Virus genome (UHGV): UHGV-0217794
Length of the DNA stretch: 27,591 nt
Direction: 5' to 3' (one strand)
Origin: a virus
In this document: positions 1 through 27,591 of the stretch, in pieces
Position numbering within the stretch: position 1 is the first letter of the stretch
How the letters are laid out: every line of letters begins with the position of its first letter
Notes under the pieces: model-generated
Told to the model about the DNA's origin: nothing
Databases searched by the model: none
What the model saw: only the letters and a program-made list of their open reading frames with translations
Position numbers and translations under genes: made by a program

Positions 1-240
1 TGATGTAAAACCGCAAATGGGGCACGTAACGGGAATTTTGAAAAGCGTTTCTCCGGGTTCCAGAACAAAATTTTCTGCGGTCTGATTTTGCTTCTCATAT
101 TTGTGCTCCGCGTCATTGTGAGAGCACATTCTTATTCTGAGTGCCTGTTTAAACTCACTGAAGCTGAGAGCTTCTTCGCCTTCGGCAAGACCTTCGAAGT
201 ATTCTTCGTAAGCCTTTTCCATGATTGTGTCGAAATCCAT
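1..240 (-). CDS. hypothetical leftward early-operon protein, partial (ATG at 238-240, runs off the window edge; at least 80 aa; contains CPICG motif)
   Basis: Open reverse frame from ATG at 240 with AGGTGA Shine-Dalgarno upstream, overlapping the stop of the preceding small ORF; no stop before position 1. Confidence 0.5.
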   Translation of the reverse strand, partial: MDFDTIMEKAYEEYFEGLAEGEEALSFSEFKQALRIRMCSHNDAEHKYEKQNQTAENFVLEPGETLFKIPVTCPICGFTS

Positions 241-241
241 A

Positions 242-397
242 TCACTCACCTGAGTTTCTTTCCAGCCAGCGACGGGCACCATTTTCGGTTTTAAACGTTT
301 TGCTTTTGGTATATGTCATCGCGGTGAACGTACCGTCCTGGTTGGGGAACACGCCACATACCAGAGATTCGCTGTTGCCAAGATCGATAGTATCCAT
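242..397 (-). CDS. small protein, 51 aa (MDTIDLGNSES...), first gene of the leftward operon next to the repressor
   Basis: ATG at 395-397 preceded by GAGG; stop at 242-244; same position and size as the small ydfA-type ORFs beside dicA in Qin-like prophages (positional inference only). Confidence 0.45.
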   Translation of the reverse strand: MDTIDLGNSESLVCGVFPNQDGTFTAMTYTKSKTFKTENGARRWLERNSGE

Positions 398-511
398 GCT
401 GACCTCATTTCCCCTTAACGCCGGGGTCGCGGAACTGTTTGCTGAGAACACCGTGCGGTGTCTTGATGGAAAGTAATTTAGAATAACCTAACACGAGAGG
501 CAAGTGTTTTT

Positions 512-529
512 TGTTAGATTGATCTAACA
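512..529. promoter_or_regulatory. operator-like perfect palindrome TGTTAGA-N4-TCTAACA between the repressor gene and the leftward operon
   Basis: Perfect inverted repeat read directly from the sequence; same half-sites as the palindrome at 1023-1040. Confidence 0.55.
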
Positions 530-565
530 AAAAGAGTGGGCGCAACTAATCACTTGAAAAGAATG

Positions 566-973
566 TTATTTTATTGATTTATTTTTACGCGCTTTAAGCA
601 TTTCTTCGAAGAGTTTGTTGAAGTTTTCTACTCTTGCGCGCATTTCAGACAGCAAGGCTTCCTGCTCGGAAGATGGAAGAGCATCGAATAATTCGATCAA
701 TTCTTTGTGGTTGGGAGTTAGCTCTGTTTCCACATGAAGTTCTTGTGCAGGCACTGGTGCCTTGTCTTCGTCACCAAACATTAGCCATGTAGGTGAGCAC
801 TTCAGAGCATCCGCTAAAGCAAACAATCGTTTTCCGACTGGCTGGGTTTCGTCTCTTTCCCATTGTGAAATTGTGACGTGAGCAACTCCAGCGAGGCGCG
901 CAGCTTCTCGTTGTGTTAAGCGTAATTCTTTTCGTCGCGCCAGAACTCGCTGGCCTAGGGTTCTTGTATCCAT
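566..973 (-). CDS. dicA: HTH-XRE family prophage repressor, DicA-like (135 aa)
   Basis: Translation has the N-terminal HTH (LTQREAARLAGVAHVTISQWER) and C-terminal FALADALKCSPTWLMFGDEDK ... MRARVENFNKLFEEMLKAR, closely matching my recollection of E. coli DicA; same 135-aa length; divergent from a cro-like gene. Confidence 0.9.
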   Translation of the reverse strand: MDTRTLGQRVLARRKELRLTQREAARLAGVAHVTISQWERDETQPVGKRLFALADALKCSPTWLMFGDEDKAPVPAQELHVETELTPNHKELIELFDALPSSEQEALLSEMRARVENFNKLFEEMLKARKNKSIK

Positions 974-995
974 AGTTAGGTAATTCTAATTTTTC

Positions 996-1040
996 TTGAC
1001 TTAGGTATCCCGCGCACAATAATGTTAGAAAAGTCTAACA
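996..1040 (+). promoter_or_regulatory. rightward early promoter (-35 TTGACT 996-1001, -10 AATAAT 1018-1023) overlapped by operator palindrome TGTTAGA-aaag-TCTAACA (1023-1040)
   Basis: Near-consensus sigma70 hexamers with 16-nt spacer immediately upstream of the dicC-like gene; perfect 7-bp half-site inverted repeat overlapping the -10/+1 region. Confidence 0.6.
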
Positions 1041-1053
1041 AGAGGGGGCTTTG

Positions 1054-1281
1054 ATGCTTAAAGTTGACGCAATTACTTTTTTTGGCAGCAAAACAAAGCT
1101 TGCCAATGCCGCAGGAGTGAGACTGGCAAGTGTTGCTGCTTGGGGGATACTGGTTCCTGAAGGTCGCGCGATGCGTCTACAGGAGGCATCTGGCGGGGAG
1201 CTTCAGTATGATCCCAAAGTTTATGACGAATATCGTAAGACGAAGCGGGCGGGGCGGTTGAACAATGAAAATCACTCCTGA
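1054..1281 (+). CDS. dicC: Cro-like regulator, DicC-like (75 aa from ATG 1054)
   Basis: FFGSKTKLANAAGVRLASVAAW ... GRAMRLQEASGGELQYDPKVYDEYRK matches my recollection of E. coli DicC; divergently transcribed from the repressor; AGAGGGGG RBS upstream. Confidence 0.85.
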   Translation: MLKVDAITFFGSKTKLANAAGVRLASVAAWGILVPEGRAMRLQEASGGELQYDPKVYDEYRKTKRAGRLNNENHS

Positions 1282-1786
1282 ACAGGCTCGTGAGGCTCTG
1301 GATGCCTGGATATGTCGACCAGGAATGACACAGGAGCAGGCGACGATATTAATCACTGAAGCATTCTGGGCTTTGAAAGAGCGCCCGAACATCGATGTTC
1401 AGCGTGTCACATATGAAGGTGGCGCGGTTGATCAGCGAGCGCTTAGCGTTAATCGAGTGAAGATATTCGAACGCTGGAAGGCTATCGACACCAGGGATAA
1501 GTGTGAAAAGTTCACAGCGCTAGTGCCTGCAATTATGGAGGCTATCCGGATTAGTGATTTCAGGTTGTATCGTGAGATCAGTGATGGTAAAAGTATTACG
1601 TACATGATCGCCGGGTTAAATAAAGAATATGGCGATGTGGTGGAATCCGGACTGCTTTTTGCAGATCCTGCCGTTGTAGATCGTGAAACTGACGAACTTA
1701 TAGAAAAAGCAATTGCTTTCAAGCTTGCGTATCGACAGCAATACCAACAAAAAGCTGGATGGAATTATGAGTCTTCTTTTTGCTGA
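1265..1786 (+). CDS. putative early regulatory protein (YdaT/CII-like by position), 173 aa
   Basis: ORF overlapping the dicC-like stop, occupying the slot right after the cro-like gene; family assignment is by position and weak resemblance only. Confidence 0.4.
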   Translation: MKITPEQAREALDAWICRPGMTQEQATILITEAFWALKERPNIDVQRVTYEGGAVDQRALSVNRVKIFERWKAIDTRDKCEKFTALVPAIMEAIRISDFRLYREISDGKSITYMIAGLNKEYGDVVESGLLFADPAVVDRETDELIEKAIAFKLAYRQQYQQKAGWNYESSFC

Positions 1787-2732
1787 ACGCCCACTGGTTA
1801 TAAACACGCAGCTGGCAATGAAAATCGGCTTAAACGAAGCCATTGTTTTGCAACAACTGCACTACTGGTTGAGAGATACCAACTCCGGTATGGAATGTGA
1901 TGGTGTTCGCTGGATTTATAACACAACGGAACAATGGCTGGAACAGTTCCCATTCTGGTCAGAGTCAACGTTAAAGCGCGCGTTTGCAAGTCTGAAAACG
2001 CTGGGGCTTTTGCGTTGTGAAAAGCTCAATAAATCAAAGCGCGATATGACCAATTTCTACACGATCAACTATGGGAGCGAGCTTTTAGATGGTGGCAAAT
2101 TGAACGAATCCATCGGTTCAAAATGCGCTGCTCCATCAGGTCAAAATGACACGATGGAAGAGGTCAAAATGAAACGCTCCATTGGTTCAAAACGATCCAA
2201 TGTCATCGGGTCAAAATGGCCTGATGATCTTACAGAGAATACAACAGAGATTACTACAGAGAATAAAAACACTTTTCGTCCGGAAGCTTCGCAACCGGAC
2301 CCGCAGACGACTGAACAGGATTTTTTAACCCGGAACTCCGACGCGGTTGTGTTTAGTGCGAAAAAACGCCAGTGGGGTAGCAGGGAGGATTTGGCGTGTG
2401 CGCAGTGGATCTGGGGGCGGATCGTGGGTCTCTACGAACAGGCAGCCAGTGATGATGGCGAGATCATGCGACCAAAAGAGCCTAACTGGACTGCCTGGGC
2501 CAATGACGTGCGCACAATGCGGATGCTGGATGGCAGAAGCCACAGACAAATTTGCGAAATGTTTGGTCGGGTTCAGCGAGATCCATTCTGGGTAAAAAAC
2601 ATCATGAGCCCGTCAAAGCTCCGCGAAAAATGGGACGAACTGGTCATCCGCCTGGGACGTTCACCTGTACAGCGTTGTGTTAATCATATTTCTGAACCGG
2701 ATACAGAAATTCCGCCTGGTTTCAGAGGATAA
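1767..2732 (+). CDS. replication initiator / replisome organizer (O-like N-terminal domain, DnaT-like C-terminal region), about 321 aa from ATG 1767
   Basis: N-terminal PLVINTQLAMKIGLNEAIVLQQLHYWL motif typical of phage replisome-organizer N-domains; internal direct DNA repeats (iterons) inside the coding sequence; C-terminal RDPFWVKNIMSPSKLREKWDELV resembles DnaT-type C-termini. Confidence 0.7.
   Translation: MSLLFAERPLVINTQLAMKIGLNEAIVLQQLHYWLRDTNSGMECDGVRWIYNTTEQWLEQFPFWSESTLKRAFASLKTLGLLRCEKLNKSKRDMTNFYTINYGSELLDGGKLNESIGSKCAAPSGQNDTMEEVKMKRSIGSKRSNVIGSKWPDDLTENTTEITTENKNTFRPEASQPDPQTTEQDFLTRNSDAVVFSAKKRQWGSREDLACAQWIWGRIVGLYEQAASDDGEIMRPKEPNWTAWANDVRTMRMLDGRSHRQICEMFGRVQRDPFWVKNIMSPSKLREKWDELVIRLGRSPVQRCVNHISEPDTEIPPGFRG
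2112..2275. repeat. putative origin of replication: five direct iterons (core GGT(T)CAAAA(T/C)G at about 2115, 2139, 2162, 2184, 2208; roughly 23-bp period) followed by an A-rich tract with three ACAGAGA repeats (2231-2275)
   Basis: Repeats read directly from the sequence; they sit inside the initiator gene and encode a repeated IGSK peptide, as ori-lambda sits inside gene O. Confidence 0.6.
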
Positions 2733-2772
2733 GTGTTGATTTCAGGTCATGAGGTAATTTTAAGGGGGACTT

Positions 2773-3264
2773 GTGGCAAAAGTTTTTACACAAGAAGAGC
2801 GGGAAAAAATTAAAGGGCAGGTGGTGGAACTCGTGCGCCAGAGCGGTCGTGAGACGTTACGGCAACTGGAAGCTAAAACAGGTGCGACTAGATATCTGAT
2901 GAGCGTTCTTGCCAGAGAGCTGGTAGCCAGTGGCGATGTATACAACTCCGGCTACGGGTTATTCCCGTCTGAACAGGCGCGTAAGGACTGGCAACACGCC
3001 CGCAAAAAACTCTCGAGGGCAAAGGTGAAGAAACCTGCTGTGGTTGATCCGGACCTTATCTGGTCATTACCTGACGGAGAAATACGCCGCTACGACAGTC
3101 GCCTAAACATAATCTGTCGCGAGTGCCGGAAGACTGAAGTTATGCAGCGTATACTCGCATTCTATCAGGGAAATGTTCGATATCTATTGAAGCGACGAGT
3201 AGCGCGCAGGGATAAGAGGGATGGTCCCTTAAAGGGGAGAGCTAATTATCCGGAAGGATTCTGA
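2773..3264 (+). CDS. hypothetical protein, 163 aa (GTG start)
   Basis: ORF with AAGGGGGA RBS upstream of GTG 2773; no recognisable family; sits where a helicase loader (P/DnaC-like) would be in lambda. Confidence 0.55.
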   Translation: MAKVFTQEEREKIKGQVVELVRQSGRETLRQLEAKTGATRYLMSVLARELVASGDVYNSGYGLFPSEQARKDWQHARKKLSRAKVKKPAVVDPDLIWSLPDGEIRRYDSRLNIICRECRKTEVMQRILAFYQGNVRYLLKRRVARRDKRDGPLKGRANYPEGF

Positions 3265-3515
3265 TGATGAACATCGAAGAACTGCGTAAAATTTTTTGTG
3301 AAGATGGCCTCTATGCTGTGTGCGTTGAAAATGGAAATCTTGTTAGTCATTACCGCATTATGTGTTTGCGAAAGAATGGGGCTGCGTTAATTAATTTTGT
3401 GGATGGTCGAGTGACAGACGGATTTATCTTGCGCGAAGGTGAGTTTGTCACTTCATTACAGGCACTGAAAGAGATCGGAATAAAAGCAGGCTTTTCAGCT
3501 TTTGCAGAAGAATAA
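3264..3515 (+). CDS. hypothetical small protein, 83 aa
   Basis: ATG overlaps the upstream stop (TGATG), suggesting translational coupling; no recognisable family. Confidence 0.5.
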   Translation: MMNIEELRKIFCEDGLYAVCVENGNLVSHYRIMCLRKNGAALINFVDGRVTDGFILREGEFVTSLQALKEIGIKAGFSAFAEE

Positions 3516-3581
3516 ACTCATCTACAATCTTGCGCGGGGCTGAACTCCCGCTGAGTAACACCGTGCCACCGGAGAAAACCG

Positions 3582-3860
3582 ATGGCACGCAACGTAAAAT
3601 ATTACAATTCTGATAATTCGCCCGTTCTTGCCTGCACGCACGAGCGGTATTCTCACGCATTCAAGTCTGAATGGTTCCAGCACCCTCCATGCACTGAAGA
3701 GCAGGCTGAATGGATAATTCAGTGTTACCGCAGGCGCGGATACGAGGTTAAGAAAGCCCTTAGTCTCGACTACCGTCACTGGATAATCTCAGTCAGATTG
3801 CCTTACTCCGAACGCCCACCGCGTCCGTCCCGTACATTCCAGCAACGCATCTGGAGGTAA
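3582..3860 (+). CDS. hypothetical small protein, 92 aa
   Basis: ATG 3582 with GGAGA RBS 6 nt upstream; no recognisable family. Confidence 0.5.
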   Translation: MARNVKYYNSDNSPVLACTHERYSHAFKSEWFQHPPCTEEQAEWIIQCYRRRGYEVKKALSLDYRHWIISVRLPYSERPPRPSRTFQQRIWR

Positions 3861-3861
3861 C

Positions 3862-4911
3862 GTGCGGGTATTACTTCGACCTGTTCTGGTACCGGAACTC
3901 GGGCTGGTGGTCGTTAAGCCGGGCCGTGAATCCATGCCGGTATTCCACAATACCCGGTTACTGGTGGAGCCGGAACCGAAAAGCATGCGTAATCTGCCGT
4001 CCGGGGTCGTTCCTGCCGCTCGCCAGCCGCTGGTGGAAGACAAAACATTGCTGCCGTTTTTCAGTAACGCACGGGTGATTCGTGCTGCTGGTGGTGCTGG
4101 TGCATTGTCTGACTGGCTGTTGCGCCATATTAAATCCTGCCAGTGGCCACACGGCGATTATCATCACAGCGAAACCGTCATTCACCGTTATGGTACCGGC
4201 GCAATGGTGTTGTGCTGGCACTGCGACAACCAACTGCGTGACCAGACATCCGAATCACTCGAGCAACTTGCTCATCAAAACCTGTCAGCATGGATGATTG
4301 ACGTCATCGGTCACGCAATAAGCGGTACGCAGGAGCGTGAATTATCTCTGGCTGAATTATCCTGGTGGGCGGTCCGCAATCAGGTGGCGGACGCGCTACC
4401 GGAAGCGGTATTACGTCGTTCGCTGGGGTTGCGTGCGGAAAAAATCCGCTCAATGTACCGTGAAAGCGACATCGTACCGGGAGAGCAGACCGCCACCAGC
4501 ATACTGAAACAGCGCACAAAAAATCTTGCACTGTTGCCTCACGCCCACCAGGAACAACACCCACTACAGGAAAAGACGGTGGTAAGCATTGCCGTTGATC
4601 CTGAGTCTCCGGAATCTTTTATGAAACGACCTAAACGTCGCCGCTGGGTTAACGAGAAATACACACGCTGGGTGAAGACACAGCCGTGTGCGTGTTGTGG
4701 TAAGCCAGCCGACGATCCCCATCACCTGATTGGTCATGGTCAGGGCGGAATGGGGACAAAATCTCACGATATTTTCACGCTACCGCTGTGTCGGGAGCAT
4801 CACAACGAGCTTCATGCGGATCCGCTGGCGTTCGAAGAAAAGCATGGTTCTCAGGTTGATTTAATCTTTCGTTTTCTTGATCACGCCTTTGCAACTGGCG
4901 TGCTTGGGTAA
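3862..4911 (+). CDS. DUF968/YdfU-like protein with C-terminal Cys/His (HNH-like) motif, 349 aa
   Basis: C-terminus CACCGKPADDPHHLIGHGQGGMGTKSHDIFTLPLCREHHNELH; same size and position as Qin prophage YdfU (before rusA and Q); GTG start with GGAGG RBS. Confidence 0.65.
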   Translation: MRVLLRPVLVPELGLVVVKPGRESMPVFHNTRLLVEPEPKSMRNLPSGVVPAARQPLVEDKTLLPFFSNARVIRAAGGAGALSDWLLRHIKSCQWPHGDYHHSETVIHRYGTGAMVLCWHCDNQLRDQTSESLEQLAHQNLSAWMIDVIGHAISGTQERELSLAELSWWAVRNQVADALPEAVLRRSLGLRAEKIRSMYRESDIVPGEQTATSILKQRTKNLALLPHAHQEQHPLQEKTVVSIAVDPESPESFMKRPKRRRWVNEKYTRWVKTQPCACCGKPADDPHHLIGHGQGGMGTKSHDIFTLPLCREHHNELHADPLAFEEKHGSQVDLIFRFLDHAFATGVLG

Positions 4912-4923
4912 AAGAGGTGACTG

Positions 4924-5298
4924 ATGCTCATAGATTTGGTTTTACCTTACCCGCCGACGGTGAACACTTACTGGCGACGCCGTGGCAGCACATATTTTAT
5001 CTCGGAGGAGGGAAAGCGTTATCGCCGGGCTGTGGCGCTTATTGTTCGCCAGCAGCGGCTGAAATTAAGCCTGTCCGGAAGGCTGGCGATAAAGGTGATT
5101 GCAGAGCCACCGGATAAGCGTCGTCGCGACCTGGACAATATCCTGAAAGCACCGCTGGATGCGCTGACGCATGCGGGAGTGTTAATGGACGATGAGCAGT
5201 TTGATGAAATCAATATCGTTCGTGGTCAGCCAGTATCTGGTGGACGTCTGGGGGTGAAGATTTACCCCATAATGCATGAAGAGCAGGTCAAAAAATGA
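4924..5298 (+). CDS. rusA: crossover junction endodeoxyribonuclease RusA (Holliday junction resolvase)
   Basis: 124-aa protein starting MLIDLVLPYPPTVNTYWRRRG with conserved acidic residues (RRDLDNILKAPLDAL); AAGAGGTGA RBS; typical position just upstream of Q. Confidence 0.88.
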   Translation: MLIDLVLPYPPTVNTYWRRRGSTYFISEEGKRYRRAVALIVRQQRLKLSLSGRLAIKVIAEPPDKRRRDLDNILKAPLDALTHAGVLMDDEQFDEINIVRGQPVSGGRLGVKIYPIMHEEQVKK

Positions 5299-6116
5299 AA
5301 CTGGAAGATTTACCGAAATACTACTCCCCAAAATCCCCTTGCCTGACCGATGCATCGGCCTCAACGTCAAAAGATGCGCTGAGTATCACTGATGTGATGG
5401 CCGCGCAGGGCATGACACAGAATCGGGCTGAGATGGGGTTTTCTGCGTTCCTGGGGAAAATGGGCATCAGTATGAATGACAGGGCGCGGGCAACAGAATT
5501 ACTGGCAGATTATGCACTCAGTCGGTGCGATCGTGTGGCGGCGTTGAGAAAACTTCCGGCAGAAATAAAACCGGTAGTGATGCGCATTATGGCTTCGTAC
5601 GCTTTTGAGGATTATGCCCGCAGCGCAGCGAGTAAAAAGCAGTGCCCTTGTTGCTATGGGGAAAAATTTATTGAAAGCGTAGTTTTTACAAACAAGGTCC
5701 AGTATCCGGATGGTAAGCCGCCGGTATGGGCAAAGTGTACGAAAGGTGTGTATCCGTCTTACTGGGAAGAATGGAAAAAAGTCAGGGAGGTGGTAAAAGT
5801 TGCCTGTCCGGAGTGTGGCGGAAAGGGTGAGGTTTCCACCGCCTGTAAGGATTGCCGTGGGCGTGGTGTCGCCATTCACCGTGAAGAGTCGGTAAAACGT
5901 GGTATGCCTGTTATCAGAGACTGCCAGCGTTGTGGTGGTCGTGGCTATGAAAGACTACCATCAACGGAGGCATTTAATGCTATATGCGAGGTGACAAACC
6001 AGATAACACGCGCGTCATGGGAAAAAACAGTTAAGAAATTCTATGATGCGCTGGTGACCCGGTTTGATATTGAAGAAGCATGGGCTGAGCGGCAGTTAAA
6101 AAAGGTAACTAGGTAA
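5295..6116 (+). CDS. late-gene antiterminator, Q family (non-lambda type, multiple CxxC zinc motifs)
   Basis: 273-aa protein with CPCC...C and CPECGGKG...CKDCRGRG...CQRCGGRG motifs; ATGA overlap with rusA; directly followed by a promoter-terminator unit and the late region. Confidence 0.8.
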   Translation: MKLEDLPKYYSPKSPCLTDASASTSKDALSITDVMAAQGMTQNRAEMGFSAFLGKMGISMNDRARATELLADYALSRCDRVAALRKLPAEIKPVVMRIMASYAFEDYARSAASKKQCPCCYGEKFIESVVFTNKVQYPDGKPPVWAKCTKGVYPSYWEEWKKVREVVKVACPECGGKGEVSTACKDCRGRGVAIHREESVKRGMPVIRDCQRCGGRGYERLPSTEAFNAICEVTNQITRASWEKTVKKFYDALVTRFDIEEAWAERQLKKVTR

Positions 6117-6120
6117 CAAG

Positions 6121-6160
6121 GTTGATTTTTCCGGAATCTGTGGTAAATTCATCATAATGA
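6121..6160 (+). promoter_or_regulatory. candidate late promoter (PR'-like) / Q-utilisation region: -35 TTGATT (6122-6127), -10 TAAATT (6144-6149)
   Basis: sigma70-like hexamers directly downstream of Q and about 50 nt upstream of an intrinsic terminator, the lambda PR'-qut-tR' layout; the -10 match is weak. Confidence 0.35.
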
Positions 6161-6198
6161 TGGGCTTTTTATGCCTGACGTTAGAAGAGTTTCTACAA

Positions 6199-6220
6199 CC
6201 CGCCGCCGAGCGGGTTTTTT
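6199..6220 (+). terminator. intrinsic terminator (tR'-like): stem CCCGC/GCGGG followed by six T
   Basis: GC-rich hairpin CCCGCcgccgaGCGGG followed by TTTTTTATT, read directly. Confidence 0.6.
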
Positions 6221-6259
6221 ATTGCGGAATTAATTACGGACCGTTATTATTCTGCTCAC

Positions 6260-6335
6260 GGCCCTTTAGCTCAGTGGTGAGAGCGAGCGACTCATAATCG
6301 CCAGGTCGCTGGTTCAAATCCAGCAAGGGCCACCA
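6260..6335 (+). tRNA. ileZ: tRNA with CAU anticodon, most likely tRNA-Ile2 (lysidine-modified, reads AUA; ileX/ileZ-like); elongator tRNA-Met not excluded
   Basis: 76-nt cloverleaf: acceptor GGCCCTT/AAGGGCC, D-arm GCTCAGTGGTGAGAGC, anticodon loop CTCATAA, T-arm GCTGGTTCAAATCCAGC, 3' ACCA; close to my recollection of E. coli ileX. Confidence 0.85.
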
Positions 6336-6435
6336 TCACAAACCGCCATTAGCTTATCAGGAAGAGCAGACGACGCGATAACAGGGTTGTTGGTGCGGGG
6401 GCGGGTCCCCGATGGCGGTCCATTATCGGTATTCA

Positions 6436-6512
6436 GCGTTGTTAGCTCAGCCGGACAGAGCAATTGCCTTCTAAGCAATCGGTCACTAGTTCGAATCCAG
6501 TACAGCGCGCCA
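6436..6512 (+). tRNA. tRNA-Arg (anticodon UCU, reads AGA/AGG; argN/argO/argU-like)
   Basis: 77-nt cloverleaf: acceptor GCGTTGT/ACAGCGC, D-arm TAGCTCAGCCGGACAGAGC, anticodon loop with TCT, T-loop GTTCGAATCC, 3' GCCA; one mismatch in the T-stem. Confidence 0.8.
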
Positions 6513-6622
6513 TATTCATTCTTCCAGATTCCTTCCGGCAGAGCCTTATACTGAAATATACTTGGCTCAGGATCTTGTTGAAAATATTATATGTTTGTCA
6601 AAAATAAAAGTTCTGTTAAGTA

Positions 6623-6976
6623 TTGATTGAGTGTTTGTTATACCGTCTAATGGTTTTTTCAGCATTAAATATTTATCATTCATATGGTGTGGGTAGAGTG
6701 AATATTGATGAGGCGTCGGGGTGTTTCATCCTTAGGCAGCGTATTGATATAGTCAATGCAGCACGAGCAAAGGCCTTCAGCCGTTTGACAGTTTTGTTTT
6801 GTACTCCTGATCGTCTTTCGGGAAGAGACGTTATTATTCTGAATAGTGATGCTATACAGAGGGTTTGCGATGAGTTCATGGTTGCTAATTCAGAATTATT
6901 TGCTCTTGTTCAGGAGTACAACAGAATAGCCAGGACCTGTGGTATGGATGAACTTCGGATTACTCATCTGGGGTAG
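6623..6976 (+). CDS. hypothetical ORF, 117 aa, doubtful
   Basis: Open frame in the AT-rich moron region but TTG start and no convincing Shine-Dalgarno; may be a gene remnant. Confidence 0.25.
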   Translation: MIECLLYRLMVFSALNIYHSYGVGRVNIDEASGCFILRQRIDIVNAARAKAFSRLTVLFCTPDRLSGRDVIILNSDAIQRVCDEFMVANSELFALVQEYNRIARTCGMDELRITHLG

Positions 6977-7450
6977 ATACATATCTGGATTATCACCTGT
7001 TACGGTAAAAAGTTATTGCTTACTGTTTTTGTGAATGGCATTGCAGCAGCCGGATAATGTCAGTGCTGGCTGACGGTGTGCTGGTGGCGGGTGTGGTGGT
7101 TATTGCTTTCCCGTTGCTGAAAAAGAAAACGCCAGACTGTTAGCCGGGTATCAGTTAGCGGGAGAAATTTTTAAATACTTCACAATTCAGGCGGTTGACT
7201 GTTGTCTGGTTTGCGGGGAGTTTGTTAAAAGAAACTGGCATGGTGAATCCCCCTGTGCGGAGGGGCAATCAGCGAGTAGGTATATGGGATAATCGCGTAT
7301 TCAGGTGCTGGTACTGAATTCACCGGGAGGCACCCGGCACCATGCACTTCAATAGATTCTCTCCACATTATGGATATTCTTTCAGAATATCCCACGCAGA
7401 CTTTGTGTAAATGTTAACAAATGTGCGTTTTATTTGATCTGATTCGCTGT

Positions 7451-7480
7451 TTGAGCGTCCAAAACAACGGTATATATAAT
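7451..7480 (+). promoter_or_regulatory. candidate sigma70 promoter for the lipoprotein moron (-35 TTGAGC 7451-7456, -10 TATAAT 7475-7480)
   Basis: Consensus -10 and good -35 with 18-nt spacer, about 30 nt upstream of the GAGG RBS of the lipoprotein gene. Confidence 0.45.
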
Positions 7481-7509
7481 CCTTTACTATATGACATATG
7501 TGAGGAAAA

Positions 7510-7938
7510 ATGGGTTTTCGTAGCGCATCAATTCTTACGTTGATTATTAGTGGGATTATTATCGGGTGCACTGATGCTGTATCGACAAATTATCATGACC
7601 GTACATCATATTACTCCGATAAAGCAATAGAGACACAGTATGTGAGTTCATCTGAACGTACTTCTGATGTTAGTGAGGATATCCGTCTGTATGCCCATCA
7701 AATCAAGAGCGCCATCGAAAAACAGTTCGGGGATGCGAGTAAGTATTCAGGAAAAGAGTGTACACTGAGAATGCATATGGCCCCGAATGGCCTTCTACTG
7801 GAGGTTAAAAGAGAAAGTGGAGACCTCGATTTATGTCGTGAAGCGATGAATGCGATAAAGAATGCTGATATACCTGCCCCCCCTTCGCCGGAAGTATATA
7901 AAGTATTTCAAAATGGGGTGCTGGATTTTAAACCCTGA
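7510..7938 (+). CDS. lipoprotein with TolA domain-III-like C-terminal domain (142 aa)
   Basis: Signal peptide with lipobox IIGC; C-terminal about 85 aa (YAHQIKSAIEKQFGDASKYSGKECTLRMHMAPNGLLLEVKRESGDLDLCREAMNAIKNADIPAPPSPEVYKVFQNGVLDFKP) aligns residue-by-residue with my recollection of the E. coli TolA C-terminus (YAGQIKSAIESKFYDASSYAGKTCTLRIKLAPDGMLLDIKPEGGDPALCQAALAAAKLAKIPKPPSQAVYEVFKNAPLDFKP). Confidence 0.8.
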   Translation: MGFRSASILTLIISGIIIGCTDAVSTNYHDRTSYYSDKAIETQYVSSSERTSDVSEDIRLYAHQIKSAIEKQFGDASKYSGKECTLRMHMAPNGLLLEVKRESGDLDLCREAMNAIKNADIPAPPSPEVYKVFQNGVLDFKP

Positions 7939-8088
7939 TATTTATTGTTTTGTAATAAACGGTTTCGGCTTAGGTTTGTTCTGACACAACTACGGCACTG
8001 AGCTAAATTTAGCGGATAGTCAGCTCTGAGCCAGTGGCGGACGTAACAACTACTATTGCTGAGATTTTAATGGATTGAGGAGCAAGAA

Positions 8089-8484
8089 GTGGGATTAAAG
8101 AAAATCGTTATGTTGACTTTTTGGGTCGGTTTTGTTGCGGGATGCACACCTTTACACCCTTCAGATTGCCACAAAACTACTGCTACAGGTAGTTGCAGTT
8201 CAGGACGCTGGGATGATCAGGATGAATGGGGGGCGCAAGCGCGGGGAATCAGAGCTGCAATTAATGCCAAACTTGATGAGCCGCATAACTGGAAAGGGAA
8301 AAAATGCAGGTTGCATATGGAATTCTCTCAGGATGGCACGGCGTTAAAAATATCTACCAGTAACGGTGATAAAGCCTATTGCGAAGCGATAAAGTCCGCA
8401 GCTCATAAAGCCAAATTTCCGGCCTTCAACAATCCGGAAGTCTACAGAGATTTTCAGAAATCTGGCTTTGACATGCGAGGTTAG
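8089..8484 (+). CDS. second lipoprotein, divergent paralog of the TolA-III-like lipoprotein (131 aa, GTG start)
   Basis: Signal peptide with lipobox VAGC; C-terminus shares the K-C-L ... G ... GD ... C ... A ... A-FP ... VY ... F ... D pattern with the upstream lipoprotein; GAGGAG RBS 6 nt before GTG. Confidence 0.75.
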   Translation: MGLKKIVMLTFWVGFVAGCTPLHPSDCHKTTATGSCSSGRWDDQDEWGAQARGIRAAINAKLDEPHNWKGKKCRLHMEFSQDGTALKISTSNGDKAYCEAIKSAAHKAKFPAFNNPEVYRDFQKSGFDMRG

Positions 8485-8609
8485 CTCTTCAATTACTATA
8501 TCTCATTCATAGCAAACTGACAGATTTGATGATGTTCTATATACGAAACCTGTGATGTCAAGTCTGAGCTAATACAAATAAACATAATATCAGAGAAATA
8601 CATTTTATT

Positions 8610-8632
8610 AGCTCGCTACGGCGAGCTTTTTA
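8610..8632 (+). terminator. intrinsic terminator closing the lipoprotein moron (stem AGCTCGC/GCGAGCT, loop TACG, T-run)
   Basis: Perfect 7-bp hairpin followed by TTTTTAT, read directly. Confidence 0.6.
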
Positions 8633-8735
8633 TATTGCATCGTCTCCAGCATATATATCAATTATGGCTCTGATTGATGTGTCTGGAAGCCTACACATAA
8701 TAACTATGCCATCCGTTCCGTGCGGAGGTGAGGCT

Positions 8736-8951
8736 ATGAAATCCATGGACAAAATTTCAACAGGCATTGCCTACGGCACCTCCGCAGGCAGTGCTGGCTA
8801 CTGGTTTTTACAGCTGCTCGATAAAGTCACGCCCTCACAGTGGGCAGCAATAGGTGTGCTGGGTAGCCTGGTATTTGGCCTGCTGACGTACCTGACAAAC
8901 CTTTATTTCAAGATTAAAGAAGACAGGCGTAAGGCTGAGAGAGGAGAGTAA
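8736..8951 (+). CDS. pinholin, phage 21 S21-like (dual-start MKSMDK motif)
   Basis: [26 protein letters not shown] ... [35 protein letters not shown] closely matches my recollection of S21 (71/68 forms); GGAGGTGAGG RBS. Confidence 0.9.
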
Positions 8952-8955
8952 TCCA

Positions 8956-9300
8956 ATGACTCAAGTATACGAACTGGTTGTGAAAGGAGTCCGTAATTTT
9001 GAGAATAAAGTTGCGGTAACTTTAGCCTTACAGGACAAAGAACGCTTTGACGGTGAGATTTTTGACCTTGATATCACTATGGATCGTGTTGAAGGTGCTG
9101 CACTGGAGTTTTATGAGGCAGCAGCCAGAAGGAGAATCAGACAGGTGTTCTTGGATGTTGCTGCCGGGTTATGTGAAGGGGATGAGCAGTCGCCGGAAAA
9201 GCGCCCCATAATTTTAGAGGCGCAGAATGTGTGGATAACCTACAAAGGAAAGCTACCAGGAAGAATTACTGGTTATCTGAAGACTCCGCCGGAATGTTAA
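8956..9300 (+). CDS. hypothetical protein between holin and endolysin (114 aa)
   Basis: ATG 5 nt after the holin stop with AGGAGAG RBS; unknown function; same slot as Qin ydfR but homology not verified. Confidence 0.55.
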   Translation: MTQVYELVVKGVRNFENKVAVTLALQDKERFDGEIFDLDITMDRVEGAALEFYEAAARRRIRQVFLDVAAGLCEGDEQSPEKRPIILEAQNVWITYKGKLPGRITGYLKTPPEC

Positions 9301-9538
9301 TTTTAACAGCATATTTCTCTTCCAGTAATGCCACCAGCCACTTGAAGGAATTTTGTTGTTCCTGGGACCATTTGGGGCTGTGTGATTCAAGCTGGAGCGA
9401 TGCCAGTGTTGGTTGCATTTGTTCCCTGGGAATTGACAATGCCAGATATGAAAATGCGACAGTAAGGGCATTAACATCATCCCGAAGCCTGGAAATGCAG
9501 TCGAGCAACTCCTGAAGAGAAATGGTGTTATTGTCCAT
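9266..9538 (-). CDS. hypothetical reverse-strand protein (90 aa) inside the lysis cassette
   Basis: ATG at 9536-9538 preceded by a strong AAGAGGA Shine-Dalgarno at optimal spacing; convergent with and overlapping the 3' end of the upstream gene by 35 nt. Confidence 0.45.
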   Translation of the reverse strand: MDNNTISLQELLDCISRLRDDVNALTVAFSYLALSIPREQMQPTLASLQLESHSPKWSQEQQNSFKWLVALLEEKYAVKINIPAESSDNQ

Positions 9539-9643
9539 AAATAATCCTCTTGATTGTATTTACCTGTTCTCCGCCTGATTCAACAGGTTGGGACAGATAA
9601 ACATATCCTGGGTTCAGAAATCGATAAATCCTGATAAATATCC

Positions 9644-10177
9644 ATGAACGTAAAAGTCAAATACGGCCTGTCGGCTGCCGTTCTGGCGCTGATTGGTGCT
9701 GGTGCATCTGCTCCCCAGATACTTGACCAGTTTCTGGACGAAAAAGAAGGTAACCACACAATGGCATACCGTGATGGTTCCGGCATATGGACCATCTGTC
9801 GGGGTGCCACAGTGGTGGATGGAAAACCCGTTTTTCCCAATATGAAACTGTCGAAGGAAAAATGCGACCAGGTTAACGCTATTGAGCGTGATAAGGCTCT
9901 GGCATGGGTGGAGCGCAATATTAAAGTACCACTGACCGAACCACAAAAAGCGGGTATCGCGTCATTTTGTCCCTATAACATTGGCCCCGGTAAGTGTTTT
10001 CCGTCGACGTTTTATAAACGGCTGAATGCTGGTGATCGTAAAGGTGCATGCGAGGCGATTCGCTGGTGGATTAAGGACAGGGGGCGTGATTGCCGCATTC
10101 GTTCAAATAACTGTTACGGTCAGGTTATTCGTCGTGATCAGGAGAGCGCGTTAGTGTGCTGGGGGATCGACAGATAA
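9644..10177 (+). CDS. SAR endolysin (lysozyme, T4-lysozyme/R21-like with N-terminal signal-anchor-release domain)
   Basis: N-terminal Gly/Ala-rich weakly hydrophobic segment (GLSAAVLALIGAGASA) followed by a lysozyme-like domain; paired with a pinholin as in phage 21. Confidence 0.88.
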   Translation: MNVKVKYGLSAAVLALIGAGASAPQILDQFLDEKEGNHTMAYRDGSGIWTICRGATVVDGKPVFPNMKLSKEKCDQVNAIERDKALAWVERNIKVPLTEPQKAGIASFCPYNIGPGKCFPSTFYKRLNAGDRKGACEAIRWWIKDRGRDCRIRSNNCYGQVIRRDQESALVCWGIDR

Positions 10178-10272
10178 GCAGAATATTTCTCTGAAAAATG
10201 ACGTTGGCCAACGCGAGTGGATAACACGATATTCGTCATAAATGAATTGAAGTAGTGAATAAGAGCAGAACC

Positions 10273-10300
10273 CCCGATTGCGCGAACAGTCGGGTTTTTT
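10273..10300 (+). terminator. intrinsic terminator inside the lysis cassette (stem CCCGATTG/CAGTCGGG, T6)
   Basis: 8-bp stem with one G-U pair followed by TTTTTTGTGTTT, read directly. Confidence 0.55.
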
Positions 10301-10336
10301 GTGTTTCCTGACTCCGGAAAAGCCAAAGGAGAAAGT

Positions 10337-10474
10337 GTGTTTGATTTTAGCAAACTGATTCGGGAGATTCGAACTATGGTTGAAAAATTATCCACCTGGA
10401 AATTCATTCTTTTCTGGCTGGTGTTTGCGATTATGGCCTCCGGTTATTTCATTGCTCAGATACGCTGGTGGTGA
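10337..10474 (+). CDS. putative small membrane protein (45 aa from GTG, or 32 aa from ATG 10376)
   Basis: AAGGAG RBS just upstream of GTG; one hydrophobic helix ([20 protein letters not shown]); stop 1 nt before the Rz start; below the ORF-track size cutoff. Confidence 0.35.
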
Positions 10475-10475
10475 A

Positions 10476-10940
10476 ATGAAACCGGTTCTGTATGCGGTGA
10501 TTGTTATTCTACTGGTGGTCAGTGGTGCGCTGTTGCTGGCAATAGCCCATTACCGCGATAATGCCATCATCTACAAAGAGCAGAGAGATGATGCGAAGAC
10601 AAAACTCAGCCAGGCGAACGCAGCCATTACTGACATGCAGCAGCGCCAGCGTGATGTTACTGCACTCGATGCAAAATACCTGAAGGAATTAGCTGATGCG
10701 AAAGCTGAAAATGATGCTCTTCGTGATGATATTGCCGCTGGTCGTCGTCGGTTGCACATCAGAGCAGTCTGTCAGAGCGTGCGTGAAGCCACCGCCGCCT
10801 CCGGCGTGGGTAATGCAGCCGCCCCCCGACTGGCAGACACCGCTGAACGGGATTATTTCACCCTCAGAGAGCGACTGATAATAATGCAAAAACAACTTGA
10901 AGGGGCACAGCTATACATTCGAGAGCAATGCCTCAGATAA
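10476..10940 (+). CDS. i-spanin Rz
   Basis: N-terminal TM segment then coiled-coil-rich periplasmic domain; contains the embedded +1-frame Rz1 lipoprotein gene; follows the endolysin. Confidence 0.85.
10696..10878 (+). CDS. o-spanin Rz1 (proline-rich outer-membrane lipoprotein embedded in Rz)
   Basis: Signal peptide with lipobox VVGC, PPPPP-rich mature region, fully nested in the Rz gene in the +1 frame. Confidence 0.85.
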
Positions 10941-11257
10941 AAACCGGCCAAGGATAATCCGCTGAAGATTCGCCGGGGCTAGAGAGAGCCAAAGCTTTAA
11001 TTGACACCATTACTCATAGCAAGGCAATGCATCGTTTTTATGAGGTCAATAGATGCCTGATTTATTTCTGTGCTCCGTATCGTCGCTGTATTCCTTCGTT
11101 AACCATGAGTGTAGTCCGACGGGGAGCACGAGTGTATGGGAATAATAAAAAAAGATACACACCTGGGTTTACCGCTTTTATGCTTCGCGGGTTTGCTCTT
11201 CATGCAGCTAGTCCGGTACAGAGGTGTATGAAACCGGACTGCTGATTTAATTAATTC

Positions 11258-11662
11258 CTATATTAATGGTCTGTTATTTTCAACATCTTCCATGTACAAA
11301 AGATCGTGATCAAACGAATAGTAAAACCTTATGTTTTTATCTATATCTGTAATCCAGCGATAAACACCTGCTTTTGCTAAAGTGAGACGATATTGATGAA
11401 ATGTAGATTTACCTGATATAAGATTTCTGGCTGCTTCTTTAATTAATTCTGGTTTCTTTGATGTGCTAACTTTCACAAGTCCTCTACTGCCTCGAACTAA
11501 TAAAATATTATCATCATGAGTAATTAGTCTTATATTATCAGTAGCCAGATAATAAATATAATGCGCAATATTATGGCGTTTTAATTCGGAGTAAAACCAT
11601 GGGAAGTATAAATTACTTCTAACGTGTTCGAATATCTCTTGAAAAATATCTGCCTGCTCCAT
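11258..11662 (-). CDS. hypothetical protein, reverse-oriented moron at the bor-equivalent locus (134 aa from ATG 11662)
   Basis: Opposite strand to all flanking late genes; visibly AT-rich (not computed); AAGAGGA Shine-Dalgarno upstream of ATG; aromatic-rich sequence with no family I recognise. Confidence 0.6.
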   Translation of the reverse strand: MEQADIFQEIFEHVRSNLYFPWFYSELKRHNIAHYIYYLATDNIRLITHDDNILLVRGSRGLVKVSTSKKPELIKEAARNLISGKSTFHQYRLTLAKAGVYRWITDIDKNIRFYYSFDHDLLYMEDVENNRPLI

Positions 11663-11817
11663 CAGGAAATATCCTCTTGTCACTGCTACTTCTTACCATG
11701 AGCTTAGATAGTTTGCATGATTTGTTCTCTCACATCAATCTGATCCGACCTCATTGAGGTGGGCGTTGTGAATACCTGATAAGAAATGTGGGTCCTCCCA
11801 ATGGGGGAGGCTGGCAC

Positions 11818-11829
11818 GGGGCGGGAGCG
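11818..11829. other. candidate cos (cohesive end) site, cosN-like
   Basis: GGGTCCT ... ACG-GGGCGGGAGCGT-CGCGG resembles the lambda right-end/cosN context (GGGTCCTTTCCGG ... ACG-GGGCGGCGACCT-CGCGG) as I recall it; about 190 bp upstream of the small terminase gene. Confidence 0.4.
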
Positions 11830-12014
11830 TCGCGGAAAAAGGCTAGTTTTTGCATTTCCATGGCGGCGGCAGCATGTTTGGTAATTTATTGATAATTAAA
11901 AGTTATTTCCCTTTTCACCTGTACAATATTTTTTTCTTCCTGTCATTAGACCAGTTTGCAATTAATTGAAATATATAAATAAACCTGATTTTCACCTGCC
12001 AGATGGAGTTGCTT

Positions 12015-12542
12015 ATGTCAAATGTGAGCGGGATCGGTGATGCTTATTACTGGAGTGTTTTTAAAATCGCCGAGGCCTTTGGGCTTCACCGGGACACAGT
12101 AAAAAAACGGCTCCTCGCGGCCAACACTCCTGTGGCTGCGACTGTCAGGGGGAACCCCGTTTACGCCCTGCAGCATGTCGGGCCCGCCCTGTTTAGTGTG
12201 AAGCATGAGGGAGCAGACTCTGTTCATGATCCATCCCGTATGGAGCCGAAAGAGAGAAAGGACTGGTACCAGTCTGAAAATGAAAGGATCAAGCTGGAAA
12301 AGGAGCAGCGAAAACTCATCCCAGTTGATGAAGTAGTCATCGTCTATTCGTCCATGAGAAAGGCTGTCGTCCAGGTTCTGGAGACAATTCCGGATGTTCT
12401 TGAACGCGATTGCGCTCTGACTCCTCAGGCCGTCGGCGTTGTACAGCAGGCCATTGATGACCTGCGATACACTCTTCAGGAAAAATCCTACGAGGCTTGT
12501 GCTGCTGAATTAATTCCTGATGAGGAAGGAGAGAGTCTCTAG
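12015..12542 (+). CDS. terminase small subunit (Nu1-like)
   Basis: About 175-aa protein with N-terminal HTH-like segment, immediately upstream of the large terminase; GGAG RBS; start could alternatively be ATG 12003. Confidence 0.7.
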   Translation: MSNVSGIGDAYYWSVFKIAEAFGLHRDTVKKRLLAANTPVAATVRGNPVYALQHVGPALFSVKHEGADSVHDPSRMEPKERKDWYQSENERIKLEKEQRKLIPVDEVVIVYSSMRKAVVQVLETIPDVLERDCALTPQAVGVVQQAIDDLRYTLQEKSYEACAAELIPDEEGESL

Positions 12543-12550
12543 GAGGAATA

Positions 12551-14650
12551 ATGGGTTTTTCATCAGCCCGAAATTTGGGAAGGGACATATCGGCAGGATT
12601 TTCCCCACCACGTCGCATGCCGATTTCGGAGGCTGTTAAAAAATTCATGCGTGTTCCCAAGGGGGCTGGTAACTCGGTGCCATGGGATCCTGAACTGACA
12701 CCCTACATCATTGAGCCCATGAACTGCCTGGCATCGCGTGAATACGATGCGGTGATTTTTGTTGGTCCTGCGCGAACAGGGAAGACCATTGGTCTGATCG
12801 ATGGATGGATTGTCTATACCATCGTTTGCGATCCTTCGGACATGCTCGTTGTGCAGATGACCGAAGATAAGGCCCGCGAGCATTCTAAAAAGCGCCTCGA
12901 CAGAACGTTCAGAAGCAGTGCGGCGGTAAAGAAAAGAATGAGTCCACGTCGTAACGACAATAATGTCCATGATAAGACGTTCAGGGATGGCTCGTTCCTT
13001 AAAATTGGTTGGCCCTCGGTCAACATTATGTCGTCGTCGGATTACCGGTTTGTCGCCTTAACCGATTACGACCGTTTTCCGGAGAATATCGACAGCGAGG
13101 GTGATGGTTTCTCCCTGGCCTCAAAACGTACCACCACATTTATGTCCGCCGGGATGACTCTGGTGGAGAGCTCGCCGGGACGTGACATCTGCGACAGCAA
13201 ATGGCGACGTAAGTCGCCTCATGAAGCGCCACCGACGACTGGTATTCTTTCCCTTTACAATCGTGGTGACCGCCGCCGCTGGTACTGGCCATGTCCGCAC
13301 TGCGGTGAATATTTTCAGCCAGCTATGGATGCCATGACCGGCTACCGTAATGAACCGGATCCCTTTAAAGCCAGTGAGGCGGCGTATCTACTTTGCCCGC
13401 ACTGCAGCGGCATTATCACTGCGGAGAAAAAGCGTGAGCTCAATAGTGCAGGAGTCTGGTTGCGTGAAGGTCAGGTCATTGATCGTAACGGCAACGTTTC
13501 CGGTGAACCGCGCCGCTCCCGTATCGCCAGTTTCTGGATGGAAGGGCCAGCTGCTGCGTATCAGACCTGGGCGCAACTGGTTTACAAATTACTGACTGCA
13601 GAACAGGAGTATGAAGCGACAGGAAGCGAAGAAACACTCAGGGCGGTTATCAACACCGACTGGGGATTGCCTTATCTTCCTCGTGCCAGCATGGAGCAAC
13701 GAAAAAGTGAACTGCTTGAGCAGCGGGCAGAGCCAGTTCCTTCCTGCAGTGTGCCGGATGGCGTTAATTTCCTTGTGGCGACAGTGGATGTTCAGGCGGG
13801 ACGTCATCGCCGTTTTGTGGTTCAGGTAACTGGCTATGGCAGTCGTGGCGAACGCTGGATTATTGATCGTTACAATATCACGCAGTCATTGCGCAGTGAC
13901 TGCGACGGGGAGAGCCAGCGAATTGATCCGGCCAGCTATCCGGAAGACTGGGATGTCCTGCTGACGGATGTTTTTCATAAAAGCTGGCCGCTGGCCTCCG
14001 ATCCTTCTCAACAAATGCGACTGATGGCAATGGCGGTGGACTCCGGCGGTGAAGACGGGGTCACTGATAATGCCTATAAATTCTGGCGTCGTTGCCGTCG
14101 TGATGGCCTTGGTAAACGTATTTACCTGTTTAAGGGCGACAGCATCCGGCGCGCAAAACTGATCACCCGTACATTCCCTGATAACACCGGACGAACGGGC
14201 CGACGGGCGCAGGCCGCAGGTGATGTGCCGCTCTGGCTTCTTCAGACGGATGCACTGAAAGACCGGGTGAATAACGCGTTATGGCGTGACTCGCCAGGTC
14301 CCGGCTATGTGCATTTCCCTGACTGGCTGGGGAGCTGGTTTTACGACGAACTGACGTATGAAGAGCGGAGCAGTGACGGGAAATGGAGTAAGCCGGGTCG
14401 CGGTGCCAACGAAGCTTTTGACCTGATGGTGTATGCCGAGGCTCTGGTCATTCTGCATGGATACGAAAAGATCCGCTGGCCGGATGCACCGGAGTGGGCG
14501 AGCCGGGAAACCTGGCTGGAGTGTGTCCCGGACAGTACCGAACCGTCACCCTCACCGGAACCGGTATCCACGCCTGTTAAAAAACAAAAACGGAAGAAAA
14601 CAGTAACTGACGATGTTAACCCCTGGCTGACTTCCGGAGGATGGTTATGA
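12551..14650 (+). CDS. terminase large subunit (lambda gpA family)
   Basis: 699-aa protein with Walker-A-like GPARTGKT and a CPHCGEYFQ motif (lambda gpA has CPHCGEEQY); AGGAGGA RBS. Confidence 0.9.
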   Translation: MGFSSARNLGRDISAGFSPPRRMPISEAVKKFMRVPKGAGNSVPWDPELTPYIIEPMNCLASREYDAVIFVGPARTGKTIGLIDGWIVYTIVCDPSDMLVVQMTEDKAREHSKKRLDRTFRSSAAVKKRMSPRRNDNNVHDKTFRDGSFLKIGWPSVNIMSSSDYRFVALTDYDRFPENIDSEGDGFSLASKRTTTFMSAGMTLVESSPGRDICDSKWRRKSPHEAPPTTGILSLYNRGDRRRWYWPCPHCGEYFQPAMDAMTGYRNEPDPFKASEAAYLLCPHCSGIITAEKKRELNSAGVWLREGQVIDRNGNVSGEPRRSRIASFWMEGPAAAYQTWAQLVYKLLTAEQEYEATGSEETLRAVINTDWGLPYLPRASMEQRKSELLEQRAEPVPSCSVPDGVNFLVATVDVQAGRHRRFVVQVTGYGSRGERWIIDRYNITQSLRSDCDGESQRIDPASYPEDWDVLLTDVFHKSWPLASDPSQQMRLMAMAVDSGGEDGVTDNAYKFWRRCRRDGLGKRIYLFKGDSIRRAKLITRTFPDNTGRTGRRAQAAGDVPLWLLQTDALKDRVNNALWRDSPGPGYVHFPDWLGSWFYDELTYEERSSDGKWSKPGRGANEAFDLMVYAEALVILHGYEKIRWPDAPEWASRETWLECVPDSTEPSPSPEPVSTPVKKQKRKKTVTDDVNPWLTSGGWL

Positions 14651-14859
14651 ACCAGAATGATATCGAAGCCATGATTCAGCGTTATACGGAAGCTGAAATG
14701 GCGGTGCTGGACGGAAAATCCGTCACCTTTAATGGTCAGCAGATGACCATGGAAAACTTATCTGAGATCCGGCAGGGACGGCAGGAGTGGGAGCGCCGCC
14801 TTGCGGCTCTGATTACACGACGACGGGGGCATCCCGGGTACCGGCTGGCGAGGTTCTGA
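14647..14859 (+). CDS. head-tail joining protein (lambda gpW-like)
   Basis: About 70-aa protein ending RRRGHPGYRLARF (lambda W ends RRRGPAGFYV); overlaps the terminase stop. Confidence 0.8.
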   Translation: MNQNDIEAMIQRYTEAEMAVLDGKSVTFNGQQMTMENLSEIRQGRQEWERRLAALITRRRGHPGYRLARF

Positions 14860-16367
14860 TGGCAATTCTTGATGATGTGATTGGCGTTTTTTCACCAGGA
14901 TGGAAAGCGGCAAGGCTGCGTTCCCGGGCGGTGATCCAGGCTTATGAGGCCGTAAAAACGACGCGGACACACAAAGCCCGGCGGGAAAACCGAACTGCCG
15001 ACCAGTTAAGCCTCTACGGGGCCGTGTCGTTACGTGAGCAGGCCCGTTACCTTGATAACAACCACGATCTGGTCATTGGTGTATTTGACAAGCTGGAAGA
15101 ACGGGTGGTGGGGAAAAACGGGATTATTGTCGAGCCACATCCGGTATTACGCAATGGGGCCATTGCCCGTGATCTGGCAGCGGAGATACGCACCCGATGG
15201 AGTGAATGGTCTGTCAGTCCGGAAGTTACCGGGCAGTTTACCCGTCCGATGCTGGAACGTCTGATGCTGCGTACCTGGCTGCGCGATGGTGAGGTGTTTG
15301 CCCAGATGGTTTCCGGGCGCATAAACAGCCTGACGCCTTCTGCCGGTGTTCATTTCTGGCTGGAGGCACTCGAGCCAGACTTTATTCCCATGACCAGTGA
15401 TGAGAGCAACAGGCTGAATCAGGGCGTGTTTGTTGATGACTGGGGGCGTCCCGAAAAATATCTGGTGTATAAAAGTCGTCCTGTATCCGGACGGCAGATG
15501 GAAACCAAAGAAGTGGATGCAGAGCGAATGCTGCATCTTAAATTTGTTCGCCGTCTGCACCAGATGCGCGGGACGTCTTTATTGTCCGGTGTGCTGATCC
15601 GCCTCAGTGCCCTGAAAGAATATGAAGATTCTGAGCTGACTGCAGCAAGGATCGCTGCTGCTCTGGGGATGTACATCCGCAAAGGCGACGGACAGAGCTA
15701 TGAAACGGATGGTAATGACAGCAAGGAGAATGAACGCGAGCTTACCATTCAGCCAGGCATTATTTACGACGATCTGAAACCCGGCGAAGAAATCGGAATG
15801 GTGAAGTCGGATCGCCCCAATCCTAACCTTGAAACTTTTCGTAATGGTCAGTTGCGTGCCGTGGCGGCGGGCAGTCGTCTGAGTTTTTCCAGTACAGCGC
15901 GCAACTATAACGGCACTTACAGCGCCCAGCGTCAGGAGCTGGTTGAATCCACTGATGGCTACCTGATCCTGCAGGACTGGTTTATTGGTGCCGTCACCCG
16001 CCCGATGTATCGTGCCTGGCTGAAACAGGCTGTGGCATCCGGTGTTATCAGGCTACCCCGCGATCTTGACCGTTCTTCACTGTATACCGCGGTGTATTCC
16101 GGACCGGTGATGCCGTGGATTGACCCTGTTAAGGAGGCTGAGGCCTGGAAAATTCAGATTCGTGGTGGAGCGGCGACAGAATCAGACTGGGTACGTGCAG
16201 GTGGTCGTAATCCGGATGATGTCAAACGTCGGCGCAAGGCAGAAATTGATGAAAACCGCAAGCTGGATCTGGTATTTGATACCGATCCGGCCAGTGATAA
16301 AGGAGGCAGCAGTGCCGCAACGAAACGACAGGAGCCGCAGCACACCGACGACCAGTCCGAAGAATAA
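14859..16367 (+). CDS. portal protein (lambda gpB-like)
   Basis: About 502 aa; ATG overlaps the W stop (TGATG); position between W and the prohead protease. Confidence 0.85.
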   Translation: MAILDDVIGVFSPGWKAARLRSRAVIQAYEAVKTTRTHKARRENRTADQLSLYGAVSLREQARYLDNNHDLVIGVFDKLEERVVGKNGIIVEPHPVLRNGAIARDLAAEIRTRWSEWSVSPEVTGQFTRPMLERLMLRTWLRDGEVFAQMVSGRINSLTPSAGVHFWLEALEPDFIPMTSDESNRLNQGVFVDDWGRPEKYLVYKSRPVSGRQMETKEVDAERMLHLKFVRRLHQMRGTSLLSGVLIRLSALKEYEDSELTAARIAAALGMYIRKGDGQSYETDGNDSKENERELTIQPGIIYDDLKPGEEIGMVKSDRPNPNLETFRNGQLRAVAAGSRLSFSSTARNYNGTYSAQRQELVESTDGYLILQDWFIGAVTRPMYRAWLKQAVASGVIRLPRDLDRSSLYTAVYSGPVMPWIDPVKEAEAWKIQIRGGAATESDWVRAGGRNPDDVKRRRKAEIDENRKLDLVFDTDPASDKGGSSAATKRQEPQHTDDQSEE

Positions 16368-16380
16368 TTCCTGGTTCAGG

Positions 16381-18339
16381 ATGCAGGCTGGTCACCAGAG
16401 TGACGCGGATATTTATATTTATGACGAGATTGGTTTCTGGGGTGTTACAGCGAAGCAGTTTATCAGTGATCTGAATGCACTGGGCGATATCACCCACATT
16501 AATCTCCATATCAATTCACCGGGTGGCGATGTCTTTGAAGGCATCGCCATTTTTAATGCGCTGAAAACACATGGTGCGTCCATTACCGTTTATGTCGACG
16601 GTGTGGCGGCGTCAATGGCGTCGGTCATTGCGATGGTGGGAAACCCGGTCATTATGCCGGAAAACACCTTCATGATGATTCATAAACCATTTGGCTTTAC
16701 GGGCGGTGATGCGGAGGACATGCGCACCTATGCCGACCTGCTCGATAAGGTTGAGGCGGTTCTGTTACCCGCTTATGCACAGAAAACCGGGAAAACCACC
16801 GATGAAATTGCTGCCATGCTGGCGGATGAGACCTGGATGTCCGGTGCCGAATGTCTGGCACATGGATTTGCTGATCAGGTGACGCCAGCCGTTAAGGCAA
16901 TGGCATGTATTCAGTCAAAACGTACAGAGGAATTTAAAAAGATGCCGGAATCCATTCGAAACATGATTACTCCGCCACGCAACAGTGCTCCACGCGTACA
17001 GGATGATGAACCTGCAGCCTCCCGGACGCCAGTGCAGGCAGCAGCACCCGTGGTGGATGAAAACAGTATCCGTGCGCAGGTACTGGCAGAGCAAAAAGCG
17101 CGTGTAAACGGTATTAATGATCTGTTTGCCATGTTTGGCGGGCGTTATCAGACGCTGCAGGCTCAGTGTCTTGCCGATCCTGAGTGTTCGCTGGAGCAGG
17201 CCCGCGAAAAGCTGTTGAACGAGATGGGGCGCGAGTCCACGCCATCCAATAAAAATACACCGGCTCATATTTATGCTGGTAACGGTAATTTTGTGGGGGA
17301 CGGGATCCGCCAGGCGCTGATGGCGCGTGCCGGATTTGAAAAAACCGAACGTGATAATGTCTACAACGGGATGACCCTGCGTGAATATGCCCGTATGTCA
17401 CTGACTGAACGGGGTATTGGGGTTTCCGGTTATAACCCGATGCAGATGGTCGGTGCGGCGTTCACCCACAGTACGTCTGACTTCGGTAATATTCTGCTGG
17501 ATGTTGCGAACAAAGCCATTCTGCAGGGCTGGGAAGATGCTCCTGAAACCTATGAACAATGGACGCGGAAAGGTCAGTTGTCTGATTTTAAAATTGCCCA
17601 TCGTGTGGGTATGGGGGGCTTCAGTGCTCTGCGTCAGGTGCGTGAAGGGGCGGAATATAAATACGTCACCACCGGAGATAAACAGGCCACTATTGCACTG
17701 GCGACCTATGGCGAGCTGTTCAGTATCACCCGTCAGGCCATTATCAATGATGATCTGAATATGCTGACCGATGTCCCGATGAAACTGGGCCGTGCGGCGA
17801 AATCCACTATTGCCGATCTGGTTTATGCCATTCTGACGTCTAACCCGAAAATCTCCACAGATAATGTAAGTCTGTTCGATAAAGCGAAACATGCAAACGT
17901 ACTGGAGAGCGCTGCAATGGACGTGGCATCGCTGGATAAAGCCCGCCAGTTGATGCGCGTTCAGAAAGAGGGGGAGCGTCATCTGAATATTCGTCCTGCG
18001 TTCGTACTGGTACCGACGGCGATGGAGTCTGTTGCTAACCAGGTCATTCGCTCCTCAAGTGTCAAGGGGGCTGACATTAACGCCGGTATTATTAACCCGG
18101 TGAAAGATTTTGCGACCGTTATTGCAGAGCCTCGTCTTGATGATAACAGCCAGACCACCTTCTACCTGGCTGCGTCAAAAGGCTCCGATACGATTGAAGT
18201 GGCTTATCTCAACGGTGTGGATACGCCATATATTGATCAGATGGAGGGCTTCAGTGTGGATGGCGTGACAACGAAAGTGCGTATTGACGCCGGTGTCGCG
18301 CCAGTTGATCACCGCGGTCTGGTGAAATGTACGGCGTAA
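16381..18339 (+). CDS. prohead protease (ClpP/S14-like) - scaffold-like linker - major capsid protein, single fused ORF (652 aa)
   Basis: N-terminus has ClpP-type motifs (YDEIGFWGV ... INSPGGDV ... VAASMASVIAM); central coiled-coil-like segment; C-terminal about 350 aa capsid-like; no in-frame stop between domains. Confidence 0.75.
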   Translation: MQAGHQSDADIYIYDEIGFWGVTAKQFISDLNALGDITHINLHINSPGGDVFEGIAIFNALKTHGASITVYVDGVAASMASVIAMVGNPVIMPENTFMMIHKPFGFTGGDAEDMRTYADLLDKVEAVLLPAYAQKTGKTTDEIAAMLADETWMSGAECLAHGFADQVTPAVKAMACIQSKRTEEFKKMPESIRNMITPPRNSAPRVQDDEPAASRTPVQAAAPVVDENSIRAQVLAEQKARVNGINDLFAMFGGRYQTLQAQCLADPECSLEQAREKLLNEMGRESTPSNKNTPAHIYAGNGNFVGDGIRQALMARAGFEKTERDNVYNGMTLREYARMSLTERGIGVSGYNPMQMVGAAFTHSTSDFGNILLDVANKAILQGWEDAPETYEQWTRKGQLSDFKIAHRVGMGGFSALRQVREGAEYKYVTTGDKQATIALATYGELFSITRQAIINDDLNMLTDVPMKLGRAAKSTIADLVYAILTSNPKISTDNVSLFDKAKHANVLESAAMDVASLDKARQLMRVQKEGERHLNIRPAFVLVPTAMESVANQVIRSSSVKGADINAGIINPVKDFATVIAEPRLDDNSQTTFYLAASKGSDTIEVAYLNGVDTPYIDQMEGFSVDGVTTKVRIDAGVAPVDHRGLVKCTA

Positions 18340-18362
18340 ACGTCGCAGACAACAACTCTGAT

Positions 18363-18382
18363 GGCCCGTAAGGGCTTTTTTT
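18363..18382 (+). terminator. short GC hairpin plus T7 after the capsid gene (attenuator-type terminator)
   Basis: GGCCC-GTAA-GGGC followed by TTTTTTT, 24 nt after the capsid stop; a second 7-bp hairpin (CAGCCCC/GGGGCTG) follows at 18394-18412. Confidence 0.45.
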
Positions 18383-18425
18383 GTACCTGAAATCAGCCCC
18401 TGAACGGGGCTGTGCGGAGACAGTT

Positions 18426-18749
18426 ATGGCAAAGAATTTTGTAGAAGAAGGAAAAACGGTGGCGATTGTTGCCAGTGCAGCCATCAGCAGCGGAGAGCTG
18501 GTGCAGGTGGGTGATGTTTTTGCGGTGGCGCTGACCGATATTCCACAGGGTGAAACAGGCGACGGCATGACCGAAGGTGTGTTTATGCTGCCTAAGCTGA
18601 AAACGGATGACATGAAAACGGGTAAGAAGGTTTATCTGAAGTCCGGAAAAGTTCAGCTGACTAACAGCGGCTCTGATCCGCTGGTCGGGGTTGTCTGGGC
18701 AGATGCCGGAACCAGTGCAGAAGAAGTGCCGGTAAAACTCAATGTCTGA
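18426..18749 (+). CDS. small head protein (decoration/DUF2190-like, about 107 aa)
   Basis: ATG 18426 with GGAGA RBS; small Gly/Val-rich protein directly after the capsid gene; family assignment tentative. Confidence 0.55.
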   Translation: MAKNFVEEGKTVAIVASAAISSGELVQVGDVFAVALTDIPQGETGDGMTEGVFMLPKLKTDDMKTGKKVYLKSGKVQLTNSGSDPLVGVVWADAGTSAEEVPVKLNV

Positions 18750-19017
18750 TCCCTTTTCCCGGCTGGCAGCGCGTATGGATGCGATCACGGTCAGAAAGAT
18801 GGGAAAGACAGCCTCGATTAATGATGTCGATATGACTGTGATCCCGGGAGAAACACTGGCAGAGCTGAATGCTCTGTCCGGACCTGCGGTCTCTCTGGTG
18901 GTGTTTTCTTCGGGATACCGCCCACGGCGCGGGGATCGCGTTGTTTATGACGGACAACAATGGACGGTCACACGGCATGAACGCTTTAACGGTAAGCCAA
19001 TGATCTTTATTGAGTAA
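18742..19017 (+). CDS. head-tail connector, lambda gpFII-like
   Basis: C-terminal RRGDRVVYDGQQWTVTRHE resembles the lambda FII RRGDTLTIGEENFWVDR region; position between head and tail genes. Confidence 0.6.
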   Translation: MSDPFSRLAARMDAITVRKMGKTASINDVDMTVIPGETLAELNALSGPAVSLVVFSSGYRPRRGDRVVYDGQQWTVTRHERFNGKPMIFIE

Positions 19018-19028
19018 AGAGGTGTGGG

Positions 19029-19619
19029 ATGAAGGGGCTTGAGAATGCCATCCGCAATCTGAACAGCCTTGATACCCGTATGGTGCCACAGGCCAGCGCA
19101 TGGGCGATAAACCGTGTGGCACAGAAAGCGGTCTCGGTTGCCACCCGGCAGGTTGCCGGGAATACCGTTGCGGGAGATAACCAGGTGAAAGGGATCCCCC
19201 TGAAACTGGTACGTCAGCGTGTCCGGGTGTTTAAAGCCAGTCCGTCAGGAAAAATGACGGCCAGGATCCGCGTTAACCGGGGCAATCTGCCCGCCATCAA
19301 ACTGAACACAACACGGCGGCGTGCTGGTGAAGGACTGAGAGTGGGAAAATACTTTTTCCGGGGGGCATTTGTTCAGCAACTGGCGAATGGCCGCTGGCAT
19401 GTTCTGAGGCGTCTTCCTGAAGCGCGTTTTGCAACAGGGCATGACCATCAGGGCAGGCCAAGAAAAAATCGTCTTCCTGTGGAGGTAGTGAAAATCCCGC
19501 TGTCCGGACCGCTGACACAGGCATTTGAAGATGCCCGCAACCACATCATTGCTGCGGAAATGCCGAAACAGCTGGGGTATGCACTGAAACAACAACTGAG
19601 GTTATGGCTGACCCGATGA
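19029..19619 (+). CDS. minor tail protein Z (lambda gpZ-like)
   Basis: MKGLENAIRNL ... GAFVQQLANGRWHV ... LGYALKQQLRLWLTR parallels lambda Z (AIKGLEQAVENL ... GAFIQQLKNGRWHV ... LGYALQHQLRMVIKR). Confidence 0.9.
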   Translation: MKGLENAIRNLNSLDTRMVPQASAWAINRVAQKAVSVATRQVAGNTVAGDNQVKGIPLKLVRQRVRVFKASPSGKMTARIRVNRGNLPAIKLNTTRRRAGEGLRVGKYFFRGAFVQQLANGRWHVLRRLPEARFATGHDHQGRPRKNRLPVEVVKIPLSGPLTQAFEDARNHIIAAEMPKQLGYALKQQLRLWLTR

Positions 19620-20017
19620 ACCGACATACACAAATCCGCCAGGTCGTACTGGCACGCCTTCGGGAACAGTGTGGAGACAGCGCCACGTTTTTTGACGGGC
19701 TTCCGGCATTTATTGATGCGCAGGAACTGCCTGCCGTGGCGGTGTGGCTGAGTGATGCTCAGTACACCGGAAAAATGACGGATGAAGATGACTGGCAGGC
19801 TGTTCTGCATATTGCCGTCTTCATCCGGGCACAGGCACCGGATTCAGAGCTGGATATGTGGATGGAGAGCACCATTTTCCCGGCCCTGAATGATGTACCG
19901 GCATTTTCCGGACTCATCGACACCCTGAACCCACTCGGTTTTAACTATCAACGTGATAATGAGATGGCCACCTGGGCGATGGCGGAAATCACGTACCAGA
20001 TCACGTACACGAATTAA
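19616..20017 (+). CDS. minor tail protein U (lambda gpU-like)
   Basis: ATFFDGLPAFIDAQELPAVAVWLSDAQYTG ... PDSELDMWMES parallels lambda U (ATFFDGRPAVFDEADFPAVAVYLTGAEYTG ... PDSELDAWMES); ATGA overlap with Z. Confidence 0.9.
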   Translation: MNRHTQIRQVVLARLREQCGDSATFFDGLPAFIDAQELPAVAVWLSDAQYTGKMTDEDDWQAVLHIAVFIRAQAPDSELDMWMESTIFPALNDVPAFSGLIDTLNPLGFNYQRDNEMATWAMAEITYQITYTN

Positions 20018-20027
20018 GGAGGTGGTA

Positions 20028-20771
20028 ATGACCACACCAAATCCACTGGCAAAGACGAAAGGTGCGGGGACGACGTTCTGGATGTATACCGGCAACGGCG
20101 ATGCGTTTGCGAACCCTTTGTCGGACACTGACTGGCTGCGTCTTGCGATGGTGAAGGATCTGCAACCTGGCGAAATGACCGCTGATGCAGAAGATGACAC
20201 TTATCTCGATGATGAAGATGCAGACTGGAAAACGACAACCCAGGGGCAGAAATCCGTTGGTGATACTTCGGCGACGCTGGCCTGGCGTCCGGGTGACAGC
20301 GGGCAGAAAAAACTGGTTCAGTTGTTCGACTCCGGTGAAGTCTGCGCGTTTCGTATCAAATATCCCAACGGCACTGTTGATGTTTTCCGTGGCTGGCTGA
20401 GCTCACTGGGTAAAACCATTGCCTCAAAAGACGTGATGACCCGCACTGTGAAAATCAGCGGTGTGGGGCGTCCGTATCTGGCAGAGGAAGGCACTGAAAC
20501 CGTGAGCGTTACCGGGCTGACAGTATCACCGGCGTCTGCCAATGTAAAAGTGGGAGCAACCACCACGCTGACCTTTACAGTAAAACCTGACGGAGCCAGT
20601 GACAAAGCGATCAGTGTGCATTCGTCAGATCCACAGACTGCCACGGTTACCCTGAACGGACTTGTGGCCACGGTAAAAGGCGTGAAGCAGGGCAGTGTCA
20701 GCATTGTGGGCATGACCGCTGACGGGAATTTTGTGGCTGTGACTGCGGTGACTGTCAGCGCAGCAGGTTAA
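20028..20771 (+). CDS. major tail protein V (lambda gpV-like, C-terminal Ig-like domain)
   Basis: KGAGTTFWMYTGNGDAFANPLSD ... YLDDEDADW ... NGTVDVFRGW conserved relative to lambda V; GGAGGTGG RBS. Confidence 0.9.
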   Translation: MTTPNPLAKTKGAGTTFWMYTGNGDAFANPLSDTDWLRLAMVKDLQPGEMTADAEDDTYLDDEDADWKTTTQGQKSVGDTSATLAWRPGDSGQKKLVQLFDSGEVCAFRIKYPNGTVDVFRGWLSSLGKTIASKDVMTRTVKISGVGRPYLAEEGTETVSVTGLTVSPASANVKVGATTTLTFTVKPDGASDKAISVHSSDPQTATVTLNGLVATVKGVKQGSVSIVGMTADGNFVAVTAVTVSAAG

Positions 20772-20791
20772 CAGGACGATACTCATCATTT

Positions 20792-20815
20792 GCCCCGGTT
20801 ATGCGGGGCTTTTTT
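20792..20815 (+). terminator. intrinsic terminator/attenuator after the major tail gene (stem GCCCCG/CGGGGC, T6)
   Basis: 6-bp GC stem plus TTTTTT, 14 nt before the G start codon. Confidence 0.5.
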
Positions 20816-20828
20816 GCAGGTGGAGAAC

Positions 20829-21218
20829 ATGATGTTTCTGAAACAGGACACGTTTAATTATGAAAAACAGTCCGTGGTGCTCAGTGAGCTGTCCGGGCTG
20901 CAGAGAATTGAATATCTGACGTTTGTTCAGCAGCGAACGGCAAAGTTTGATGCCGTGGAGGGAGAACTGCCGGAGGCTGAACGACAGATTGCTTTTCTGC
21001 GGATGGGGATGGATATCAATGCCTGGCTGGTTTCCCGCTCACTGTGGAATGCGGATCAGTCTAAGGATGTAGAGACGCTTTGCGCATCCGTTATTACAAC
21101 ATGGTCGTATGATGCCCTGGGTGCGGGGGCGGAGATGGTTCTGTCGCTGAGCGGTATGGGGGCCATTGATAATGCCGTGGATGATGAGCATGAGGCGCTG
21201 ACGCCGGAAAAGTCCTGA
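20829..21218 (+). CDS. tail assembly chaperone G (lambda gpG-like)
   Basis: MMFLKQDTFNYEKQSVVLSELSGLQRIEYL parallels lambda G (MFLKTESFEHNGVTVTLSELSALQRIEHL); start may be ATG 20829 or 20832. Confidence 0.85.
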   Translation: MMFLKQDTFNYEKQSVVLSELSGLQRIEYLTFVQQRTAKFDAVEGELPEAERQIAFLRMGMDINAWLVSRSLWNADQSKDVETLCASVITTWSYDALGAGAEMVLSLSGMGAIDNAVDDEHEALTPEKS

Positions 21219-21556
21219 CGCGGGAAATGCAGTTTGTCATGCGGCTTGCCCGGGAGTTCCGGCGGGCAGACTGGCGGCGGATGCTGTCGGAAATGTCGGC
21301 CACTGAGCTTGGTGAGTGGGGCGATTATTTCCGGATGCAGAGCTTCAGTGATGTGTGGATGGATGCGCAGTTTGCCTCGCTGAAGGCATTGATCGTGAGA
21401 ATGGTGTCCGGCAGCAGTGATGCTGCGGTGGCTGATTTCAGCCTTTTACCGGAAGAGAACGGGATACCGGAGCGAACGGACGAAGAACTGATGCATCTTG
21501 GGGAAGGTATTTCCGGAGGTGTGCGTTATGGACCAGATAGCCAACCTGGTCATTGA
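21194..21556 (+). CDS. tail assembly chaperone T segment, expressed as G-T fusion by programmed -1 frameshift near the end of G
   Basis: The -1 frame relative to G opens at 21194 (stops at 21167, 21170, 21182, 21185 and 21191 close it upstream) and overlaps only the last 7 codons of G; a conserved G/T arrangement in lambdoid tail gene clusters. Confidence 0.7.
   Translation, partial: GADAGKVLTREMQFVMRLAREFRRADWRRMLSEMSATELGEWGDYFRMQSFSDVWMDAQFASLKALIVRMVSGSSDAAVADFSLLPEENGIPERTDEELMHLGEGISGGVRYGPDSQPGH
21206..21212 (+). other. putative -1 frameshift slippery site G-GAA-AAG
   Basis: The only place the shift can occur is 21194-21215; this heptamer is lambda's G-GGA-AAG with one substitution. 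Confidence 0.4.
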
Positions 21557-24500
21557 TTTGGGGATTGATGCGGCAGAGTTTAAAAATGAAATTCCCCGTA
21601 TCAAAAACCTTCTGAATGGTGCAGCCAGCGATGCAGAACGGTCTTCTGCCCGTATGCAGCGTTTTATGGAGCGTCAGACTCAGGCCGCCCGGCAGACAAC
21701 GCAGGCAGCTTCTTCGGCTGCAACAGCCGCATCCGTCCATGCGCAGACGGTGGAGAAGAACGCACAGGCTCATGAACGCATGGCCCGCGAGGTGGAGAAA
21801 ACCCGCCAGCGCATGGAGGCACTGAGCCAGAAAATGCGCGAGGAACAGGCGCAGGCCATCGCTCTGGCGGAGGCTCAGGATAAAGCGGCTGCTGCGTTTT
21901 ATCGTCAGATTGACAGTGTGAAACAGGCCAGTGCGGGGCTGCAGGAATTACAGCGTATTCAGCAGCAGATCCGACAGGCCAGAAACAGTGGCGGGATTGG
22001 TCAGCAGGATTATCTGGCGCTGATTTCTGAGGTTACGGCGAAAACCCGTGTTCTTACGCAGGCTGAGGCAGAGGCTACCCGACAGAAAGTGGCGTTTATC
22101 CGTCAGCTTAAAGAGCAGGCAACCCGCCAGAATCTTTCTTCTTCTGAGTTGCTTCGTGCCAGGGCTGCCCAGCTGGGGGTAAGCAGTGCTGCAGAAGTGT
22201 ATATCCGCAAAATGGAGCGGGCAGGAAAAGCCACGCATTCGCTGGGTCTGAAAAGTGCAGCGGCCCGCCAGGAGATAGGCGTTCTGATAGGTGAACTGGC
22301 CCGCGGCAATTTAGGGGCGCTGAGGGGATCCGGGATAACGCTGGCTAACCGTGCCGGATGGATAGACACACTGATGTCACCGAAAGGCATGATGCTGGGC
22401 GGGGTTATTGGCGGTATTACCGCGGCCGTCTATGGTCTGGGTAAAGCCTGGTATGACGGTCAGAAGGAGGGGGAAGAATTTAACCGCCAGCTGTCGCTGA
22501 CGGGGCATTATGCCGGAGTCACTGCCGGGCAGCTGTGGACGCTCAGTCGTGCTATTTCCGGGAATGGTATCACGCAACATGCTGCAGCCGGTGCGCTGGC
22601 TCAGGTGGTGGGGAGTGGTGCATTTCGTGGAAACGATATCGGTATGGTGGCGAGAGCTGCCGCACAGATGGAGCGATCGGTTGGCCAGTCGGTCAGCGAT
22701 ACCATAAATCAGTTTAAGCGGCTGAAGGATGATCCTGTAAATGCCGCGAAGTCTCTGGACAATGAGCTGCATTTTCTTACTGCCACTCAGCTTGAGCAGA
22801 TACGCGTCCTTGGAGAGCAGGGGCGGTCCAGTGATGCGGCACGGATAGCCATGTCTGCACTGGCAGAGGAAACCGGTCGGCGTACTGCGGATATTGATAA
22901 TAACCTCAATGCGCTGGGCAGTACGCTGCAAACTTTGTCTGACTGGTGGAAGCAGTTCTGGGATGCGGCCATGAATATTGGTCGTGAAGATTCGCTGGAT
23001 GCGCAGATTGCCACTTTGCAGGAGAAAGTGTCGCGGGCGAAAAGACTCCCCTGGACGGCATCATCTTCTCAGGTTGAATACGATCAGCAGCGTCTTAACG
23101 ATCTTCAGGAGAAAAAACGCCAGAAGGATTTGCAGGATGCAAAAGAGCAGGCAGAGCGGAATTATCAGGAGCAACAGAAACGCCGTAATGCTGAAAATGC
23201 TGCACTGAACCGGATGAATGAAACGGAAGCTGCACGACATCAGCGTGAAATTGCGCGTATTAATGCCATGCAGTACGCCGATCAGGCTGTCAGGGATGCG
23301 GCGATACAACGTGAAAATGAACGTTACGAGAAAGCCCTGGCATCCGGTAAGAAAAAAACACGCGAAACCCGTAATGATGAGGCCACCCGGTTATTGCTGC
23401 AGTACAGTCAGCAACAGGCACAGGTGGAAGGACAGATTGCTGCTGCCAGACAGTCAGCAGGCATTGCCACGGAAAGGATGACAGAAGCGCATAAACAGCT
23501 CCTGGCTCTGCAGCAGCGCATCAGCGACCTGGACGGGAAAAAACTGACGGCAGATGAAAAGAGTGTGCTGGCCCGTAAAGATGAACTGATTCAGGCACTG
23601 ACGCTGCTGGATGTAAAACAGCAGGAGCTTCAGAAACAGACGGCACTCAACGAGCTGAAGAAAAAAACAATTCAGCTGACCAGTCAACTGGCTGAAGAAG
23701 AGCGCGCTCAGCGTCAGCAACATGACCTGGATATCGCCACGGTGGGTATGGGTGATCAGCAGCGACAGCGATATCAGGTACAACTGAGTCTTCGCCAGAA
23801 ATACCAGCAACAGCTGGAGCAGTTGAGGCGGGATAGTGAGCAGAAAGGGACATATAACACGGATGACTACAGAAAGGCCGAGCAGGCGCTGACGGAGAGC
23901 CTGAACCGACAACTGAATGAGAATCGCCGTTACTGGCAACAGCTTGAAGTTGTGCAGGGTAACTGGAAAAACGGAGTCCTGCGTGCATTTCAGGATTTTA
24001 CCGTGGATGCAGATAATACGGCAGAAACAGCAGAACAGGTGTTCTCGTCAGCCTTCAGCAACATGGGAAATGGCCTGGCAACTTTTGTCACTACCGGCAA
24101 ACTCAATTTCAAATCCTTCACCTCTTCTGTGCTGTCAGATATGGCGAAAATCCTGGCGCAGGCAACCATGATGAAATCGATAAAAGGGATTGGCAGTGTA
24201 CTGGGATTTGATCTCAGCAGCCTTTCCCTGAATGCCAATGGGGGGATTTATCAGTCTGCTGATTTGAGTCGTTACAGTGGCACGGTGGTTAACCGTCCGA
24301 CGTTTTTTGCTTTTGCAAAAGGCGCGGGTGTGATGGGGGAAGCGGGACCTGAAGCCATTCTGCCATTGCGTCGTGGTGCTGACGGTAAGCTGGGGGTTGT
24401 GGCGGATATTGGGGGTTCAGGTATGGCGATGTTTTCCCCGCAGTACAACATCGAGATCAATAACGATGGCACGAACGGGCAGATAGGTCCGGCTGCCCTG

Positions 24501-24593
24501 AAGGTGGTTTATGACCTTGGGAAAAAAGCGGCAGCGGACTTTATGCAACAGCAGGCCCGTGATGGTGGTCGGTTAAGTGGAGCATATCGGTAA
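21528..24593 (+). CDS. tail tape measure protein (lambda gpH-like)
   Basis: About 1021-aa protein, long Ala/Gln/Arg-rich coiled-coil regions, position between G-T and M; GGAGG RBS. Confidence 0.9.
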   Translation: MDQIANLVIDLGIDAAEFKNEIPRIKNLLNGAASDAERSSARMQRFMERQTQAARQTTQAASSAATAASVHAQTVEKNAQAHERMAREVEKTRQRMEALSQKMREEQAQAIALAEAQDKAAAAFYRQIDSVKQASAGLQELQRIQQQIRQARNSGGIGQQDYLALISEVTAKTRVLTQAEAEATRQKVAFIRQLKEQATRQNLSSSELLRARAAQLGVSSAAEVYIRKMERAGKATHSLGLKSAAARQEIGVLIGELARGNLGALRGSGITLANRAGWIDTLMSPKGMMLGGVIGGITAAVYGLGKAWYDGQKEGEEFNRQLSLTGHYAGVTAGQLWTLSRAISGNGITQHAAAGALAQVVGSGAFRGNDIGMVARAAAQMERSVGQSVSDTINQFKRLKDDPVNAAKSLDNELHFLTATQLEQIRVLGEQGRSSDAARIAMSALAEETGRRTADIDNNLNALGSTLQTLSDWWKQFWDAAMNIGREDSLDAQIATLQEKVSRAKRLPWTASSSQVEYDQQRLNDLQEKKRQKDLQDAKEQAERNYQEQQKRRNAENAALNRMNETEAARHQREIARINAMQYADQAVRDAAIQRENERYEKALASGKKKTRETRNDEATRLLLQYSQQQAQVEGQIAAARQSAGIATERMTEAHKQLLALQQRISDLDGKKLTADEKSVLARKDELIQALTLLDVKQQELQKQTALNELKKKTIQLTSQLAEEERAQRQQHDLDIATVGMGDQQRQRYQVQLSLRQKYQQQLEQLRRDSEQKGTYNTDDYRKAEQALTESLNRQLNENRRYWQQLEVVQGNWKNGVLRAFQDFTVDADNTAETAEQVFSSAFSNMGNGLATFVTTGKLNFKSFTSSVLSDMAKILAQATMMKSIKGIGSVLGFDLSSLSLNANGGIYQSADLSRYSGTVVNRPTFFAFAKGAGVMGEAGPEAILPLRRGADGKLGVVADIGGSGMAMFSPQYNIEINNDGTNGQIGPAALKVVYDLGKKAAADFMQQQARDGGRLSGAYR

Positions 24594-24922
24594 TGGAGAC
24601 GTTTCACTGGAAAGTGCGCCCGGATATGAATGTGGTATCAGAGCCGAAAGTGGTGACAGTGAAGCTGGGCGATGGTTATGAACAGCGTCGTGCGGCGGGA
24701 CTGAATAACCAGTTGTCGACTTACAGCGTGACGATACGTGTTCGTAAATGTGAACACCCATCTTTAAAAGCCTTTCTGGAACGGCACGGTGGCGTCCGCG
24801 CATTTCAGTGGACGCCACCTTATGACTGGAGGCCGATCAGGGTGGTTTGTCGTAAATGGTCGGCAAGCGTGGGGGCGCTGTGGGTAACCATAACGGCAGA
24901 TTTTGAACAGGTCGTGGCATAG
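24593..24922 (+). CDS. minor tail protein M (lambda gpM-like)
   Basis: 109 aa; METFHWKVRPDM ... GDGYEQR ... ERHGG ... WTPPYDWRPIRVVC ... DFEQVV parallels lambda M. Confidence 0.9.
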   Translation: METFHWKVRPDMNVVSEPKVVTVKLGDGYEQRRAAGLNNQLSTYSVTIRVRKCEHPSLKAFLERHGGVRAFQWTPPYDWRPIRVVCRKWSASVGALWVTITADFEQVVA

Positions 24923-24931
24923 GAGGCCCTG

Positions 24932-25630
24932 ATGCAGGATATTCCACAGGAAACACATCATGAGACGACACGCCTTACTCAGTCAGCCCTGGTGGTGCTC
25001 TGGGAAATCGATCTGACAGAGGTCGGTGGTGAACGTTATTTTTTCTGTAATGAGCAGAACGAAAAAGGTGAGCCGGTCACCTGGCAGGGGCGGCAGTATC
25101 AGGCATACCCCATTCAGGGGACGGGATTTGAACTGAACGGTAAGGGCAGTGCTGCCCGTCCGACACTGACGGTCTCTAACCTGCACGGCATGGTCACCGG
25201 GATGGCGGAAGACCTGCAGAGTCTGGTCGGCGGAACGGTGGTCAGGCGTAAGGTTTACGCCCGTTTTCTGGATGCGGTGAACTTCGTCAACGGAAACAGC
25301 GACGCCGATCCGGAGCAGGAGGTGATCAGCCGCTGGCGCATCGAGCAGTGCAGCGAACTGAGTGCGGTCAGTGCCTCCTTTGTGCTCTCCACACCGACGG
25401 AAACGGATGGTGCTGTTTTTCCGGGGCGCATCATGCTGGCCAACACCTGCACCTGGACCTATCGCGGTGATGAGTGCGGTTATCATGGTCCGGCTGTCGC
25501 GGATGAATATGACCAGCCGACGTCCGATATCACGAAGGATAAATGCAGCAAATGCCTGAGCGGCTGTAAGTTTCGCAATAACGTCGGCAACTTTGGCGGC
25601 TTCCTTTCCATTAACAAACTTTCGCAGTAA
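24932..25630 (+). CDS. minor tail protein L (lambda gpL-like)
   Basis: 232 aa, lambda-L-sized, with C-terminal Cys cluster (CSKCLSGCKFRNN); AGGAGG RBS. Confidence 0.9.
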   Translation: MQDIPQETHHETTRLTQSALVVLWEIDLTEVGGERYFFCNEQNEKGEPVTWQGRQYQAYPIQGTGFELNGKGSAARPTLTVSNLHGMVTGMAEDLQSLVGGTVVRRKVYARFLDAVNFVNGNSDADPEQEVISRWRIEQCSELSAVSASFVLSTPTETDGAVFPGRIMLANTCTWTYRGDECGYHGPAVADEYDQPTSDITKDKCSKCLSGCKFRNNVGNFGGFLSINKLSQ

Positions 25631-25634
25631 TCCC

Positions 25635-26378
25635 ATGACACAGACAGAATCAGCGATTCTGGCGCACGCCCGGCGATGTGCGCCAGCGGAGTCGTGCGGC
25701 TTCGTGGTGAGAACGCCGGAAGGGGAAAGATATTTTCCCTGCGTGAATATCTCCGGTGAGCCGGAGGCGTATTTCCGGATGTCGCCGGAGGACTGGCTGC
25801 GGGCAGAGATGCAGGGTGAGATTGTGGCGCTGGTCCACAGCCACCCCGGTGGTCTGCCCTGGCTGAGTGAGGCTGACAGGCGGCTGCAGGTGCAGAGCGA
25901 TTTGCCTTGGTGGCTGGTCTGCCGGGGTGAGATTCATAAGTTCCGCTGTGTGCCGCATCTTACCGGGCGGCGCTTTGAGCACGGGGTGACGGACTGTTAC
26001 ACGCTGTTCCGGGATGCTTATCATCTGGCGGGGATTGAGATGCCGGACTTTCATCGTGAGGATGACTGGTGGTGTAACGGCCAGAATCTCTATCTGGATA
26101 ATCTGGAGGCCACAGGGCTGTATCAGGTGCCGTTGTCAGCGGCGCAGCCGGGCGATGTGCTGCTGTGCTGTTTTGGTTCATCGGTGCCGAATCATGCCGC
26201 CATTTACTGCGGCGACGGTGAGCTGTTGCACCATATTCCTGAACAACTGAGCAAACGAGAGAGGTATACCGACAAATGGCAGCGACGCACACACTCCCTC
26301 TGGCGTCACCGGGCATGGCACGCATCTGCCTTTACGGGGATTTACAACGATTTGGCCGCCGCATCGACCTTCGTGTAA
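25635..26378 (+). CDS. tail assembly protein K (lambda gpK-like)
   Basis: MTQTESAILAHARRCAPAESCGFVV ... HSHPGG ... essentially collinear and near-identical with lambda K as I recall it. Confidence 0.92.
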   Translation: MTQTESAILAHARRCAPAESCGFVVRTPEGERYFPCVNISGEPEAYFRMSPEDWLRAEMQGEIVALVHSHPGGLPWLSEADRRLQVQSDLPWWLVCRGEIHKFRCVPHLTGRRFEHGVTDCYTLFRDAYHLAGIEMPDFHREDDWWCNGQNLYLDNLEATGLYQVPLSAAQPGDVLLCCFGSSVPNHAAIYCGDGELLHHIPEQLSKRERYTDKWQRRTHSLWRHRAWHASAFTGIYNDLAAASTFV

Positions 26379-26923
26379 AAACGGGGGCTGAAGCCATCCG
26401 GGCGTTGTCCACACAGCTCCCGGCGTTTCGTCAGAAACTGAATGACGGCTGGTATCAGGTGCGCATTGCCGGGCGTGATGCAGGTGAAACCGAATTATCT
26501 GCCCGTCTTAATGAGCCGCTGGCAAATGGTGCCGTGATCCACATCGTGCCGCGTCTGGCGGGAGCTAAAAGTGGCGGTGTGTTTCAGGTGGTGCTGGGGG
26601 CGGCGCTGATTGCGGTGGCATGGTGGAACCCTGTGGGCTGGCTGGGTGCCGCGGCTGTATCGGGCATGTATGCGGCAGGGGCCAGTATGATCCTGGGTGG
26701 TGTGGCCCAGATGCTGGCACCGAAAGCCCGGACGCCCACAGCGACCAGCACGGATAACGGTAAGCAGAACACCTATTTCTCATCACTGGATAACATGGTT
26801 GCCCAGGGCAATGTTCTGCCTGTTCTGTACGGTGAAATGCGCGTGGGGTCGCGGGTGGCTTCTCAGGAGATCAGCACGGCAGACGAGGGGGACGGTGGTC
26901 AGGTTGTGGTGATTGGTCGTTGA
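26276..26923 (+). CDS. tail assembly protein I (lambda gpI-like)
   Basis: MAATHTLPLASPGMARICLYGDLQRFGRRIDL ... NGKQNTYFSSLDNMVAQGNVLPVLYGEMRVGSRV matches lambda I; overlaps the K 3' end as in lambda. Confidence 0.92.
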   Translation: MAATHTLPLASPGMARICLYGDLQRFGRRIDLRVKTGAEAIRALSTQLPAFRQKLNDGWYQVRIAGRDAGETELSARLNEPLANGAVIHIVPRLAGAKSGGVFQVVLGAALIAVAWWNPVGWLGAAAVSGMYAAGASMILGGVAQMLAPKARTPTATSTDNGKQNTYFSSLDNMVAQGNVLPVLYGEMRVGSRVASQEISTADEGDGGQVVVIGR

Positions 26924-26941
26924 TGAAAAACGTTTTATGTG

Positions 26942-26968
26942 AAACCGCCTCAGGGCGGTTTTGTCGTT
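26942..26968 (+). terminator. hairpin AAACCGCC-tcag-GGCGGTTT with U-rich tail between I and J (possible attenuator)
   Basis: 8-bp perfect stem read directly; the T-tract is interrupted (TTTTGTCGTTTC). Confidence 0.35.
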
Positions 26969-26983
26969 TCTGGAGCGTGAGGA

Positions 26984-27591
26984 ATGGGTAAAGGCAGCAG
27001 TAAGGGGCATACCCCGCGCGAAGCGAAGGACAACCTGAAATCATCCCAGATGCTGAGCGTGATAGACGCCATCAGTGAAGGGCCGATTGAAGGTCCGGTG
27101 GACGGATTAAAAAGTGTGCTGCTGAACAGTACGCCGGTGCTGGACAGTGAGGGGAATACCAATATCTCCGGTGTCACGGTGGTGTTCCGGGCAGGTGAGC
27201 AGGAGCAGACACCGCCGGAGGGATTTGAATCCTCCGGCTCCGAGACGGTGCTGGGTACGGAAGTGAAGTACGACACGCCGATTACCCGGACCATCACGTC
27301 TGCAAACATCGACCGTCTGCGCTTTACCTTCGGTGTGCAGGCACTGGTGGAAACCACCTCAAAGGGGGACCGGAATCCGTCGGAAGTCCGCCTGCTGGTT
27401 CAGATACAGCGTAACGGTGGCTGGGTGACGGAAAAAGAGATCACCATTAAAGGCAAAACCACCTCGCAGTATCTGGCCTCGGTGGTGGTGGATAACCTGC
27501 CGCCGCGCCCGTTTAATATCCGGATGCGCAGGATGACGCCGGACAGCACCACAGACCAGCTGCAGAACAAAACGCTCTGGTCGTCATACAC
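26984..27591 (+). CDS. tail tip / host specificity protein J (lambda gpJ-like), N-terminal part only; continues beyond window
   Basis: MGKGSSKGHTPREAKDNLKS ... LSVIDAISEGPIEGPVDGLKSVLLNSTPVLD matches the lambda J N-terminus; GAGGA RBS; no stop before the window end. Confidence 0.92.
   Translation, partial: MGKGSSKGHTPREAKDNLKSSQMLSVIDAISEGPIEGPVDGLKSVLLNSTPVLDSEGNTNISGVTVVFRAGEQEQTPPEGFESSGSETVLGTEVKYDTPITRTITSANIDRLRFTFGVQALVETTSKGDRNPSEVRLLVQIQRNGGWVTEKEITIKGKTTSQYLASVVVDNLPPRPFNIRMRRMTPDSTTDQLQNKTLWSSY

Follow-up and report, generated by a model that had tools for sequence, protein, structure and literature searches.

Named relatives of the gene analysed here are ycgX, ybcV and ydfO of Escherichia coli K-12 and an ORF of phage lambda, lambdap78, all of the DUF1398 family. 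ycgX (b1161) is a chromosomal gene beside bluR, bluF and iraM and was described as a prophage-like gene next to bluR (PMC3509220). It is de-repressed in an hha/ydgT mutant (PMC3686432), and a 2025 survey of E. coli hypothetical proteins concluded that no inference was possible for it (PMC12356324). The K-12 paralogues in cryptic prophages, ybcV and ydfO, are transcribed and regulated according to published data. An imidazolium ionic liquid raised the expression of ydfO about 100-fold (PMC4077768). The ybcV mRNA was 10-fold lower in a pdhR mutant, and PdhR boxes were reported for ybcV/ybcW (AtcTGGTctgACCtcTT) and for ynfO/ydfO (AAcaGGTcagACCAgaT) (PMC7660256). lambdap78 was found to be non-essential by CRISPRi (PMC10695390). 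A review of lysogen transcription gave cI, rexAB, lom and bor as the only lambda genes expressed, and p78 was not listed (PMC7067206); hence, constitutive expression of such a gene from a prophage is not expected. Our search of the literature on DUF1398, YbcV, YdfO and YcgX found no functional study.

The only YdfO phenotype found in papers is a confusion of names. The claim that YdfO overexpression raises oxidative-stress resistance rests on a citation of Wang et al. 2010, which deals with YfdK, YfdO and YfdS of prophage CPS-53 and does not contain ydfO in its main text. The phenotype was consequently rejected for YdfO as a mix-up with YfdO.

The window, which is the whole stretch of 27,591 nucleotides analysed here (UHGV virus genome UHGV-0217794), carries a DUF1398 gene on the minus strand (11258..11662) that encodes a protein of 134 amino acids, starting with MEQADIFQ and ending in EDVENNRPLI as in the YcgX-type subfamily. 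The ORF and its strong ribosome-binding site had been noticed in an earlier sequence-only reading, and both were confirmed; the Shine-Dalgarno sequence AAGAGGA, read from the sequence, is located on the minus strand at 11672..11678 (5' to 3', 11678..11672), 9 nt upstream of the ATG. The ACAAGAGG...CCTGATG arrangement is also conserved upstream of ycgX and of the remaining alleles of 134 aa. Initiation at an in-frame GTG (11683), which would overlap the AAGAGGA site, would yield an alternative product of 141 aa, but all the homologues start at the ATG and none uses the GTG, and the RefSeq CDS comprises the same 405 nt. No intrinsic terminator was found 3' of the ORF.

The composition of the gene differs clearly from that of its surroundings. 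Its GC content was 0.316 and its GC3 0.237, compared with 0.514 and 0.484 for Rz, 0.515 and 0.534 for the small terminase gene, 0.541 and 0.550 for TerL, and 0.509 GC for the whole window; the lower GC that had been judged by eye was thus borne out by calculation (31.6% against flanks of about 50%, range 0.50-0.54). Low GC (0.32-0.38) is a trait of the whole enterobacterial DUF1398 clade and is not peculiar to the window copy. The immediate neighbours, Rz/Rz1 (10476..10940) and a DUF1441-type small terminase gene (12015..12542), are encoded on the plus strand, so that the gene is antisense to both. The statement that it runs opposite to the flanking late genes therefore holds for Rz and the terminase genes, but it is not the only exception in the late region, as a second antisense ORF of 90 aa that matches phrog_2411 lies at 9266..9538 (-).

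All the compared alleles were intact and aligned without gaps, those of the window type having 134 aa, and so the frameshifts in close relatives that would mark a pseudogene were not seen. In comparison with the two closest alleles there were 5 synonymous and 2 non-synonymous differences (dN/dS 0.10), and in comparison with ycgX dN was 0.23 and dN/dS about 0.10, with dS saturated. Judged from these substitution patterns, the gene is under purifying selection. The intact frame in every allele examined, together with the dN/dS of about 0.10, indicates a genuine gene rather than an ORF arising by chance.

The Pfam search matched the protein over its full length to DUF1398/PF07166 (139.5 bits, E=6.8e-41; gathering cut-off 22 bits), with residues 8-126 covering all 119 positions of the profile (1-119). 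By sequence, the protein also matched E. coli YdfO, the structure of which was solved by NMR (2HH8; E=3.5e-40), and 2HH8 was the sole match when PDB sequences were searched with the family profile. The AlphaFold2 model, built with 19 homologues (pLDDT 91, pTM 0.84), consists of two alpha-alpha-beta3 repeats, which is the fold of the solved member YdfO. The family-wide conserved core, comprising L27, an A-x-AGV-x-[KR]-W motif and a Y-x-Y/F strand, is present in the window protein as L27, A96-K-A-G99-V-Y-R-W103 and Y35-I-Y-Y38. L27, G99 and W103 are the only residues that do not vary anywhere in the family, and no conserved polar, catalytic-looking position was found. Comparison with BFVD gave no significant match and NCBIfam nothing meaningful, while the identical protein is named 'DUF1398 family protein' in RefSeq (WP_025238988.1). 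The sequence-only reading had called the function unknown; this agrees with the lack of a functional study in the literature, but the protein itself can be classified by its Pfam family, its 2HH8 homologue and its RefSeq name. The N-terminus (MEQADIFQEIFEH), as read from the sequence, is acidic and has neither a hydrophobic stretch nor a lipobox, indicating that there is no signal peptide, as had been stated.

YcgX is the closest of the named proteins. It also has 134 aa, aligns with the window protein without gaps at about 64% amino acid and 70% DNA identity, and shares the tail EDVENNxPLI; both genes are AT-rich, with the ribosome-binding site arranged alike and the upstream element in common. 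They differ in that ycgX occupies a fixed chromosomal locus beside the e14 prophage, whereas the window allele is prophage-borne, located by cos and rare, and in the 5' leader, where the window has a 12-nt insertion and a more degenerate PdhR-like box. lambdap78, YbcV of DLP12 and YdfO of Qin (2HH8) belong to a separate subfamily of 136 aa that ends in TESIQxTTQIxPx and has about 46-51% amino acid identity to the window protein. Their genes are usually accompanied by ybcW and by a co-oriented bor and/or DUF3950 gene (ylcI/ynfO), all of which are absent from the window. The resemblance to lambda bor is one of setting, namely an antisense accessory region between Rz and cos, dispensability for lytic growth and a deviant composition. 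Whereas bor and lom are the classic morons expressed from the lysogen, lysogen expression of the window gene is a candidate property, and Bor is a secreted outer-membrane lipoprotein with a serum-resistance phenotype, to which the window protein has no sequence or fold similarity. A Bor-like lipoprotein was rejected because Pfam gave no Bor match and neither signal peptide nor lipobox is present, in agreement with the earlier remark that the protein does not resemble Bor.

The window allele is rare, with DNA of at least 95% identity in 9 of 20,395 E. coli records. Its nearest common relative is the chromosomal ycgX, a full-length match at about 70% DNA identity in approximately 5,000 of 5,426 E. 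coli genomes; every sampled full-length match among these was annotated as ycgX. When 1.84 billion cluster representatives were searched exhaustively by HMM, only 274 clusters were obtained at E<=0.001, many of them fragments, and the distant matches included proteins of 129-131 aa and one tandem double-domain protein. A search seeded with one distant match (P0264) yielded 413 proteins, of which the named ones were chromosomal and came from Flavobacteriia, Chitinophagales and Saprospirales. These Bacteroidota homologues are chromosomal singletons in unrelated neighbourhoods, and together with the ycgX-type matches in most E. coli genomes they argue for a general cellular role over a role in the virion. 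In a more distant clade from Kluyvera, Salmonella diarizonae and Raoultella, the genes are located in islands and the upstream element is absent.

The gene had been proposed to be a moron between the lysis genes and cos, that is, as Hendrix and colleagues use the term, an accessory gene of a phage genome that forms an autonomous transcription unit. In an E. coli CE10 prophage (L167), blocks matching window 11071-11239 and 11790-11861 are spaced by 105 nt, whereas the same two blocks are 550 nt apart in the window, indicating a true insertion or deletion of a cassette of about 550 bp between collinear prophages. Megablast homology to many other prophages also picks up again at about window 11787, and the cassette, consisting of the gene and its 5' region, was accordingly delimited to 11243..11789 (-). 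An ST131 prophage holds other cargo in the slot, namely a DUF6979 gene and small ORFs, which answers the suggestion that related prophages be examined for such cargo. The gene is thus missing from collinear relatives and, as described above, distinct in composition from its neighbours, and the moron proposal was upheld on both points.

The position next to cos was derived from linear phage records. The left ends of Tritos and cdtI align from window 11819 onward with 98-99.6% identity, which places cosN (GGGCGGGAGCGT) at 11819..11830 (+), 157 nt from the gene, so that in the virion DNA the gene is located at the very right end. The site resembles lambda GGGCGGCGACCT. In lambda itself, a homologue is located between Rz and the right end on the minus strand (J02459 47066-47452), and DLP12 has the order rzpD, borD(-), ybcV(-), ybcW(+), ylcI(-), nohD, with borD followed by ybcV. 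The slot is therefore that of lambda p78 and ybcV, and the earlier description of it as the bor-equivalent position was imprecise.

Homologues also lie on the minus strand near the right end in HK629/630, DE3, Tritos and ev099; the order in Tritos is Rz, cspI, csp, ynfN, gnsB, ybcV(-), ybcW and then the right end. In Qin, ydfO is found between the packaging gene nohA and the gnsB/cspI block. Prophages with a 54%-identical allele (P0023) carry the gene antisense between Rz and a Nu1-type or DUF1441-type small terminase, and their endolysin is an M15-peptidase instead of a lysozyme. In all 120 IMG/VR contigs retrieved via the upstream element, the gene is antisense between the lysis genes and TerS, often with a co-oriented DUF3950 gene upstream and a co-oriented bor downstream, neither of which occurs in the window. 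One RefSeq context (L001) was rejected as a guide to window 1-8708 since it is not collinear with this part, and its ABC-three-component and lipocalin genes were not attributed to the window.

To the left, the cassette adjoins a conserved and apparently structured non-coding element in the spacer between Rz and cos (11069..11242, plus strand), which lies outside the moron cassette and forms its left boundary. Of 5,426 E. coli genomes, 2,755 carried diverged copies, as many as 10 in a single genome, and prophages without a DUF1398 gene carry the element as well. Among 17 non-redundant copies, 97.9% of the cells were paired in a consensus structure of 37 pairs. In five pairs the changes were compensatory, among them one from GC to UA seen in 5 sequences, and several changes between U-G and U-A or C-G preserve pairing only on the plus-strand RNA. 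Rfam gave no match for this element, which is apparently a structured RNA-like element; the structure remains a lead, because it was derived from the same alignment and the variation is limited. A plus-strand ORF of 72 aa (11027-11245) matched phrog_6954, 'Rz-like spanin' (E=3e-10), but it was not accepted as a gene since none of the reading frames stays open throughout the 17 copies.

The 5' regions of nine alleles were aligned, namely those of the window, ycgX, two further chromosomal alleles (from a cryptic Escherichia clade, beside yedF, and from Citrobacter, beside icd), the P0023 prophage allele, ybcV, ydfO, lambda p78 and Tritos. A block of the form GGTCAGACCAGATTGAAG-N17-CAAACTAC, ending 31-46 nt upstream of the ATG, was present in 9 of 9 of these Escherichia, Citrobacter and lambdoid alleles; the window version is GGTCGGATCAGATTGATG-N17-CAAACTAT (11750..11709). 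The promoter-like element kept in all nine, GATCAGATTGATG-N-CAAACTA, corresponds to 11709..11745 (-) in the window. Its 37-nt core has a single occurrence in the window, is found in 0 of 100 shuffles, and is single in each of 22 loci, always within about 70 nt upstream of a DUF1398 start. The next ORF after the element was DUF1398 in 118 of the 119 IMG/VR contigs with a downstream ORF. For diverged pairs, the mean pairwise identity was 75.6% in the 47-nt element, 66.6% in the CDS and 46.6% in the sequence immediately upstream.

Within the element, a sigma-70-like pair was recognized, with a -35 hexamer TTGATG (11738..11733), a 17-nt spacer and a -10 hexamer CAAACT (11715..11710) in which the two critical bases, A at position 2 and T at position 6, are retained. 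The hexamer matches of this core are weak (4/6 and 3/6), and a generic promoter scan did not report the element; even so, the pair accompanies the gene through at least five genomic contexts. Transcription would start near 11704. An RNA element in the 5' region was rejected, as RNAalifold detected no conserved structure in the element and Rfam gave no relevant match for the region; the conservation was therefore read as that of a promoter or operator at the DNA level. The left part of the element coincides exactly with the published PdhR boxes, AtcTGGTctgACCtcTT corresponding to the ybcV element in reverse complement and AAcaGGTcagACCAgaT directly to the ydfO element. In the window, the corresponding core is a degenerate PdhR-box-like sequence recognized by likeness (GGTCGGATC, 11742..11750 on the minus strand; family consensus GGTCAGACC), in which ACC is changed to ATC in one half-site and about 8 of 14 consensus positions are matched by hand count. 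We infer that the upstream element is a candidate promoter overlapped by a GntR/PdhR-type operator-like palindrome.

In summary, the window gene is a rare and divergent YcgX-type allele of a catalogued family in its usual place, and we hold its identity as a DUF1398 member and the cassette architecture to be practically certain. The overall explanation that we favour, and consider reasonably probable, is that of an accessory gene which has its own transcription and encodes a small binding protein of the cytoplasm. The gene would be transcribed alone from the upstream element through a weak sigma-70-type core (TTGATG, 17 nt, CAAACT). This promoter would depend on regulators and respond via PdhR and/or Hha/H-NS-type control, so that expression would be set by host regulators and the state of the cell rather than by the phage late antiterminator, independently of the Q-dependent late operon. 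Such autonomous, host-regulated transcription appears probable from the conserved element. The product is predicted to be a small soluble alpha/beta protein of the cytoplasm with two alpha-alpha-beta3 repeats, which would bind a partner (a protein, a nucleic acid or a small ligand) rather than catalyse a reaction; binding is the more likely of the two because no catalytic residues are conserved. The gene would be dispensable for lytic growth and would probably confer a conditional benefit on the lysogen, like the small 'connector' regulators encoded beside its chromosomal paralogue ycgX. As a mechanism for DUF1398, a non-enzymatic binder of benefit to the lysogen can be put forward only tentatively.

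Other explanations were weighed against the accessory binding protein. The string RHNIAH (residues 29-34) had been taken as a weak hint of a HEPN-type nuclease, and an RNase toxin acting through this Rx4H motif would require the motif to be conserved inside an all-alpha-helical domain. The motif exists in the window protein, but R29, H30 and H34 are each substituted in close homologues (KHHRIAHY in YcgX, KRQNIAYY in the Citrobacter allele and KRHNVSLY in others), the string is missing in distant DUF1398 members, and in the model it spans the end of helix 2 running into strand 1 of an alpha/beta fold. With no HEPN match in addition, the nuclease was rejected and its probability is negligible. 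A virion or lysis-related structural protein is hardly more credible, although PHROG 413, labelled 'head protein', was matched at E=2.8e-47 and several phage records use such names, lambda-derived ones giving lambdap78 as 'putative envelope protein'. These labels appear to have been propagated and were regarded as artefacts of annotation: the gene runs antisense to the late operon and is non-essential in lambda, the product has no signal peptide or membrane segment, and homologues occur in chromosomes outside prophages and in Bacteroidota. To our knowledge, the DUF1398 protein is not among the virion proteins of lambda.

An anti-phage factor of the prophage, acting in the lysogen against incoming phages by superinfection exclusion or defence, would fit an accessory gene of deviant composition in a slot where bor and other cargo are found as well, present or absent among collinear prophages and represented by highly diverged alleles (46-66% amino acid identity); one Bacteroidota homologue even adjoins HicAB and an HNH gene. 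The remaining Bacteroidota contexts are housekeeping-like, however, and defence genes are distributed patchily, unlike the ycgX-type paralogue, which is present in about 5,000 of 5,426 E. coli genomes. Selection on the gene is purifying and not diversifying, the product is one small protein in which no catalytic residues are conserved, no family of the PADLOC-DB v2 defence-system models was matched at E up to 10, and the literature search found no published phenotype. The earlier remark that genes in this slot are often conversion or anti-phage factors expressed from the lysogen thus amounts to a prior, which neither the PADLOC search nor the lysogen review, with p78 missing from it, reinforced, and we consider this reading unlikely.

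Lambda-type virions inject the right end first. Since the right cohesive end is only about 70 bp away from the cassette, which is directed inward, host RNA polymerase could transcribe it before the genome circularises, and the product could then be an early anti-defence or take-over factor. In accordance with this, the promoter-like element at 11709-11745 is of the host sigma-70 type and, like the gene, is intact on the linear right end bounded by cosN at 11819-11830, and the position next to cos and the inward orientation are kept in 120 of 120 viral contigs. However, at ycgX and in the alleles P0004 and P0012 the cassette is chromosomal and away from any cos, lambda can do without p78 under laboratory conditions, the promoter seems to be weak and to depend on regulators, and no similarity to known anti-defence proteins was found. 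Entry-stage expression as the main role of the gene is thus quite improbable. It may also be imagined that these elements belong together, in a portable module wired to host regulators by a PdhR-type operator and a weak sigma-70 core and kept at the first-entering end of virion DNA, whose non-enzymatic alpha/beta product binds a target of the host or of a rival phage on entry or in particular metabolic states of the lysogen; this joint reading we regard as doubtful and speculative.

For annotation, these results mean that the gene is a routine DUF1398 gene already in RefSeq, and neither a candidate HEPN toxin nor a replacement of bor. The gene and an element of 37-47 nt form one conserved cassette that unites ycgX, ybcV, ydfO, lambda p78 and the window allele, and the coincidence of the element with PdhR sites gives a testable handle on the expression of three K-12 y-genes and the lambda ORF. 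The cassette boundaries also reveal an adjoining non-coding element of lambdoid late regions, apparently structured and missing from Rfam, and the element at 11069-11242 may merit more attention than the DUF1398 gene. If the joint module were true, DUF1398 would represent a new class of phage-host interaction proteins, with anti-defence, exclusion or metabolic 'connector' functions, and ycgX would be a domesticated copy.

The window was compared with the linear genome records of the phages Tritos and cdtI, both of which start at window position 11819 with 98-99.6% identity. Because the two records begin at this position, cosN was assigned to the plus-strand sequence GGGCGGGAGCGT at positions 11819-11830. 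A mosaic breakpoint common to many prophages was located at approximately position 11787. The window matches the E. coli genome NZ_CP059003 perfectly between positions 10900 and 12100, but it is a mosaic relative to that genome. Matches were obtained for positions 482-3199 and 3198-4904, with the intervening 3.9-kb segment, in which the ABC-three-component genes sit, missing. No megablast match to NZ_CP059003 was found for the Q/antiterminator region (positions 4905-8708), and the identity was 98.8% from position 8709 onwards.

A second antisense ORF was found inside the lysis cassette. This minus-strand ORF of 90 amino acids (positions 9266-9538) precedes the lysozyme gene and overlaps the DUF1327/YdfR-like gene (positions 8956-9300) at the latter's 3' end. 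It matched phrog_2411, a family of unknown function, over its full length (E=3e-53), while Pfam gave no match and the RefSeq label is hypothetical. A further small moron may thus be present at this position.

In the papers retrieved, YdfO, the DUF1398 protein of the Qin prophage, is credited with a single phenotype, increased oxidative-stress resistance, as stated in PMC4077768 with citation of PMC3105296. The proteins reported in PMC3105296 are the CPS-53 prophage products YfdK, YfdO, and YfdS; its main text contains no mention of ydfO, and the attribution is a gene-name mix-up.

Genes of the DUF3950 family (ynfO, ylcI) lie immediately upstream of DUF1398 in the same orientation in most of the IMG/VR contigs retrieved using the conserved element upstream of DUF1398. 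In the Qin locus of E. coli K-12 (L040, positions 4257-4958), ynfO and ydfO share a reading frame and are 57 nt apart, and a 233-aa DUF3950-DUF1398 read-through product (P0035) heads a cluster with 761 member sequences. These observations are a hint that DUF3950 and DUF1398 are functionally connected. No DUF3950 gene is present in the window.

The spacer between Rz and cos contains a conserved non-coding element of lambdoid prophages, which covers about 175 nt on the plus strand (positions 11069-11242) and lies between the stop codon of Rz and the 3' terminus of the DUF1398 gene. Copies with 70-77% identity were detected in 2,755 of 5,426 E. coli genomes, at up to 10 per genome, and prophages without DUF1398 also carry them. 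A plus-strand ORF of 72 amino acids overlying the element (positions 11027-11245) matched phrog_6954, annotated as an Rz-like spanin (E=3e-10). Homologous copies of this region differ from one another by 1-nt indels, no reading frame was open in all 17 copies, and the ORF is missing from the RefSeq annotation. It probably belongs to a spurious ORF family predicted over conserved non-coding DNA and was not accepted as a gene.

RNAalifold and pair counts for the 17 non-redundant copies of the element gave a multi-stem structure, in which 97.9% of the cells were paired and compensatory changes occurred at five pairs. The patterns of G-U wobbles favour a plus-strand RNA, i.e., one within the late transcript. 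The element had no Rfam match at E values up to 1, and it may represent a novel structured RNA or, alternatively, a signal related to packaging.

What the first reader, a model, noticed from the sequence alone, without database searches (positions are those of the whole stretch)
16381..18339. Single-ORF fusion of ClpP-like prohead protease, scaffold-like segment and major capsid protein
The protease motifs, a coiled-coil-like middle and a capsid-like C-terminal half are in one uninterrupted 652-aa frame, whereas lambda itself uses separate C, Nu3 and E genes. The capsid module is therefore not lambda-like even though the tail module is, which points to a mosaic junction near the head-tail connector genes. 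Two hairpins (18363-18412) follow directly, consistent with an attenuator boosting capsid stoichiometry.
Basis: partly seen in the sequence, partly recalled or inferred. Interest (0 to 1): 0.4.

Follow-up and report, generated by a model that had tools for sequence, protein, structure and literature searches.

The report
Known fused protease–scaffold–capsid phage gene
This is an ordinary, already catalogued prophage gene that makes the head protease, a scaffold segment and the coat protein as one chain; it is found in about 39% of complete E. coli genomes and was studied in Salmonella phage Gifsy-2.

Summary
One uninterrupted + strand frame runs to the stop at 18339. It carries an N-terminal ClpP-type domain (Pfam 4.5e-36), a helical and disordered middle, and a C-terminal HK97-fold capsid domain (Phage_capsid_4, 8e-55).

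It is not new. NCBIfam model NF045540, [quoted passage not shown], scores 986 bits against a cutoff of 475. The same gene is 98-99.8% identical in isolated phages (mEp460, cdtI, Tritos, Ayreon). It occurs in 2,125 of 5,426 complete E. coli genomes. The studied archetype is the "tripartite capsid gene" of Gifsy-2 (Effantin 2010).

- **Start codon.** The likely start is GTG 16312, behind AAGGAGG, giving 675 aa. ATG 16381 is probably internal.
- **Mosaicism.** The whole terminase-to-tail block is Gifsy-2-like. The sharp rise in identity to lambda comes much later, between tail genes M and L.
- **Hairpins.** Both are real and conserved. The attenuator reading is untested and fits poorly: a Q antiterminator is present, and the next gene encodes a decoration protein probably needed about 1:1 with the coat protein.

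One lead is not in the annotations. A conserved internal ATG at 16942 follows a synonymously constrained GAGG motif, so a protease-less scaffold-capsid product may also be made.

The parts
16312..18339 (+). Fused prohead protease-scaffold-major capsid gene with its most likely start (GTG 16312; 675 aa). It overlaps the 3' end of the portal gene by 56 nt.
   Evidence: RefSeq CDS of the 100% identical copy starts here. SD energy is -11.6 kcal/mol. Residues upstream of ATG 16381 are conserved. NF045540 scores 985.9 bits against a cutoff of 475.
16300..16306 (+). Shine-Dalgarno AAGGAGG, 5 nt before GTG 16312
   Evidence: the same motif sits before the equivalent GTG in Stx2d phage
16381..18339 (+). 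Some phage records annotate it this way.
16369..16887 (+). ClpP-like (MEROPS S14) protease domain, residues 20-192 of the 675-aa protein. Ser101 is at 16612-16614, His124 at 16681-16683 and Glu173 at 16828-16830.
   Evidence: Pfam CLP_protease 4.5e-36. NF045542 scores 216 bits. Foldseek to ClpP gives TM about 0.8. Ser and His are invariant in 70/70 and Glu is present in 60/70.
16927..16944 (+). Candidate internal ribosome-binding site (GAGGAA 16927-16932) and in-frame ATG 16942 (Met211 of 675, Met188 of 652). It would give a 465-aa scaffold-capsid product without the protease.
   Evidence: comparative evidence only
16984..17049 (+). Pro/Ala/Gln-rich disordered linker (residues 225-246)
   Evidence: pLDDT below 50; length and sequence vary between homologues
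17059..17235 (+). Helical scaffold-like segment (helices 250-273, 280-288, 294-308)
   Evidence: AF2 secondary structure. It is also present behind a different protease in NF045541-type fusions.
17236..17289 (+). Disordered junction (residues 309-326). By inference, the region where the maturation cleavage releases the capsid domain.
   Evidence: low pLDDT; indel-prone in homologues; the cleavage site itself was not determined
17290..18336 (+). HK97-fold major capsid protein domain (residues 327-675)
   Evidence: Phage_capsid_4 8.3e-55 and Mu-like_gpT 3.7e-08. Weak sequence hits to solved Mu GpT-type capsid proteins 8rkx/8rkc. BFVD capsid proteins match with TM up to 0.79.
18363..18382 (+). 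Hairpin 1: intrinsic-terminator-like (GGCCC GTAA GGGCT, then T7), 24 nt after the stop
   Evidence: Annotated as a rho-independent terminator in mEp460. A hairpin plus T-run lies within 130 nt of the stop in 41/69 distinct loci, against 4.4% of shuffles, with different stems and loops.
18394..18412 (+). Hairpin 2: CAGCCCC TGAAC GGGGCTG, with no T-run, ending 3 nt before the GGAG (18416-18419) of the next gene
   Evidence: Present in 26/31 closer relatives, with stems changed on both sides, for example CCGGCAC/GTGCCGG in Gifsy-2.
18426..18749 (+). Head cement/decoration protein gene (107 aa), the partner of this capsid protein
   Evidence: Phage_cement_2 1.5e-20; PHROG 122 head decoration 4.6e-47
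14859..16367 (+). Portal gene (lambda portal family), immediately upstream and overlapping the fused gene
   Evidence: Phage_portal_2 9.6e-82; RefSeq coordinates

Best explanation
This is the Gifsy-2-type 'tripartite' capsid gene of a lambdoid E. coli prophage. One polypeptide carries a ClpP-like serine protease, a short helical scaffold-like segment between flexible linkers, and an HK97-fold coat protein. It is most likely 675 aa, starting at GTG 16312. Shown here: the domain content, the open frame, the invariant Ser/His, the gene order (portal, fusion, cement protein) and the wide conservation of the fusion. Inferred from the Gifsy-2 work and from HK97 and lambda biology: the C-terminal domains assemble into a T=7 procapsid, with the protease and scaffold parts packed inside. 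The tethered protease then cuts in the flexible junction around residues 309-326 and degrades the internal parts. The roughly 350-aa coat domain is left to expand, and trimers of the downstream cement protein bind it. The terminator-like hairpin right after the stop, and the second hairpin in front of the cement gene, are conserved RNA-level elements. They most likely shape mRNA 3' ends, mRNA stability or cement-gene translation, rather than switching the operon off.
For: Domains are established. The curated family model NF045540 scores 985.9 bits against a cutoff of 475. The gene is 98-99.8% identical at nucleotide level in plaque-forming or induced phages mEp460, cdtI, Tritos, Ayreon, phi458 and HannyBb. 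It is 65.7% identical in protein to the Gifsy-2 fused gene, and the whole structural block is collinear with Gifsy-2. [quoted passage not shown] The gene is present in 2,125 of 5,426 complete E. coli genomes and is named as this fusion by RefSeq. Ser101 and His124 are invariant in 70 homologues down to 34% identity. Hairpin conservation is shown.
Against: Nothing contradicts the identification. No experiment on this exact gene was found. I could not read Effantin et al. 2010, so the assembly pathway rests on citing papers and my own recollection of its abstract. The cleavage site and the mature N-terminus are unknown. The third catalytic residue is Glu, not the Asp of cellular ClpP. If every coat subunit carried a protease, about 415 protease domains would have to fit inside one procapsid, which raises the question addressed by the internal-start lead. 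That figure is my own estimate for a T=7 shell, not a tool result.
Confidence: 0.92

Rival explanations
1. Two nested products. Besides the full-length chain, ribosomes start at the internal ATG 16942 behind GAGGAA and make a 465-aa scaffold-capsid protein without the protease. Most coat subunits would then be protease-free, and the full-length form would supply a minority of proteases, as lambda does with Nu3 nested in C.
For: The ATG and a GAGG/GGAG motif 8-12 nt upstream co-occur in 38 of 53 distinct fused genes. The motif is built from different codon pairs. None of the 15 genes without the ATG has such a motif. The three lowest synonymous-entropy windows of 525 in the gene lie on the motif. 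Glu206 is the only invariant column among 26 conserved Glu columns, and it uses the minority codon GAG. The Met is invariant within a variable linker.
Against: The GAGG core is 11 nt from the ATG, which is long. The duplex energy is only -6.0 kcal/mol, at about the 7-9th percentile of in-frame positions. A window of synonymous entropy this low somewhere in the gene is expected by chance (1198 of 2000 permutations). The ATG-bearing genes may form one clade, so the co-occurrence is not a set of independent events. The Met is not conserved in the wider family. The motif could also be a by-product of a conserved Glu-Glu/Asp-Phe peptide.
Confidence: 0.3
2. The hairpins form an attenuator or partial terminator that lowers transcription of everything downstream, and so raises capsid protein relative to later genes.
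For: Hairpin 1 has the form of an intrinsic terminator and is annotated as one in mEp460. Its position is conserved despite sequence turnover. A similar element follows the major tail gene at 20792-20809.
Against: The window encodes a Q-type antiterminator, and Q-modified polymerase reads through terminators (established lambda biology). The very next gene encodes the cement protein, probably needed in about equal copy number to the coat protein. The stem is only 4-5 base pairs. The fold energy of the region is not unusual (z = -1.66). Hairpin 2 has no T-run and abuts the next ribosome-binding site, which suggests a role in mRNA stability or translation instead.
Confidence: 0.2
3. [quoted passage not shown]
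For: None. Two of 57 IMG/VR loci do have the two domains in different ORFs (L038, L042), which shows that broken copies exist elsewhere.
Against: The frame is identical or near-identical in thousands of independent assemblies and in isolated phages. The fused architecture holds down to about 31-36% identity. A curated family model exists for it.
Confidence: 0.01

Closest known systems
Gifsy-2 tripartite capsid gene (STM1034.3n; Effantin et al. 2010, Virology 402:355) and NCBIfam NF045540 'ClpP-like prohead protease/major capsid protein fusion protein'
   Same: It has the same three-part architecture and the same flanking genes (lambda-family portal upstream; cement protein and a Gifsy-2-family head-tail protein downstream). 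Protein identity is 65.7%, and both hairpins follow the stop.
   Different: Only sequence divergence, plus a shorter junction before the capsid domain: Gifsy-2 and LESphi2 carry an 8-residue insert there. It is a member, not a variant.
Phage lambda head genes C / Nu3 / D / E
   Same: Same job and same gene neighbourhood. The terminase gpA family, lambda portal family and Z/U/V tail genes are shared. A trimeric decoration protein is used. If the internal start is real, it would be the same nested-start logic as Nu3 inside C.
   Different: Lambda's protease is S49 (SppA-like), not ClpP-like. Protease-scaffold and coat protein are separate genes, with D between them. No sequence similarity was detected for the fusion, cement or FII-like proteins.
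HK97 gp4 protease plus gp5 (delta domain-capsid fusion)
   Same: HK97-fold coat protein with its assembly helper attached to its N-terminus and removed by a phage protease (inferred; the fold is shown).
   Different: In HK97 the protease is a separate gene of the S78 family. Here a ClpP-type protease is part of the same chain.
NF045541-type fusions (S78 prohead protease fused to a homologous scaffold-capsid module)
   Same: The scaffold-like and capsid parts are homologous: the query's residues 197-649 score 402 bits. Twenty IMG/VR loci hold long single ORFs of this kind.
   Different: The N-terminal protease is unrelated. Peptidase_S78 was detected in one of the two examples tested. The score of 402 bits is below that model's cutoff of 525.
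Protease-scaffold-capsid fusions of small actinobacteriophages (Microbacterium cluster EE and others; PMC7302621)
   Same: The same idea of one gene for protease, scaffold and HK97-like capsid.
   Different: Different hosts. Sequence relationship to this gene was not tested here.

Membership tests
NF045540 / Gifsy-2-type ClpP-like protease-capsid fusion | Whole-protein score above the curated cutoff of the family model | tested here: met
   985.9 bits against a cutoff of 475, aligned over residues 9-651 of 652
NF045540 / Gifsy-2-type ClpP-like protease-capsid fusion | ClpP-like domain and HK97-fold capsid domain in one uninterrupted reading frame | tested here: met
NF045540 / Gifsy-2-type ClpP-like protease-capsid fusion | Catalytic serine and histidine of the ClpP fold retained | tested here: met
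   Ser101 and His124 (675 numbering) are invariant in 70/70 homologues. The third position is Glu in 60/70, where cellular ClpP has Asp.
NF045540 / Gifsy-2-type ClpP-like protease-capsid fusion | Gene order: portal, fusion, cement/decoration protein, head-tail joining genes | tested here: met
NF045540 / Gifsy-2-type ClpP-like protease-capsid fusion | Self-processing that leaves only the C-terminal domain in the mature T=7 capsid | not testable with these tools
   Needs virion proteomics or cryo-EM. Known only for Gifsy-2, through the literature.
Lambda-type head module (C/Nu3, D, E) | S49 (SppA-like) protease with nested scaffold, separate gpE coat protein, gpD decoration protein | tested here: not met
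   tblastn found no lambda hit for the fusion or cement gene. The best protease family is S14 ClpP, and SppA_dom scores only 22 bits against a cutoff of 155.
HK97-fold major capsid proteins | HK97 fold of the coat domain | tested here: met
   Phage_capsid_4 8.3e-55 and Mu-like_gpT. BFVD capsid proteins match with TM 0.68-0.79. Weak hits to solved Mu GpT-type capsids. The PDB fold search was swamped by ClpP hits.
Intrinsic (rho-independent) terminators | G+C-rich hairpin directly followed by a T-run | tested here: met
   Hairpin 1 at 18363-18376 plus T7; conserved in position
Intrinsic (rho-independent) terminators | Actual transcript termination at the site | not testable with these tools
   Needs Term-seq or northern blots of an induced lysogen

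The most novel reading that the evidence does not exclude
The fused gene may be a nested pair. An internal start at ATG 16942, behind a synonymously constrained GAGG motif, would make a protease-less scaffold-capsid protein as the main building block. The full-length chain would then supply only a minority of tethered proteases. This would explain how tripartite capsid genes set the protease-to-coat ratio. I found no annotation of such a start, but I could not check whether the Gifsy-2 paper considered it.
Probability: 0.3. Interest if true: 0.4.

Novelty: already known. Interest (0 to 1): 0.15.

Why it matters
As it stands it matters little. The fusion has been described since 2010, has its own curated family model, and is one of the commonest prophage genes in E. 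coli.

Two practical points follow. Phage records annotate this gene inconsistently, as "head maturation protease", "Nu3", "major head protein" or "protease C", and with three or more different start codons. The comparative data here favour GTG 16312.

If the internal start were confirmed, it would give a simple answer to how a phage that links protease and coat protein in one gene avoids packing one protease per coat subunit.

Tried and rejected
- **Primary paper.** I tried to read Effantin et al. 2010 by DOI and by PubMed id; it is not held. I relied on papers that cite it.
- **Literature searches.** A search for mEp460 with fusion terms gave nothing relevant. The search for Gifsy-2 with 'fused' gave one irrelevant paper.
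- **PDB fold search.** The search with the whole model returned only ClpP chains in the top 50, so it said nothing about the capsid domain. The BFVD search and a sequence search with the C-terminal part alone filled that gap.
- **Split annotation in phage Eeyore.** The second annotated feature under that hit looked like a possible split. It is a short ORF annotated on the opposite strand that overlaps the 3' end, and the fused frame is intact.
- **Internal start as a family-wide feature.** Rejected: the Met is Ala, Pro, Val or Ile in most distant homologues.
- **Depth of the synonymous-entropy dip.** It is not significant (1198 of 2000 permutations). Only its location at the pre-specified site is notable.
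- **Internal promoter in 12-21 kb.** No sigma-70-like site was found, against 6.8 expected.
- **Opposite-strand ORFs inside the gene** (for example 17398..17982, 194 aa). I set these aside without testing them; I did not search them against any family library.

Full report
**1. The observation**

The + strand frame from ATG 16381 to the TAA at 18337-18339 is open and encodes 652 aa. The frame opens earlier, at 16111, with several possible starts.

Pfam places CLP_protease at residues 23-168 (4.5e-36) and Phage_capsid_4 at residues 352-649 (8.3e-55), with a weaker Mu-like_gpT match. PHROG 133 matches end to end.

An AlphaFold2 model was built on 70 diverse homologues and has mean pLDDT 88.5. 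In 675-aa numbering it gives:
- a ClpP fold at 20-192;
- a disordered Pro/Ala-rich stretch at 225-246;
- three helices at 250-308;
- a second disordered stretch at 309-326;
- an HK97-like domain at 327-675.

Foldseek matches cellular ClpP structures at TM about 0.8. It also matches viral major capsid proteins at TM up to 0.79. The "coiled-coil-like" middle is better described as a short helical bundle between flexible linkers.

**2. It is a known, named family**

NCBIfam has a curated model, NF045540, [quoted passage not shown]. The protein scores 985.9 bits against a cutoff of 475.

The same 1,959 bases are 98.3-99.8% identical in isolated phages mEp460, cdtI, Tritos, Ayreon, phi458 and HannyBb, always as one gene. 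Megablast finds the gene in 2,125 of 5,426 complete E. coli genomes, and RefSeq gives it the fusion name.

The protein database returns thousands of members from Escherichia, Shigella, Salmonella, Citrobacter and Kosakonia. An exhaustive search of 50%-identity cluster representatives lists well over 100 clusters of 640-750 aa that align from about residue 8 to 649, down to 36% identity.

The studied archetype is Salmonella phage Gifsy-2. Its fused gene (L004 22471..24561) is 65.7% identical in protein, and its whole structural block is collinear with the window. [quoted passage not shown] Protease-scaffold-capsid fusions are also described in small actinobacteriophages (PMC7302621). I could not obtain Effantin et al. 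2010 itself.

**3. The artefact test**

They do not.
- Six phage genomes from E. coli, Salmonella and Pseudomonas keep one open frame.
- Of 57 IMG/VR loci in which both domains were detected, 55 have them in one ORF. The two exceptions, L038 and L042, look like damaged or rearranged copies.
- Twenty further loci have an equally long single ORF in which the homologous scaffold-capsid part sits behind a different N-terminal domain. In one of the two examples tested, that domain is a Peptidase_S78 (HK97-type) protease. This corresponds to the sister model NF045541, which matches residues 197-649 of the query.

**4. Start codon**

ATG 16381 has no usable Shine-Dalgarno sequence (-2.2 kcal/mol). 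GTG 16312 lies 5 nt after AAGGAGG (-11.6 kcal/mol), which is among the best sites in the operon.

RefSeq starts the identical gene at the position equal to 16312, giving 675 aa. In 70 diverse homologues the Met of ATG 16381 is Ile in 40 and Met in only 11. Trp21 (43/70) and Phe/Tyr22 (48/70), just upstream, are conserved. These codons lie beyond the portal stop at 16365-16367, so portal coding cannot explain their conservation. Gifsy-2 and LESphi2 have no ATG at that position. The model puts residues 22-26 in a beta-strand. The gene therefore most likely spans 16312-18339 and overlaps the portal gene by 56 nt.

**5. Catalytic residues**

Ser101 (16612-16614) and His124 (16681-16683) are invariant in 70/70 homologues. 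The position that aligns with the catalytic Asp of cellular ClpP is Glu173 (16828-16830). It is Glu in 60 and Asp in 6 of 70. The domain looks like an active serine protease; activity was not tested.

**6. Comparison with lambda and the mosaic claim**

Lambda has C with nested Nu3, then D, then E. tblastn of the window's ORFs against lambda gives the following.

| Window protein | Identity to lambda |
|---|---|
| TerL | 24% |
| Portal | 21% |
| W-like, fusion, cement, FII-like | no hit |
| Z | 40% |
| U | 52% |
| V | 54% |
| G | 30% |
| T | 38% |
| H | 26% |
| M | 56% |
| L | 93% |
| K | 87% |
| I/J region | 85-94% |

Against Gifsy-2, every gene from TerS to J matches at 39-77%. The head genes are indeed not lambda's. 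However, the block is an established Gifsy-2-type arrangement, and head/tail chimerism of Gifsy-2 is noted in the literature (PMC6471424). The only sharp, recent-looking junction with lambda-like DNA lies between M and L, near 24,930.

**7. The hairpins**

Hairpin 1 (GGCCC GTAA GGGCT followed by T7, 18363-18382) and hairpin 2 (CAGCCCC TGAAC GGGGCTG, 18394-18412) are as described. mEp460's record annotates hairpin 1 as a rho-independent terminator.

Among 69 distinct downstream regions from IMG/VR relatives, 41 have a hairpin plus T-run within 130 nt of the stop, usually 20-30 nt after it. The rate in shuffles is 4.4%. Stems and loops differ between lineages, which shows turnover under selection for the structure. 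Hairpin 2 is present in 26 of 31 closer relatives, always just before the GGAG of the cement gene, with stems changed on both sides. A similar terminator-like element follows the major tail gene at 20792-20809.

The features are therefore real and selected. The attenuator reading is doubtful for four reasons:
- the window has a Q-type antiterminator at 5295-6116;
- the next gene encodes the cement protein, probably needed at roughly one copy per coat subunit;
- the stem of hairpin 1 is only 4-5 pairs;
- the fold energy of the region is unremarkable (z = -1.66).

My inference is that the hairpins stabilise processed mRNA ends or tune cement-gene translation. This is not shown.

**8. A lead not in the annotations**

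Just after the ClpP domain there is an in-frame ATG at 16942, preceded by GAGGAA at 16927-16932. The ATG and an SD-like motif are kept in all six phage genomes compared, including the Pseudomonas one.

In 53 distinct fused genes, 38 have the ATG. All 38 have a GAGG/GGAG motif 8-12 nt upstream, made from different codon pairs. None of the 15 genes without the ATG has such a motif.

In 20 non-redundant enterobacterial sequences, the three lowest of 525 five-codon windows of synonymous entropy lie on this motif. Glu206 is the only invariant column among 26 conserved Glu columns, and it uses the minority codon GAG.

Several points argue against a real start:
- the spacing is long (11 nt);
- the duplex energy is modest;
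- a dip of this depth somewhere in the gene is expected by chance;
- relatedness of the sequences is not controlled;
- the Met is absent from distant homologues.

I rate a real internal start, giving a 465-aa protease-less scaffold-capsid protein analogous to lambda Nu3 within C, at about 0.3.

**9. Verdict**

Interest is low. The corrected start codon, the conserved hairpin pair and the candidate nested start are the only additions.

Noticed in passing
window 16300-16381: The fused gene most likely starts at GTG 16312, behind AAGGAGG, and overlaps the portal gene by 56 nt; it probably does not start at ATG 16381. Public phage records disagree on this start (652, 675, 686, 690 aa forms) and on the product name.
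   Followed up: yes
window 16927-16944: An in-frame internal ATG with an upstream GAGG motif lies right after the protease domain. The motif sits at the point of lowest synonymous variation in the gene. It may be a nested start for a protease-less scaffold-capsid protein.
   Followed up: partly
L060-L087 (e.g. L063 2332-4380, L081 2191-4329): Twenty IMG/VR loci carry an equally long single ORF with a homologous scaffold-capsid part behind a different N-terminal domain. Peptidase_S78 was detected in one of the two tested (L063, not L081). If general, this means two unrelated proteases fused to the same capsid module.
   Followed up: partly
window 20792-20815: A second terminator-like hairpin (GCCCCG GTTATG CGGGGC plus T6) lies right after the major tail protein gene. 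It is annotated as a terminator in mEp460 as well. In this window the two terminator-like hairpins I examined follow the capsid and the major tail genes.
   Followed up: partly
window about 24593-25630: Identity to lambda jumps from 56% (M homologue) to 93% (L) and 87% (K), and stays at 85-94% into the I/J region. This looks like a recent recombination junction in the tail-tip genes.
   Followed up: no
window 16828-16830: The residue aligned with the catalytic Asp of cellular ClpP is Glu in this protein and in 60 of 70 homologues.
   Followed up: partly
window 7510-7938 and 8089-8484: Two adjacent small ORFs encode TolA C-terminal-domain proteins (2.4e-23 and 1.3e-14), between the Q antiterminator and the lysis genes. 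They could be accessory genes that interfere with Tol-dependent entry of colicins or other phages.
   Followed up: no
window 6260-6335 and 6436-6512: Two tRNA genes (Met-CAT and Arg-TCT) lie just downstream of the Q antiterminator gene.
   Followed up: no
window 12000-21000: No sigma-70-like promoter match was found on either strand, against 6.8 expected from shuffles. Terminator-like matches number 27 against 9.1 expected.
   Followed up: no
L038 and L042: In two relatives the protease and capsid parts lie in different ORFs. L042 has a capsid ORF of only 283 aa at 88% identity. These are probably decayed or rearranged prophage copies.
   Followed up: no

What the first reader, a model, noticed from the sequence alone, without database searches (positions are those of the whole stretch)
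21194..21218. G-T programmed frameshift with a non-canonical slippery heptamer
The T frame is closed by five stops just upstream, so the -1 shift that makes the G-T fusion must occur within 21194-21215. The only candidate heptamer there is G-GAA-AAG, not lambda's canonical G-GGA-AAG. Re-pairing of the P-site tRNA-Glu to GGA would need a G-U wobble in the middle position, implying lower efficiency than lambda.
Basis: seen in the sequence. Interest (0 to 1): 0.45.

Follow-up and report, generated by a model that had tools for sequence, protein, structure and literature searches.

The report
Phage tail G-T frameshift, N15-type heptamer
This is the ordinary lambda-style programmed -1 frameshift that fuses the two tail-assembly chaperone genes G and T. 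It uses the slightly imperfect slip sequence G_GAA_AAG, which phage N15's GenBank record already annotates as a slippery sequence and which is shared by a large group of enterobacterial prophages.

Summary
G (20832-21218) ends at TGA 21216. The -1 (T) frame is closed by five stops (21167, 21170, 21182, 21185, 21191) and opens at 21194. The only slip-prone sequence in the 22-nt overlap is G_GAA_AAG (21206-21212).

The window is an mEp460/cdtI-like lambdoid E. coli phage. Its G, T, V and H proteins hit the lambda Pfam families, and the predicted G-T fusion aligns with lambda gpGT straight across the junction.

Comparison with relatives supports the heptamer. In 252 related loci, 241 carry G_GAA_AAG at the position of lambda's G_GGA_AAG. 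The codon before GAA encodes Pro, Ala, Val or Leu but ends in G in 33 of 34 representative lineages. This argues that tRNA-Glu re-pairs on GGA.

T-frame residues are conserved immediately after the heptamer. The ATG that databases annotate as the start of T is not conserved.

I found no conserved downstream RNA structure. An SD-like GAGG 10 nt upstream is no more frequent than the amino-acid sequence alone predicts.

This is not new. N15's GenBank record annotates the same GGAAAAG as the "slippery sequence for -1 translational frameshift". Efficiency has not been measured, as far as I could find. One in vitro study used G GAA AAG as its poorly slippery construct, so a rate below lambda's is plausible.

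The parts
20025..20771 (+). Major tail protein V homologue; upstream neighbour that sets the gene-order context
   Evidence: PF16461 Phage_TTP_12 at 1.2e-66 plus Big_2. Annotated as major tail protein in mEp460, PhiR55_1 and Ayreon.
20792..20816 (+). Intrinsic-terminator-like hairpin plus T-run between V and G
   Evidence: GCCCCGGTTATGCGGGGC followed by TTTTTTGCAG. The equivalent site is annotated as a rho-independent terminator or stem-loop in mEp460, N15 and HK225.
20832..21218 (+). Gene G, the tail assembly chaperone and zero-frame product (128 aa; an alternative ATG lies at 20829)
   Evidence: PF06894 Phage_TAC_2 at 5.8e-40. ORF and stop read directly. PGAP names it 'phage tail assembly chaperone G'.
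21192..21195 (+). SD-like GAGG, 10 nt upstream of the heptamer (dnaX-like spacing). A candidate stimulator only; not established.
   Evidence: Anti-SD duplex of -4 kcal/mol or stronger at spacing 7-12 nt in 12 of 18 stop-adjacent lineages, against 6-7 of 18 at other spacings. Synonymous-codon resampling gives P = 0.18-0.21, so the enrichment is not beyond what the amino-acid sequence predicts.
21194..21215 (+). The only stretch where both the G frame and the T (-1) frame are open; the shift must occur here
   Evidence: The -1 frame stop at 21191-21193 and the G stop at 21216-21218.
21206..21212 (+). Slip site G_GAA_AAG (P-site GAA to GGA, A-site AAG to AAA)
   Evidence: Present in 241 of 252 related loci at the position of lambda's G_GGA_AAG. 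The preceding codon's third base is G in 33 of 34 lineages across Pro, Ala, Val and Leu. The same 7-mer is annotated as the slippery sequence in N15, NC_001901 10027-10033.
21212..21556 (+). T-frame part of the G-T fusion (114 aa after the shift: VLTREMQFVMRLAREF...). The predicted fusion is 20832-21212 joined to 21212-21556, 241 aa.
   Evidence: PF06223 Phage_tail_T at 5e-15. T-frame residues x-L-x-x-E-x-x-F directly after the heptamer are conserved, including in lambda (VFDGELSF). The annotated start ATG 21227 is not conserved.
21528..24593 (+). Tape measure protein H homologue; downstream neighbour
   Evidence: PF06791, PF09718 and PF24622.

Best explanation
A small fraction of ribosomes translating gene G slip back one base on G_GAA_AAG (21206-21212). 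They then continue in the T frame to 21556, making a 241-aa G-T fusion alongside the abundant 128-aa G protein. This is what lambda gpG/gpGT does for tail assembly on the tape-measure protein. The most likely mechanism is tandem slippage. The A-site tRNA-Lys moves from AAG to the better-pairing AAA. The P-site tRNA-Glu moves from GAA to near-cognate GGA, with G-C at position 1, G.U at position 2 and A-U at position 3. Shown here: the frames, the gene identities, the homologous position, the nucleotide-level conservation of the heptamer, and the absence of a conserved independent T start. Inferred: that the shift happens at all in this phage, that P-site re-pairing contributes, and that efficiency is low (probably at or below lambda's few per cent) and needs no RNA stimulator. 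The stated confidence applies to the -1 G-T frameshift at this site; my confidence that P-site re-pairing contributes is about 0.7.
For: Frames and stops were read directly. Pfam assigns G, T, V and H to the lambda families. The fusion aligns colinearly with lambda gpGT at 33% identity and E = 3e-42, with the slip-site Lys aligned. All full-length G homologues listed (57-97% identity; about 100) end in P-E-K plus one residue, while the preceding residues are hypervariable. At the DNA level, loci from Citrobacter, Symbiopectobacterium, Buttiauxella, Enterobacter, Salmonella Fels-1, N15, HK225, mEp237, mEp043 and Flotzy all carry NNG GAA AAG. Heptamer counts in 252 loci are G_GAA_AAG 241, G_GGA_AAG 8, A_AAA_AAG 1, G_GCA_AAG 1 and A_GAA_AAG 1. 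The third base of the preceding codon is G in 33 of 34 lineages (CCG 16, GCG 16, GTG 1, CTG 1, and one GCA exception). Neighbouring codons have G there in only 15-18 of 34, and the G genes' own codon usage predicts 0.36-0.67. T-frame Leu/Val, Glu and Phe just after the heptamer are conserved, whereas ATG 21227 is replaced by CTG, CGT, ATT, CGG, CAA, ATA, GTT or ACC in relatives. Gene callers start T at varied positions. N15's record annotates GGAAAAG as the slippery sequence. Bock et al. 2019 report that a purine-pyrimidine A.U to G.U change is a modest penalty and that the A-site G.S to A.S change is favourable (PMC6787027).
Against: I found no experimental measurement for this heptamer in any G-T system. 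Xu et al. 2004, Ravin et al. 2000 and Licznar et al. 2003 were not readable here. In a reconstituted system AUG GAA AAG gave mainly zero-frame product with wild-type EF-G and was called unfavourable for slippage (PMC6924986). Bare Z_ZZN tetramers are near background in vivo without a stimulator (0.147% against 0.112%; PMC4066793), and I found no conserved stimulator. The lineages counted are related, so 33 of 34 is not 34 independent trials, and CCG, GCG and CTG are preferred codons anyway.
Confidence: 0.88

Rival explanations
1. Single-tRNA slippage. Only tRNA-Lys slips on the tetramer A_AAG (the hexanucleotide NNA_AAG mode known from IS1222 and B. subtilis cdd). The P-site tRNA-Glu does not re-pair, and the conserved upstream G is incidental. 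The product is the same G-T fusion.
For: A_AAG is the most shift-prone tetramer in E. coli (PMC4066793). NNA_AAG sites are used naturally (Atkins et al. 2016, PMC5009743). [quoted passage not shown] Two natural variants keep A_AAG but lose the heptamer context, G_GCA_AAG (L224) and A_GAA_AAG (L230), both with intact G and T frames.
Against: The base before GAA is G in 33 of 34 lineages across four different amino acids, while adjacent third positions vary freely. GAA itself is invariant although the surrounding tail is hypervariable. By the review's account, the hexamer mode works best when the 5' codon's tRNA is wobble-prone. From general knowledge, mnm5s2U34 tRNA-Glu is not wobble-prone. The two exceptions are singletons.
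Confidence: 0.15
2. No frameshift. T is translated on its own from ATG 21227, as GenBank and PGAP records annotate it, and G and T act as separate proteins.
For: mEp460, PhiR55_1 and RefSeq E. coli genomes annotate T as a separate CDS from this ATG. An ATG at 21239-21241 is invariant in 17 stop-adjacent lineages.
Against: ATG 21227 is not conserved in relatives, and conserved T-frame residues (L, E) lie upstream of it. Read directly from the sequence, neither ATG has a well-spaced SD: GGGAA ends 1 nt before 21227, and CAGTTTGTC precedes 21239. Gene callers choose different starts in different relatives. PGAP annotates lambda's own T the same way although its frameshift is experimentally established, so the annotation reflects convention (Levin et al. 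1993 as cited). The heptamer's nucleotide-level conservation would be unexplained.
Confidence: 0.04
3. Stimulated frameshift. In the stop-adjacent clade (this window, cdtI, Fels-1 and others) the weak heptamer is boosted by an SD-like element about 10 nt upstream (GAGG 21192-21195) that pairs with 16S rRNA, as in E. coli dnaX.
For: The spacing is exactly 10 nt, as in dnaX (sequence read directly; dnaX spacing from general knowledge). SD-like 8-mers at spacing 7-12 nt occur in 12 of 18 stop-adjacent lineages, against 6-7 of 18 at other spacings and 1 of 15 in N15-like lineages.
Against: Synonymous-codon resampling that preserves the protein sequence gives 10.1 of 18 on average (P = 0.21; mean-energy P = 0.18), so there is no signal beyond the acidic Glu/Ala-rich amino-acid sequence. 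Six of 18 lineages lack it. Lambda needs no stimulator (from memory of Levin et al. 1993).
Confidence: 0.15
4. Transcriptional slippage on the A-run, or a shift elsewhere in 21194-21215.
For: None specific. The heptamer contains a run of four A residues.
Against: From general knowledge, four A residues is far below the roughly 8-9 needed for productive RNA polymerase slippage. None of the other zero-frame codons in the overlap (GCG, CTG, ACG, CCG, TCC) can re-pair in the -1 frame.
Confidence: 0.01

Closest known systems
Phage lambda gpG/gpGT programmed -1 frameshift (Levin, Hendrix & Casjens 1993; Xu, Hendrix & Duda 2004, 2013, 2014)
   Same: Same gene order (V-G-T-H) and the same Pfam families. 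The slip site is at the homologous position, and the shift is -1 into a T frame that has no start of its own. The fusions align colinearly.
   Different: Lambda has the canonical G_GGA_AAG; this window has G_GAA_AAG, one transition away (Gly to Glu). In lambda the G stop lies five codons after the heptamer; here it lies one codon after. The T part is 114 aa here against 144 aa in lambda.
Phage N15 genes 14/15 (NC_001901, misc_feature 'slippery sequence for -1 translational frameshift')
   Same: The identical heptamer GGAAAAG at the homologous site (GCG GAA AAG) is explicitly annotated as the slip site. It is shared with HK225, mEp237, mEp043 and Flotzy.
   Different: N15-type G proteins are only about 31% identical to this one. 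They have Ala rather than Pro before the Glu, and five more codons before the stop. I could not establish whether the N15 site was ever tested experimentally.
E. coli dnaX A_AAA_AAG frameshift
   Same: Both shifts are -1, driven by E. coli's single tRNA-Lys preferring AAA over AAG. An SD-like element sits 10 nt upstream in both sequences.
   Different: dnaX has perfect P-site re-pairing, a proven SD stimulator and a downstream stem-loop, and shifts at about 50-80%. Here the P site is near-cognate, there is no conserved structure, and the SD-like element is statistically unsupported.
Hexanucleotide NNA_AAG sites (IS1222 G_CGA_AAG, B. subtilis cdd A_CGA_AAG; Licznar et al. 2003)
   Same: A non-X_XXY_YYZ site built on A_AAG, in which the 5' codon modulates efficiency.
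   Different: Those sites rely on a wobble-prone tRNA-Arg in the P site. Here the P-site tRNA can form two Watson-Crick pairs plus a G.U pair in the -1 frame, and the base that allows this is conserved.
Mycobacteriophage tail-chaperone motif GGGGGAA (PRFect paper, PMC10885494)
   Same: The same proposed re-pairing of tRNA-Glu from GAA to GGA through a central G:U pair, also in tail assembly chaperone frameshifts.
   Different: There tRNA-Glu is the 3' (A-site) tRNA, and the host is Actinobacteria. That motif is also only an annotation-based inference.

Membership tests
Lambda-type G/GT tail assembly chaperone -1 frameshift | Two overlapping ORFs located between the major tail protein gene and the tape-measure gene | tested here: met
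   V 20025-20771, G 20832-21218, T frame 21194-21556, H 21528-24593.
Lambda-type G/GT tail assembly chaperone -1 frameshift | The upstream ORF is a gpG homologue and the downstream frame is a gpT homologue | tested here: met
   PF06894 at 5.8e-40 and PF06223 at 5e-15. The fusion aligns with lambda gpGT at E = 3e-42.
Lambda-type G/GT tail assembly chaperone -1 frameshift | The downstream ORF is in the -1 frame and lacks a conserved start and SD of its own | tested here: met
   Frame offset is -1. ATG 21227 is not conserved, and conserved T-frame residues precede it. Called starts vary among relatives.
Lambda-type G/GT tail assembly chaperone -1 frameshift | Canonical X_XXY_YYZ slippery heptamer in the overlap | tested here: not met
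   G_GAA_AAG fails the XXX requirement (G-G-A), and no canonical heptamer exists in 21194-21215. This is a feature of the textbook motif, not of the G/GT family as such, since N15 is accepted with the same site.
Lambda-type G/GT tail assembly chaperone -1 frameshift | A slip-prone sequence conserved at the homologous position across relatives | tested here: met
   241 of 252 loci carry G_GAA_AAG, and the rest carry G_GGA_AAG, A_AAA_AAG or single-base variants, all at the same codon positions.
Lambda-type G/GT tail assembly chaperone -1 frameshift | Both G and a minor G-T fusion are actually produced, at a ratio of about 30:1 in lambda | not testable with these tools
   This needs a Western blot, a reporter or mass spectrometry. 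I found no published measurement.
N15-type G_GAA_AAG slip site | The exact heptamer GGAAAAG, with GAA and AAG as zero-frame codons, near the end of the G homologue | tested here: met
   Window 21206-21212 matches N15 10027-10033 (L111 1299-1305).
dnaX-type stimulated -1 frameshift | A functional upstream SD-like stimulator and a downstream stem-loop | tested here: inconclusive
   GAGG is present at 10-nt spacing, but its enrichment is not beyond amino-acid expectation (P about 0.2). Downstream folding gives z = 0.01 and -0.97, with no covariation in 17 lineages.

The most novel reading that the evidence does not exclude
The stop-adjacent clade (this window, cdtI, mEp460 and Fels-1-like prophages, present in about a third of complete E. 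coli genomes) compensates for an intrinsically weak, near-cognate heptamer with a dnaX-like SD:anti-SD interaction 10 nt upstream. If so, G_GAA_AAG would be a natural, tunable low-efficiency slip site that sets a G:GT ratio different from lambda's. It would also be the first G-T frameshift with an rRNA-pairing stimulator.
Probability: 0.12. Interest if true: 0.45.

Novelty: already known. Interest (0 to 1): 0.2.

Why it matters
Practically, it exposes an annotation gap. This G-T pair occurs at 95% identity or better in 1846 of 5426 complete E. coli genomes, and every record I inspected lists T as a stand-alone CDS from a non-conserved ATG rather than as a frameshift fusion.

Scientifically, there is a modest point of interest. 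A heptamer that one biochemical study used as its poorly slippery construct (PMC6924986) is nevertheless conserved base for base in nature, including the first G, whose only evident role is to let tRNA-Glu re-pair through a central G.U. That makes it a convenient natural test case for how much P-site near-cognate pairing contributes to -1 frameshifting, and for how low a G-T level tail assembly tolerates.

It does not change the established picture of G/GT chaperones.

Tried and rejected
(1) Downstream stimulatory RNA structure. Single-sequence folds are no better than shuffles (z = 0.01 for 21213-21300 and -0.97 for 21170-21270). RNAalifold on 17 diverged lineages gives -2.16 kcal/mol with no compensatory pairs. 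Rejected.

(2) Upstream SD-like stimulator. There is a positional dip in anti-SD pairing energy in the stop-adjacent clade, but it does not exceed synonymous-resampling expectation (P about 0.2). Left as inconclusive.

(3) Other slip sites in 21194-21215. None of the other codons can re-pair in the -1 frame.

(4) Independent initiation of T. Rejected because the start is not conserved and coding conservation extends upstream of it.

(5) Close relatives as evidence. The first IMG/VR scan returned 80 near-identical loci, which were uninformative. Three apparent in-frame G-T loci (L004-L006) turned out to carry indels inside G or T, with the junction unchanged.

(6) Literature on experimental tests of G_GAA_AAG in a phage. 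Full-text searches found none. Licznar et al. 2003 and Xu et al. 2013/2014 were not held. Xu et al. 2004 and Ravin et al. 2000 are not in the library, so I cannot say whether N15's site was tested.

(7) The genome-contig scan returned only 14 loci, but those were the most informative diverged ones.

Full report
**What is in the sequence**

Reading the window directly confirms each element of the observation.
- An ORF in the G frame runs from ATG 20832 (an alternative ATG lies at 20829) to TGA 21216-21218. It ends ...GAG GCG CTG ACG CCG GAA AAG TCC TGA.
- The -1 frame carries stops at 21167, 21170, 21182, 21185 and 21191. It is then open from 21194 to 21556.
- The third frame is closed at 21199 and 21304.
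- The two frames therefore overlap only at 21194-21215.
- Within that stretch the only codon whose tRNA can re-pair one base back is AAG (to AAA). The heptamer G_GAA_AAG lies at 21206-21212.
- The bare 7-mer occurs 10 times in the window against 4.7 expected. Its position and frame, not its presence, are what matter.

**What the genes are**

Pfam assigns four adjacent genes to the lambda tail families.
- 20832-21215: Phage_TAC_2, lambda gpG, at 5.8e-40.
- The -1 frame 21194-21553: Phage_tail_T at 5e-15.
- The upstream gene: the lambda tail tube protein plus Big_2.
- The downstream gene: the lambda-type tape measure protein.

The DNA is 97.6-99.9% identical to Escherichia phages PhiR55_1, mEp460, cdtI, Ayreon and others. 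It occurs at 95% identity or better in 1846 of 5426 complete E. coli genomes.

GenBank and PGAP annotate G and T as separate CDSs, with T starting at the ATG equivalent to 21227 or further downstream, and with no slippage join. PGAP treats lambda's own T in the same way, so this is an annotation convention and not evidence against a frameshift. Ayreon's annotators already call the second gene 'GpGT-like'.

**Is the heptamer the slip site? Comparative evidence**

Close relatives are too similar to be informative: 80 IMG/VR loci all carry CCGGAAAAGTC. Diverged relatives are informative.

- *Protein level.* All full-length G homologues listed (57-97% identity; about 100) end in P-E-K plus one residue, while the ten residues before that are hypervariable.
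- *DNA level.* Loci from Citrobacter, Symbiopectobacterium, Buttiauxella, Enterobacter, Salmonella phage Fels-1 and twelve further lineages all read NNG GAA AAG.
- *N15-like phages.* N15, HK225, mEp237, mEp043, Flotzy and Enterobacter MStein have G proteins only about 31-35% identical to this one. They carry GCG GAA AAG five codons before the stop, which is exactly where lambda carries GCG GGA AAG.

Heptamer counts in the 252 analysable loci:

| Heptamer | Loci |
|---|---|
| G_GAA_AAG | 241 (155 with the stop one codon later, 86 with it five codons later) |
| G_GGA_AAG | 8 |
| A_AAA_AAG (an Stx2d phage) | 1 |
| G_GCA_AAG | 1 |
| A_GAA_AAG | 1 |

These counts are biased by my choice of search seeds. 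In E. coli genomes the lambda type is in fact the commoner: 3704 genomes against 1846 for this type and 31 for the N15 type.

**Heptamer or mere tetramer?**

The key test is the base before GAA. It is not translated in the T frame if the shift occurs here, so only the slip mechanism should constrain it.

I took 34 representative lineages that are under 80% identical in the 60 nt upstream. The preceding codon is CCG (16), GCG (16), GTG (1), CTG (1) or GCA (1). That is four amino acids, with the third base G in 33 of 34. The third positions of the six codons further upstream are G in only 7-18 of 34 (15-18 of 34 in the four nearest codons). The G genes' own codon usage predicts G at 0.36-0.67.

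The lineages are related, so this is not a formal probability. The pattern is nevertheless what tandem slippage predicts. The G lets tRNA-Glu (anticodon mnm5s2U-U-C, from established knowledge) form G-C, G.U and A-U on GGA.

The thermodynamic model of Bock et al. gives a modest penalty for a purine-pyrimidine A.U to G.U change in the P site. It finds the A-site G.S to A.S change favourable (PMC6787027).

**Is T made independently?**

Evidence against an independent start comes from an alignment of 17 diverged stop-adjacent lineages.
- The T-frame residues immediately after the heptamer follow x-(L/V)-x-x-E-x-x-F. This matches lambda's VFDGELSF.
- The annotated ATG 21227 is replaced in relatives by CTG, CGT, ATT, CGG, CAA, ATA, GTT or ACC.
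- Gene callers begin T 9 to 63 nt after the G stop in different relatives.
- The fusion predicted from a slip at 21206-21212 (...ALTPEK-VLTREMQF...) aligns with lambda gpGT in a single alignment across the junction, at 33% identity and E = 3e-42.

A second ATG at 21239-21241 is invariant in this clade. It has no SD and is Leu in lambda.

**Stimulators**

- *Downstream structure.* The downstream sequence folds no better than shuffles (z = 0.01 and -0.97). RNAalifold finds no conserved or covarying structure.
- *Upstream SD-like element.* GAGG (21192-21195) sits exactly 10 nt before the heptamer, the dnaX spacing. SD-like 8-mers at spacing 7-12 nt occur in 12 of 18 stop-adjacent lineages. That compares with 6-7 of 18 at other spacings and 1 of 15 in N15-like lineages.
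- *Control.* When I resampled synonymous codons while keeping the protein sequence, 10.1 of 18 were expected (P about 0.2). The enrichment therefore follows from the acidic Glu/Ala-rich tail. I record it as inconclusive.

**Efficiency**

I found no measurement for this heptamer in a G-T context.
- Peng et al. used AUG GAA AAG as their 'less slippery' mRNA. They called it unfavourable because of the second-position mismatch, and saw mainly zero-frame product with wild-type EF-G (PMC6924986).
- Sharma et al. found tetramers alone near background in vivo, with A_AAG reaching 5.6% only when followed by a pseudoknot (PMC4066793).

Lambda needs only a 30:1 ratio of G to GT (Atkins et al. 2016, PMC5009743).

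**Comparison with what is known, and novelty**

The system is a member of the lambda G/GT family on every feature I could test, except the textbook X_XXY_YYZ form of the heptamer.

That deviation is not new. The GenBank record of phage N15 (NC_001901) carries a misc_feature 'slippery sequence for -1 translational frameshift' at 10027-10033. I read its sequence as GGAAAAG. HK225's record refers to the N15 'translational frameshift product'. The PRFect paper also describes non-XXXYYYZ motifs in tail chaperone frameshifts, including a tRNA-Glu GAA to GGA re-pairing through G:U (PMC10885494).

I therefore rate the finding as already known. It is a correct reading of an unannotated copy of a known site.

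**Verdict**

| Item | Assessment |
|---|---|
| Observation | Confirmed |
| Interpretation | Supported |
| Novelty | Already known |
| Interest | 0.2 |

The residual interest is that a sequence one biochemical study used as its poorly slippery construct is conserved base for base in about a third of complete E. coli genomes. That makes it a good natural substrate for testing near-cognate P-site re-pairing.

Noticed in passing
window 20792-20816: A strong intrinsic-terminator-like hairpin (GCCCCGG...CGGGGC plus T6) sits between the major tail gene V and G. The equivalent site is annotated as a terminator or stem-loop in mEp460, N15 and HK225. It may lower G/T/H transcription relative to V.
   Followed up: partly
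window 16219-18339: A single long ORF combines a ClpP-type protease domain (PF00574, 3e-36) with a phage capsid domain (PF25209, 1.3e-54), i.e. a protease-major capsid fusion.
   Followed up: partly
L224 (about 1095-1101) and L230 (about 1110-1116): Two natural single-base variants of the slip site occur: G_GCA_AAG (Ala instead of Glu) and A_GAA_AAG (first G lost). Each is a singleton, has intact G and T frames, and sits next to close relatives carrying G_GAA_AAG. They could be natural tests of which heptamer positions matter, or defective prophages.
   Followed up: partly
L101 (Stx2d-converting phage Stx2_112808), G tail TCA AAA AAG: The same G/T family also uses the dnaX-type heptamer A_AAA_AAG at the homologous codon positions. 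Three different heptamers therefore occupy one site across the family.
   Followed up: no
L096 (Enterobacter sp. TMH.L2), G tail GCG GAA AAG CCC TGA CCA GCG AGC TTA: An N15-type tail in which TTG/TCG has become TGA, so the G stop falls one codon after the heptamer. This is an independent origin of the window's stop-adjacent geometry, and it suggests the last four G residues are dispensable.
   Followed up: no
N15-like loci (for example L105, L109, L111, L199-L236), 7-12 nt upstream of the heptamer: SD-like sequences appear depleted upstream of the heptamer: 1 of 15 lineages against 3.7 expected from synonymous resampling, and the observed mean pairing energy is weaker than in all 2000 resamples. 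This is the opposite trend to the stop-adjacent clade.
   Followed up: partly
window 21239-21241: The T-frame ATG (the Met in FVMRLAREF) is invariant in 17 diverged stop-adjacent lineages and is Met in the N15-like phages examined, but Leu in lambda. No SD precedes it.
   Followed up: partly
L004, L005, L006 (IMG/VR): These copies carry indels inside G (L005, L006) or early in the T frame (L004) that break the reading frame, while the junction sequence is intact. They are either decaying prophages or assembly errors.
   Followed up: partly
RefSeq E. coli genomes (for example L114, L269, L270): PGAP annotates 'phage tail assembly protein T' as a stand-alone CDS for the mEp460, lambda and N15 types alike, and as a pseudogene in one N15-type case. 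It never annotates a ribosomal-slippage join. This affects thousands of genomes.
   Followed up: partly
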